Source: Octopus sinensis (lineage: Eukaryota). From it: a stretch of 64,000 nucleotides of DNA. The DNA is taken from positions 168,206,001 through 168,270,000 of the forward strand of contig NC_042999.1 of the NCBI RefSeq assembly GCF_006345805.1, in the 5' to 3' direction. The position numbers and the translations under genes were made by a program. The notes beneath the pieces are model-generated. The model was not told where the DNA came from. It worked only from the letters and a program-made list of their open reading frames with translations, and ran no database searches. Positions 1 through 64,000 of the stretch are shown here, one piece after another; within the stretch, counting starts at the first letter, position 1; every line of letters begins with the position of its first letter.

Positions 1-2260
1 TATGTGCCACCAGCACGGGACCAGGCGAGGCTGGCAACGGACACGAACGGATGGTGCTTTTTACGTGCCACCGGCACGAGGCCAGTCGGGGCGGCGCTGG
101 CAACGGTCGCGAAATGGATGGTTCTCTTACATGCCACCGGCACTGGTAACACATCTGCAATTTCCATTGATCAATTTCGATTCTGATCCTCCCTTGCCTC
201 AACAGGTCTTCACAAGTAGAGTTTTGTGTCCCAAGAAGGGAAGGTATGCATAAGTGGCTGGCTCCATCCCATGTAGAAGGCTACGGGTTATGGACTCACT
301 TGTCCTGCCGGGTCTTCTCGCGCACAGCACACTTCCAGAGGTCTCGGTCTCTAGTCATTTCCTCAGTGAGACCTAAAGTTCGAAGGTTGTGCTTCACCAC
401 CTCGTCCCAGGTTTTCCTGGGTCTGCCTCTTCCGCAGGTTCCCTCAACCGCTAGGGTGTGGCAATTTTTCACACAACTATCTTCATCCATTCTCGCCACA
501 TGACCATACCAGCGCAAACATCTCTCTTGCACACCACAACTGATGCTTCTTAGGTCCAGCTTTTCTCTCAAGGTACTTACACTCTGCAGAGTATGAGTAC
601 TGACAATACACATCCATCGGAGCATACTAGCTTCATTTCTTGCGAGCTTACGCATATCCTCAGCAGTCACGGCCCATGTTTCACTGCCATGTAGCATGGC
701 TGTTCGTACACACGCATTATACAGTCTGCCTTTTACTCTGCGCGAGAGGCCTTTTGTCACCAGCAGAGGTAAGAGCTCTCTGAACTTTGCCCAAGCTATT
801 CTTACTCTAGCAGTTACACTTTCAGCACTACCGCCCCCGCTGCTGACTTGGTCACCTAGGTAACGGAAACTATCAACTACTTCTAGTTTTTCTCCCTGGA
901 AAGTGACGGAAGTTGATCTCAGAGCATTTTCAGTGTTTATTGTTCCTGAGCATCTGCCACATACAAAAACCATCTTCCTAGTTAGCCTTCCTTTGACATT
1001 GCTGCACCTCTTATGTGTCCATAGCTTACACTTGGTGCATCTTATAGAGTTTCTACCTACACCTTTTCTACAGATCGAGCAGGGCCATCTACCTGAAGGC
1101 GTTTGTGATTTGTCTACCTTCCTACTGATTACAACTTTGGTTTTAGCTAGATTGACTCTGAGGCCCTTCGATTCTAATCCTTGTTTCCACACCTGAAACT
1201 TCTCCTCCAGTTCTGATAGCGACTCAGCAATTAGAGCAAGGTTATCAGCATAGAGGAGCTCCCAAGTGCATCCTGTCTTGAATTCCTCCGTTATTGCCTG
1301 GAGGACTATGATAAATAGGAGGGGACTGAGGACTGAACCTTGGTGGACCCCAACCTCTACCCGGAATTCTTCACTGTACTCGTTGCCAACCCTCACCTTA
1401 CTAGCAGCGTCTCTATACATGGCTCGCACAGCTCTCACTAACCATTCATCTATCCCTAGTTTCCTCATTGACCACCAGATAAGGGATCGGGGGACCCTGT
1501 CAAAGGCTTTCTCCATGTCAACGAAAGCCAGGTACAGAGGTTTATCTTTGGCTAGGTATTTCTCCTGCAGCTGTCTTACCAGAAATATAGCATCAGTGGT
1601 GCTTTTCCCTGGCATGAACCCAAACTGCATCTCATCTAAACTGACTCTGTCTCTAATTAGTTGGGCTATGACCCTCTCCGTAACCTTCATCACCTGATCC
1701 AACGGCTTGATGCCTCTGTAGTTATTTGTATCTAGGGCGTCACCTTTACCTTTGTAGCAGTTGACTATTATGCTGCTACACCAGTCATTGGGTATGACTC
1801 CTTTGTGTATTACCTGATTAACTATACGGGTGACTAGGCTATAGCCGACACTACCAGATATTTTGAGCATCTCTGCAGTGATTCCTGATGGGCCTGGGGC
1901 TTTCCCTGTCTTCATGCTTCTAATTGACTTAACTACCAAGGAACTATCAACTCAGATAGCTGGTCCCTCTGTTGGGTTGACATTCGGCAGACTCTCTTTA
2001 TCCCATTCATTTTCTTTATTCAGCAACCTTTCATAGTGGCATCTCAAAACCTCTCTCTTTGCATCCTCATTTAGCGCAAGTGAACCATCTTCCATGCGAA
2101 CACACTTCTCTCCTACCACATCACGATTCTCTCTCACACACTGTCTTGTAACACAAAACACCTCCAGTCTTTGGTCCTCACGGCGCAGAACATTGGCAAA
2201 TTTTTTCTTATCTGCTTCCCCTCTGGCTAAATAAACCTGTCTCCTAGCTTCTCTTTTGGC
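1..2260 (-). mobile_element. RTE-clade LINE, 5'-truncated, inactive
   Basis: RT motifs KAPGPSG, QFGF, FVDMEKAFDRV, GVHQGSVLSPLLF, YADN (catalytic D lost), RGRPRKTW. Stop at 1952. 3'UTR with ~55-60 bp internal repeats runs off the window. Confidence 0.93.
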
Positions 2261-2262
2261 AT

Positions 2263-2294
<32 letters not shown>

Positions 2295-2549
2295 CTTTAC
2301 ACTTTTCTCTTTTACTTGTTTTAGTCATTTGACTGCGGCCATGCTGGAGCACCGCCCTTAGTCGAGCAAATCGACTCCGGGACTTATTCTTTGTAAGCCC
2401 AGTACTTATTCCATCGGTCTATTTTGCCGAACCGCTAAGTGACGGGGACGTAAACACACCAGCAATGCTAGGGGGACAAACACAGACACACAAACACACA
2501 TATACATATATATATATTCTGGTAATATAATATATATATATGTAATGTA

Positions 2550-2598
<49 letters not shown>

Positions 2599-2610
2599 TA
2601 TATATATATA

Positions 2611-2781
2611 GGCACAGGAGTGGCTGTGTGGTAAGTAGCTTGCTTACCAACCACATGGTTCCGGGTTCAGTCCCACTGCGTGGCACCTTGGGCAAGTGTC
2701 TTCTGCTATAGCCCCGGGCCGACCAATGCCTTGTGAGTGGATTTGGTAGACGGAAACTGAAAGAAGCCTGTCGTATATATG

Positions 2782-2812
<31 letters not shown>

Positions 2813-3017
2813 ATATGTTTGTGTGTCTGTGTTTGTCCCCCTAGCATTGCTTGACAACCGATGCTGGTGTGTTTACGTCCCCTTCACTTAGCGGTCTGGC
2901 AAAAAGAAACCGATAGAATAAGTACTGGGCTTACAAAAGAATAAGTCCCAGGGTCAATTTGCTCGACTAAAGGCGATGCTCCAGTCAAATAACTGAAACT
3001 AATAAAAGAGTAAAAGA
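2611..3017 (+). mobile_element. tRNA-derived SINE, major family
   Basis: A box tggctgtgtgg, B box ggttcagtccc, internal (TA)/(TG) tract, tail (gagtaaaa)n. An inverted 3' half lies at about 2300-2500. Confidence 0.88.
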
Positions 3018-3094
3018 GATATATACATATACATTCACACACACATTTATACAAACATATATGCATGTATACATACATACATAAATATATATAC

Positions 3095-3740
3095 CTAAGA
3101 AGCATCAGTTGTGGTGTGCAAGAGAGATGTTTGCGCTGGTATGGTCATGTGGCGAGAATGGATGAAGATAGTTGTGTGAAAAAGTGCCACACCCTAGCAG
3201 TTGAGGGAACCTGTGGAAGAGGCAGACCCAGGAAAACCTGGGACAAGGTGGTGAAGCACGACCTTCGAACTTTAGGTCTCACTGAGGAAATGACTAGAGA
3301 CCGAGACTTTGGAAGTGTGCTGTGCGCGAGAAGACCCGGCAGGACAAGTGAGACCACAACCCGGGATGTGCCAGTCCACTTATGCATACCTTTCCTTCTG
3401 GGGACACAAAACTCTACTTGTGAAGACCTGCTGAGGCAACTGAAAATCGAAATCAATCAACATCAATGGAAATTGTAGCTGAGAAACCAGTGCTGGTGGC
3501 ACGTGAGAAAACCATCCAAACGTGGCCGTTGCCAGTTCTGCTCCGACTGGCCTCGTGCCGGTGGCACGTAAAAATCATCCACTACACTCACGGAGTGGTT
3601 AGCATTAGGAAGGGCATCCAGCCATAGAAACATTGCCTGATCAGACTGAGCCTGGTGCAGCCTTCTGGCTTCCCAGACCTCAGTTGAACCGTCCAACCCA
3701 TGCCAGCATGGAAAGCGGACGCTAAACGATGATGATGATG
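3095..3740 (+). mobile_element. RTE LINE 3' fragment with (GAT)n tail
   Basis: Near-identical to the C-terminus of the 296-1939 ORF (LRWYGHVARM...GRPRKTW), followed by 3'UTR ending gatgatgatg. Confidence 0.9.
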
Positions 3741-4226
3741 CATTGTATACCTTTCCTATTTTGGCTCAATGCCAGTCACACACATATACATATAAGCCTA
3801 AATATAGTGTTCTATGTATAGCTGACTTGGAGAGAACTCAATATAACCATAGAGTAACAATTTTGGAGGAGGATGGGGGTGTTATTGAAAAATTCAATAC
3901 CTCACAATGGCTAGTAATTTCATTCCGTAACAATAAATATGTGAGTGTGTGTGTGTGTATGTGGGGGATTCGTGTGATAATTTGTGAGGAAATGAAATGA
4001 TGTAATTGTGTTGTTACTGGCTTGTATCATGGTGTCTATAATAATATTCTTTCACTTGAGAGTTGAATTATGTTTTCTAGCTACAAATATTTCATAACTA
4101 TAATCATTTAAAATCATATGAAATGATCATTTAAAATAAATGTAAATCTATAAATATTTATACAAAGCTGAATAAAAAAATCTAGTGTTTCTTTCAATGT
4201 AAAACAAAAGTTAAATTAGAAATTAC

Positions 4227-4319
4227 CTGTGAATTATCACCTGCAAAATTGTTGCTAGTTGTTGCGGGGAAAGGAAGTGGAAACTTAGCAACAGAAATTC
4301 CCACTGACCAAACATCCAT
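4227..4319 (-). CDS. Candidate first coding exon of an unidentified second gene (exon 4227-4534 including 5'UTR)
   Basis: Strong acceptor ctcctctcttacag before 4534. ATG at 4319 gives MDVWSVGISVAKFPLPFPATTSNNFAGDNSQ, then donor CAG|gtaatt. Non-repetitive sequence; no homology recognised. Confidence 0.35.
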
Positions 4320-4770
4320 CCACCCACTCTCACATGCTGTCAACTTTCTGGCCTTGTGTTATTTACATATTACTAGCCATCATCATTGCCAACAATTTTG
4401 CACCAAATTACTTATATAGAGCAATCAATACGGATGTTTTTTTTTCTGTCTGACACTCTAGTTTTTGTTGACAATATGTAAAGAAAATGTGAAGGATGTA
4501 TTGATTTCTTTTGAATTAGACAAGATGCTTGATTCTGTAAGAGAGGAGTTTGCAATACTAAAATTATCTTTGTTTGTTATTGTTACTTATTTTATGATAA
4601 ATATGTGGTTTGGTGGATGGTTGATTACTTAAACCAGTTTGCATGGGACTTAAATGTAGCTGGTAAGTTAATATTGGTGTACCTATGAATAAAATAGACA
4701 AAGCAAAGGTATTTATTTGCTATTTATAATAACACTTCTGCTCTAAAACATCATCACCATCTTTTCTCTT

Positions 4771-4806
<36 letters not shown>

Positions 4807-6089
4807 GCCAACTGGAGTAATCTGGAGTATCTACAGCAAGATACTTGTTTCTGTCCTTCCATCATAGAAAATAGAGAGAAGAATCAACTTCAGTGCTAGA
4901 CTGGTTCTTTATTTATTTCTCCTGAAAGAAGAAAGGCAAAGCAGGCCTCAGCAGGAATTGAATGCACAGAGCCAGAGCAAATACTGTCAAGCATTATATT
5001 TCACATTCTAATGAACCTGCCAACTTAATTGTTCAATATATGCATCTTTTATTTAAGAGAGTAGAGTGAAATTTGAGGGAGATTTGGTTGCTATTTCTCA
5101 CAAGTTAAGCGACCATGTTTAGGCTCCTTCATTGGCTGACATATTGTCAACAAAAACTAAACCTCTCATCACCCAGCACAAAGACACCTCCCTCAATACC
5201 ACACCACCTCTCTCAGCAGAGGGGTTTTTGTTTTGCAAGTTACTTGGTGACCTCACTGGTGCTGGAGCCACATAAAAAGACACCAGTATACTCTGTAAAC
5301 TGACTCACATTAGGAAGGGCATTCAGCTATAGAAACCATGCCAAAGCAGACAGTAGAGCTTAGTTTAATCCTTGGGCCTTGCCACCTCCTGTCAAACCAT
5401 GCAACCCATGCCAACAAGAAAAATGGATGTTAAATGATGATGATGATGATGATGATTACTTCAAGCATTTTTTCACTGCCATTATGAAAAGTCATTGTAA
5501 AAACTGATTTGGGTGGGGAGCACAGGCTTGGCCACATGGAGACTCTCTGTTGGGTCGACATTTGGCAGACTCTCTTTATCCCATATATTCATCCTCATCA
5601 CTATCATCATTATTTAAAATCCACCTTTCTATACTTGGTGGGGCAGATATTCAATGGCTGGATGCCCTGTTTGTTGCCCACTTTCACCTGTTTCCAAGAA
5701 AGGTTACATTTTAAGTATTTCACAGAAGACTAAAAGCAAAAAAAATGGATCAATGAGAACAAGAGAAGACATGTGGGATAAAGAGTCACTCAAGAGGTCA
5801 CAGGATGTGTGATGAAAGAGCTTTGACAAAGAAACAATTACAATAATAATGAAGCTGAAGTAAAGACCAAACATACAGTGCATGTGTTGAAATGGCAAAA
5901 TATGACCAGTCAACAAGGGTGACATAATGACAGTTTCAGGTTTCATCTTATTGCATGTCACTTTGGGCAAGCATCTGACGACAATGATGACAACTGCCAT
6001 GCCTTGAGAACTAAGACAAAATCAGCTGAATTAATCCTTTTAATCCTAATCCTTTCAGGAGGATTGGTATTAAGAGTTCTGGTTCTGGT

Positions 6090-6460
6090 TACTCTCTTTT
6101 ACTTGTTTCAGTCATTTGACTGAAGCCATGCTGGAGCACCTCCTTTAGTCGAGCAAATCGACCCCAGGAATTATCCTTTGTAAGCCTAGTACTTATTCTC
6201 TCAGTCTCTTTTGCTGAACTGCTAAGTTACGGGGATGTAAACACACCAGCATCGATTGTCAAGCGATGTTGGGGGCACGCAGACACACAAACATATACAC
6301 ACACACACATACACACACATATATTTATATACATATATACGACAGGCTTCTTTCAGTTTCCGTCTACCAAATCCACTCACAAGGCTTTGGTTGGCCCAGG
6401 GCTATAGCAGAAGACACTTGCCCAAGATGCCACGCAGTGGGGCCGAACCTGGAACCATGT
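6090..6460 (-). mobile_element. tRNA-derived SINE, major family
   Basis: Reverse complement of the 2611 family, slightly 5'-truncated. Confidence 0.85.
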
Positions 6461-7632
6461 TGTCATACAAAATGTATTTTAAAGCAATAATATTTCAATT
6501 CAAACCTTTCATCATAATTTTATGTAAGAATTTTTTGTTAACTTATGATTCAAGCACCTGATTAATGATGATTTAATCCAAACTCCTGATTAATGATGAA
6601 AAATGTGATTTTGCTAAATAAATCCTATCAAATTCTTGATTAATTTCCGAATTAATTAATATACATTGACATTATATTTTACTTAATTATGATCACTAAA
6701 GGGTTGCAGTAAACTTGAGTATTGTTTCATCATCATCGAAAAACTGCAGAAAATGTAAAATAAATTTTGACAGTTAAAAATATACCAGTAGCTCATATTT
6801 AGTTAATAATATCATGATTTGTACTTCTAAACACTTTACCCTTGTGCTACTAGCCTGTCTGAGATCACTCTGGTTCTGTGATACAAATTTCTTGTTTTTA
6901 ACTGATTTAATCAAAACTTTCCATCAAAATCTCATGTTGATTTTTCAAACACCAGAATAATTATATAAAAATTATTTTATTAAATTCTCCAATATTTTAA
7001 AAATTAATTGAATCAAAAACAATGTATTTTAATGGAAATATAGTAATGAAAGCATTAAGGAACCATTTTAGCAGAATCATTAGAATAGTATATTTTAGTA
7101 GAAGGGTTAGGCTTCCCTAAGAGGTAGTACTCTGTAAGTAATTGAAAAAGAACAAAGAATATGTCACATTTAGTAAAATAGAAATAGGTTTAAACTTTTT
7201 TTACCTTGTCTAACACTAAGCAAAGAAAGAACAATTATATGAATGCATATTCTATTTTATCAAATCATTAATAAAGTGGTTGTTGGAATCAGTCAGTTTC
7301 AGAACCACTGCATCAGAGCATTGAACAGAATATGGTATTTGTTCCAGTTTTCTGCACTGAGTTCAATTCCTGAGGTTGATGAAGTTCCAGTCAAGTACTG
7401 GGGTTCTTGCTTTTATCCCTTTCTTTTGTTTTTATCCCTTTCTTTCACTCTTGATTAGTGGTTCTTAACTGGGGTCCATATAAGAATTTAGTGGGGTCCA
7501 AACAAGCAAAATAGTAAATTGGGATCCATAGTAGTATTTTAAGGGTCCATGAAAAAAATTTTGCTTTAGACGTATTTATTGCAAGAAACGGCCGGGTTTC
7601 TTTCTCCTCTCAGGCTTTGCATACTTCAACAT

Positions 7633-8552
7633 GTTTCCAGTCACACAAAAATTTACACACACATACACACACATATATTTCCAGTCACACAAACATATAC
7701 ACACACACACACATATATTTCCAGTCACACAAACATATACACACACACACACATATATTTCCAGTCACACAAACATATACACACACACACACATATATTT
7801 CCAGTCACACAAACATATACACACACACAACACATATATTTCCAGTCACACAAACATATACACACACACACACATATTTCCAGTCACACAACATATACAC
7901 ACACACACACATATTTCCAGTCACACAAACATATACACACACACACATATATTTCCAGTCACAAAACATATACACACACATATTTCCAGTCACACAAACA
8001 TACACACGCACACATATATTTCCAGTCCACAAACATATACACACACTATATTTCCAGTCACACAAACAACACACGCACACATATATTTCCATCACACAAC
8101 ATATACACACACACACATATATTTCCATCACACAACATATACACACACATATATTTCCAGTCACACAAACATATACACACCATATATTTCCAGTCACACA
8201 CAAACATACACACGCACACATATATTTCCAGTCACACAAACATATACACACACACACATATATTTCCAGTCACACAAACATATACACACACATATATTTC
8301 CAGTCACACAAACATATACACACACACACATATATTTCCAGTCACACAAACATATACACACACACACATATATTTCCAGTCACACAAACATACACACGCA
8401 CACATATATTTCCAGTCACACAAACATATACACACACACACATATATTTCCAGTCACACAAACATACACACGCACACATATATTTCCAGTCACACAAACA
8501 TATACACACGCACACATATATTTCCAGTCACACAAACATATACACACACACA
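7633..8552. repeat. Minisatellite, ~36-40 bp unit, more than 20 copies
   Basis: Unit tttccagtcacacaaacatatacacacacacacatata. Confidence 0.95.
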
Positions 8553-9830
8553 GAGTTCTATTGCAAACTTGCACAAGCAAACATGAAAAATGAAAAATAT
8601 GAATTTTGAAAGAAATATCTGTAAAACTAGTTTTTAAATATTGAATAGATATGGAGGTCTACCAGAATGAAATAGTAATCAAAGGACCTGGCTTTGAAAG
8701 TTCTAATCTTGTTACACTATTATACCAATTGTGTCTGAGAATTGTGTAAAGAATATTCAATATTCTACATGTGTGTAGGACACTGAATGCTCAGCTGCTT
8801 ATGTGAATATGACAGAAGAATGAATTCAAATAGTCAAACAACAGAAAATTCATCTTCAAGACTGACAGAGAATCCACCACCCAAATTCCTCATGTCTCTC
8901 ATGATTTACCATTAACATTTCAGTAATCCAAACACAAAGTCAAAAATAATTCTTAAGTTATTAGCCTCGCCTTCCCATATAATACATTAGACTAAAATAT
9001 ACATGTCAACCAATGAAAGAGCCTGAACATGGTCGCTTAACTTGTGAGAAATAGCAACCAAATCTCCCTCAAATTTCACTCTACTCTCTTAAATAAAAGA
9101 TGCATATATTGAACAATTAAGTTGGCAGGTTCATTAGAATGTGAAATATAATGCTTGGCAGTATTTGCTCTGGCTCTGTGCATTCAATTCCTGCTGAGGC
9201 CTGCTTTGCCTTTCTTCTTTCAGGAGAAATAAATAAAGAACCAGTCTATCACTGAAGTTGATTCTTCTCTCTATTTTCTATATTTCTTGTGTTTTTTTCT
9301 GGCAGAAATTAGCTGTGGACAAACCTGGAGAGGGTCATGCTCCACAAGGTTTTTAAAATGCTCTGCATACTACAATAGTACCCCTACAATTCTGTCTGAA
9401 GTTGATGATCCAAAGAAATAAGGACATTGAATAACACCGTTCAAGATGTTGAAAAAGACTATATGATCCTGATTGAAAACCCTTTTATTATCAGTCTACA
9501 CTATTAGGAATTAGGGTTAAAAAAATATGAGTTATATTGATAGTATAAAAAGTATGTCAATATGGAGGAGAATGTATGCCATGTGATGTGGATGGATGTA
9601 GACAGATTCATAAAGATGTGCCAATCACTTAGAGTGGATAGGACTCGTGGAAGTAGGAGACTCAGGAAGACACTGAGCCTTATGGAGGACCAAGATATCT
9701 GGTGCCTTGCTATACTTAAGAAGACCCAGCTTCACAGCAGAATTGTTACTGCTGCTCCCCTGATGGCCTGCAAGAGCCCTGTGCTGGTGCCATGTAAAAA
9801 GCTCCCATACTGGTGCCACATTATAGCACC

Positions 9831-9960
9831 CATGCCAGCATCATGTAGCAGCACCCATGCCAGCATCATGTAGCAGCACCCATGCCAGCATCATGTAGCA
9901 GCACCCATGCCAGCATCATGTAGCAGCACCCATGCCAGCATCATGTAGCAGCACCCATGC
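9831..9960. repeat. 25-bp tandem repeat, 5 copies
   Basis: Unit catgccagcatcatgtagcagcacc. Confidence 0.92.
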
Positions 9961-11634
9961 TGATGCCAATAAAATAAAAATAGGATGAAGAAAATCCAGA
10001 GAGCTTTTACCTCTGTTAGCAACCAAAGGTCTCTCCAAGTGAAAGGAGATGCATGTATACAGCAATACAACATGGTAATATGCTCTGCTGGATGTGCAAT
10101 GCCAGTGTTCATGTGTAACAGAGCACTAATGTGTTGCGAGGAAAGTTGAGTATAAGAGGAATTAGATGTGGCATGCAAGATAGAAGACTGTGTTGGTTTG
10201 GTCATGTGATGCATGTTGATTTAGATAGCTGTATAAAAATGTACTGATCACTCAAAATGGAAGACCCAGGACAAAGTATTGAAGGCTGATCTCAGGACAC
10301 TGAGCCTTATGAAGGAGACAACAAAGGACTGAGATATCTGGAGCCTTGCTGTATTTAAGAAGATCCATTCTCCACATCACAATTGTTAATGCTCCCCCTC
10401 CATCCACAGCTGAAGGTGTGTTTGCTTTGCATGTACCCTTGTGCCAGTCCATGCAGGAAGCATCCATGCCAGTCCTACTGTTAGCATCAGGATAAAATTG
10501 ATTTATATAGCTGTTTAGGCTTGGCATCATTCTTACAAGTCTGGGAAGTGCAAAAGTGATGAGTGCTGCCTCTTCTCTCGTAGTTTAATATAGACACCAT
10601 ATGAAGATTTTATCTTGATATATTCATCTCCAATATGTCAGTCTAATGAAAGAACTCATTCTTCTGTTAAAAACATTCATGGAGAATTTAAAGCAGCGAG
10701 CTGGCAGAATTGTTTGCACACCAAGCAAAATGTTTTGTGGCATTTCATCTGTTTTTAAGTTCTGAGTTCAAATTCCTCTGAGATCAACTTTGCCTTTCAT
10801 CCTTTCAGGGTTGATGAGAAAAGTACCAGTTAAGCACTGTTGTTGATGTAATCAACCTACTTGCCTCCCCAAAAGTGCAGGCTTTATGCCATAATTTGAA
10901 ACCAATATTCATGAAGAATTTGAATTCAACATTGTAAGCTGACAAAACTTGCTTCGTTTGCACAATGGACCAGTTTTATGCAGACTGGGAGGTCACACAC
11001 AACAAAACACAAAAGGCATAATATATATAATTCAATTATTGCAGATATAATGCAAATGTAATTATTACATTATCATTTAATGTCCTTTTTCCATACTGGC
11101 CTGGGTTGGATGGTAAGCTGGAGAGCTGCACCACGCTCCAATTGTTTATTTTGGTTTGGTTTCTATGGTTGGATGCCCTCCTCATGCCAATTACTTTACA
11201 GAATGTGCTGGAGGTTTTATATTGTACCTGCATGGGTGCTTTTTGGTGGCATCAGCATGGGTGCTGCTACATGATGCTGGCATGGGTGCTGCTACATGAT
11301 GCTGGCATGGGTGCTATAATGTGGCACCAGTATGGGAGCTTTTTACATGGCACCAGCACAGGGCTCTTGCAGGCCATCAGGGGAGCAGCAGTAACAATTC
11401 TGCTGTGAAGGCTGGGTCTTCTTAAGTATAGTAAGGCACCAGATATCTTGGTCCTTTGTCATCTCCTCCATAGGGCTCAGTGTCTTCCTGGGTCTCCTAC
11501 TTCCACGAGTCCTATCCACTCTAAGTGATTGGCACATCTTTATGAATCTGTCTACATCCATCCACATCACATGAACAAACCAGCACAGTCTTCTCTCTTG
11601 CACACAATCTATTTAAACTAATATTATATTGTAA

Positions 11635-11770
11635 TACATACATACATACATACATACATGCATGCATGCATGCATGCATGCATACATACATACATACATA
11701 CATACATACATACATACATACATGCATGCATGCATGCATGCATGCATGCATGCATGCAAACAAACAAACA
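11635..11770. repeat. Compound (CATA)n/(CATG)n microsatellite
   Basis: Read directly from the sequence. Confidence 0.92.
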
Positions 11771-12404
11771 ATATAGTACAACTCAAATTTTAAAAAATTC
11801 TTCTTGTGTAGCTTGGTAGTAAATGATCCATGACCCAGTACTGGTCCCCAGCCCGGTGGTTGAGAACCCCTGCCTTAAAGCATTATTTTCATCTGTCTAC
11901 ACCATACTTTCTGAATTTTTCATATTGGCAACACACATTGCAATAATAACATTTTTCAGGATACATTAAGTTTTGTTAGCAAGAAAATATTGTATCACAT
12001 GTCACCAGTCATGTGTTGAATGGCAGAGTTGTTAGACCTTAAATATTCTTCACAGCCAAGTGCTCTTAAAAACTGGTGAGATTTAAATTAATTTCATGAC
12101 ATAACTAGAAAGTACCAGTGACACAATTTGAAAACCCCTGCTTCACATACAAAATTCAAATGTCATTGAGGTCAATTCTACCTCAAGTTCATTCAGGAAT
12201 CACCTGTCACATACTGAGATCAATTCAACAGAGTAAACCCTACACCTGCCAGTTGTGGACTTGTAAGAAAATAATTATATAGTGTCATCCCTACATGTGA
12301 CTGTGAGATGTTCTACCCATGGTACCTATCAACAGCAAAGTGGGCTAATGTATCTATTAGTTAAGTGTAACAACTGTGTATACAGTATATTGTTGTATAT
12401 GTAG

Positions 12405-12707
12405 TGGCACGTAAAAAGCACCATCCGTTCGTGTCCGTTGCCAGCCTCGCCTGGCCCCGTGCCGGTGGCACATAAAAAGCACCGCCCGTTCGTGGCCATT
12501 TGCCAGCTCTGTCTGGCACCTGTGCGGGTGGCACGTAAAAAGCACCCACTACACTCACGGAGTGGTTGGCGTTAGGAAGGGCATCCAGCTGTAGAAACTC
12601 TGCCAGATCTGACTGGGCCTGATGAAGCCTTCTGGCTTCACAGACCCCAGTTGAACCGTCCAACCCATGCTAGCATGGAAAACGGACGCTAAACGATGAT
12701 GATGATG
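12405..12707 (+). mobile_element. RTE 3'UTR-derived short copy
   Basis: Matches 3480-3740 and ends in (GAT)n. Related copies at about 24175-24371, 33890-34045, 47395-47570, 55548-55703 (+) and 60697-60960 (-). Confidence 0.8.
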
Positions 12708-15700
12708 TAGTATGTTGTATGTATAGTATACTGAACATGTATATCGTGTGGACATTAGGTGTTTTGGCCAGTAGTTCAACACCTTGTCCACTTGATGGGC
12801 TTCACCTCTTTTCCTCTCTCTCTCTCTCTTTCATATATATATATATATGGTTGAGTTTAACAACTTTAAGTGTTGGTAGTATATATGTCAACAATCTCAA
12901 GCACACTTGTGGCCATTTTGGATGGAAACAAATTACATTAATTTCAAACAAAAACATAACTTTTTAAATATTGTGTCTAAGCACTTCTTTCATATTCTGC
13001 TGTGTCTGGGTAGGGTCATTCTCTTTTAGTGTCTTATACACACCCACTGGTAAAATTTCCATTCATTTACTTATTTATTTTTCCAAAATTTTCATTGTGT
13101 TTTGCAACCTTTTCAATAGTTGTTGAGTGTGTTAAATTATAAGGCAGCAAAAGAGAATGACTCTCCCCAGACACAACAGAATATGCTTCAACACACCAAC
13201 TCACATAAAGAATCTTGCAAACCAAATAACGAAACTGCTTTTATAGTTACATCAATTACTTTTGTCTTTAGCTTATCAGAAACTATACCCTTTTTGTACC
13301 TTTTAGGATTATCTTCCAAGCTAAACATGACAAAGTGTACTATTTCTGTGTACTGTCCTAAAATAACAATTGCAATATAAAACAGTTATATTCATTTTTG
13401 GGGATGGTCATATTTTGCCATTTCAACACATGCACTGTATGTTTGGTCTTTACTTCAGCTTCATTATTATTGTAATTGTTTCTTTGTCAAAGCTCTTTCA
13501 TCACACATCCTGTGACCTCTTGAGTGACTCTTTATCCCACATGTCTTCTCTTGTTCTCATTGGTCCATTTTCTCTTTCTGTGAATGTATCTTTATTCTTA
13601 TGTTAACCTACATCCAAATTTGAAAGACCAGTTGTTGAAATCTCTAAACACCTATATGAAGACACTTGAAACCTTAATAATAAAGCAGGAATTTAATATA
13701 AGTTCTTTACCAATGAACTTGTGAAATTAAAGATCCATTATTCTTCTCAGCAAAGCAGTCCCCCTCCCAATAGATTTTTATGTACTTTCAATTTGCCCAT
13801 ATACTAAAACAGTTTCTTACTCAAGTATCAAAATCTTCCATCATACAAATACAATCTAGTCACTAATATTCTATTCCAGTTATTTTATAATATAATAAAA
13901 CTATTACAAAGTAAAATATAAATCAATAGAATGGTGTACATGTGTGTGTGTGTTTTACATGGTTATAATAACTCTTTAACAATTTCAGTTTCAACACACA
14001 TGATCTCAGACCAAAGCTACTTTGCAAATAAATAAAATTTCCTAAATAATCTAAAAGAATCGGCTACTAATTACACTGTGTAACATTATTTTTGTCCTAG
14101 GATGGCAGCTGTTATTTCCTATTTGCTTACTTCTAGAAAGTATGAAAAATGACTAATGTTTCCTTCAAACTTTGCTTTTTGTTACAATATTTATTCAAAC
14201 ACCAAAGAATCCCTCTTAACCCATGGCTATGATGCTTCCTGCTACTCATGATCAGAAACATGATCAAGTGATTAAGCTCATGCAACTGACAAGCAAATCT
14301 GTGGTATTGAGCAGAATATTTGCTATAACAATATTTCTGCTTCAGCAACTCCGAGATGAATCTGTCTGAGATGTAATGGAAAATAGGTCAGTTTCAAAAC
14401 ATTGATGTCCAGGTCAACAAAAGCTAAATTTGAAGGGAATAGTCCTCATTTCCTTTGATTTCTAAATAGAAGCAAACAGGAAATAACACTTACTGACCAA
14501 AGACATTAAATAAATAAATTTTGTTAAACAGCATTATTTATAATAGTCTGCATTTCTAATTTCTTATTCAGAAATTTTATTACTATTAATTTATTTGAAA
14601 TACCTAAAACCGTTCTTGAAATGGCAGAGATTTCAGTAATATATAAAATTCAAATGTAGAAAAAAAGAAAAAAAAGAAAAAGGGAGTTAAATCATTTATT
14701 GTAAAAAAAAAGAAAAATGAAAAGAAATCATCTAAGTAATTGGGGAAAAGGTATACTTTATTGAATAATAAAAAATACTTAAGTGGAAATAATTCTTAAT
14801 ACTGAAGAAATATTTTATTCATAACATAGAACAACCTGAGTGGTATTTTACAGAGAGTGAAATAAATAATGACAATAAAACAATATAAAATTTTTATATA
14901 AAATACTTTAAACATTAACAAATTTTCATGAAAACATTAGGCAAAATAGTTCAGGCAAATGTCATTTGTAGGAAAAAATATAAAGTGGTTTCATTTAATC
15001 CAAACAAATATTAATCCCAGTATAATATTTAGATCTATGACTTAACAATATAGTATTATTAGAAGACAATTTAGGAAAAATAGCAAGACTGCATAAGGAT
15101 GTTTGTTTAATGATAGAATCACTCCATTACTTAAGATATTCTGAAGGTTTATTCCAGTTTTGGAAATAAGAATTCTCACTAGAGTGGTTTTACAATATTT
15201 TGAATTCATTTCAACAAGAAATGAAGGTAAATAATGAGAAATTGCAGGATACAAATGAAATCTGATGTATTTTTTTAATTACTTCCAGAAATCAATTCTA
15301 AACCAACTATAAATACAAGGCCTCAGAATTATAAAAGTAGGAAATAAGATTGTATGGTGCCTCTATTTTTTCTCAAGAGTATTAGCAGCATTAGTATAAT
15401 CAAATGGCTCCAAGTGAGTATTAAAATTAAACCGTAGACCCAGGTCATCTAGAACTTGTCACATTGCTCTGTAACTATATTATTATCAATATAGCATATG
15501 TAAGTAATAAATCATGAAATTGTAGAAAAGAATCCTGTGATTAGTAAGAACATTATAGCTATTGGTTGCTAATGAGAGTTATTTTAGTTTTCTATTTCAG
15601 ACATCAAAATCTGCTTTTCATCAGAGTTGAAATTATAATTCTGATATAAATTTACTTTCAGCCAAGAAAAGAAAAGAAATTAAACCTTAGTAAACTAATG

Positions 15701-15771
15701 TCATGAAAGAAAAAAGGTAATAGACCTTTTGTAAATATTTATATAATTATATGTCTGAATATCAAACAAAG

Positions 15772-15959
15772 GTATACATATATGTATACACACACATACA
15801 TATATATATAAACATACACACATATATATATATATATGTGTGTATACATATAAATATATAAACATACATACACACACACATATATATATATATATATACA
15901 TATAATAAATATATATATAAAAACATACATACATACACACACACATATATATAAACATA

Positions 15960-15998
<39 letters not shown>

Positions 15999-16081
15999 TA
16001 TATACATAAAAACATACATACATATATATATACATAAAAACATACATACATACATATATATATAAACATACATATATATAT

Positions 16082-16138
<57 letters not shown>

Positions 16139-16265
16139 AACATACATACATATATATATATACATATATATATATAAACATACATACATGTGTGTGTGTG
16201 TGTGTGTATGAGAGAGAGAGAGAGGTTAGAGTGTACTATGTACTCACAACACACACATACACAAA
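15772..16265. repeat. (TA)n/(CATA)n microsatellite block
   Basis: Read directly from the sequence. Confidence 0.92.
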
Positions 16266-16982
16266 CGTAACCTTTTGTCCATGAAAGAGTGGTTCACAAA
16301 GGGCAGTATTTCATGAAATTCAACAACCACAGTCAACAAGTATTAACTTGCATCCAACACGATAACGAGGTCAGCAGATGATAAAGAGCCATGGAAAAAA
16401 AATTGAAACACTGAAAATAAACAATTTTTCTTCAGCTCTACAAAGTTAAATTTTCAAAGTATTAAAATCACCATCTTTATTATTATGCTGTAATATCACT
16501 TTGAAGGGGGAAGGTGGGGGAGACAAAAGAAAGTAAGAATGAATACCAAATTATGAATATTATTTGCCAAAGAATACATGAAATATCAGAAAGAGATTTC
16601 AACCTAAATTTAGTTAAGGTTGCAGTGCTCTTGCATGGTCATATTTCACTTGTAACTAGAAAAGGGGTAGAAAGATTGGGAAAAGTTCTATTATCAGTAT
16701 ACGTTTTATGATCACTAATTTTAAGTGGAGTAGCAAAACAAGAGCATGATACATGTCTATACATGATGAGATGGGTTACTTATTTCATAAGATAAAATAT
16801 AAGAATTTACAATAAAAAAATATTCATCAAATATTAATTCTTAAAAAGTACAAAATATGAATAAATAGGGGGTGGGTGTTGAGAATCTAGTAATAAAATA
16901 TTCTTCAGTTGTTGAATCTCTTACCTGATCTGTGTCTGTGAAATATTATATATATAATTTAACAAAATACTTTCAGTTTATG

Positions 16983-17122
16983 TTAACCCTTTAGCATTTA
17001 AACCGGCTTTATCCAGCCAAAATATTCTACCTGTTTTATCTTTAAACCAGCCAGATCAATTCAAGACAAGGCAAATGAATAAGCTTTATATTTGACAGAG
17101 TAATCTGAATGCTGAAGGGTTA
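16983..17122. mobile_element. piggyBac-like MITE
   Basis: ttaa|ccctttagcattta ... tgaatgctgaaggg|tta. Confidence 0.45.
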
Positions 17123-19329
17123 TTCTTTTCATTGTCATCTAAACAAGTTTCAAGATTTAGTTATGCATTATTTCAATTAAAAATATTGAGTTACTGACTA
17201 GGGTAAGACAGACAGGATTTGTTAGTCTAGCTAGGGACAAGTGCCATACCTAAGTGCTGATGCTATAGTAAAATGCATCCACTATATTGTAAAGTGGTTG
17301 GTGTTTTGAAACAAAAAGAAAACCTAAATTGATATTTAAGTATGTCCTAATATCCATGAAGTCTTAATGCTACGTAATGAGTTCAAACAGAAAATTTGGG
17401 CATCCATGTCTTTCCAACAGCATTAGTGAAAAAATTTCAGTTAGAGTCAAGAAGCGTCATCAAGATAAATATTTTACATTTGCTTCTTCATGCTGGCATG
17501 GTTTGGACATGTCATCAAAAACTGATTCAATTCTTTTTTAGTATTACTACCTCCTAAATCAGTCAAGGAAAACCTTGTATGTTTCATTTTTAAGGCCAGT
17601 TGCTCTTTCTAATGCCAACTGTTTTAAAGAGTGCATAAGATGCATTTTGTAACACCTGCACTAGAGACATCCTGTCCATGGCAACACTAAAGAATCCTCT
17701 CTATCATACCCTAATCAACATCTCATTATTCATAATTAAAATAAGTCACGACTGAATCTTACAATTTAGAAACTTAACTCATTTAGATGACAATATCAGA
17801 TTAAGTTAAATTGAAAGTATATTTTTAAATGAATAAGGTTGAATTATATGCTTTAAGAAAATCTAATACAACATTTAACAGACACAGATCAAGTAAGAAG
17901 TTCAACAACTAAGGAATTAAAAAAACTTCACAAACATGAGCAAACTTTTTAATTGCAATATCTTTTAGAACTTCTCTGCCAATGTACATTATCAGAAACT
18001 CGTAAGGATACCTTCAAGATATTTTTTTTTAGTTAATTATGCATCCATTACCAACTAAAGTGGTACAGAGGTAAGAATTTGAAACTGATATCTTCTGGTT
18101 TCAATTATAAAATTTACCATTCTATTGTTCAAGTCCTAGATGACGTATTTTTCCCTCAGACATTAAGAAAATAAATATTGTTATCAACAGTCAAACATTG
18201 ACAATTGGTTTAGGAGTGTCTCGTCATATTATGGTGGGAATAGACAGAATATTTCAAATGATAATGTTTAATATTTGGAAATGAACAACAAATGTAATAG
18301 CTATTAATAAGTGGAATGGCTATAAAAACTGTAAATTAAATAAATGAGCAAGCTTTTCTACTATATCCCAAATAAATATTCAAACCAAGAATAGTATCCA
18401 AGTTACCAAAATTATTTAAACCTCCATAAGGCACTACATGGCTGAATGTATCTCACACAACCTATCTGTATAAATAAAGCAAAAATAAAGTTATCTAAGA
18501 CAGAAGCTAAAAGCTATATCAATTCATATAATAATGTAAATATAAAATTTATAGTACAATTAATATAAACACAATTTAATCAATAATCTTAAACAAAATG
18601 TTTATAAAACTGGATTCTGCTTATCTCTAACAAAAGTAAAACTAGGTCTCCTTTTAATTAATAAAAGTAATCACAAATATAAATCTTCACTCTAACAAGT
18701 ATAATTCCAATAATGAAAAAGATATATTAGGCATAAATGAAAGCTAACTTCAAAAATTTATATAAATAACTTTAAACTATCAATATAAAACAAATATTTA
18801 TTATGAATTGCTCAAAATGCAATTTTTTTATTTTAACTAGAATGAATCAATATATTAAAAAAAAAATTTGAGAAATGTTTAAATGTCAAAAATGTGTACG
18901 CATATAAGGTATATCTTAATCCCCTGATTGAGGAATGCATGACAGATATATAGTTTGTTCAAACTTATATTTGTCTCAATCTATCATGTAAAAAAATAGC
19001 AATACAAGCAGCAGCTAATCTTAAGATTAAAACCATAAGAATTATCTTTTTCATGCTTTTCTTTTTAAGCTTTATTTCATGGGATAAGCATAAACATCAT
19101 AAATTCCTAACAAGTGGATGCAGAATAAATTACTGAAGCCTAGTTTTCTAAATAAACCTTTTAATACATTTCGATGTAAATTTTATCAGATTCTCCATAA
19201 TTGATAATCTTTTTTAAGCTATTTATGTATATCTCACAGTAATTTTGATATAATATAGAAAGTAAAATTTCCAAAACTTACAATGATATTACTGAAACTT
19301 ATAAACTTTCTCTAGTATATATTTGATGG

Positions 19330-19360
<31 letters not shown>

Positions 19361-20137
19361 ATTAAAGTCTTAGCATCTCTGGAAGAAGATATTTATTTAT
19401 AATTGTATATTTGAACTCAAAATTAATTCAGAGCCTGATACTACAAAATTTGAATTTATGAGATTCAAACTACACATTGATCTTAAAGCTGCTTGCTTCA
19501 ATCAGGATTGAACAAGTTATTTATCGTGCTACAAGTGATTTAAACATTATACCCTGTAAATTCCTACATCATTCCCCAGATGTATAATTGTAGTACAACC
19601 TCAATTGTCAGCTTCGATTGATTTTATTAGATTTGTCAAAGATAAGAGGGACTAGTTTCAACTTGATTATTTTAATCTTTGGTACAAATTACAAATTATT
19701 TTTTCATTATGTTATTCACAATAACAAACAATATTTCCATGGGGACTAAGTATTATGTACAATTATTTTCACAGTCATAAATTCACAAGAATATAAAACT
19801 AATAGGCATATACAGTTAACTAGCATAGTACCCATCAAAAATGAAGGGTTTATATTTGGGTATAGGATATATTATACAAACGAAAATGTTGCATGATGGT
19901 GGTGTAGTGAAATCCATGATGTCTTATATGTCTACCATTAGATTTGAAAGAAGAACATAACAGCAAAAAGCAAAGGGATGTGGCAGTTGCTTCATCATGG
20001 ATAATACACAGGCAGTAGTAAGAATGGATTACACTGAGAGTGGAAAAATTGTCACCAGTTATTTAAAATATATGTAATTTTATATTTAAATATCATGCAT
20101 TTTTGAATCCACCAAAAAATCAGATTCACTGCATATA

Positions 20138-20430
20138 TATGGCTGTGTGGTAAGATGCTTGTTTCCCCACCACATGGTTCCAGATTCAGTCCCACTGCAT
20201 GGCACCTTGGGCAAGTATTTTCTACTATAGCCTCGCACTGACCAAAGCCTTGTGAGTAGCTTTGGTAGATGGAACCTGAAAGACACTCGTTATACATACA
20301 TACAGATATATGTGTGTGTGTGTATCTGTGTGTGTCTTTGTCCCCCACCACCACTTGACAACTGGTGTTGGTGTGTTTATGTCCCTGTAACTTAGCAATT
20401 GGCAAAAGAGACCAATAGAATAAGTACCAG
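20138..20430 (+). mobile_element. tRNA-derived SINE, older copy
   Basis: Diverged match to the head and body of the 2611 family. Confidence 0.75.
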
Positions 20431-21195
20431 ATTATTATGCACCAAGTTTGACAGTTGTTAACTCTAATATTTTATTCTGACAATTCTTTGTTTTACAACA
20501 TTGAAAAGTTACATTATCACTTTTTGAAATGCAATTCATGGTGTCTGATTTTATTGAGTTTTCTCTTGTAAATCAATTTTTGTGAACCCATGGATAAATA
20601 AAAAATTTGTATTGTTTATGAATATGAATTCCGTCATGGAACCAATGCATCCCAGACAGCTTGAAATATCAATAAGGTGTTTGATGAAGGTGTAGTGAAT
20701 GAGCACACTGTATGTCAATGGTTTGAGAGGTTCCGATCTGGCAATTTCACTCTTAAAAATCAGCCCCATGGTAGACCCGAGACCAAAGTTGAAAATGATG
20801 AGCTGGAAACTGTAGTGGAAGTGGATACATCTCAAACTATGTGTGAGTGAGCAGTAAGGTTTGATGTTTCAATTCCAACTCTGTTGGACTGTTTGAAAGA
20901 AATTGACAAGGTAAAGAAGCTGGACAAGTGGGTACCACATGAACTGAATGAGCATCAAATGACCCGTTATCTTGAAGCTTGCTGTTACAGCATAAAAGCA
21001 AACTATTTTTGCATCATACTATTATGTGTGATGAAAAATGGACTCAATAGCAAGCATTCTGCAAGGTGGTTGGATGGAGACAAAGTGCCAAAACACAATG
21101 CAAAAAAAAAAGAATATTCACCAAAAAAAGTTAATGGTGTTTGTTTGGTGGTCCAGTGCTGTTGTCATCCACTACAGCTTCATGAGACCTGGTAA
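20430..21195 (+). mobile_element. Mariner transposon remnant, truncated by a LINE
   Basis: YEFRHG...QWFERFRSG and WVPHELNEHQ motifs, with many stops. Confidence 0.82.
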
Positions 21196-21204
21196 GTAAA
21201 TTAG

Positions 21205-22278
21205 AAAGCAGGCAGTGGTGGCCAATGGAGCCACCTCCAAGGGAACACAAAGCACTGCTGTTCATAGTGGCCCTTTCAGACATGCCCTCAGTTGCTAAGA
21301 TGGCCACCCTTGCTAGCTATGCAGATGGCACAAAAGTCTTTCACACAATACAAAACCCTGAAAATATTGCACATCTGCAACAGGAGTTGGATACAATATA
21401 CAGGTGAGCTGAGGACAACAGTATGTAGTTTAATGTAGGTAAGTCCAGGCCCTGTGTTACCGGCACACAAAAGTAAACGACATGTAGACTGGATACACTG
21501 GCCCGGGAAGAATTGCAATCCCTGAGTCAAAATCAGTGCGTGACCTGGGCATTGACATGAGCAATGATGCATCTTTCCAAGAGCATATTGCCAATTTGGT
21601 AATAAAATGCAGATGGCTAGCTGGATGGATCCTCCGAACTTTCAGAACAAGAGAGAAGGAGACACTGATGGTACTTTGGAAGACATTTGTCCTCAGCCGC
21701 TTGCACTACTGCTCCCAACTATGGTCACCACACAATATAAAACTAACAGCAGAATTCGAAGCAATTCAGAGAAGCTACACAAAGAAGATCGTCTCAATGC
21801 AACATGACAGCTACTGGGAAAGACTGAAAGTATTAAAACTCTTCTCCCTAGAGCGAAGGCGGGAGAGATATGCGGTGATATACATCTGGAAAATCCTGGA
21901 GGGTCTTGTCCCAAACTTTGACATTCAAAATTACCCCAACCGCAGAACGGGGCGCCACTGCATGGTGCCAAAGATTCCAATATCACCATCAAAATAAAAG
22001 ACAAGATACTGCAACAGCTTGCGTTTCAGGGGACCACAGCTCTTCAATATCCTTCCTAAATGCCTGAGAGACTTGCATGGTGTGGATGTGGGTTTCTTTA
22101 AAACTAAGCTGAATCTCTTCTTGTCAGGGGTCCCAGATGAACCTACCTCACGACAGGAGACACAGATGCGGGCAGTGGCATCGAACTCCCTTATTGATCA
22201 AGTGCCACGTATCAGAGGTGGATTCACATTTTAGTGTAGCTCATTCAGTGGTGTTCAAGCTAAAACATTTTTAAGGAT
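21205..22278 (+). mobile_element. CR1/L2-group LINE 3' fragment (decayed)
   Basis: YADG(D)TK, RDLG, YCSQLWSP and SLERRRERY motifs, with stops and frameshifts. Near-identical to 38064-39215. Confidence 0.88.
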
Positions 22279-22279
22279 T

Positions 22280-22313
<34 letters not shown>

Positions 22314-22422
22314 CATAAATATACATATATATATATATATATACATATATATACATATATAATATTATATACAATATATATACATACTATATATACACAT
22401 ATATATACATACATATATATAC

Positions 22423-22459
<37 letters not shown>

Positions 22460-22477
22460 CATATATATACATACATA

Positions 22478-22515
<38 letters not shown>

Positions 22516-22696
22516 CATATATATATATATACAGATATATACATACATATATATATACACATATATATACACATATATATATACATATACATACACATAT
22601 ATATACACATATATATACACATATATATACATATATATATATACATATATATATATACATATATATATACACATATATATACATATATATATATAC

Positions 22697-22729
<33 letters not shown>

Positions 22730-23593
22730 CATACATATATATACATACATATACATATATATACATACATATACATATATATACATACATATATATATAC
22801 ATACATATATATATATACATACATATATATATATGTATATATATATACATACATATATATATAATACATATATATATATACACATACATATATATATATA
22901 TCATATATATATATACACATAATATATATATACATATAGATATATATACATACATATATATATACATACATTATATATATACATACATATATATACCATA
23001 CATATATATATATTATACACATAATATATATATACATACATATATATATAATACAATACATATATATATACATAACATATATATATATATACACATACAT
23101 ATATATAACATACATATATATATATATATAATACATATATATATACATACATATATATATATCATACATATATATATAACATACATATATAATATATACA
23201 CATACATATATATATACATACATATATATATACATACATACATAATATATACATACATATATATATATACATACATATAATATACATACATACAATATAC
23301 ATACATACATATATACATACATACATATAATACATACATACATACAACATACATACATATATACATACAACATACATATATACATACATACATATATATA
23401 TACATATCATATATATATACATAACAATATATATACATATACATATATATATACATATATATATAACATATATATATACATATATATTACATATACATAT
23501 ATACATATACATCTATATATACATATACATATATATATAATATACATATATATATAATATATACATATATATATACTATACATATATATATAC

Positions 23594-23672
<79 letters not shown>

Positions 23673-23819
23673 ATATACATATATATATTATATATATATA
23701 CATATATATATATTATATATATACATATATATATATAATACATATATATATATATATACACATATATTATATATATACACATATATATATATATATATAT
23801 ACATATATAATATATACAC

Positions 23820-23869
<50 letters not shown>

Positions 23870-23908
23870 ATATACATATCATATATATATATACATATAT
23901 ATATATAC

Positions 23909-23955
<47 letters not shown>

Positions 23956-24099
23956 CATATTATATATATACATATATAAATATATTACATATATAAATAT
24001 ATACATATATAATATATATACAATATATATATATACATATATATATAATATACATATATATACATATATACATTATATACATATATACATATATATATA

Positions 24100-24139
<40 letters not shown>

Positions 24140-24174
24140 CATCTGGCACCACATATATATATATATATATATAC
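22280..24174. repeat. 1.9-kb (TA)n/(CATA)n low-complexity block
   Basis: Read directly from the sequence; source of the spurious YI/CM ORFs. Confidence 0.96.
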
Positions 24175-24374
24175 GTCTGGCACCTGTGTCGGTGGCACAT
24201 AAAATCACCCACTACACTCTCGGAGTGGTTGGCGTTAGGAAGGGCATCCAGCTGTAGAAACACTGCCAGATCTGACTGGCCTGGTGCAGCCTTCGGGCTC
24301 CCCAGACCCCAGTTGAACCGTCCAACCCATGCTAGCATGGAAAGCGGACGTTAAACGATGATGATGATGATATG

Positions 24375-25200
24375 TGTTGTGGTTCAACCCGGCTTTCAAT
24401 TTGGCCGTAAAAACTAATATAGGTAAGGAATTCTTTAAATTAGTCTCTAGGCATTTTCAGTAGGACCATAAATTCTATAGAATATTTAATAGAAGAACCC
24501 TTAAGATTAGCTATTCTTGTTGCAGGAATTTCGCCTCTTACATTAGCCACCATAATAGGAATCTGATTGATATTAAGCATGGTGCCAATCCCCTTAAGAA
24601 ATGCAATTGTAAAGATGAATCCTCCTGTCCGTTGGAAGGGAAATGTCTAGTAAAAGGACTCGTTTATAGAGCCAAGGTGCAAATAGAAGGCTCATCGGAA
24701 TACAAGACCTATACAGGGGCTTTGGAAAATTCATTTAAAATGTGATTTTATTCGCATAAAAATTCATTTAGATAACCAGAAAATAGGAAGAGGACCAGCC
24801 TAGCAAAATATGTCTGGGAACTAAACTAAAGGAAACCCCACCTTTCAACGTGACATGGAGCATTCTAGACAGAGCGGCACCATACAGACACGGAGCACAC
24901 AAGAAAAATTTTAAGTGCAATCTTTGCCTGTTAGAAAAATTTTATATTTTATTCAAAGACAATAATTCTTTGAATCAAAGAAGTGAACTGTTGAACTCAT
25001 GCAGGCACACAACCAAATTTAAAATGTCAAACATAAATATCCCATATGGATAGAGTATATTTTGTCTTTTTGTATTTTTGAATTTTGAATTTTTGATTTT
25101 TGATTCTTGGACTAGTCTGTAATCGCACCTATGGATTTGTTTCGCGCTATGCAGATTTCATTCTGTATAGCAAAGTCTCGTGCATATATTTTGTTTATAT
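24375..25200 (+). mobile_element. Penelope-like element 3' fragment (GIY-YIG, Naiad-like)
   Basis: Translates to WFNPAFN..KTNIGKEFFKLVSRHF..IFNRRTLKISYSC..CNC...CPLEGKC...VYRA...YTG...CNLCLLEK...ELLNSCRH, with stops and frameshifts. Confidence 0.8.
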
Positions 25201-25211
25201 TTCTACATATT

Positions 25212-26260
25212 CCTTAGGAAAAACCTTCGACTTTTTATAGTGGCCCTCTCAGATATACCCTCAAATGCCCGGATAGCCACTCTGGCAAGCTATGCAGACG
25301 ATATGAAAGTCTCGCAGAAAATACAGAACCCCAGCTATGTTGCACACCTGCAGCAGGAGTTAGACTCAATCTACAGATGGGCTGAGGATAATAATATGCA
25401 GTTTAATGCTGAAAAATTCCAGGCCCTGCACTACCAGCATCCAAAACTGAATATTAAACTTACAGGATCCGGTCCACAGGGAATTTCAATCCCAGAGCCT
25501 AAGTCTGTGAGGGACCTGGGTATCGACATGAGTGAGGATACCTCTTTCCAAGTAATCATTACCAGGATGGCGACAAAGTGCAGACGCCTGGGTGGATGGA
25601 TCCTAAGAACATTCAGAACCAGAGATAAGGTAACCATGATGGTCCTCTGGTGGACATTCGACCTCAGCCACCTGGATTACTGTTCACAGCTATGGTCACC
25701 CACCAGTGTGAAATTAACAGCGGACCTTGAAGCAATCCAGAGAAGATTCACAAAGAAAATCGTCTCTTTGCAACAGCTCAGCTACTGGGAAAGGTTCAAA
25801 CAGCTAAGACTCTACTCCCTGGAGAGAAGACGGGAGAGGTATGCAGTAATATATGTCTGGAAGATCCTGGAAGGAATTGTACCAAATTTTGGCATTGTAA
25901 GCTACACCAATGCTAGAACGGGACGACACTGCATAGTGCCAAAGATCCCAGCAATGCCATCACACTTCAGGACCAGCTTCTGTAACAGCCTGGGTTTCAA
26001 GGGCCCACAGCTTTTTAATATTCTCCCAAAGAGTCTGAGGAACTTGCACAAAGCAGATGTAGCGATTTTTAAATCAAAGCTGGACCTCTTCCTGTTGAGA
26101 GTCCCAGATGAACCTACCTCATGGCAAGAGGTGCAAATGAGGGTAGCTATATCAAACTCCTTTCTTCACCAAGTGCCACATATTAGAGGAGGCTCTTAGT
26201 AATAACAGTGTAGCACAAAACGGCGGTGCATCAGCATGGCCGCAGCTCTGAGCTGAAACA

Positions 26261-26262
<2 letters not shown>
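25212..26262 (+). mobile_element. CR1/L2-group LINE 3' fragment (related subfamily)
   Basis: YADDMK, RDLG, DYCSQLWSP, LYSLERRRERY; tail cagcatggccgcagc. Confidence 0.88.
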
Positions 26263-26292
<30 letters not shown>

Positions 26293-26341
26293 CATATATA
26301 TATACATATATACATATATACATATACATATACATATATAC

Positions 26342-26388
<47 letters not shown>

Positions 26389-26390
26389 CA

Positions 26391-27820
26391 TCTCTATATA
26401 TATAAAAGGCAGTTTTTCTGTCTGTGTGTCTGTCAGGTTGTACCCTCACCCTGACCACAGCTTTCAACCGATTCTGATGAAACTTGACACACACATAGCC
26501 CAATGTCATAATTCAAAACTAACGCAGCGAAAATTTTGAAAAGTTCCCCCAGTTCTGAAAAGAATCGATAAATTCGACATGGGGTCGAGAATCTAAGCTT
26601 ATCATATGCAACACATTTTCCATTGTAGTTTTCGCAACTTGCAATCGATTTTCACCAAACTCATGGTGAAGCTTCATGTTACCCCAAGGAACTTAATTCT
26701 GACGTTAGTTTTCCATGCAATACCTTACCATCAGAAAAAAATCTATAAAATCATGCCATTTTGGGAAATCGCGTTCAAATTCAAGATGACATATTTTCGA
26801 CAATATCTTTAATAAATTGGCAGGAATTTTTTTTGAAATTCACAGCGAGCATCATGTCTGCTCCAAGGAGCTATATGGCCCTTTTGATTCCAATAGGATA
26901 CGTTATTACTGGAAAAAATTGGTTAATTACATCATATGCGCAGGAGTGGCTGTGTGGTAAGTAGCTTGCTAACCAACCACATGGTTCCGGGTTCAGTCCC
27001 ACTGCGTGGCATCTTGGGCAAATGTCTTCTGCTATAGCCCCGGGCCGACCAATGCCTTGTGAGTGGATTTGGTAGATGGAAACTGAAAGAAGCCTGTCGT
27101 ATATATGTATGTGTGTGTGTGTTTGTGTGTCTGTGTTTGTCCCCCTAGCATTGCTTGACAACCGATGCTGGTGTGTTTACGTCCCCGTCACTTAGAGGTT
27201 CGGCAAAAGAGACCGATAGAATAAGTACTGGGCTTACAAAGAATAAGTCCCGGGATCGATTTGCTCGACTAAAGGTGGTGCTCCAGCATGGCCGCAGTCA
27301 AATGACTGAAACAAGTAAAAGAGTAAAAGAGTATATGTGGCACACATAGGAAACCTATTTTTCTGCGATATTTTTTGAAAGTTCACATAGATTTTCCCTA
27401 CACCGATGTTGGACATCAAGTTTGCATTAAATGTCAAACTAACGACCTTTTGTCAATGTAGTTAACAAGTATTGGGAGAAATCGATGAAACTATATCACT
27501 TTGAGACTGACCATGCGAACCCTACAAAACTGACTTTTGTTAAATAGTTGGCGGATTTCAGGCGATTTAGTCGATTTTTGCCGCTTTTATCATAAAGGTT
27601 ACTAGAAATGGCATATGTTTTCCTTTTGCTTCAAATCCGAGCAATGTTGGGCTGTAGTCATGCATGCAAGGGAACGGTGCCTTGAATGCCTTAATGCCTT
27701 TTAGGCTTCATTTTACAAAATAACAGTTCAGTGAGTACAAAAAAGGGTAAAAAGGTAAAGGGCATTGCTTATCGACAAAGTTTCTTACATACCTGGGCAA
27801 TGCCAGGCTATGCTACAAGT
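26391..27820 (+). mobile_element. Non-autonomous Helitron-like element containing a SINE
   Basis: 5' TCTCTATATATATAAAA with a (TCTG)-like tract; 3' hairpin cctgggcaatgccagg followed by a degenerate CTAG (caagt). Related ends at about 61242 (5') and 46036-46063 (hairpin plus ctagt). Confidence 0.5.
26937..27332 (+). mobile_element. tRNA-derived SINE, major family
   Basis: Full-length match to the family. Confidence 0.88.
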
Positions 27821-27825
27821 ATATG

Positions 27826-28035
27826 AATATACACATATATATATACACATATATATACACATATATATACACATATATATACACATATATATATACACGT
27901 ATATATACACATATATATACACATATATATATACACATATATACACACATATATACACATATATATATACACATATATATATACATATATATATACACAT
28001 ATATATACATATATATATACATATATATATATGTA
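27826..28035. repeat. (TA)n/(CA) microsatellite block
   Basis: Read directly from the sequence. Confidence 0.9.
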
Positions 28036-28439
28036 TCAATTATATAAATATGGATATTTTTATCCCTTAGTTGGTTTATTATTGGTATCAGTTATCTGTG
28101 CTATCCCTGGGCATGGGTTTGCAGGCACACTATGCTCGTAGGGTACAGGTAAGAACAGAGTAAACAAAAGTCTATCCGGAATCAAGTTGAAATAATCAGA
28201 AAATGGAGAAATCTCTTTATCAACAAACAAACAAAATGGACCACATTTGTAGATTATTTTTTAATACAAAATATGACATAACTTTTCTATCACACAACAT
28301 TTCTTATGTCTTTTTCCGCTACCAGTGCCAGTCGGTGCTTACGAAAGAATTTTGAAAATAATATTAGTTATCTTCATAGGACATTTGATCTAGGACATGA
28401 ATACAGAGTGAATACAAATACAAATGCAGCAGCACAGAA

Positions 28440-29310
28440 GAGTACACTGATGCTGTGCATGTTATGATTTCAACTAAAATCGTAGCTGAGACTCAGGGGA
28501 TTTCTCACAAAAGAGTTGGCCACGTCATCCACAACATTCTGGTCATGAAAAAGCTTTCTGCAAAATGGATGCTGAAATGCCTGAACACAGATCACAAGTG
28601 TATCAGAGCGACAACATCAAAGGCAATTTTGAACCAGTTTGCAGTGGGAGAGGCTGATTTTATGGCTCGTTTAGTCACCATGGATGAAACTTGGCTACAT
28701 CATTATGATCCCCAGACCAAGCAGCAATCAATGGAGTAGTGCCACGGTGGTTCACTGCATCCCAAGAAATTTTGGTCCCAGGAGTCAGCTGGAAAGATTC
28801 TGGCTTCAGTGATCTGGGACAAAGATGGAGTACTCCTCATAAAATACCTGTCAAAGGGTCGCACCATCAATGCAAAATACTATATGTTTCTGTTAGATGA
28901 ATTGCATAAAGCTTTGAAGCAGAGATACCATGGAAAGTTGAGCCATGGTGTCCTGTTTTGGCAGGACAATGCACCAGCGCACACAGCACATGAAACTCTA
29001 TGGAAAATATGCCACTCTGGCTTCAAATCTGTAGGCCACCCATCCTGACTTAGCCCCCTACAAGTATCATCTCTTACCATGACTGATGAAAGATCTCGGT
29101 GGAATGAAATTTCACCCCAATTTGAAAGTGATCACTACTATAGAGACCTGGCTGAAGGCACAACCTTCCAAGTTCTTTTACAGGACTTAGAAAAACTGAA
29201 GGACCACTGCAATGAGTGTATGAATCTGAAAAGGGGATATGTTGAATAAAATCATGATCGACTGATCCTCCAGTATTTTGTTTTACCCAAAGCCAGGAAC
29301 TTTTCAACAC
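28440..29310 (+). mobile_element. Mariner transposase remnant
   Basis: KKLSAKW, VTMDETWLHHYDPQTKQQSME, LFWQDNAPAH. Confidence 0.85.
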
Positions 29311-30141
29311 ATATATTCACACACACATACATGCACAAAAGCACATGTATGAATGTTTTTCTCCACATGTCTTCACAGTGACACCACTTAGGCATTAATG
29401 ATGTTGTTTATGTTCCCCATAAACAAAAGTGTCCAGCAAAAGTTCGATATGCAAAGATGGAAGAAAGTACCTGACTTGGAAACAAGCAAACGTTGGCATC
29501 AGGAAAAGAACCCGTCCATAGAATACTGTCTCAAAAAAAGTCTCATCTAACCCATGCCAGCATGGGAAAAGCAAATGTAAAAATAACTATAATGATGAAG
29601 ATGATAATGGTGATGACAATGATGATGATGATAGTAATGATATATGTGAATGTGTATCTTTTGCCAATGTTTACATATGCTGGCAAGAAAGCAGTTTAAC
29701 TGGTGCTTTCAAACTAAAATACCATGACAGAAGTAATGGTAGCATATTAATAGACCATATTAGGTTGAAGTTTGTAATAAGCATCATTAATAATGTCATT
29801 ATTTTTTACTATTAATAACACATTGCTTCCATTATTAGTTCAATAAATTAAATAGGAATATCTTTTGTAGCATTTATACAGAAACAAAATTGCTAGGTGT
29901 CATTGAAAAAAATGTTCAATAAATTAAAAGTTTATAAGACATTTTAAAAATCTCTAAATTAAATCCTGTGAAAAGATTATACAGTTTAATCAAATTAAAA
30001 TAAAATTTATCTTATAAAAGTAATTAATTATGTATCAATTATTTAAAAAATATAATATAAGCTGTGAGTAATATTCTAAATATAGAGAAAAGAAGTGATA
30101 ACACTGTAAAATTCATTGTTAAATTCAATGATAGACAATGT

Positions 30142-31001
30142 TTAAAAGCTGTCCTGAGAATTTTCTACCTTAGAATCATCTGCAAGGCTGTCATTAATCT
30201 CTTTATCACTATCAACACTGTCATCATCTTCAATACTATCGGAATCACCAAATGTTTGAATATTGAGGAATAAATTTTCTTTGCAACGTGCAGAAGCTTG
30301 TGCAGCAATATTTCGAGCAAACATAAAAGTTGATTCATCACGAGCAAGCAACCGGTCCTGTAAGCCAGCAAGATTTGTTCCCTGTAGATTAGGATCTGCC
30401 TCTTTCTCTTGATGGAGAAAAAAACTGTTGTTAGAATCAGAAGCTGGAATTTCAGATGAAGTAATATTTTCAACCTCGCCAATCTTCACTGCATCTAAAT
30501 TCAAATTATCTGAACCTGAAGGATAAGGATGAGAATCTGACTGAAGATTTAACTGATAAGAATTAAACTTATCTGAATCCCTAATATTTGTGCTTTGGTT
30601 CATAACTGGTGTTTGAGAATTTGGATCCAAACTATCAATTTTTGAGGTGGGGGAATCAGAATGCAAGGCATTTTGGCTAACATCCTCTGGAAATGAAAAG
30701 TTATTTAAGCTGTCAGTTTCACAATCTGTTCTTCTAGTTAAAGGTGAAAAAATTAAATTTCTCAATTGCATATCACAATCAATTTCACTGGATTGATTCT
30801 GATGAAGAAAAAATGGTTCTGAATCTTGGTCAGTTGAATTTTCTGAAATCTGTTTACTCCAAGAAACTTGACTGAAACCTGTGTCACTAGTAGTAGTAGA
30901 ACCATGTGATTCAGACATATTTATATCATCCAAATCTAAATTATCTTCACCAAGTAAATCATCACTAAGATTTTCAGACTCTTGCATAGAGTCTTTTTCT
31001 G
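30142..31001 (-). CDS. VEZT: Vezatin terminal coding exon
   Basis: Long open frame rich in S/D/N, ending LQDRLLARDESTFMFARNIAAQASAR...QTFGDSD (cf. vezatin C-terminus FTAGLAAEVAAR...QTFGG). Acceptor tttttcag, stop TAA. Confidence 0.88.
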
Positions 31002-32764
31002 CTGAAAAATATAATATAAACTATTTTTAGTATAAGAACATCAGATCAATTTTTTAAAATATAATAGTTAATTTGTAACAAATTCTGCTTATAGATTACA
31101 GCTAAGTCAAGCTTTACTAACAGCAGGGTCTACCTCTGATTGGTTATTTAACTGTGTTGAATATCTATTGATTGATTATTTAATGATATGGAAACAAAAC
31201 AGATATAAAACTGAGATTAAATTAATATACAGGAAGGTATGATTAAATCCATCAAACAAAAGAAAATCTACTATTAGGAATACCAAATACCAGTGGTAAT
31301 TTAGGGTTACTGAGTGGAATGATAAAATTCCTCATTATCATTTTTACATCTGTTTTCCATGCTTGCATGAGTTGGTCAAGTCCTCTTCAACATAATATCC
31401 ACCCCACAACACTATTTCACCATTTGTAGCATTATGATCTGGGACAAATCTGAAGTTCATTTAACGTATACTAATTCTTTTCCTAACCAGTTGTACGGAA
31501 ACTCTTTCAGTTGCTCTCATAGCTTAGTTCATCTACATGGTACCTTTGTAGTTGCTTCTGGCTGAAGCCTATTTGTTGGATATTTTCAACATCTCAATAA
31601 CATCTGCAATGGTCCAGCAGCTTTGCTCACCTTTCTACCTTTAGTACTCATTTCACCAATATAACTAACAACTTCAGTAGTTGATTTTTCTGTTGGGTCT
31701 ACTTGTGATAGTCCCTCCTCTTCCCACACATTCAGCAGCCTTAAGCCTCTTTCATTTCAGCTTCAGTACAGGTACTCTTAATACACTAATACACTTTACA
31801 CCCAAAACACCTAGAGTCATAATGACACACTGCTTCACAACCCAGAACATAATATCATGACCCAGTGACCCTCTTGTAACAGACAGTTATAAATATAATG
31901 AAATCAATATTTAAAAATTAAAACTATCTATGCTGGCATGAAGAACAGATGTCTGATGATGATGATGTCACAATCAAAATTAAGATTGTACAAAAATCTT
32001 CATGGATATCATATAGGTAGCAACTACAATTGAATATCTATAAAATTCTTTTATATTTTTAAAGAGTTATTTAAAAATAGGTCAACAAACGTCTTAGTAG
32101 ACAGATGATATAAAATGAGTAAAACCACAAACCATAAAGTTAAAAGTTCACATTGTATTTTTACCTCTGCCTTAGTGAAGGCAGGGGTATTGTTTTTCAG
32201 TCATGTTTGTTTGTCTGTGGGTAAGATATCTCAAGAACTGCTGGACGGATTTGAAACTGTTAGGGATGTTTGGCCTTGTGACTGGCACAAACTGATTAGA
32301 TTTTGGGATCAATTCAAGGATTCCGGATCATTTGTTATATTCATGTAAAGTAAATACTTTACATGAAGTATTATGATCTTTCGTTCACTTTCAGGGCTTT
32401 CTCTAATTATCTCCCTTGAAAGCATGCTCATGGTTTCCTTGTAAGTTATGGCGGCATAGCTGTTTTCAAAGTTTTATTTTCGTCTCTTTATTATTAATTT
32501 TACCTGTGTCTCTATCTTAGTAGAAACTGATGGATAAAGAAATCAAACTACATAAACAAACAGCAGCAAAACCATTCAGAAAATAAATAACACTAACATA
32601 ATCAGTAACAATAATAAATTTAATTTATCCTCGAGAATTTTTAGTTTTACCATTTTTGAATATATCGCCCCTGTTTAAAACCTCTTACCTACTTGACAAT
32701 TGCATTTCTAGTTCTGACTTGAAGGAAGCTTTACTTTTTGGATTCAGGTTTTTGTGTGTAACAA

Positions 32765-32910
32765 TGTTGTTAAAATTCCATTAACAGCACCTTATGCAGT
32801 TCCTTTCTGTTTTCTTTCATGCACAGATAAATTTTTCACTATAGACCTTAATGGTTGTAAAGACACTATATCAGCGGATAGACTAAAAAAGGCCTTCATA
32901 GAGAAAACTG
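32765..32910 (+). mobile_element. Gypsy integrase C-terminal (GPY/F) remnant
   Basis: PLTAPYAVPF...TDKFFTIDLNGCKDTISADRLK. Confidence 0.6.
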
Positions 32911-33412
32911 TCCCTGTTCCCAATGCAGATGACACACACACACAGCATTACAAACACGGCCCACACACCCACCTTCACATTCCATGACTACCTTTGGGAT
33001 CGATCAGGTACCAAACAAGAATTCTGGATTATTTTTCTGCTTTTTTTTTTACTGAATTTTTGAGAGCAGTCAGGTTCATTTTTAGTATTCTCGTTTATTT
33101 CAGATATTCTCATGTTGGTGTTGCTTTGGCGGAGGTTTGCGCTCTCTGAGTGCTCTTGTTGGTATTGTATTGTGTCTATATTAAAGGCAGTAAACTTCAA
33201 CTGTATCTGTTCACTTATATGTAAACAGACTGGACTGAAAAGAAAATCCTCAATTAGGTGGAGGTATGACATATCCAGGACAGTGGACCTCTAGATTGCA
33301 ACTGTCCATTCAGTCAACTATCTGTATATCATAGACCTATCCAATCAGGCTTGACTTGGGGTGACAAAATCAACAACAACCTATATTTAAAAGTTGAATA
33401 TCCTATATATAT

Positions 33413-33805
33413 AGGCGCAGGAGTGGCTGTGTGGTAAGTAGCTTGCTAACCAACCACATGGTTCCGGGTTCAGTCCCACTGCATGGCATCTTGGGCAAGT
33501 GTCTTCTGCTATAGCCCCGGGCCAACCAATGCCTTGTGAGTGGATTTGGTAGGCGGAAACTGAAAGAAGCCTGTCGTATATATGTATATATATATGTGTA
33601 TTTGTATGTCTGTGTTTGTCCCCCTAGCATTGCTTGACAACCGATGCTGGTGTGTTTATGTCCCCATTACTTAGCGGTTCGGCAAAAGAGACCGATAGAA
33701 TAAGTACTGGGCTTACAAAAGAATAAGTCCCGGGGTCGAGTTGCTCGATTAAAGGCGGTGCTCCAGCATGGCCGCAGTCAAATGACTGAAACAAGTAAAA
33801 GAGTA
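33413..33805 (+). mobile_element. tRNA-derived SINE, major family
   Basis: Full-length match to the family. Confidence 0.88.
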
Positions 33806-33818
33806 TATATATATATAT

Positions 33819-33862
<44 letters not shown>

Positions 33863-34452
33863 TGTATGTATGCATTACTGCTTGTGTAGATTTGTCAAGC
33901 CAAGTGAGACTGTAGTCATGGCCGATGCCAGTGTCAGGTCAGTGGCACGTAAAAATCACCCACTACACTTGGAGTGGTAGGCATTAGGATGGGCATCCAG
34001 CTAAAGAAACCTTGCCAAATCAGATTAGAACCTGGTGCAGCCCCTTAATTTTTCTAAATTGTTCTTGGTAGATTTTTGCTTTGCAGATTTGTTAGTGTGT
34101 ACAGCAACAAATCTGTATATTCCTATTTTTTGATTACATCATACTTTCATTTCTTCTATTTAGCAATGTTTGTAACTCTGGTCAGACAGTTCCCCCCCCC
34201 CTCTGCCGCCGACCACAGGCTTACCAGTTTCCAGTCAAACCGCCCAGCCCATGCCAGCTTGAAAACAGATGTTAAATGATGATTGCTAGTTAGTAGTACT
34301 GGGTTCAAATTATTTCAGAGGATATTTCTGCAATAGAATGTATAGCCTATTAATAGAAGATGCTCTCAACCAATTGATTTGAGACACATTAGTTTACAAT
34401 GACAAATTTTGGTTATGGCAAAAAAAAAAAAAAAAGTAGTCTAAATTGTTAC

Positions 34453-34690
34453 CTGCAGATATGACATGGCTTTGTAAGCTGTCACTTTGAAGGCTGTCAC
34501 TGTGCAAACTATCTTCGGACTGATCCCCTTCACTACTATAGCCTGATGGAGGTTGACATTCAAGACCTTGCTTTTGTCGTTTTATGGCAATATCCTCTCG
34601 TTTTTCTCTATCAAAAGCTCGAACTGCAATCACAGATTTCAGCTCATGCATCATACGTTTTGATTCTTCCATATCTTTCCTTTGTTTTTC
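34453..34690 (-). CDS. VEZT: Vezatin coding exon
   Basis: Encodes EKQRKDMEESKRMMHELKSVIAVRA (cf. ERQKREHEESKRVLQELKSVL). Acceptor caaccag, donor gtaaca, phase 1. Confidence 0.85.
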
Positions 34691-35236
34691 CTGGTTGATT
34701 TAAACATACCATTACTGGATTTATTTCTACATGTAAATGCAAGTTTCAACAAATATACATTCATATGCAAAATTACAGACATGTGAACACACACACAAAC
34801 ACACACACATGCCAAGAAAGGAGATAAATATTTACATTTATTCAATTCATATTATTAAAAGTAATATCTCTTATATACCTGGAAATCTTACAACATTTTG
34901 TTAAGCAGACTCTGAAGATTTGCTGGTGTAATCTATTTATAAGGCTTTTGCTTATCTAACATATTGTTAATGAACACATGTAAGATGCATTAAATAAACA
35001 TAAATATTTATCTCCCCACTTAGTTTATATTTGTACTCCGTGTTTACAACACTGGAATGAAACTACTGAAAGAAACAGTGAATATTATCAAATTTGCTCC
35101 TCCTGTATGGATCTTTGGAAATATAACCAAACACACAGAATTATAAACATTCATTACAGGTTGTGGTAAATAAACCATATCAAACAAATATATGTGTATG
35201 TGTTTTTTTTTGCAGGTGGGTGGGAGAGTGTGTGTA

Positions 35237-35312
<76 letters not shown>

Positions 35313-35615
35313 TTGTATACTGTCAACTTAACATGACAGTCCCGTAAAGGGAATCACACCACTGCTATTTAGCCCTAGGAAGCATCGATGTTTCCTAGGG
35401 CTAAATAGCGGTGCTGTGATTCCCTTTATGGGACTGTCACATTAAGTTGACAGTATACAACCGCTCTATCGTTCCACCACTGCTCATATCTCTCTGAGAT
35501 ATTTAGAAATTTAATATTTTTAATTTTGGTGATCAGTGAATAAACTTCACTGAGAATATATATATTTGCGAAGGCTTTACAAGCATCTTCAGCTAGCAGG
35601 CCATGCTACTCCAGA

Positions 35616-37731
35616 GATGTTTTTGAGTTTTTTTTGAGAAGTGAGACCGATGTGGAACCGTCATGTCGGGCGGTGCGAGAGAAATGAAGACGTATGCAGA
35701 GATCGCCAAAGCACGGGAAACCGAGAACACATACAAGATAGAGGATGTGAATATGGAGTGTGATATAGACAAGTTGAGGAAGTACAGCAAAATGGTGAAA
35801 GAAGAAGGAACGAACATAAAACTAGTCATGCCAGAAGAAGAGAAAAAGAAAGAGGAAAGAAAAACCAGTAATTTTTAGAACATTTTCTAAGGAGAACAGA
35901 AGGGTTGAGAGAGCCCCAGATGATGAAATAGAAGATCTAATAATGAGCTGTATTGATGAGGAAATAATTTTCATCACAAAAGGAAAATTTTATGGAACAG
36001 GCGCAGGAGTGGCTGTGTGGTAAGTAGCTTGCTAACCAACCACATGGTTCCGGGTTCAGTCCCACTGCGTGGCATCTTGGGCAAGTGTCTTCTGCTATAG
36101 CCCCGGGCTGACTAATGCCTTGTGAGTGGATTTGGTAGACGGAAACTGAAAGAAGCCTGTCGTATATATGTATATATATATATATGTATGAGTTTGTGTG
36201 TCTGTGTTAGTCCCCCTAGCGTTGCTTGACAACCGATGCTGGTGTGTTTACGTCCCCGTCACTTAGCGGTTCGGCAAAAGAGACCGATAGAATAAGTACT
36301 GGGCTTACAAAGAATAAGTCCCGGGGTCGATTTTCTCGACTAAAGGTGGTGCTCCAGCATGGCCGCAGTCAAATGACTGAAACAAGTAAAAGAGTAAGAG
36401 AGTAACATTTGGAACGGAAGAAGAGACAGCACAGAATGCAAAGGCATGATAGAAGGACACAAATGGACACTATTACCATGCACACCAGGGAAGAAATTAG
36501 TAAAAATCAGAGTTAGGCGGATACCACCAATGATAGAGCCTGAGTGGGTGATAGTGGGCATTTTTGGCGAAAAACTACAGGAAAAAAAAACCCAGATCTG
36601 GAGATTCACTTTGTAAGCAAGACCGAATGCTGACATTTTGGGGGATTTAGTTTAGAAATTGTCGAAAATGTAAGCCCAGAGTATTAAGAGAAAATACCAG
36701 AAACAATAGAGCTGCCAACGGGAGAAAAGTTGGAGATAATACTGAGAGGAAGACCACCCAAATGTTAGAAATGTGGCAAGAGAGGACATAAAATGAAAAA
36801 TTGTCTGGAAGAGGATTTTTTAAGATATGCAGATATAGATTTTATGACACTTAAAGAAAAACAGGTTGAGAGAAAATGCAGGAAAAGAGAAAGAAAGAAG
36901 TCTCCAACAACAGCAGAGATAAAGAGGAGTAAAGGAATGGAGGAGGAAATGCAACAAAGAACAGAAAATGTTGAGGAACCATCAACAGAGATAACAGAAG
37001 GAGAGGTGGAATTACAAAGTGATGAGGAGGTTGAACGAAAATGCCTTGACTCACATGAGAAAACACACAGAAAGAGGATGAGAAAGTGCAGTCGGATGAA
37101 TGCACAGACGAGCAAGAGTGCGAAAGCATAGAGATGAAAGGACCAGAGCGGGGAGATGTATTGGAAGAGAATGGAAATGGAAAAAGGAAGAAGAAAATGC
37201 GAGGAAAACAAAAACAACAAGTAAAACACAGTGAGATAGGTTAAAGGAAAGTAAGTATATAAATTTGTGGAAAGTACTACAATTAAAAAAGAAGCATATG
37301 AACATTGTAAATTATTGTAAAAAAAAAGAAGAAATAATGAATTGATGAACAAACAAGTATTAAAAATGTTATTTTGTTGGAAAAAAAAAGGACACAGATG
37401 AACATTTGATTTAAAGATAGGAAATGAAAGGAAAGGTCACGGTTTTGCATAACAGCGAAACTAGAGGTAGTTTTAAGAATAATTGTAAAGTGTGTTTGTA
37501 TAGTTAATTGTAAAGTTTAATAGTACAAACAAGCACTTAAAATGTTATTTTTGTTGGAAAAAAAAGGAATTGTAAAGACATTCACGGTTCATCTCGTAGT
37601 GGGGGCGAGATGGCCATCTCATTTGCATCATATTCATTCATTCCATTATCATTTTTCATTCGTTTTTATGTCCCCACATGTTTGTGTATGTCCCCTCTGT
37701 GTACAGGCCTTGTGCCTATAATAAAGAGAAA
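35616..37731 (+). mobile_element. ORF1-only non-LTR retroelement (L1/Tx1-like gag with CCHC knuckle), decayed
   Basis: Flanked by duplicated aggccatgctactccaga. ORF begins MSGGAREMKTYAEIAK; contains IPETIELPTGEKLEIILRGRPPKC*KCGKRGHKMKNC. No RT or endonuclease seen. Ends aataaagagaaa. Confidence 0.7.
36001..36403 (+). mobile_element. tRNA-derived SINE nested in the ORF1-only element
   Basis: Full-length match to the family; interrupts the gag-like ORF. Confidence 0.88.
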
Positions 37732-37743
37732 AGGCCATGCTAC

Positions 37744-37789
37744 TCCAGACTGATGATGAGCAAAACTCAGAAACATAAAGGTCTCTAGA
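37744..37789 (+). ncRNA. Type I hammerhead ribozyme motif
   Basis: Stem I tccaga/tctaga (one mismatch), CTGATGA, stem II tgag-caaaa-ctca, GAAA, minimal stem III c-ataaag-g, cleavage triplet GTC at 37781-37783. Confidence 0.78.
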
Positions 37790-38063
37790 TGCGGGCCTAG
37801 CTGTTGGGGGTGCTTGTCTCCCCTTCATAAATATAAGGACACAGGAAATGTGTCAAAGCCGACAGAAAGCGTTGATGCTTCCTAGGGCTAAATAGCAGTG
37901 GTGTGATTCCCTTTATGGGACTGTCACGTTAAGTTGACAGTATACAACTGCTCTATCATTCCACCACCGCTCATATCTCTATGAGATATTTAGAAATTTA
38001 ATATTTTTAATATATATATATATATAGCATCACTCCTTCCAAGTTAGCCTATAAACTTTTCAG

Positions 38064-39215
38064 TGGCTGCACAACTTCCTAAAAGATAGAAGGTAGGCAG
38101 TTGTGAGCAATGGAGCCACCTCCAAGGAAACACAAATAACAAGCGGTGTTCCACAGGGCACTGTCTTGAGGCCACTGCTGTTCATAGTGGCCCTTTCAGA
38201 CATGCCCTCAGTTGCTAAGATGACCACCCTTGCTAGCTATGCAGATGACACAAAAGTCTCCCACGCAATACAAAACCCTAGAAATATTGCACATCTGCAA
38301 CAGGAGTTGGATACAATATACAGGTGGGCTAAGGACAACAACATGCAGTTTAATGCAGGGAAGTTCCAGGCCCTGCACTACCGGCACACAAAGGTAAACG
38401 ACATGCAGACTGGATACACTGGCCCGGGAAGAATTGCAATCCCTGAGTCAAAATCAGTGCATGACCTGGGCATTGACATGAGCAATGATGCATCTTTCCA
38501 AGTGCATATTATTAATCTGGTGATAAAATGCAGACGGCTAGCTGGATGGATTCTTCAAACTTTCAGAACAAGAGAGAAGGAGACACTGATGGTCCTCTGG
38601 AAAACTTTCTTCCTCAGCTGCTTGGACTACTGCTCCCAACTATGGTCACCACACAATATAAAACTAACAGCAGAACTCGAAGCAATTCAAAGAAGCTACA
38701 CAAAGAAAATCGTCTCAATGCAACATGACAGCTACTGGGAAAGACTGAAAGTATTAAACCTCTTCTCCCTAGAGCGAAGGCAGGAGAGATATGTGGTGAT
38801 ATACATCTGGAAAATCCTGGAGGGTCTTGTCCCAAACTTTGGCATTCAAAGTTACCCCCACCGTAGAATGGTTCCAAAGATTCCAACATCACCATCAAAA
38901 TACAAGACCAGATACTGCAACAGCTTGGGTTTCAGAGGACCACAGCTCTTTAACATCCTCCCTAAATGCCTGAGAGACTTGCATGGTGTGGATGTGGGTT
39001 TCTTTAAAACTAAATTGGATCTCTTCTTGTCGGGGGTCCCAGATGAACCTACCTCACGACAGGAGACACAGATGCAGGCAACGGCATCGAATTCCCTTGT
39101 TGACCAAGTGCCACGTATCAGAGGTGGATTCACAAATTAGTGTAGCTCGTTCAGCGGTGGTGCCCCAGCATGGCCGCAGCCTTCGGGCTAAAACATTTTT
39201 AAGGATTTAAGGATT
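38064..39215 (+). mobile_element. CR1/L2-group LINE 3' fragment
   Basis: SGVPQGTVLRPLLF and YADDTK in an open 345-aa frame; tail (aaggattt)n then (TA)n. Confidence 0.9.
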
Positions 39216-39246
<31 letters not shown>

Positions 39247-39256
39247 ACACATAGAT

Positions 39257-39327
<71 letters not shown>

Positions 39328-39334
39328 AACACAT

Positions 39335-40562
39335 AAAGGCGGGCTGAAAAGTTTATAGGCTAACTTGGAAGGAGTGATGAAATCTAGCATGCATTAATTT
39401 CAACTTTTCTGCATTATTAACTGCAATATTTCTTTCCCTGTAAACTAAGAACACTTCAAATGTAACTGATAGTGATTTCTCTTGAATATGGACAAAATCT
39501 GGCATCACCTTGTTATGAAATAGCTGTAGAAAAAGGGTTTAGTCTCCAAAGATTTTCATACTGACATGCTTGCAACATTAGGGGATGACACTTCAGCTTT
39601 ATCAACAATGCAAAAGTTGGCAACTGAATTTATGAAGGGAACGGAGAATCTTGAAGACTGTCCAAGGTCTGGACATCCTGCAACTGCCACCACCAAGGAA
39701 AACACTTATTGTGTTCACTACATGCTGATGGATGACAGGCCATTGACTATAAATCAAATAGCCAATGCAATTAGCATATCCTGTGAGTGAATTGAGAATA
39801 TGCTGCACAATGGACTTGGCATGACTAAGGTTTCTGCTCAGTGGGTGCCACGTCTTCTGACATCTGATCAAAAGTGCATCAAACTGATCACATCATGACA
39901 AAATCTGGCATTCTTTCAGACAGATCCAGCTATTTCCTTGAATGTTTTCTAACCCAGGATCAGTGTTGGGTTCGTCACTTTGAATCAAAGATAAAGAGAC
40001 AATCATGCAATGGGAAAACCTCTCCTCACCTGACCCAAAGAAGGGAAGGTGATAGCCTCAGTTTCTTGATGTGTTTATTGACTATCTTCAGGTGGGCCAC
40101 ACCATCAATGGAGAGTACTATACAAACTTGCTGAGGTAGTTATGAAAGGTTATCAAGACCAAATTCCCAGGAAAACCGATGAAAGAGGTCTTGTTTCATC
40201 AGAACAATGCTCCAGAACAATGAAGGACTTGAAATGAACAAGTCCTTCATTTCAATGGCTGTTGTGTGTATCTGTGGCTTTGAACTGGCTGATCACCATC
40301 CCTATTCTCCTGACTTGGCCCCATCTGACTATCACCTGTTCTCCAACTTGAAAAATGACTTGGCTGGGAAGCAGCGTTGCAATGATGATGACATCATCTC
40401 TGCTGTTGATGACTTTTTTTTTACCAGCAGGATGAAAGATTCTTCACCAATGGCATCCAAGCACTGCAACATTGATGGAAGTATGTCAACTGCAAGGAAG
40501 GGCGGTATTTTGAAAACTAAACCTTGTTTGGTCACATTCCATGAGAGTATCTTGGTCAGCCA
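39335..40562 (+). mobile_element. Mariner transposon, near full-length, decayed
   Basis: TIR-like gggctgaaaagtttataggct; SAQWVP, HQNNAP, HPYSPDLAPSDYHLF. Confidence 0.85.
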
Positions 40563-41367
40563 ATCCTCATGTGTGAACGTAAGTAGGTGTATATTTATAT
40601 ATATAGATACAAAATTAATGACAAATAGTAACTTGAAAACAAAGTGTAGCTAATATGTTTACACTCAAGTAAGAAAAGGAAGCAGAAATGTCTTTGATGT
40701 TTCAAGTTTAAGATAGTGTAATTGTCGTCACCCTCACCATTATCATCCCTGTATACTGTCTATGTTCCATGCTGATAAGGGTTAGAGAGTTTGACAGGAT
40801 CCAGCAGGATCAAAGACTCTACCATTCTTCAATCTATTTTAGTATGGTTTCCATGGCCGGACACCCTTCCAAATGCCAACCACTTTACAGCATATATTGG
40901 GTAAAGTTTTTGTGCCATAAGTACTAGTAAGGTTAACATGCAGTTTGCAAGATAATGAACCCCAAGAGAGGAAGCTTTATGATAGAAAATGAGGGATTAA
41001 AGTATGCGAGACGGGGGCCTGCAAAGGACAGGTTTCTTGCTGTAGAGGACCTACATAGCTACATGGCTACTCACACTTTAAAAGCGAGGGTGGAATAAGG
41101 GTGGAGCTAAAAAGGGATAAAAATAGTGGTGATGAAGGGCCTGGATGAACCCTCAAGATATGAGCACGTAGATGTGAATGGGGACAGAACTGGGAGTGTG
41201 GGTGGGTAAGAGGCTGCAAGAGTGTATAGGAGAGCAAGTGATGGGGAATGAGTGAGGGGATGAATAAAATGAATGAAAAAGTGTTGAAGGATAAGTAGTG
41301 AGATAGAAAAAAAGTTATATTTTTCACAGTTGCATCACTATATTTGCACACACACAAACAGAGACAC

Positions 41368-41421
<54 letters not shown>

Positions 41422-43092
41422 GAAATCTGTAAAATATTTAGCTTTATGAGCTGGAAATATGAAAATTCACCTTTCTCCACGGCACTTAACTTATTTTATG
41501 AATTCTATAAAAACACAGATCTCTAGGAATCAAACTTTCTTCAATATGGATAAACTCACACCCTCACTTTCATCTTCACTTTCTGGAAAACTAAGAGGTT
41601 TTGAAAAAATTTTTTAAAAACCTGATATATGACTGTGTAATACTAATAGAACTTTTAGAAACCAATTTGTTATCTAAATCTCATTTTTATAGAACTTTCC
41701 ATGATGTTTCACGAATGTAACATCACCCCCTTTGATGTTTGGGAATCTCAGATGTTTTTTTGGCTGATGAGTACGAGTCACCTATATTTACTGCAATCTT
41801 TGTAGTCTTATTAAAGATGTCTTCGTACGAAACAATTGTACCGATATATTGATCCATTCTTGTTGCTTTTTTCCTATATATATATATATATATATATATA
41901 TGGTACATATATCATGTATGTGTGAGATAGTGAGAAACGTTAAAAAGTGGGTGTAATGATTGAGTCAAGTTATGTGTGTGTGTGCGTTTATACACATATG
42001 TACTTTTATCATTACACATATTACAAAACATGAATTCCAATAATAACTGAATTTGCACACAAAACAAAGTCAAATAGAAAGTTATGTAACAGCTTTCTAG
42101 CTTCTCAGTGAGACACTTCATTTAAATTGCAAATGTCCTTAAGAAAGGTAAGAGTGTTATCAATGACATTTCCCTTTTTGTAAAAAAAATATTGTATGCT
42201 AAGAGGAAGCAATAGGAAACCACTTCAGAATATTTCTTCGTTCCAAAGTTTGTTACATTAAGTGCGTTAGCACTCACTTTACAAATTATTTTCATACAGG
42301 AGGCATTTGCAGTTATTCCCTTCAGTCATTCTTTTAAGTGGTCACACTACTTAGTATTCATTCACAAAAAATCCTATGTGCTTCTAAGATGGCCAGTAAT
42401 AGTTAGTTAACTATACTTTGTTGATACCAAAGATCAGACACAATCCCCACTGCATTTTCTACATTTAATTTAAATTCCAGAGTTGTCTTCTTTGCCTTTC
42501 TTGACCAAAATTTATCATCGAATTAATGGTTATTTCCCTTCATAATAGGTATAAATTTAGTTAATTAAAATCACTTAGTACCTTCTGTACCAATTATTTT
42601 CAAGCAGTAGGTGTGTTTTCCCCAGTCATATAATGGGACAGCTGGAAAACAAATATGTAACATAACAATGGCCCCTGTTTGACATGTTTGAGACATGATT
42701 TTATTTTATTATTATAATTCTTTATTATTACATTTTCTTTTCTTTGGTGGGGGGTTTCCAAGTTGCCTGAATTTGTAATACACTATTTCTTCACACACAT
42801 TTCATGAAATTTTAACTAGCTGACCTTCCTATTAGTAAGTGCTGCAGCTGGAAAATATGTCTTCCCAGACTTATGAAGTATGTTTTTATAGAATTCATAA
42901 AATAAGTTAAGTGCCATGGAGAAAGGTGAATTCTCATATTTCAGGCTCATAAAGCTAAATATTTTAGAGATTTCATTTATTATTTTCTCAGGCCATGAAT
43001 ATGTTTTTTCAGACTCTAATTTCCCCTCTATGCTTTAATATAGTCAAATACTGATGAAGCATATCAAAATTTTTAATAGAATATAGATAATA

Positions 43093-43504
43093 GGCGCAGG
43101 AGTGGCTGTGCGGTAAGTAGCTTGCTTACGAACCACATGGTTCTGGGTTCAGTCCCACTGCGTGGCACCTTGGGCAAGTGTCTTCTACTATAGCCCTGGG
43201 CCGACCAAAGCCTTGTGAGTGGATTTGGTAGACGGAAACTGAAAGAAGCCCGTCGTATATATGTATATATATATATATATGCGTGTGTGTGTTTGTGTAT
43301 CTGTGTTTGTCCCCCTAGCATTGCTTGACAACCGATGCTGGTGTGTTTACGTCCCCGTTACTTAGCGGTTCGGCAAAAGAGACCGATAGAATAAGTACTG
43401 GGCTTACAAAAGAATAAGTCCCGGGGTCGAGTTGCTCGATTAAAGGCGGTGCTCCAGCATGGCCGCAGTCAAATGACTGAAACAAGTAAAAGAGTAAAAG
43501 AGTA
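43093..43504 (+). mobile_element. tRNA-derived SINE, major family
   Basis: Full-length match to the family. Confidence 0.88.
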
Positions 43505-43605
43505 TAATAGTGTCAAGATAATATCAATTAAACAGGCTTATTTCAATGAAATTACAGTAGAATGTAAAACTGTAATAAGCTGTAATAATTTTAATTTCAA
43601 CATAC

Positions 43606-43680
43606 CATTTCTTCAACAGATAAATGAACATATTTACAATCAAAATCATCAGCATTCTCATCAGTGAAGCCCTCAAATAC
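43606..43680 (-). CDS. VEZT: Vezatin coding exon
   Basis: Acceptor tttccttttag. Encodes VFEGFTDENADDFDCKYVHLSVEEM (cf. ELEAYVDD...YYLSQED). Donor gtatgt; phase 0/0. Confidence 0.85.
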
Positions 43681-43753
43681 CTAAAAGGAAACAAAATAAA
43701 ATCCAAGATACAATAAGGAAATAAAATGAAATAAGAATTAACTGAAAGCATTT

Positions 43754-43754
<1 letters not shown>

Positions 43755-43797
<43 letters not shown>

Positions 43798-44210
43798 CAT
43801 TGTGTACAGTGCTCAGGTGCACTACAACTCATCTAAAGTGCATACATAATCAGGTGTAGTTTCGACGGATTTCGGAAAGCATGAGGGCCTTAAAGGATGC
43901 AGTGTCATGGCAGTCAACAACTGACGCAGGCAGTTTATTCCATGCTTCAGCAACTCTGAGCGTGAAAAAATGTTTCCGAAAGTCATGGGAGCTGTGTTGT
44001 TTTCTGACTTTGTAGGCATGTCCACGTGTGTTAGACACATGGAGATCAAAAAGGTGTTCAGTGTTGTTATTGGTGAGGTGGTTGACAACTTTGTGGGCGT
44101 TTACCAAGTCCGTCGCCAGAGCTTCAGTGAATCCATGCCCAGGGAAACAAGGCGCTCAGAATATGGTAGGTGTCTGATGGAGGGTATGCGTTTGGTTGCA
44201 CGAATGAATA
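43755..44210 (-). mobile_element. CR1 LINE 3' fragment with (ATT)n tail
   Basis: TRGHAYKV...RKHFFTLRVAEAWNKLP, a typical CR1 C-terminus. Confidence 0.85.
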
Positions 44211-46423
44211 CCCAGAGTCTTAAGTACATAACAAAATTTTTAATTAAAACTTTAAAATCTCTTTAATTTTTTCTATTTTATTTTGCTGCACACAGACTCT
44301 TTTTAGAAGAGGACATAGTTAACAGAATAACTAAGAATATAGCTAATAATATTTTATTGATACCAAAGTAAATAGGATAGGGGACAAACAACTGAAATGG
44401 CAGTGGCTAGTATTATATCACTGGAATTGCATCATTCTTATAGCCAGGACACTTAATTCTCAAATGGTCTAACCCTAGTTCTATTGAAGGTCAAGAATGA
44501 TTTGTCTCTCCAAGCTATATCAGTACTGCTGACTTGATAACTGATTTGTTGGTTTACAATTTATTTGCTCCAATGGGTAAAGCTACATGTGAGAGACTAG
44601 CATCACATCCAGGTGGAGAATTATCTTTCATCTACTTAAAACTATGGAAATCTAAGAGAAGCACAATTACTTTTTGTCAATTAAACTTACTTCTTACTGA
44701 AGTGAAGTGTTTTTCTATTAGTACAATATTATACAAGTCAGCAAAATTAGCAATTTTGGGGTGTGCAGTTATGCATGCAAACCACTCAAGAGTGTTTTTA
44801 TAATTATTTATGTTTTAACATTTCATTTTTATTTTATTCTTAAATTAGAAAAGCAGGAATTTTATTTTCTGATTTAAATAAACCATCATAATGAAGAAAT
44901 ATGTACCAGAGCACTCAAGCCAATGGTTGAAAATTAAGGGAAAAGGCATTTAGGAAAGAATATTTGAAAGTGAAAATAATATGGAATAGTAAAACAAAAT
45001 TGACTGAATTAGAAATTATATGAAAACAAAACAACCAATAAACATTCAAAACTGGATATAAAACAGCCCTCTTCCATTCTCAAAATATAAACAATTTTTT
45101 TTCCATTTTTTCTAAGTAGTGAGAAATGATATATATTAATCTGCACTCCAATGAAGGATTGGTAACACTCTCAGGAAGAATAGGCTGAGTGGATTCACAT
45201 GAAAAATGGCACACATGTGGAGACTGGTGCATAGATTGGAATGCGGTTTGTATATTTTCCTAGACCACATAGTTACTGAGAAAATCGATTAAAACTTTTT
45301 CTAATGGAATTCCCCTGTTTGTTCCGCTATCAAAACAACCAGTTGCTCACACAGCCAGTACATAACATTTCGCTAGCATTGTCAGATTAAGATAGTAGGA
45401 TGTTTTCAGGGAGATTTGGCTGCTATTTCTACTAGGTCTAGCTACCATGTAGAGGTTTGAACTTAATTTTCATTCACATATTTGCATTTCAAAACTTTAA
45501 CATAATCTTTTCCATAAATCAACTATCGTAAAAATTTTATATGATGACCTCACATTTTCTATGTATGTGTGTGCACCTTAAAAGACATCAGTCATCACGA
45601 CACACACCTTCACTCTATCTCTCTTTCTCTCTCACATACACACATTAAAAGCACATGCACACACACACACACACACACGTCCATTTGATATATCTTCTTT
45701 CAATTTCTGCTCTCTGCAAATAAAAATTTTTATGGATACAACTGCTTACAAAAACAGGGATTAATGTATAATTTCTTTCTATGTTTATAATTAAATCTAT
45801 GTTTTAATGATTAGACAGAGGTCCAATAGAATAGCCCTCAGAAACAGACTACGTACAAATTCGTTCTTCACAACTCCTGAAGCTGTTTTCTGACAAGTGG
45901 GGCAGTGGGGGTCAGGAAATGTTCATACAGCTGGAGGCTCCGAACAAAACAGGGGACACGAAATGATAAGGCTGAGAAACGCTGTTATAGATTAGGCCTA
46001 ACTGAACACGATCACAGCCACATCATCCAAACAGACCGGGTGAAACTGGGCTTAGCTGCTAGTATTATATATAAACAGAAATACAAAACATGAACTAATT
46101 TAAATGTATATGAAATAGGCATTGTATGCAATCACAGAAAATACTTAACAAACTGTATGAACTGAATGTAATATGAATGGCTTACATATACATGAGATTA
46201 AAATTCTAGATTTACTTCTCAGCATTTCTTTATACACAATGTGAATCTAGAAATTAAAATTAGTTACAAAATATAAGTAAAAAGAGTTTAATAAATATAT
46301 TTAATATCAAGGGTTAGATTTTCAGCAACTCATGTAAGCCACTCCCCATCTTTACCCCAAAATTAACTTTGGTCTATATTAGAAAAAGAGCTTCGTTTTT
46401 AACTGCAATATTTAAAAATTTAC

Positions 46424-46512
46424 CTCATCAACAATCACTGGATTGATATCTTCAGCACAAATAATTTTCTCGTCTTTTTCTTTGGTATTAATTTTCGGAT
46501 TAAGTTTTGGAG
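46424..46512 (-). CDS. VEZT: Vezatin coding exon
   Basis: Acceptor catttttag. Encodes PKLNPKINTKEKDEKIICAEDINPVIVDE. Donor gtaaat; phases 1/0 fit. Confidence 0.8.
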
Positions 46513-48347
46513 CTAAAAATGAAATATAACTTTAAGATAATATTCTCATTCAAAATAATGCTTAATTTCAGTTGGAATGTTTTTTTAATCTAAAATAAAC
46601 AAAAATGATGTAATTACATCATATATCATAGCTTGCTCAATTCTTTACACACACACACACACACATTTATATTATATGTATCATTTTATATTGACGTTCC
46701 ATGCTGGCATGGTTTGGATGGGGTGTCACAGTTGGAATCAGTACTAATTCAGAGGCAGCACTCAGTTAAATGGGCTAGGGAACTAGTGTTTCATTTCCGT
46801 GTTGGTTTCTATGATTGGATACCCTTCCCAACTGTAACCACTTTAGAGAGTGTACTGAATGCTTTTTTCAAGGTACCAGTATTAGAAAAACATCACATCC
46901 TCAACAAGGCTAAAACCACACCTTTTACAGAGTATAGGGGATGCATTTTTTGTGACACCACCACTGGAGAGTTAACTATTTCCATGAACACATTTCTCTG
47001 CTCACTGGCCAAGCTGCTTTACAGAAATAAGAAGTATAAGGGATAGTAGCATGAATGTTAGTCATGGAAGGAATGTATGACAGAGAGGGAGTAATAGAGA
47101 GTTTAGTATTGTGAGACAGGTATGTATATTCAAAGCAACATAACTAAGATGGCAGAGAGGTGACAGAGATCTGTTACCTAGGAGACTGAGAGATGACAGG
47201 AACCCAGGAAGTATGGAAAAAAAAGAGCAAGAAAAAGTTAGCAGGCAGACTGACATAGGAAGATGACCAGCAGTATAGGAGGGGAGGGTAAAAGTAGACT
47301 CGGCATAAGTGCTCCAATGTAGCCACTTATACATAGGCCAGAGGGATCAAATGATTATATATCAATGTTAATATAATTCCTCACAAACACATATGCCACA
47401 TAAAAAGCACCCTGTACACTCTGTAAGTTGGTTAGCATTAGGAAGGATATCCAGTCATATAAAACCATGCCAAAGTAAACATTGGAACCTGGCACAGTCC
47501 TCTGGCTTGCCAGGTCCTTTTGAACCATCTGACCCATGACAACATGGAGAATGGATGTTAAATGATGATGGTGGTGTAGTGATAACAATACACAAATTGT
47601 CAAGTGGTGATTGAGAAACACAAAAATGTATGCATATTAACACATACATATATACAACAGGCATTCATACAGTTTTCTGCAACCAAATTCACCTGCAAAG
47701 TACTGGTGGACCAGGAGCTAAATCAGAGCTTTGTAAGTGGATATGGTAGATGGAAACTGAAAGAAGCCCATCATATGTGTATATGTGTGTGTATATGTTG
47801 GTGTCTCCTTGTCTTGATATTACAAACAAGTGTCGTTGCTTTACAAATAATAATGAAATTATTGTGTATAGTGCACTACAAATGGTGTCCTCTGTTTTCA
47901 ATCTTCCATGAAAACATGTCTGGTCATGCAAAAATATTACCTTACTTAGAAACAGGTGAGAGAAATGGTATCAGTCATAGAAAATATACCACAAATTCTA
48001 TCCAACCTGTGCAAGCATAGAAAGGTGGATATTAAAATGATGACATATTTGCATGTATGTGTGTGGTGTACGTGTAAGTGGGGCTGCCCTGCAGTAGCAA
48101 CTCATTTGCTAGTTGCTGTCCAACCATTGTGTGATGGTACATATCTTCCACTTGACCGCAACAGCCTTCAAGGTGTATAGTGTTGCAGTGCGCCCTTGAT
48201 TCCTCTATGTCACAAAATGCATGGTCCTCTGCTGCTGGTACATTAAGGCCCTGATACATGTCCAACTTTGTCATCAACACTCCATCTTGCATGTCAAATG
48301 TAGACGTCCTATGCTGTGTTGGGGGAAGGAGGTGGGAAGGATATTTG

Positions 48348-48696
48348 CTCTTTTACTCTTTTACTTGTTTCAGTCATTTGACTGCGGCCATGCTGGAGCA
48401 TGGCCTTTAATCGAGCAACTCGACCCCGGGACTTATTCTTTTGTAAGCCCAGTACTTATTCTATCAGTCTCTTTTGCCAAACCGCTAAGTAACGGGGACA
48501 TAAACACACCAGCATTGGTTGTCAAGCAATGCTAGGGGGACAAACTTCTTTCAGTTTCCGTCTACCAAATCCACTCACAAGGCTTTGGTCGGCCCGAGGC
48601 TATAGTAGAAGACACTTGCCCAAGGTGCCATGCAGTGGGACTGAACCCGGAACCATGTGGTTGGTAAGCAAGCTACTTACCACACAGCCACTCCTA
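48348..48696 (-). mobile_element. tRNA-derived SINE lacking the internal microsatellite
   Basis: Family match with a central deletion. Confidence 0.85.
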
Positions 48697-49144
48697 TGTT
48701 TACAGGATGGAGAGCAGCAGAGTCTCAGAGGCAGTTTTCCACCCTGAACTGCATTAGGGCAAGCACAGCGATGGTGGCCAGAGGTTGCAACACAAGGATG
48801 TGCTGAAGAGACTTATGTAGAACTCCAGCATCTCTTCAGACACCTGGGAAGAGAAGACCTAGTGATGTAATGAATTGCATTAATCGCTGAAGCTCATAAT
48901 TCCAGCCACTGAGAAGAAACAACAGAGGTAATATGAAAGAGTGCATGAACAGCGTCATTTCTCTGTTGCATGAAGTAGCTTCACCTGCAGCAGAGATCAT
49001 CGCAGCTGCAGATCAAGAGCAGGCCTTGTAGCCCACATGCAAGCCTGCCAGAGATGATTACTGAACAAAAACAGCCAATGTCTACCTACAATGGACAGCC
49101 AACAACAACAATGTATGAGTGTGCATTTCTCCTTGTCCTGATGT

Positions 49145-49532
49145 ATAGTGGAAGCACTCCGTCGGTTACGACGATGAGGGTTCCGGTTGATCCGAATCAA
49201 CGGAACAGCCTGCTCGTGAAATTAACGTGTAAGTGGCTGAGCACTCCACAGACACGTGTACCCTTAACGTAGTTCTCGGGGATATTCAGCGTGACACAGA
49301 GAGTGACAAAGCCGGCCCTTTAAAATACAGGTACAACAGAAACAGGAAGTAAGAGTGAGAGAAAGTTGTGGTGAAAGAGTACAGCAGGGATCACCACCAT
49401 CCCCTGCCGGAGCCTCATGGAGCTTTAGGTGTTTTCGCTCAATAAACACTCACAACGCCCGGTCTGGGAATCGAAACCGCGATCCTATGACCGCAAGTCC
49501 GCTGCCCTAACCACTGGACCATTGCGCCTCCA
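49145..49532 (-). mobile_element. Second tRNA-derived SINE family
   Basis: Head ggaggcgcaatggtccagtggttagggcagcgg...ggtttcgattccc with A and B boxes. Decayed related heads at about 49920-50210 (+) and 52810-53128 (-). Confidence 0.7.
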
Positions 49533-50654
49533 CTCCTGATGTATAACACACTGATTGTAAACAAAATTACCATCAAGTAAAAACAGTGTAATTTGTTAGC
49601 AATCCTCTGTGAAAGCTTGTCCAATCACTGAACCATAGAGTGTTCAAAAGATTAGGGTAAATTTTACTTTACTTTGAAACAGGGGAAGGTTGGAGACAGG
49701 AAGAGCATACAACTATTAAAAAACTTGCCTCAACAGAATTTCATTTAACCTAATGCATGAAAACAAAGAAAAGTGAATGCTAAAACAATGATCATCATCA
49801 TAACTGATGACATGATGTTGTACATAATGCAAAGAATCCTTTATTTAACCTTAAAAAAATTTGGTTTTTACATGTTTAGCTGGAAGTGCATGGCTAGGTG
49901 GAGGCACATGGGTAGGTAGAGACATGTGGCTTAGTGGTTAGGGTGCTGGACTCACAATTGTAAGATTGTGGTTTTGATTCCTGAACCAGCCAAAGTGTTG
50001 TGTTCTTGAGCAAAATACTTCATTTCATGTTGCTCCAGTCCACTCAACTGTAGAAATGAGTACCACTAGTGGAAGTGTGTCACTTAGTGGTTAAGGTGTT
50101 GGATTCCCAACTGTAAGATTGTGGTTTCAACCCCTCAACTGGGTGATCCATTGTGTTCTTGAGCAAAACACTTCATTTTATATTGCTCCAGTTGACTCAG
50201 CTGTAGAAATGAGTTTAACCTGGAGAGGGATGGGCTCCACCAGGCTTCCAACCCCAACAACCCACAAAGGGTTAAGGGATTTCTCAATTGTCACTGTATA
50301 TCTTCAGGATACAGGCATTCCTGAGTGGTTAAGAAGTTTATTTTGCAAACATAAGATCCTGGGTTCAAACCCAATGTGTGGCATCGAGGACAAGTAACCT
50401 TTACCACAGCACTGAGTGTGAAATTAGATAGACAGAAAATATGTAGAAGCACATCAGATTGCCTGAGAATTATATTAAAGGCACAAGAAGTCTTACAATA
50501 TAATTCAACGAGTGCATTGTTAAGTTAACCTAACAACTGGAATGCTCATTGTCAATGGAGATCCATTAACTGAATAAATTATTGGCGAGTTAGAAGTATT
50601 TTGTTTTAATGCTGTAGTGCTATAGAATAACTATATCATCTATGGGTTTTTAGC

Positions 50655-50887
50655 CAATACCTATTTCTTTATTACCCACAAGGGGCTAAACATAGAAGGG
50701 ACAAACAAGGACAGACATAGGTATTAAGTCAATTACATCGACCCCAGTGCGTAACTGATACTTAATTTATCGACCCCGAAAGGATGAAAGGTAAAGTCGA
50801 CCTCGGCGGAATTTGAACTCACAACGTAACGGCAGACGAAATACCGCTAAGCATTTCGCCCGATGAGCTAACGTTTCTACCAGCTCT
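50655..50887 (-). mobile_element. Third SINE family
   Basis: gagctggtagaaacgttag...gagttcaaattcc...cctttcatcctttcggggtcgataaa. Decayed relatives at about 10695-10900 and 9003-9281. Confidence 0.65.
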
Positions 50888-51962
50888 CCAATACCGTATG
50901 TACAGACAGTTGTACACACTTTGTTTTCCTATACAATGTATTTGTGGATAGAAAAGGAATGATCAGTTAGACTAGTTTCAATCTGGTGTTGGTATTTCAT
51001 CAGCAGCTTAGTATCCTATTTAACTGTTCCTTTACGGTATATCCCCAGATTAGCTTCAGTTGAAGAAACCTATGATCAAAGGCATTCCAGTGATGACCAC
51101 TCCACTTATTTGTCTTTCAAGCAATGGACTAACTCTACATTTAGGGAATATTTGGCGATTTTCTAGCAGACCAAGTAATCTCTTAGATAATCCCTCTTTG
51201 GTAGTTAATAATAAGGACCCTTTTTTTTTTCTTTTTATGAACTATTACATTTTCATGAAAAAATGTTCACCTACTTCTACAATGGCAACATAGTCAATCT
51301 TTTTTACAGATAAAATAAGTACCAGTAATATATTGTGAAAGAGTTGATTTATTATATAACTTCTTAACAAATTTTGGGGTCTTGTACTAAAGCTAGAAAT
51401 CGTTATTATTCATTGTGGAGTATATTTTGAGGGCGTGATTGTCCAGACCAGTTCCTAAAGTTAGGATTTTTTTTTATTTCAAAGTTCAAGGGAGACAACT
51501 GTTACAGTATCTGTCAACTAATAGATATAAACAGAGCAGTTTTTTGAAAGGCTTTTCTATCACCATTGGAGTCAATAATAATATTTATTATTTATATGGC
51601 AAAATGGTATGAACTACAGGAAAATGCGAGTAAAATAAGAATAAGAAAAAACACAAAAAACGGTAGTCAGTTCAAGTTTATGTAGCAATGATGAAATGAT
51701 ACGAGATAAAAAAAAAAAATTTTCTGCAATAAAGATAGGTCCAGTTTAAAATAACATGGGATATTGCATATGATAGAGATGGTAACTATACATGATATTA
51801 AATTCTTTAACCATTACGAAGTTCAATGGCTAGAAATCATTATTTTGAACTGTCTACCTTTATGTTCATATAAAATTCAAGATTGAATTTTGTTATGAAA
51901 TAAAGATCTAGAACAATAGATACAATATCTAAGTTTTTACAATTTCATAATAGAATACATAC

Positions 51963-52180
51963 TTGGCTCTTGCTGCTTTTTAAACATCTTTTCAAATTTG
52001 TCCAAGCCAATTTCATAACAAGCACGGCAGGCCTCAAGTTCAGCTTTTATTGATTGTAAGTGAGAGTACCATTGATTTTCTTTAGCAGTAATTTCACACT
52101 CATTTTGTTCGTTGTTGCTTATATCATTTTCTGCATTTATTTCGAAATATTTTTCAAATTCAGAACTCAAATTTGATGAT
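51963..52180 (-). CDS. VEZT: Vezatin coding exon
   Basis: Acceptor tttttctaag. Encodes SSNLSSEFEKYF...LQSIKAELEACRACYEIGLDKFEKMFKKQQEP. Donor gtatgt; phases 2/1 fit neighbours. Confidence 0.85.
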
Positions 52181-52262
52181 CTTAGAAAAAAGTAAAGAAA
52201 AAAAAGGGGTAAAACAGTGTATATATATTAGCAACGGAGGCAGTATTAATACTGAGAAGAAA

Positions 52263-52488
52263 TATTTATCCCCACTTAAACATGGCTGTTCTGTTAGAAC
52301 AAACTATACAGAGGTAAATACCATGAGAGAAACTCTCATATTTGCTTTTGGTGCAAAATGTAAAATGCACTATGCACAAATGCACTCTTGCTTTCTGCAC
52401 CAAAAGCCAACCTGAGAGTTTCTCTCATGGCATCTACTGCAGTGTAGTTTGTTCTAACAGAACATCCACATTTAAGTGGGGATAAATA
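52263..52488. mobile_element. Foldback/MITE-like palindrome
   Basis: Ends tatttatccccacttaaa and tttaagtggggataaata; imperfect arms of about 95 bp. Confidence 0.65.
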
Positions 52489-53388
52489 ATACCTTGTGTA
52501 TATTTGCATTCTATTGTGTTATCAGACCTGTGAGATCCAATATTTCAAGAGTTAATTTAACTCCTCTTTTGCCTACCTCATCTGTAGATACATTTTATTC
52601 TCATACTTGCTTATACAACATATATTACATGTTCACTTCTATATCACTTGCATATATTGATCAATGTGATTGATATTCTGTGATTTTATCAACATATTTG
52701 CCTCATTCGGGTTTTGACAAAACTCAACTTATTTATTTCCAATTCTGGTAGATTATTTCTAATTATTGTCTTATAAGAATAATACTTATTAAACACTCAA
52801 ACTAATCAGTAAAAGGTAAAAGACCCCCTTTGGCCATGAATGACCATGGGATTGTACGTAGAAAGTTACCTTCTGTGGCACAAGTTTGGGCAAAGTTGTC
52901 CCAAAGTTGGAAGATCAGCAGTTGCCTATATCACCAATGTTATCCAAGGGAAAGGCAAAGACCAATACAGCTCGCCACCAGTAACGTTGCAACTCATTTC
53001 TACAGCTGAGTGAGCTGGAGCAACTTGAAATAAAGTATCCTGTTCAAGAGCATAACACACTGCTTGGTCCGGGAATCAATCTCACTACCTTATGACTGCG
53101 AGCCTGATGCTCTAACCACTGAGCCATGTTTTGTGTGTGTGTGTGTTGTGTATATATACATACTTATATACATGTAAGGGAGAGAGAGAGAGATGAAAAC
53201 CTTTTACAGTATGATTAACTACAAACAGGACATAGCGAAACACTAGAGAGAACATTTCAAAATTTTATACTTTAATGATATAAATTGTTGTACCTGCATT
53301 TAGAACTTTTACTCATGTTAGGAAATTTTGTACTTCATCTACCATACATATACACATGGTTGTAATTTACATTACTAAAATACATTAC

Positions 53389-53611
53389 CTACAAAGAGCT
53401 GCTTGTAAATGTAGATCTAAACTGTGGACAGCCATATACAAATCTGAAAGGGGTGAACAAGGTTTCTTATCATGCGCATTGAAGGGTTTTGAATCTGGTT
53501 CTTGAAAACCACTTCGATGAAATTCATAGCTATTTTTTAGTTTTATATAATTTGATTCCAAGCTACATTTCACACATGAAGCTAAATCATTAGTCGAAGA
53601 ATTCAGAGTTC
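53389..53611 (-). CDS. VEZT: Vezatin coding exon
   Basis: Encodes ...LKNSYEFHRS...LYMAVHSLDLHLQAALCR (cf. LKRSYEFYR...VHTAVRSLQLHLKALL). Acceptor ttgttgtag; an alternative in-frame acceptor would start the exon at 53647. Donor gtaatg. Confidence 0.85.
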
Positions 53612-53929
53612 CTACAACAAATTCAAAATAAATATATTTAAATACACCTGATATATCAATATCAAATTTTGCAATGATTTCTATTATAAAGTGCAACAAT
53701 TTTCCCTTTAAATTCAGTAATTATCTCGGAATTCACCAAACTTGATTAGCATCATATTATTTAAATTATGCAGTTATTAAAACTGGACCTAGTTGCTAAA
53801 GATAAATGATTCAACTACTTCAAATTAAGAGAAAAGTTTTCTTTATTTTTAAACAAATTTAATTTTACTTTATTTTTAAAACAAAACTTTATTTCTATGT
53901 GAGTATTTTCATGTTGCTCCTCTTGTATT

Positions 53930-54622
53930 CATCACTACCATCATTGCTTAATGTCTGTTTTCTAGGCTGGCATGGGTTGGACGGTTTGACTGAGGTCTGG
54001 AGAGCCAACAGCTGCACCAGGCTCCAATCTAATCCGGCAATGTTTCTACAGCTGGATGCCCTTCCTAACGTCAACCACTCCAAGAGTATAGTGGGTGCTT
54101 TTTACATGCCACTGACACAGGAGCCAGTCAGGGGGTCTGGCATCAGCTACGATCAGTTGGTGCTTTTTACGTGCAACTGGCAGGGGAGTCAATCAGGTGG
54201 ACCTAGCATCAACCACGTTCGGATGGTGATTTTTATGTGCCAGTCAGGCGGCACTGGCTACAGCTACAATATTAGTTTTACTTGACTCAACCGGTCTTCT
54301 CAAGCATATCATATCGCCCGATGCATCAGGGGTATTCTTAAGAGGGCAGACATGTGTGGCTGCTATCTCACTTTAGTTGCCAGGTCTTTTCAATCACAGC
54401 ATAATTCTAAAGGTCCCGGTCTCCCATCATTGCCTCTGTGAGGCCCAATGTTCAAAGGTCATGCTCCACCATGTCATCTCATGTCTTCCTGGGTGGACCT
54501 CTTCCACAGGTTCCTTCTACAGTTAGGGAGTGGCACTTCCTCAGGGCAATCTACCTGAAGGGAGTTGTGATTTGACAGCCTTCCTACTTACTAAGACTTT
54601 GGTTTTTACTAGGTTAACCCTC
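53930..54622 (-). mobile_element. RTE 3' fragment with internal deletion
   Basis: RTE 3'UTR motif (ggatgcccttcctaacg) plus RT pieces LVKTKVLVSRK and GPPRKT. Confidence 0.75.
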
Positions 54623-54796
54623 AAAAAGGTTGGCAAATATTATTCTTCACTGACCCCTAATGTGAAGCAGCTGCGTCTAAGAATAGAAATAAATGAAGGT
54701 TTAAATATCATGGAATTTGTTTGCTAGTTGAATGACCACAATGTCTTAAATTTAAGCCTTGAAATTTTTTCAAATCTCGTTAGCAGCTTTGTTATA

Positions 54797-55219
54797 CTCT
54801 CTTTACTCTCTTTTACTTGTTTCAGTCATTTGACTGCGGCGATGCTGGAGCACCGCCTTTAGTCGAGCAAATCGACCCCGGGACTTATTCTTTGTAAGCC
54901 CAGTACTTATTCTATCAGTCTCTTTTGCCGAACTGCTAAGTGACGGGGATGTAAACACACCAGCATCGGTTGTCAAGCAATGCTAGGGGGACAAACACAG
55001 ACACACAAACACACACACGCACATATATATATATATATATATACATATATACGACGGGCTTCTTTCAGTTTCCGTCTACCAAATCCACTCACAAGGCTTT
55101 GGTCGGCCCGGGGCTATAGCAGAAGACACTTGCCCAAGATGCCACACAGTGGGACTGAACCCAGAACCATGTGGTTGGTAGGCAAGTTACTCCTGCACCT
55201 ATATGCCACTCCTGCGCCT
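54797..55219 (-). mobile_element. tRNA-derived SINE, major family
   Basis: Full-length reverse-complement match to the family. Confidence 0.88.
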
Positions 55220-55812
55220 ATATTGTTATGTTACAACTGCTTGTGGTAACAGTAGAATCCTAGTAAATTTGTGATGTTCAGCATCATCAGGAATACAAAT
55301 AATTCAAACAATGGAATATATTTTATGCTATGAGGGAAAGGAAAGTCTAACTTTAAAAGACAAATCCTTTACCAAAGAGAGATTAGATACAGCTGAATGA
55401 AACAGAAATGGAATACGACCAATTTATTTTAAATAATTTGAACTTGTTAGCTAAACCAATTCATATGAAAATTTTAAATTTACAAATCCTTCTGACACAT
55501 ACAAGAAGAAAGTCATGGATAGGAAAATAAATAATTAATTCTATCTATTGGCGTTAGGAAGGGCATCCAGCCGTAGAAACACTGCCAGATCAGACTGGGC
55601 CTGGTGCAGCCTTCTGGCTTCCCAGACCCCAGTTGAACCGTCCAACCCATACTAGCATGGAAAGCGGACGCTAAATGATGATGATGATGATGATGATGAT
55701 GATCCCAATCAGAATGGCAACGTTAAAGGGGATATTGTATGGAAAATGGTTTTAATAAAATAAATATGTTCTGATAAGAATATCATATGAGATTTAACAA
55801 AAAATCCTTAAC

Positions 55813-55906
55813 CTTTCTGATCTTCAGGAAGAGCATTTATACAGAAGCAGAGAGCAAGTCGTCGTAGAAGCTCTGATTGCTGCATATTATACAGGTACAT
55901 CATAGC
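55813..55906 (-). CDS. VEZT: Vezatin coding exon
   Basis: Acceptor ttgttatag. Encodes AMMYLYNMQQSELLRRLALCFCINALPEDQK (cf. QSSEFFRRLALLL). Donor gttaag, phase 1. Confidence 0.9.
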
Positions 55907-56042
55907 CTATAACAAACCAAAGTAGGAAAAATTCTTTAAGAAACGATGTTTATATCAATTATGATAAAGCAAATGCAGTTTTAAATCAAAGGGGTTGCCT
56001 TCACAATAAATTATTATTGCCAAAAGTTAAAAGAAGACTTAC

Positions 56043-56190
56043 CTTTAAAGCAGTAACAGAAAAGTCATCAGTCAGTTTACTTAAATTGTCATTATTGTCT
56101 TCACTAAGTTGCAGACTTGGTCCATAATCTTCCAAAGGAATATGAGCTAAATAAGTAGATGCCTTATCTACTTCTTCCACTAATGGATGT
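56043..56190 (-). CDS. VEZT: Vezatin coding exon
   Basis: Encodes HPLVEEVDKASTYLAHIPLEDYG...LTDDFSVTALK (cf. vezatin YPLNSESD...FTDGFSLPALK). Donor gtaagt, phase 0. Confidence 0.9.
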
Positions 56191-58743
56191 CTTTTGTTAG
56201 TCAAGAAAACTAAAGTAACATAATGGCTTTGATTAATAATTTGCACTGATTAAAAATTATTTTGGAAAACATACTAACAAATAAGAGAAGATAAACATTA
56301 TTTTCATATTAAAAAAAATGGAAATAAAATAATTTTACTGAATTATTTAAGTGAATATCTATTTTGGAAATTGTTCATTTCTGTGTAAATTATGAACATA
56401 ACATAGACGAAGTATTCTGGTTTGCAAGATCAGAATCAATATTCAGTGCAATAATTTTAAAATAATATTAATGATATAAGGTTTTCTTCTTTTCTAAATG
56501 AAATAGAAGAAACACTCCATGGTGCAATTCCAATTCTTCTACACCAGCAACTAAGGTATTTTTCAATGTTATTATTATTATTCAGGTCAGTGCCTGGAAT
56601 TGAACTTGGAATCTTGGTGTTAGTAGCCCACACTCTTAACCACTATGCCATATGCCCATGGCCAAATTACAGAGTGAATTTTAGGGCTTATAAATCTAAT
56701 ATTTTCCTATCCTTCCTTAATACACATTCCCATATACTACTCATATCTGCACTCGGTCTGCTTAGGAGGTTGTTGTGTCCTAGCATATGTGCTGCTTCAT
56801 TTAGTTTTTGCATTTTCCAGTGGTGTTCTCTGTCTCTTATTTTAACTTCATCCCACAGGGGGAGGTGGTCTCCATTTTTCCATACATGATCAGCTATAAC
56901 TGATTTATCAATATCTCCTCATGTCACAGCTTTGCAATGTTCCTCTACCCTTATTTTGAGGGGGCAGCATGTTTCGCCTTTGTATAACCTACCACAGCTG
57001 CATGGGATGGAGTACATGCAGTCTTTGGTCATATTCTCTTCTATTGGTGATTTTACTCGAAGGAGATATTTGCAAAGTGTTGTATTACTCTTGAATACTG
57101 TCCTGATGTCATATGGGCCACTTATCTTTTGTATCTTTTCAGAGAGGCCTTTCACATAGGGTAGACAGTTTATTGGTTTCATCCTCTCTTTTCTTCATAA
57201 TTGGAGTGGATAGTATACTTTTGGGGTAGTTGTTGCTTAATAGATTGTTATTGAGCTTGATCGTTTCTTCGTGGTGTGTATCATGATCGCTACTTATATC
57301 CTTTGCTCGATGTTTTGGGCCCTGAGCAATCCCTCTCTTTACACTGTGTGGATGGTGGGAACTGAAGTTAAAGTATCATCCAGTGAAGGTCGGCTTGCAG
57401 TATATGGATGTCCTGAATCCATACTTGGTACGTATTATTAATACATCCAGGAATGCCAGCTAACTGCATGGATGGCTTTATTGAGTTCACATGATCTAAC
57501 AGCATTTGAACATCTTCCTGGTGGAGCCACAGTATAAAGGTGTCAGCAACATATCGCAGCCATAAGGTTGGTTTTAGCAGTGTTGATTCTGAAGCCAAAT
57601 TCTCAAAGTATTCCATTTAATATATTGGCTATTATCGGTGATAATGGCGAACCCACAGCCAAACCCTCTTCTTGTTGATATATATCAGTGTCCATACTGA
57701 AATAGGTAGTTTCTACACAGAAGGTCAACATTTCCACCAAATTTCTTATTGGTATACTAGTGCGTTCTTTTAGATGAGTGTTTGTCACTAGTTTTCTTGA
57801 ATCACCGATAGTGCTTCACCAGTTGGGACTTTGGTGAACGGACTTATTACATTTAGACTTACCATCTGGTTGGATTCAATGGGGTATCCTTGATCAATTC
57901 TGTGAAGTGGGTGAAATTCTTCACGTACAATGTTGACTTTCCCAACTGGTGGTGTTGCTTCTATGCACTCATTATCTTGACTGAATCTTCCCCATAACAG
58001 TCCATAAAGCTGTCTGATAAAAAACCACTTCCCAACACACTACAACCACTACTAGCTCAGAGATGCAATTTTTCTTGTCTTCTACAACTATAACAGCTTG
58101 TGCTTCACTCACCTAAACAACTGCATACTACTTTCACCCAAACTTATCTCTTTCTTCATCCTTACAGTGTTTCATTCCTCTAAATCCAACACTAAATGCT
58201 TTGCCTAAATCTTCTAAGCCGCAATAATCTGAATTCCCTATCCATCCATAATTTTCTTACGTATATTAATCTACAGAGCTTCAAGTTGACCAACATTTGA
58301 CCAGACAGTGAAGACTTACAAAAAGTACAAATAATCAGAAAGCCATTTGAATTGTAATGATGTATCATCATCATCACCATTAATATTATAATTGCATTGC
58401 TTGAACAAGCACATTATAGCTTCATTTCAACCTTGTATCAGCCTAAGAATTACTCTCATCATTTGTATTCTTAGAAACTCACACATAGATAAGCAAATCA
58501 TTTCAGCATTTCTGTTATTTTCAAATTAACCCCTATATCATAAATTTTCCAAGGAATAATTTAAAGTTTAATGATAAAGTGACATGAAGCCATCCCAGTT
58601 TTCTAATCAGCTTAATGATGATGATTTCATGGTTTGTTTTCCTAGAGTCAGTCTGTTAGATTAGAATCAATATTTAGCGTACAAATTTGAAAATAATGTG
58701 AATGATAGATACAGTTTTCTTATTTTCTAAAAGAAAAGGATAC
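56191..58743 (-). other. U12-type (minor spliceosome) GT-AG intron of VEZT
   Basis: 5' site GTATCCTTT. Branch-like TTTTCTTGAC 9 nt before the end of the terminal AG, with no polypyrimidine tract. Splicing restores the frame (LR-I-HPL). Confidence 0.8.
56740..57950 (-). mobile_element. Penelope/Poseidon-type element, decayed RT plus GIY-YIG
   Basis: GLAVGSPLSPIIANI, WLRYVADTF, LPYVKGLSEKI, MYSIPCSCGRLYKGET...RVEEH. Confidence 0.87.
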
Positions 58744-58887
58744 ATTCTCAGGAGAATATTAGTTGATTTCCGGCAAAACAGCATATTACTACGAGCAGTG
58801 ATGAAGACTAATTTACGGAGTTCAGGACAAAGACGATTGTATTTGTAAGCAGACTGTCCAGATTTCATAGTCATCTGATTACTTACC
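58744..58887 (-). CDS. VEZT: Vezatin coding exon
   Basis: Acceptor ttgcag. Encodes VSNQMTMKSG...CPELRKLVFITARSNMLFCRKSTNILLR. Ends at U12-type donor GTATCCTTT; phases join both neighbours in frame. Confidence 0.85.
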
Positions 58888-58917
58888 CTGCAAAGTAAAG
58901 AAATTTGGTCTTACAAG

Positions 58918-59305
58918 TAATAATAAATAATAATGAAATTATTGTATACAGTGCTCAGGTGCACCACAACTTGTCAGAAAGTGCATATAAAGTACATGCA
59001 GTAATGTAGAAATGTCTGGAAAGTGAACATGCTTGTGTGTGTATGGAGGGGAGGAAATCAAGTGTAGTGTTGGCGAATCTCAGGAAGCATGGAAGTCTTG
59101 AAGGATGCAGTGCTCCGACAACTAACAACCGATGCCGGCAGTTTGTTCCACGCTTCAGCAACTCTCAGCGTGAAAAAATGTTTCCTGAAGTCATGGGAGC
59201 TGTGCTGTTTTCTTACTTTGTAAATATGTCCACAGGTGTTAGATGGGTGGAGTTTGAAGAGGTGCTCAGAGTTATTGTTTGTGCGATGGTTGATAATTTT
59301 ATGGT
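58918..59305 (-). mobile_element. CR1 LINE 3' fragment
   Basis: Same family as 43755-44210 (RKHFFTLRVAEAWNKLP). Confidence 0.82.
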
Positions 59306-59610
59306 GCCGTAAGAATCACACAAAAGTAATTCATATTAAAACAATTTCAAATAAGTTTGAAATAATAGGAGTTATTTTCATTAATTCTGCTTAGATTTTA
59401 AGTTCAAATTTAGAACTGTTACAAGTAATGTATATATTAAAGTTAGAATTTTAAAGATTTAAATTTACAGCAAATAAATTTAGTCACGAAAAGATTAAAT
59501 AATCATCAAATATATAAAAAAAGCAAGTAACAAGAAAAATTACTTTCTCTCCTTTTGAAACAATATTAATCAATGTTTGGTAATTTCCAAATGCAGAAGT
59601 TATCACTTAC

Positions 59611-59901
59611 AATGTAAATCCTCTTTGGACAAGTTCTACTTCTTGAATCAATCGCAATGATTTCTTGAAAAGCAAGTATGATTCCTCAATCTGTTGAACA
59701 AGGGCTTTGATACAGCTTGCTGTGTGTTTCAAATTTAATATGTGCCAAAGTATCCACAGTGAGAGGACAATCAGAAAGAGGATATAAAATTTTACTAATA
59801 CTCGAAACAGACAAATGTTTGGGTTCATAATAAGAATAGCAGCCACTGGACTGTAAAGGCACAATAAATACAGCGAAAGGAAGATAAAGATTGGGTACAA
59901 A
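59611..59901 (-). CDS. VEZT: Vezatin coding exon (transmembrane region)
   Basis: Acceptor tttttcag, donor gtaagt. Encodes two hydrophobic stretches then KKSLRLIQEVELVQRGFTL, resembling vezatin RKALRLIQETEVISRGFTL as recalled. Phase 2 to phase 2. Confidence 0.9.
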
Positions 59902-61549
59902 CTGAAAAATAAAACAGAATAAATCATGTTTTTTGTTATTTTAATCATTTCATATCATGGAGACAATCGAAAAATTTGTATCATAAACATTAAATATAAT
60001 GAAAATCTAAGGAAAACGGTAGGTCTTCTAAATTAATTCCTTAATATTTAGAATCTGTTAATCTAAATAGCAACTACACTTCCTACTGAATAAGTTTTAA
60101 AATAAAGTTGAAGGACATTTTGGACAACTGAAGTGTTTATTTCACCTGTTCAACAGAGAGGAAGGGAACATACTACAGAGCTACATATAAAAAAATGAAG
60201 AAGTCATTTTTGCATTAAATGTACACATAACTTATCCACAAATACACTAGCTCAATACTTCAATTAATATGTGGCACCAACTAATGTACCGATATGCAAA
60301 TGACCACAGGCAGAAAGTATTGTTCGTTATATTTTTCATAAGTAGCTGTATACTGTACCCTCTCAAAAGAACAGATGAAGTAAATATTTCTTGTCAAGCT
60401 TGTGAATGATAAGTGAAACCTAGTTGAGATGTTCTTCAATCCATTTTACAAGTATAACTATTCATCATTCAAAGGTTTTACTACCGGATCTATTTGCAGT
60501 GAGACAAAATTTATCTTTCTTAAAACACCTGCAGCTAAATTCATTTACAACTTACCAATGAACAATGTCTCAGTATTTTAGTTAACATATTAGCATAGTA
60601 CACCATTTTTATTTTGTTGACACTGCTTTAGGTAGAGTGTCTGCCCCTTGTAGCTATAATCTTGATGATAAAATCTCGCATTACTGTCACCATCTATCAT
60701 CATCATCATCATCGTTTAACATCCGTTTTCCGCGCTAGCACGGGTTGGACGGTTCGACCGGGGTCTGGGAAGTCAGGGACCGCACCAGGCTCCAGTCTGA
60801 TCTGGCAGTGTTTCTACAGCTGGATGCCCTTCCTAACACCAACCACTCCGCGAGTGTAGTGGGTGCTTTTTACATGCCACCTGCACAGGTGCCAGGGGGG
60901 TCTAGCATCGGCCACGATCGGTTGGTGCTTTTAACGTGCCACCGGCACGGAGCCAGCCAAGTGATAAAACATCATCATTGTCATTTTATCATCCCCTCTT
61001 CCATGGGTTGGACAGAGTTTATTGAGACAGATTTTATGGCTGGATGTCTTTTCTGTCCTCAACCTTCACCTGTTTCCAAGTAAGGTAATATTTCCCCATG
61101 GCTAGGCATGTTCTCACAGAATACTCAAAATGAATGACAGCTTATATTACAGTGACAACCGTTTTTACAACTATCACACAAAGTCAAGACAATGAGGCAT
61201 AAACACACACACACACATATGTATGTATATATATAAATATATTCTTAATATATAAAACTGAGAATGTGTCTATCTGTCTGTCTGTCTGTGTGAATCCCTA
61301 AAACTTGAGAACTACCCAATGATTTCATTCAAATTTCATACATGCTTTACTTGCAGTCCATGCAGTGTCATGGGCCAAAGAAATTTTCAACTTCTGCCAA
61401 ATGCGATCCCAGAGCAATCTATCTCTTATACTATTTCAGTATTACATGTCAAAAGTGAAACAATAGCATCGCTCTATTGTAATGTAAGATGCATTCAGTT
61501 TAATAGTTTCTCTATTAATACTAAACTATTAAAGTGAAACTATTATCTC

Positions 61550-61845
61550 ACATATATAATTCATATATATATACATGCATACATACATATATATATATAT
61601 ATCTGCACATATGTATGTATATGTATAGATGTATAAGTACAGAGGTGCATATCTATATATAGATTTATATGTATGTATATATATGTATAAATTCATGTAT
61701 GTATATATGTGTACATATATATGTATGTATATATATGTATAAATTCATGTATGTATATGTGTACATATATATGTATGTATATATATGTAAATTTATAGAT
61801 GTATATGTGTCTGTGTGTATGTATATATATATATACATATATATA
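61550..61845. repeat. (TA)n/(TATG)n low-complexity block
   Basis: Read directly from the sequence. Confidence 0.85.
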
Positions 61846-62292
61846 CACTGGGGGGAAAAAATTTCGTACATGTCAAAATTGTTTATTTATTTAATTTCTA
61901 ATGAACATAAATGGGATATACCAATACTATATTTGCATACACATGCATAAACTAAGAATATGCAAAAGAAACTAATAAATTATAGTAACAAATCAATTTA
62001 TATACAATTATAAATATTTAGGGATGAAAAAAGTATTCGTACAGAATAAATTTATGATTTTCTATGCCACAAAATACTGTTAAAATAATTCTTTTTACTA
62101 GAACATTTTCGTTTGTTCCAATGATCTTATCAGTTGTCATTTGTAAGTGTCAAAACACTAGCTTCTTCATTCAGCACTGAGACAACATAAAGTAGTATTG
62201 TAATAATGGCGAAAAGTAAAGAACTCACAAATTCAGTGAAAAACTTAATTATTGAACAGTGGAAAAGAGGTAAAAGTTACAGGAAAATAATA
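61846..62292 (+). mobile_element. Tc1-like transposon left end
   Basis: TA|CACTG start; repeated aaaaa(g)t(a)ttcgtaca motif near 61856 and 62027 (IR/DR-like); ORF start MAKSKELTNSVKNLIIEQWKRGKSYRKI. Confidence 0.6.
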
Positions 62293-62584
62293 ATATAAAA
62301 ATCTCTCCCACAAAGAAAAAACCTAATAAACATAAATATAAGACTATAGTAAATAACGAATCTTGAAAGAATATGGATAACATTAATCTTTCCCACCCTT
62401 ACTCAAATAAAAATTTCAAAAGAAAAAATGTATTAATAATGTAATATCCCCTTCAACTGTGCGATCTCTATGAATATATACGGCAGATTTATGTCTATAC
62501 TAGAAAAAAAAACTTCCCTGCTTCCCATAAATATTATAAAATAATTTCTAATAAATCAGTAAGAATATCATACCCTACTCTTCC

Positions 62585-64000
62585 AGCAGCCACGATCAGT
62601 TGGTGCTTTTTACATGCCACCCACACAGATGCCAATCAAGGCGGCGTTGGCATCAGCCACATTCGGATGGTGCTTTTTATGTGCCACCAGCACAGGTATT
62701 ACAACTACAATTTCCATTTGATATTTATTTTGATGTTGATGTACTTGACTCGATAGGTCTCCTAAAGCACAGCAGGTCACCCTAAAATCCAAGGTAAACA
62801 CAGCAGGTCATTCTCCGATCCAAGGTGCTTTGGATGCAAAACTGGTACAAGAAACAGCCATGAACTCACATTATTTGTCAGGTCTTTGCAGTCACAGTAT
62901 ATTTCCAGAGATCTTGGTCTTTCATCATTGCCTCTGTGAAGCGCAACATTCGAAGATCATGCTTGACCACCTCATCCCATGTCTTCCTGGGTCTCCCTCT
63001 TCCCCGGATACCTTCAACTGTTTGGGAGTGGCACTTCTTCACACATCTCTCCTCATCCATCCGCAGTACATGACCATACCATCGCAAGCGTCTCTCTTGC
63101 ACACCACATCCAATGCTTCTTATGTTCAGCATTTCTCTCAGGGCACTTACACTCTGTCGTGTGTGCACACTGACATTACACATCCAGCAGATCATGCTAG
63201 CTTCATTTCTTTCAAGCCTACACATGTCCTCTGCAGTCACAGCCGATGTTTCACTATTGTGAAGCATGGCAGTTCGCATACATGCATCGTACAATCTACC
63301 TTTCACTCTGAGCGAGAGACCCTTTGTCACCAGTAGGGGTAGAAGCTTTCTAAACTTTACCCAGGCTATTTGTATTCTAGTGGTGACACTCTCTGAGCAT
63401 CCACCTCCACTACTAACTTGGTCACCTAGGTAGAGGAAACTATCAACTACTTCTAGTTTCTCCCCCTGGAGTGTGATGGAATCTGTTTTCTGAGTATCCA
63501 TGGTGTCTATTGCCCCTGTGCATCTGCTGCATACGAAAGCTATCTTCTTGGTTAATTTTCCTTTGATGTTGCTGCACCTTTTATGCGTCCATAGCTTACA
63601 CTGGGTATATATTATGGAGTTTCTACCTACACCTTTTCTACAGATCGAGCAGGGCCACCTACCTGAGGGGGTGTGTGATGAGTTCGCCTTCCTGCTTACT
63701 ATAACTTTGGTCTTTGCTACATTTACTCTAAAGCCTTTTGATTCTAAACCTAGCTTCCACACCCAAAATTTCTTTTCTAGTTCCAGTAGTGATTCTGCTA
63801 TGAGGGCCAAGTCATCAGCATAGAGGAGCTCCCAGGGGCAATGTCTTGAATTTCTTTGTTATTGCCTGGAGGAATATGATGAATAGAAGGGGACTGAGGG
63901 CTGAACCTTGGTGGACCCCTACTTCTACCTGGAATTCTTCACTACATTCATTGCCAATCCTAACCTCTCTGCTTAGGGCCTGTACAGCCCTTATCAACAA
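62585..64000 (-). mobile_element. RTE-clade LINE, frameshifted, runs off window
   Basis: GVHQGSALSPLLF, YADD, same Cys-rich insert and C-terminus as the copy at 296-1939. Confidence 0.92.

Follow-up and report, generated by a model that had tools for sequence, protein, structure and literature searches.

A type I hammerhead motif and a Penelope-like insertion layout in a multi-copy 353-nt octopus repeat found in a vezatin intron

The non-LTR retrozymes of metazoans are non-coding repeats of 150–400 nt (350–390 nt in mussel, 330–353 nt in axolotl) with a GC content below 45%, and in mussel the hammerhead repeats of about 350–390 bp are accompanied by circular RNAs (Cervera and de la Pena 2020, PMC7229834). 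They have been interpreted as non-autonomous derivatives of Penelope-like elements (PLEs), an origin from the PLE pseudo-LTRs (pLTRs) being proposed on a sample of 31 vertebrates, three insects, one coral and no mollusc (Li, Clavereau and Pollet 2026, bioRxiv 10.64898/2026.07.22.740005); hammerheads in PLE pLTRs are described by Cervera 2014 (PMC4209133). Here we ask what kind of element lies, interrupted by a later insertion, in an intron within a 64-kb stretch of Octopus sinensis DNA (the window; all coordinates refer to it). A preliminary description made from the sequence had suggested a cephalopod retrozyme family mobilised by Penelope-like elements, present here in antisense orientation in an intron of VEZT.

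Anatomy of the locus and its host gene

The product of an exon at 59.6–59.9 kb is 99% identical to a vezatin-like protein of Octopus vulgaris (2 matches among 67 candidates) and matches the Pfam Vezatin family with an E-value of 5e-4, below the curated cut-off. When the O. vulgaris protein is mapped onto the window, the exons that flank the element fall on the minus strand, at 43680–43606 and from 34690, so that the host gene, its cephalopod (octopus) origin and its orientation had been identified correctly. Since the hammerhead is on the plus strand, it is antisense to vezatin and is not present in the host pre-mRNA. The neighboring exon at 34349–34690 (minus strand) encodes short S/D/L-rich repeats and aligns to the named O. 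vulgaris protein at 66%, versus 93–100% for most other exons, which perhaps reflects a boundary or repeat-number difference. The features of the locus are as follows.

34691–43605, minus strand: vezatin (VEZT) host intron, between the exons for residues 539–563 and 564 onward of the O. vulgaris protein (protein mapping)
35303–35386, minus strand: inverted 84-nt arm, an inverted 5'-truncated copy of the end of the unit, abutting (AT)n(AG)n on its left (identity to the direct copies)
35387–35470, plus strand: first direct copy of the 84-nt end segment, a putative pLTR-like partial tandem (role after the Fig. 2 legend of Craig et al. 2021, PMC8557442)
35471–35524, plus strand: 54-nt segment that recurs at 37958–38011 and is missing from the inverted arm; putative Penelope-type tail and monomer start (repeat comparison)
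35525–35615, plus strand: left half of the ribozyme module, with the 5' strands of the long helices (35561–35602) and of stem I, ending with the first duplication copy (folds; multi-copy depth at 35554)
35598–35615, plus strand: left copy of the target-site duplication, 18 nt, or 17 with the first A assigned to the insert tail (exact repeat)
35616–37731, plus strand: secondary insert, a broken non-LTR element of the ORF1-like kind, low-copy and rich in A; a CCHC-type knuckle lies near 36763, and the 3' end has AATAAA (sequence, contig depth)
35999–36397, plus strand: SINE-like repeat nested in the insert, with at least nine other long copies in the window (repeat comparison, contig depth)
37732–37749, plus strand: right copy of the target-site duplication, which gives the hammerhead core its stem I 5' strand (exact repeat, alignment to the Rfam HH9 model)
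37750–37783, plus strand: hammerhead core (sequence, HH9 alignment, descriptor scan)
37784–37873, plus strand: the 3' strands of stem I and of the long helices (37794–37835), with the remainder of the unit (folds)
37874–38011, plus strand: second direct copy, comprising the 84-nt end segment and the 54-nt tail, followed by (AT)n (130/138 identity)

The 18-nt exact repeat (35598–35615 = 37732–37749), the longest exact match at the borders of the insert, brackets 2,116 bp. With the insert and one duplicate removed, a period of 353 nt is obtained (35387–35615 plus 37750–37873), confirming the non-coding unit of about 350 nt that had been postulated; its GC content is 41%, its longest stop-free stretch spans 59 codons, and no RT or GIY-YIG ORF, such as an autonomous Penelope-like element would have, was found in it. 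The unit is followed by a tandem repeat of its first 138 nt (37874–38011, identical to 35387–35524 at 130 of 138 positions; about 137 nt had been reported) and preceded, without a spacer, by the inverted arm, which had been put at about 80 nt, measures 84 nt, and is identical to the two direct copies at 76/84 and 79/84 positions. Between the three copies of the 84-nt segment, 9 positions differ. The element as a whole amounts to 1.39 units and contains one hammerhead only, with an (AT)n(AG)n microsatellite as its left flank and (AT)n as its right flank. The 84-bp palindrome formed by the arm and the first direct copy (35303–35470) is expected to produce a long hairpin in the minus-strand vezatin pre-mRNA as well, where it is a possible substrate for A-to-I editing.

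In the account of Craig et al. 2021 (PMC8557442), PLE insertions are characterized by partial tandems, an adjacent inverted truncated copy and a tail of 30–40 bp at one end. Read in these terms, the octopus locus consists of an inverted 84-nt segment, a direct 84-nt segment, one 353-nt monomer and a 54-nt tail, that is, a partial tandem, an adjoining inverted copy and a tail at one end only, in agreement with the Penelope-style inverted and tandem architecture proposed for it. The octopus element is also placed in a microsatellite, the corresponding bias in that account being stated for the Naiad/Chlamys elements. Unlike the insertions described there, the octopus unit has no RT or endonuclease ORF, and its tail is about 54 nt long versus 30–40. 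Of the innermost 10 nt of the inverted arm, 7 agree with the sequence directly in front of the second direct copy, as against 1 of the following 10, and the inversion centre (37864–37882, 35377–35396) falls on a short site of self-complementarity within the unit, from which we infer that the inversion began by fold-back at this site. Family depth peaks there, and many copies of the family may fold back at the same centre.

The insert, without the SINE, is about 1.7 kb long and contains ORF1 only, in a broken frame; no RT was seen in 35616–37731, and the ORF piece has neither a Pfam nor an atlas match. We take it to be a member of an L1/Tx1-like family, resembling half-L1 or Tx1 derivatives. 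The duplication that flanks it stops precisely where the core begins, at the first base of CUGAUGA; a complete proximal hammerhead therefore follows the poly(A) signal of the insert and could cut a transcript 52 nt past the insert end. That this family targets the hammerhead, as a retroelement that parasitises the retrozyme and borrows its ribozyme, nevertheless seems to us highly improbable: the insert is low-copy, and a related 3' end in the contigs (record 24 of sequencing run X9) continues for 567 letters with no hammerhead piece among the matches listed. The one paper found on Tx1 elements with hammerheads is not, by its title, about targeting.

Several other mobile element remnants are present in the window. 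A LINE RT fragment (38097–39140, plus strand, Pfam RVT_1) starts less than 100 bp after the element, and two further LINE RT fragments are located at 21488–21997 and 25171–26199 (both plus strand); all three are presumably CR1-like. Two long RT fragments with a cysteine-rich insertion (296–1951 and 62878–63858, both minus strand, with 551 and 326 codons open) are, we assume, RTE-like. A minisatellite-like array of about 1 kb (7518–8609, plus strand) has all three plus-strand frames open throughout. Finally, another vezatin intron contains a broken, truncated Penelope-like RT with a GIY-YIG fragment, GIY-YIG-like by atlas features (56691–58039, minus strand), for which no terminal repeats were found; considered as a partner of the hammerhead element, it was rejected, as the two share no sequence (best match 11–15 nt) and no minimal hammerhead lies near it.

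The hammerhead motif and its predicted fold

The core consists of CUGAUGA (37750–37756), a stem II of 4 bp with a 5-nt loop and a U-A closing pair (37757–37769), GAAA (37770–37773), a stem III of 2 bp with a 6-nt loop, and GUC (37781–37783), with the predicted cut after 37783. The sequence thus contains the CUGANGA, GAAA and NUH elements and three stems, with the ends in stem I, as in a type I hammerhead. A type I descriptor, built from the known core motifs, has a single match in the 64-kb window (at 37750) and none in 150 locally shuffled windows. In a search of 181 nt, the Rfam model Hammerhead_HH9 (RF02275) matches 37730–37806 over its full length (1–77), including the GGCC helix and the UAC internal loop, with 23.8 bits (E-value 5e-4) versus a gathering score of 52, the octopus sequence differing from the model also in a stem I mismatch and in stem II; a search of 8 kb returned 17 Rfam matches, with no hammerhead family among them. 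The matches to microRNA and snoRNA families were rejected as chance matches to microsatellite, palindrome or box motifs. Since the 5' strand of stem I was copied with the duplication, the HH9 match does not depend on rejoining. At the level of sequence, the type I hammerhead motif is therefore real, as had been proposed, and its cleavage is predicted only.

The designation of the motif as a PLE "minimal" hammerhead has to be abandoned. As defined by Cervera 2014 (PMC4209133), the minimal form has a long helix II, an extra nucleotide before G10.1 and an absent or palindromic helix III, to which the 4-bp stem II and the 2-bp stem III with its 6-nt, non-palindromic loop (self-duplex +1.0 kcal/mol) do not conform. 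This copy of the motif also lacks the G10.1-C11.1 closing pair of stem II, replaced by U-A at 37757/37769, the G-C first pair being highly conserved in hammerheads according to the same source. The proximal stem I has five of six pairs, with a C-A mismatch at 37746/37787. The catalytic fold of this copy is predicted at 7.0 kcal/mol above the minimum, with pairing probabilities of at most 0.04 for stems I and III, and 37747–37751 compete by pairing with 37780–37784. A single hypothetical base that closes stem I would reduce the gap from 7.0 to 3.0 kcal/mol and raise stem I pairing to 0.4–1.0. Every nucleotide of the core is preserved, although the rest of this copy has drifted by several percent. 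Given the single hammerhead, the stem I mismatch, the unusual stem II pair, the antisense position relative to the host transcript and the separation of the distal helices by 2.1 kb, this copy is probably inert; with one hammerhead at the locus, a unit-length RNA cannot be released by two cuts.

Once rejoined, the 109-nt region has a predicted folding energy of −46.3 kcal/mol (z −4.37, reached in 0 of 200 shuffles), versus −26.6 kcal/mol (z −0.29, 71 of 200 shuffles) for its present-day, interrupted counterpart on the right side. The 20 nt to the left of the duplication pair with 37796–37820 at −24.9 kcal/mol, a value attained by none of 736 control 20-mers, and long helices tie 35561–35602 to 37794–37835. 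The 353-nt monomer is predicted to pair strongly with itself, whether folded as a linear (z −4.4) or as a circular molecule (z −5.8), in both cases with 0 of 60 shuffles as stable. These fold predictions indicate that the two halves belong together as one module. The extended stem I envisaged earlier holds for the GGCC and distal helices (pairing probability 1.0) but not for its middle register (35590 with 37803, probability 0.0), where a shifted 15-bp helix is preferred. Likewise, rejoining restores the distal helices, but it adds nothing to the proximal hammerhead, which the duplication has already made complete to the right of the insert.

Family depth and variants in sequencing contigs

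Four of 24 sequencing runs were aligned (X2, X9, X10, X21), and family depth was taken from X2 and X9 as summed contig depth divided by the median of 16 insert bins, a ratio that is not a copy number. This ratio is 18–21x at 37764, 34–38x at 35554, 51–65x at 37793, 126–176x at 35520, 214–223x at 37827 and 676–816x at 37866 (summed depth in X2: 15k at 37764, 163k at 37827 and 495k at 37866). Both halves of the unit are repeated and the insert is comparatively rare; the unit, about 18–800x deeper than the insert in both runs, is multi-copy, as anticipated. A diverged contig (X9, record 17) covers 35435–35615 with 30 other letters and 6 gaps, spans the join between tail and ribozyme, and ends where the duplication ends, the pattern expected of an empty site, this being a single record. 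The empty-site joint is not among the best 15 of 1,561 joints, all 15 of which are in the SINE. The only raw-read run, X21, was dropped: 191 of its 12.9 million reads aligned, at less than 30-fold in any bin, even that of the SINE, and the organism is apparently not in the run. The unit-to-SINE depth ratio is 1.6e-4 in X10 versus 4–6e-3 in X2 and X9; that X10 represents RNA is a guess, contigs do not show RNA level, and no conclusion is based on this difference. Exact-pattern scans of viral contigs (two patterns), metagenome contigs and prokaryote genomes gave no matches.

Among the best 40 of 453 variant rows, eight majority changes are applicable to the monomer; these are one-sided changes, with no two-sided covariation. 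Four are at unpaired positions and neutral, and four are at paired or 1x1 mismatch positions, each of them improving the pairing. Together they contribute −15.6 kcal/mol, a value reached by none of 250 random sets. As contigs from inversion centres can align at 37866 and 37873, these two variants were left out of a stricter test, in which the remaining six still contribute −8.7 kcal/mol (0 of 400 random sets of the same type). None of the best 40 rows changes the core or closes stem I, and two variants near the core leave the catalytic-fold gap as it is. The fold of the family is thus predicted to be better than that of this copy, which fits a structured RNA whose copy at this locus is decaying.

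Origin of the element and its significance

In our view, the locus probably represents a single decayed copy of a non-coding repeat that is 353 nt long, multi-copy in octopus and endowed with a type I hammerhead motif. The repeat is likely a non-autonomous Penelope-like element (a non-LTR retrozyme), and a second insertion, itself low-copy, later interrupted this copy. It resembles the metazoan non-LTR retrozymes (PMC7229834) in unit size, GC content, a type I hammerhead with a short stem III and a self-paired predicted circle, and differs from them in comprising 1.39 units with one hammerhead, in its inverted arm and tail and in the U-A pair of stem II. In the data of Li et al. 2026, solo monomers are common and about 42–44% of Xenopus copies are intronic; the octopus copy is likewise single-hammerhead and intronic. 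Their "active" class requires two complete hammerheads, so that this locus, with one, lies outside it. The idea of a Penelope-mobilised cephalopod retrozyme is supported in part, for the motif, the multi-copy unit, the architecture, the cephalopod host and the antisense position in VEZT, its further elements (tandem arrays with two hammerheads, cleavage, dimer action, circles and the mobilising element) being putative.

By analogy with other animals, multimeric transcripts of the family would undergo self-cleavage after GUC. With a stem III of only 2 bp, dimers would probably be cut more efficiently (dimer cleavage: Lunse et al., as cited in a review), a step that the non-palindromic loop 3 would weaken. 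The monomers may then be ligated into circles by a host ligase of the RtcB type, as work on mussel, coral and axolotl would suggest, and the circles could serve as templates for a Penelope-type RT with a GIY-YIG endonuclease that would copy the RNA into an AT microsatellite. Such a cycle would account for the structure seen here, in which the copy exceeds unit length (1.39 units), has its tail at one end and begins with a truncated arm that is inverted and folds back at the self-complementary site. Later, an ORF1-like non-LTR element carrying a SINE would have landed directly in front of the catalytic core and given rise to the 18-bp duplication.

The strongest alternative, which we regard as rather unlikely, is that the locus is only the truncated pseudo-LTR end of an autonomous Penelope-like element in short partial tandems, so that the 353-nt period does not represent an independent family. 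The sharp increase in depth near the end segment is what 5'-truncated copies with a common 3' end would produce, PLE pLTRs carry hammerheads (PMC4209133), and PLEs are abundant in O. vulgaris, with 190 Penelope-like families (6.83% of the genome) and 31 recently active families in the figures of the O. vulgaris repeat paper, an abundance that also counts for the retrozyme reading. Against this stand the diverged contig that crosses the tail-to-ribozyme join (one record), the long helices that unite 35561–35602 and 37794–37835 in one module, the lack of any ORF, and the presence of a 4-bp stem II and a stem III, which place the motif nearer to the canonical tandem-repeat type than to the minimal hammerheads described for PLEs. 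Much less probable is a structured RNA, mobilised by Penelope-like elements, that has lost hammerhead catalysis and retained its fold for recognition by the RT and not for cleavage. The stem II U-A pair, the stem I C-A mismatch, the non-palindromic loop 3 and the competing pairing of 37747–37751 with 37780–37784 would be compatible with such a loss, as would the cleavage in vitro of only one of nine predicted Xenopus retrozyme dimers (Li et al. 2026); yet the core nucleotides are all intact and untouched by the best 40 of 453 variant rows, and the single hypothetical base in stem I would suffice to bring its pairing probability to 0.4–1.0. A chance hammerhead match in an ordinary repeat, or an assembly artefact behind the tandem and inverted layout, is scarcely credible despite the Rfam score below the gathering threshold and the microsatellites at both ends, as the descriptor found nothing in 150 shuffles, helices and family variants agree with the fold, and the 9 differing positions of the three 84-nt copies are unlike an assembly duplicate.

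The retrozyme class, its Penelope link and its presence in molluscs are already in print. Cephalopods do not occur in the main text of Cervera and de la Pena 2020 (PMC7229834); for the giant squid genome, 235 hammerhead 1 loci are given in an Rfam-based annotation. In the largely non-subscription full-text literature on octopus or cephalopods that was covered, we found no description of an octopus hammerhead or retrozyme family, and the O. vulgaris repeat paper nowhere uses the word ribozyme, in its text or in its supplement. The family may nevertheless have been listed before, for example in Repbase or Dfam.

The significance of the finding is modest: the non-LTR retrozymes are extended to octopus, and knowledge of the class is unchanged. 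That retrozyme size and the complete insertion signature of Penelope elements occur together in one short locus speaks for the proposed PLE origin outside vertebrates. Should the family produce circles in abundance, like the mussel repeats, the result would be a highly paired RNA in an animal known for its heavy RNA editing.

Follow-up and report, generated by a model that had tools for sequence, protein, structure and literature searches.

We have found an ORF1-only retroelement of LINE type inserted into a hammerhead ribozyme in the genome of Octopus sinensis. The window (the whole stretch of DNA analysed, 64,000 nt of contig NC_042999.1, to which all positions below refer) carries an 18-bp duplication that is a true target-site duplication and that makes up the 5′ strand of helix I of the ribozyme. 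To judge by its sequence and by that of related contigs, the inserted element looks like a copy of a small HAL1-like family of the L1/Tx1 type, with diverged copies in two organisms. The reading we favour, with a probability of roughly one half, is that this family prefers the hammerhead helix-I site by its DNA sequence.

The hammerhead, which the initial annotation had recognized from the sequence, is real: it is the sole match of a descriptor scan in the window, and 0 of 100 shuffles produced a match. A narrow Rfam scan yielded a full-length alignment to Hammerhead_HH9 (RF02275) with an E-value of 3.2e-4 and 23.8 bits, the gathering score being 52; at gathering level Rfam found no hammerhead in the whole window, and a 2.9-kb E-value scan likewise missed the candidate. 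Rfam matches to snoRNA and miRNA families were rejected as chance. The type I core (37750-37783, plus strand) consists of CUGAUGA (37750-37756), helix II (37757-37769), GAAA (37770-37773), a short helix III and GUC, with the cut predicted after 37783. The 3′ strand of helix I with its outer extension follows at 37784-37815 (plus strand) in the pre-insertion fold. The type assignment is based on CUGANGA, GAAA, the UH core and three helices of canonical sizes in type I order. Two further claims of the initial annotation hold as well: the duplication is the 5′ strand of helix I and ends directly before CUGAUGA, and the core is intact on the 3′ side of the insert, where positions 1-77 of the HH9 model align.

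Some details of the ribozyme are atypical. The base of helix II is a U-A pair in place of G10.1-C11.1, a pair described as highly conserved in hammerheads. Loop III is non-palindromic at this locus and palindromic in loose-end consensuses of other copies. The locus ribozyme looks decayed, since in other copies loop III is palindromic or positions 37777 and 37780 carry different bases. Across the host repeat the ribozyme comes in two forms or more: loop III is palindromic and very short in the common form, and helix III is longer in a minority form. The U-A pair of helix II is kept in both. For metazoan hammerheads with such a short helix III, poor cleavage of monomers has been described.

The two copies of the 18-mer (35598-35615 and 37732-37749, both on the plus strand) are identical, and the identity extends in neither direction. 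The left copy comprises the inner 5′ strand of helix I plus loop 1; the right copy rebuilds the inner 5′ strand of helix I. The chance that the 18-mer recurs within 6 kb is ~3e-8. When isolated exact repeats of at least 18 nt with a spacing of 0.3-6 kb were collected from the window, all besides the 18-mer came from a tandem array (near 7.7-8.5 kb) or from two copies of a SINE; a second isolated repeat, of 20 nt (60862/62602), turned out to be two SINE copies. In the computed pre-insertion site, the 16 bases to the left of the duplication pair with 37800-37815. The pre-insertion fold has an energy of −41.8 kcal/mol, and none of 500 random flanks was equally low; the folding z is −2.68 for the empty site versus −0.24 for the filled junction. 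In public sequencing runs, 21 contigs (run X1) and 2 contigs (run X5) continue to the left of 37732 into host-like flank, so uninterrupted sites exist.

The length of the insert is 2116 bp (35616-37731), or ~1.71 kb minus a nested high-copy SINE, in agreement with the initial annotation. The SINE (36000-36403, plus strand) is flanked by its own 4-bp duplication (35996-35999 and 36404-36407) and has 11 other matches in the window. The inserted element is oriented along the plus strand throughout: a 5′ UTR of 68 nt (35616-35683), with the start codon set by alignment to a homologous protein, P0002, is followed by a decayed ORF1 (35684-37243) and an AT-rich 3′ UTR (37244-37731). The AATAAA and A-rich end noticed earlier are present at 37720-37725 and in the short A-rich terminus thereafter. 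The target-site duplication, the poly(A)-type 3′ end and the lack of terminal repeats are those of an element inserted in the LINE manner, by target-primed reverse transcription. The tail contains a small hairpin (37704-37716), and the first five bases of its 5′ arm are also those that begin the target duplication; the hairpin could be a recognition stem, or it could be chance.

An RT had been reported as missing from the insert, and we reached the same result: RT and APE motifs are absent in six frames, and the RT of a neighbouring element used in tblastn gave zero matches to the insert. Downstream of ORF1 there are only ~490 AT-rich nt, motif-free in six frames. Because an ORF2 with APE and RT is absent, the insert is at most a non-autonomous derivative. 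This copy encodes ORF1 alone, as HAL1 (half-L1) does, an element for which Bao and Jurka 2010 is reportedly the reference.

The decayed ORF1 has ~380 codons and encodes a ferredoxin/RRM-like domain, a CCHC knuckle and a charged C-terminal half; it is broken by the SINE, by at least three frameshifts and by three in-frame stops. The initial annotation had described a decayed, gag-like ORF with a GRPPKC motif and a CX2CX4HX4C knuckle. The decayed frame and both motifs were confirmed, with the knuckle at 36763-36804 (plus strand) and a stop codon behind its first cysteine, but the label ‘gag-like’ had to be given up, as the frame is a LINE ORF1. The match of the Pfam zf-CCHC profile to the insert is weak (E-value 0.036, under the cut-off). 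A profile-free search with the knuckle region as a query (X placed at its three stops) detected, in a set of 1.84 billion proteins, 37 with E≤0.001. The top homologue, P0002, is an intact protein of 379 aa, named Octopus vulgaris and annotated as a gene. It aligns to the insert in five pieces of 70-79% identity, from 35684 to 37178, spanning the SINE and at least three frameshifts. Further ORF1 homologues are named O. vulgaris, O. bimaculoides and O. sinensis; altogether there are more than 20, divergent (many lineages have <50% identity) and mostly fragments. The knuckle was detected at E≤0.05 in 12 of the 23 aligned homologues, and P0002 itself is under the Pfam cut-off. The alignment includes one apparently unrelated protein, P0020, which together with multi-knuckle matches was set aside as generic knuckle similarity. 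A near-relative protein search returned two proteins only, and relatives were not found among viral contigs; protein searches for longer forms, ORF1-ORF2 fusions or a partner, which are weak searches, gave none.

The predicted structure of ORF1 has a confident ferredoxin-like domain ahead of the knuckle (residues ~133-221). A wide structure search with this domain gave a best Z of 6.0 (rmsd 2.6, 79 aligned), with matches to generic folds that are not specific to RRM, and Foldseek with the predicted ORF1 structure gave zero matches at E≤1e-3. The Atlas neighbours of ORF1 include CCHC, ZCCHC3-type RNA-binding (cluster 0.89) and DUF4283 domains, which is a lead, not a placement. Domains of these three kinds are typical of L1/Tx1 ORF1, and ORF1s of the RRM/CCHC type are present in other LINE clades too. 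As the insert has no RT, its clade was inferred from ORF1, the tail and the duplication; with the clade type so derived, the earlier description as an ORF1-only L1/Tx1-like element is borne out by the ORF1 homologues and by diverged genomic copies.

These copies were seen in public sequencing runs compared with positions 36410-38010. Four of the 24 listed runs were used; three are DNA runs, from two organisms, and the fourth, X5, is guessed to be RNA, its cover of the host repeat and of 37409-37642 not being taken as expression. In the three DNA runs, 30 of 30 bins of the query were covered. Besides contigs identical to the locus, there are diverged ones with up to 45 differences in ~290 nt, collinear past the end of ORF1 to 37271; variants tile the 3′ UTR, and among the joints listed the skips within the element are no longer than 121 nt. 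The collinear diverged contigs suggest that the loss of ORF2 may be a trait of the family. The last ~80 nt of the element occur in 40-50 contigs per run, far above the body, an excess of the kind that 5′ truncation, or a tail held in common with a partner, would produce. Summed contig depth, divided by that of the identical-locus contig, is ~4-26x for the body, ~240-450x for the tail and ~1300-2100x for the ribozyme, figures which represent a gradient only and not copy numbers. Opposite-strand joints at 37731/37732, considered as a hot spot, are probably host truncations piling up at the edge of the reference. A 22-nt pattern of the tail matched no viral contig and no prokaryote genome; in metagenomes it matched once (L001), over 24 nt of a bacterial contig, and this match was put down to chance. 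A 24-nt pattern of the target had no match in prokaryote genomes and none in one supplement of PMC8557442.

The initial annotation had placed the ribozyme in a repeat of the retrozyme/Penelope type, and the anatomy of the flanks upholds this. The host unit is 353 bp long and is present in 1.4 copies between microsatellites, with a single ribozyme at the locus. A 148-nt segment of the unit (35377-35524, plus strand) occurs again, with 11/148 mismatches, at 37864-38011 (plus strand), where it leads into (TA)n. The first copy is followed by the host repeat upstream of the ribozyme (35525-35597, plus strand), whose last part (35581-35597) supplies the outer 5′ strand of helix I and is now severed from its partner. 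An inverted, truncated end of the host repeat (35303-35386, minus strand; 5/84 mismatches to 37874-37957) forms a palindrome with 35387-35470 and is preceded by a (TA)n(GA)n microsatellite. The 148-nt direct repeat and the inverted arm place the ribozyme within the 353-bp unit; this structure of unit, direct repeat and inverted arm lies outside the coordinates originally described.

A non-coding unit in the range of 150-450 bp, a type I hammerhead, tandem arrangement and high copy number are the properties of a non-LTR retrozyme, and the partial tandem, the inverted truncated copy and the microsatellite target are marks of Penelope-type insertion; an ORF for RT or GIY-YIG was not found between the host repeats. 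The host repeat reaches extreme abundance in each of the three DNA runs. The segment 37814-37975 is several-fold more abundant than the ribozyme, often breaks off into AT-rich sequence at 37948 or 38006, and has many opposite-strand joints, which represent many truncated, inverted insertions. This octopus retrozyme family with its two ribozyme forms merits a separate description.

Other features of the window are listed here for completeness. A 5′-truncated LINE at 38097-39200 retains an open RT end of 347 codons (Pfam RVT_1, E-value 2.4e-10) and has relatives at 21212-22228 and 25231-26193. A stretch of ~25 nt in its 3′ UTR, near 39155-39185, recurs at the 3′ terminus of the nested SINE (near 36345-36370), and it is possible that the two are a SINE-LINE partner pair. 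A 551-codon open frame at 299-1951 (minus strand) encodes an RT (RVT_1, E-value 8e-31) and then a PHD-like finger (PHD, E-value 7e-5); a similar frame is located at 62881-63858. The acidic open frame of 292 codons at 30145-31020 (minus strand), with no Pfam match, is probably a host exon, and the insertion locus may be within or close to a gene on the minus strand. Broken transposase-like frames at 39530-40650 have no Pfam match at an E-value of 0.01 and contain motifs which we take to be Mariner-type. Units of ~38-40 nt make a tandem array at 7518-8606.

The insertion could have come about as follows. The endonuclease and RT of a partner LINE would copy the ORF1-only element in trans, by target-primed reverse transcription. 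We infer that the partner endonuclease would recognize the DNA of helix I, where a dispensable repeat of high copy number is most conserved. By general LINE biology, the bottom strand would be nicked at the 5′ edge of the 18-mer, and the element RNA would be copied from there. A second nick just before CUGAUGA would yield the 18-bp duplication, so that the base preceding CUGAUGA would mark the second nick. The duplication rebuilds the full HH9-type motif behind the insert, at the price of the outer 16-bp extension of helix I. The ribozyme would thus serve as an address rather than as a catalyst, and the element RNA would end at its own poly(A) signal.

Several indirect points favour a preference for the helix-I site. 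The duplication falls wholly in a conserved strand of the ribozyme, and the side of the first nick lacks the A/T run that non-specific L1 sites have there by the L1 consensus. With assumed counts, hammerheads amount to ~5e-5 to 5e-4 of the genome, a share so tiny that a given copy would be unlikely to strike one at random. An odds sketch for targeting gave values of 0.13-0.99 with guessed priors. The use of other transposons as targets is documented for Tx1 families (PMC4494074), and 80 families of L1-Tx1, 13 of them recently active, are reported in O. vulgaris (PMC13282606). The criterion of target preference stated in PMC4494074 is that >20% of flanks lie in one repeat; here the filled site was read at one locus only, and its 3′ junction was bridged by 0 of the 32 contig pieces listed, a further 9884 pieces falling outside the listing. 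No LINE that targets a hammerhead turned up in the literature searched; such a family may be contained in sources beyond that search, namely Repbase Reports, the paper of Kojima and Fujiwara 2004 or the octopus repeat library that has been deposited.

The same element, moved by the same mechanism with no sequence preference, may have struck a very abundant repeat by chance; we hold this to be possible, if somewhat doubtful. The extreme abundance of the host repeat in the three DNA runs favours it, as does the composition of the O. vulgaris genome, reported to contain 6.83% Penelope-like repeats, 56 Mb of L1-Tx1 and ~66% repeats in all (PMC13282606), so that some chance nesting is certain. We also counted against targeting that a scan of this kind selects striking cases, and a second filled site was seen neither among the contig pieces listed nor in the pattern scans of microbial, viral and metagenome sequences. 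A chance hit is, however, at odds with the confinement of the duplication to a conserved ribozyme strand of small genome share and with the nick lacking an A/T run; a weaker point is that no loose end was observed at 37720-37731 among 24 of 863 rows.

Targeting would also be superfluous if one old insertion in a retrozyme unit had later been copied along with the unit by Penelope-type machinery, a history that we consider quite unlikely. The Penelope-type marks of the host agree with it, and the locus has the minority form of the ribozyme (37777-37780), for which the summed depth in run X1 is of about the order of that of the element body. The distribution of the last ~80 nt, seen in 40-50 contigs per run and thus in more than the body, fits independent 5′-truncated insertions or a shared tail instead, and a passenger of 2 kb far exceeds the 150-450 bp given for retrozyme units in PMC7229834.

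A more active role of the ribozyme had been proposed in the initial annotation, in which read-through transcripts would be self-cleaved to a defined 3′ end. In full, element and host repeat would be transcribed together, self-cleavage after 37783 would fix the 3′ end, and 52 nt of read-through target would pair with the nicked DNA and so prime reverse transcription. We regard this, too, as quite unlikely. The AATAAA lies 58 nt ahead of the cut site, and its end is 6 nt ahead of the duplication; given the general spacing between a poly(A) signal and cleavage, normal polyadenylation would cut inside helix I. Helix III and the base of helix II are atypical, with U-A at the position of G10.1-C11.1 and a non-palindromic loop III, unlike other copies at 37777 and 37780, and the poor monomer cleavage described for such short helices III argues in the same direction. 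On the other side, the duplication restores a whole HH9-type motif downstream of the element, the 5′ UTR is just 68 nt long, and R2 is described as dependent on co-transcription with its target (PMC4494074). A wider variant, in which an octopus LINE lineage together with its ORF1-only satellite homes to the helix-I strand, and ribozymes of tandem arrays excise the element RNA with defined ends, appears unlikely.

It is still less probable that the insert, rather than belonging to a mobile family, arose as a processed pseudogene from a host gene of LINE-ORF1 descent (ZCCHC3-like). A single ORF, a poly(A) signal, an A-rich end and a duplication likewise define retrocopies, the intact homologue of 379 aa carries a gene annotation, and the Atlas neighbours include the ZCCHC3-type cluster (0.89); the more than 20 divergent and mostly fragmentary homologues, and the several diverged genomic copies with a 3′-biased profile, are evidence to the contrary. 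That the 18-mer is a terminal repeat of the element itself, a possibility which the initial annotation had set beforehand as one that would count against it and which has only the identity of the two copies in its favour, is ruled out by the pairing of the bases outside the duplication across the insert and by the empty host sites in other runs.

Target-specific Tx1 LINEs described in PMC4494074 include Tx1L in Tx1D, Tx1-Mar in Mariner-N4_AMi, and Tx1-8_Crp and Tx1-4_AMi in LTR elements. The octopus element is similar to these in its long target-site duplication inside a high-copy dispensable repeat, its L1/Tx1-type ORF1 and its AATAAA/A-rich end; unlike them, it has no ORF2, its target is a ribozyme helix and one filled site is known. 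With HAL1 it shares ORF1 as the only frame, a poly(A)-type end and the requirement for an autonomous partner (PMC5753468). HAL1 is described there from mammals and, as far as that account goes, not as site-specific, whereas the octopus ORF1 has a CCHC knuckle and octopus-only homologues.

Metazoan non-LTR retrozymes, of which those of mussels have units of 350-390 bp (PMC7229834), are resembled by the host repeat in unit length (353 bp), in the canonical type I hammerhead, in the partial tandem and in the very high copy number. The octopus repeat differs from them in having 1.4 units and a single ribozyme at the locus, and U-A as the basal pair of helix II. Its partial tandem, adjacent inverted truncated copy, microsatellite flanks and hammerhead near the 3′ end are also seen in Penelope insertions as described in PMC8557442 and PMC4209133. 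Unlike the Penelope elements of these accounts, the octopus repeat has no RT/GIY-YIG ORF, and its ribozyme has helices of canonical sizes, whereas the minimal Penelope hammerheads have a long helix II and a short helix I.

If the insertion into the ribozyme was chance, an undescribed HAL1-like family and an octopus retrozyme-like repeat remain, which would be useful for annotation only. An endonuclease with an 18-bp stagger and a short defined target would be of interest for tools of site-specific insertion. If the site preference is true, a catalytic RNA motif would join the targets of Tx1-type LINEs, as a new target for a known habit of Tx1, and the octopus genome would harbour a parasitism of three tiers, made of an ORF1-only element, an autonomous LINE and a retrozyme, the last being in turn reliant on Penelope elements.
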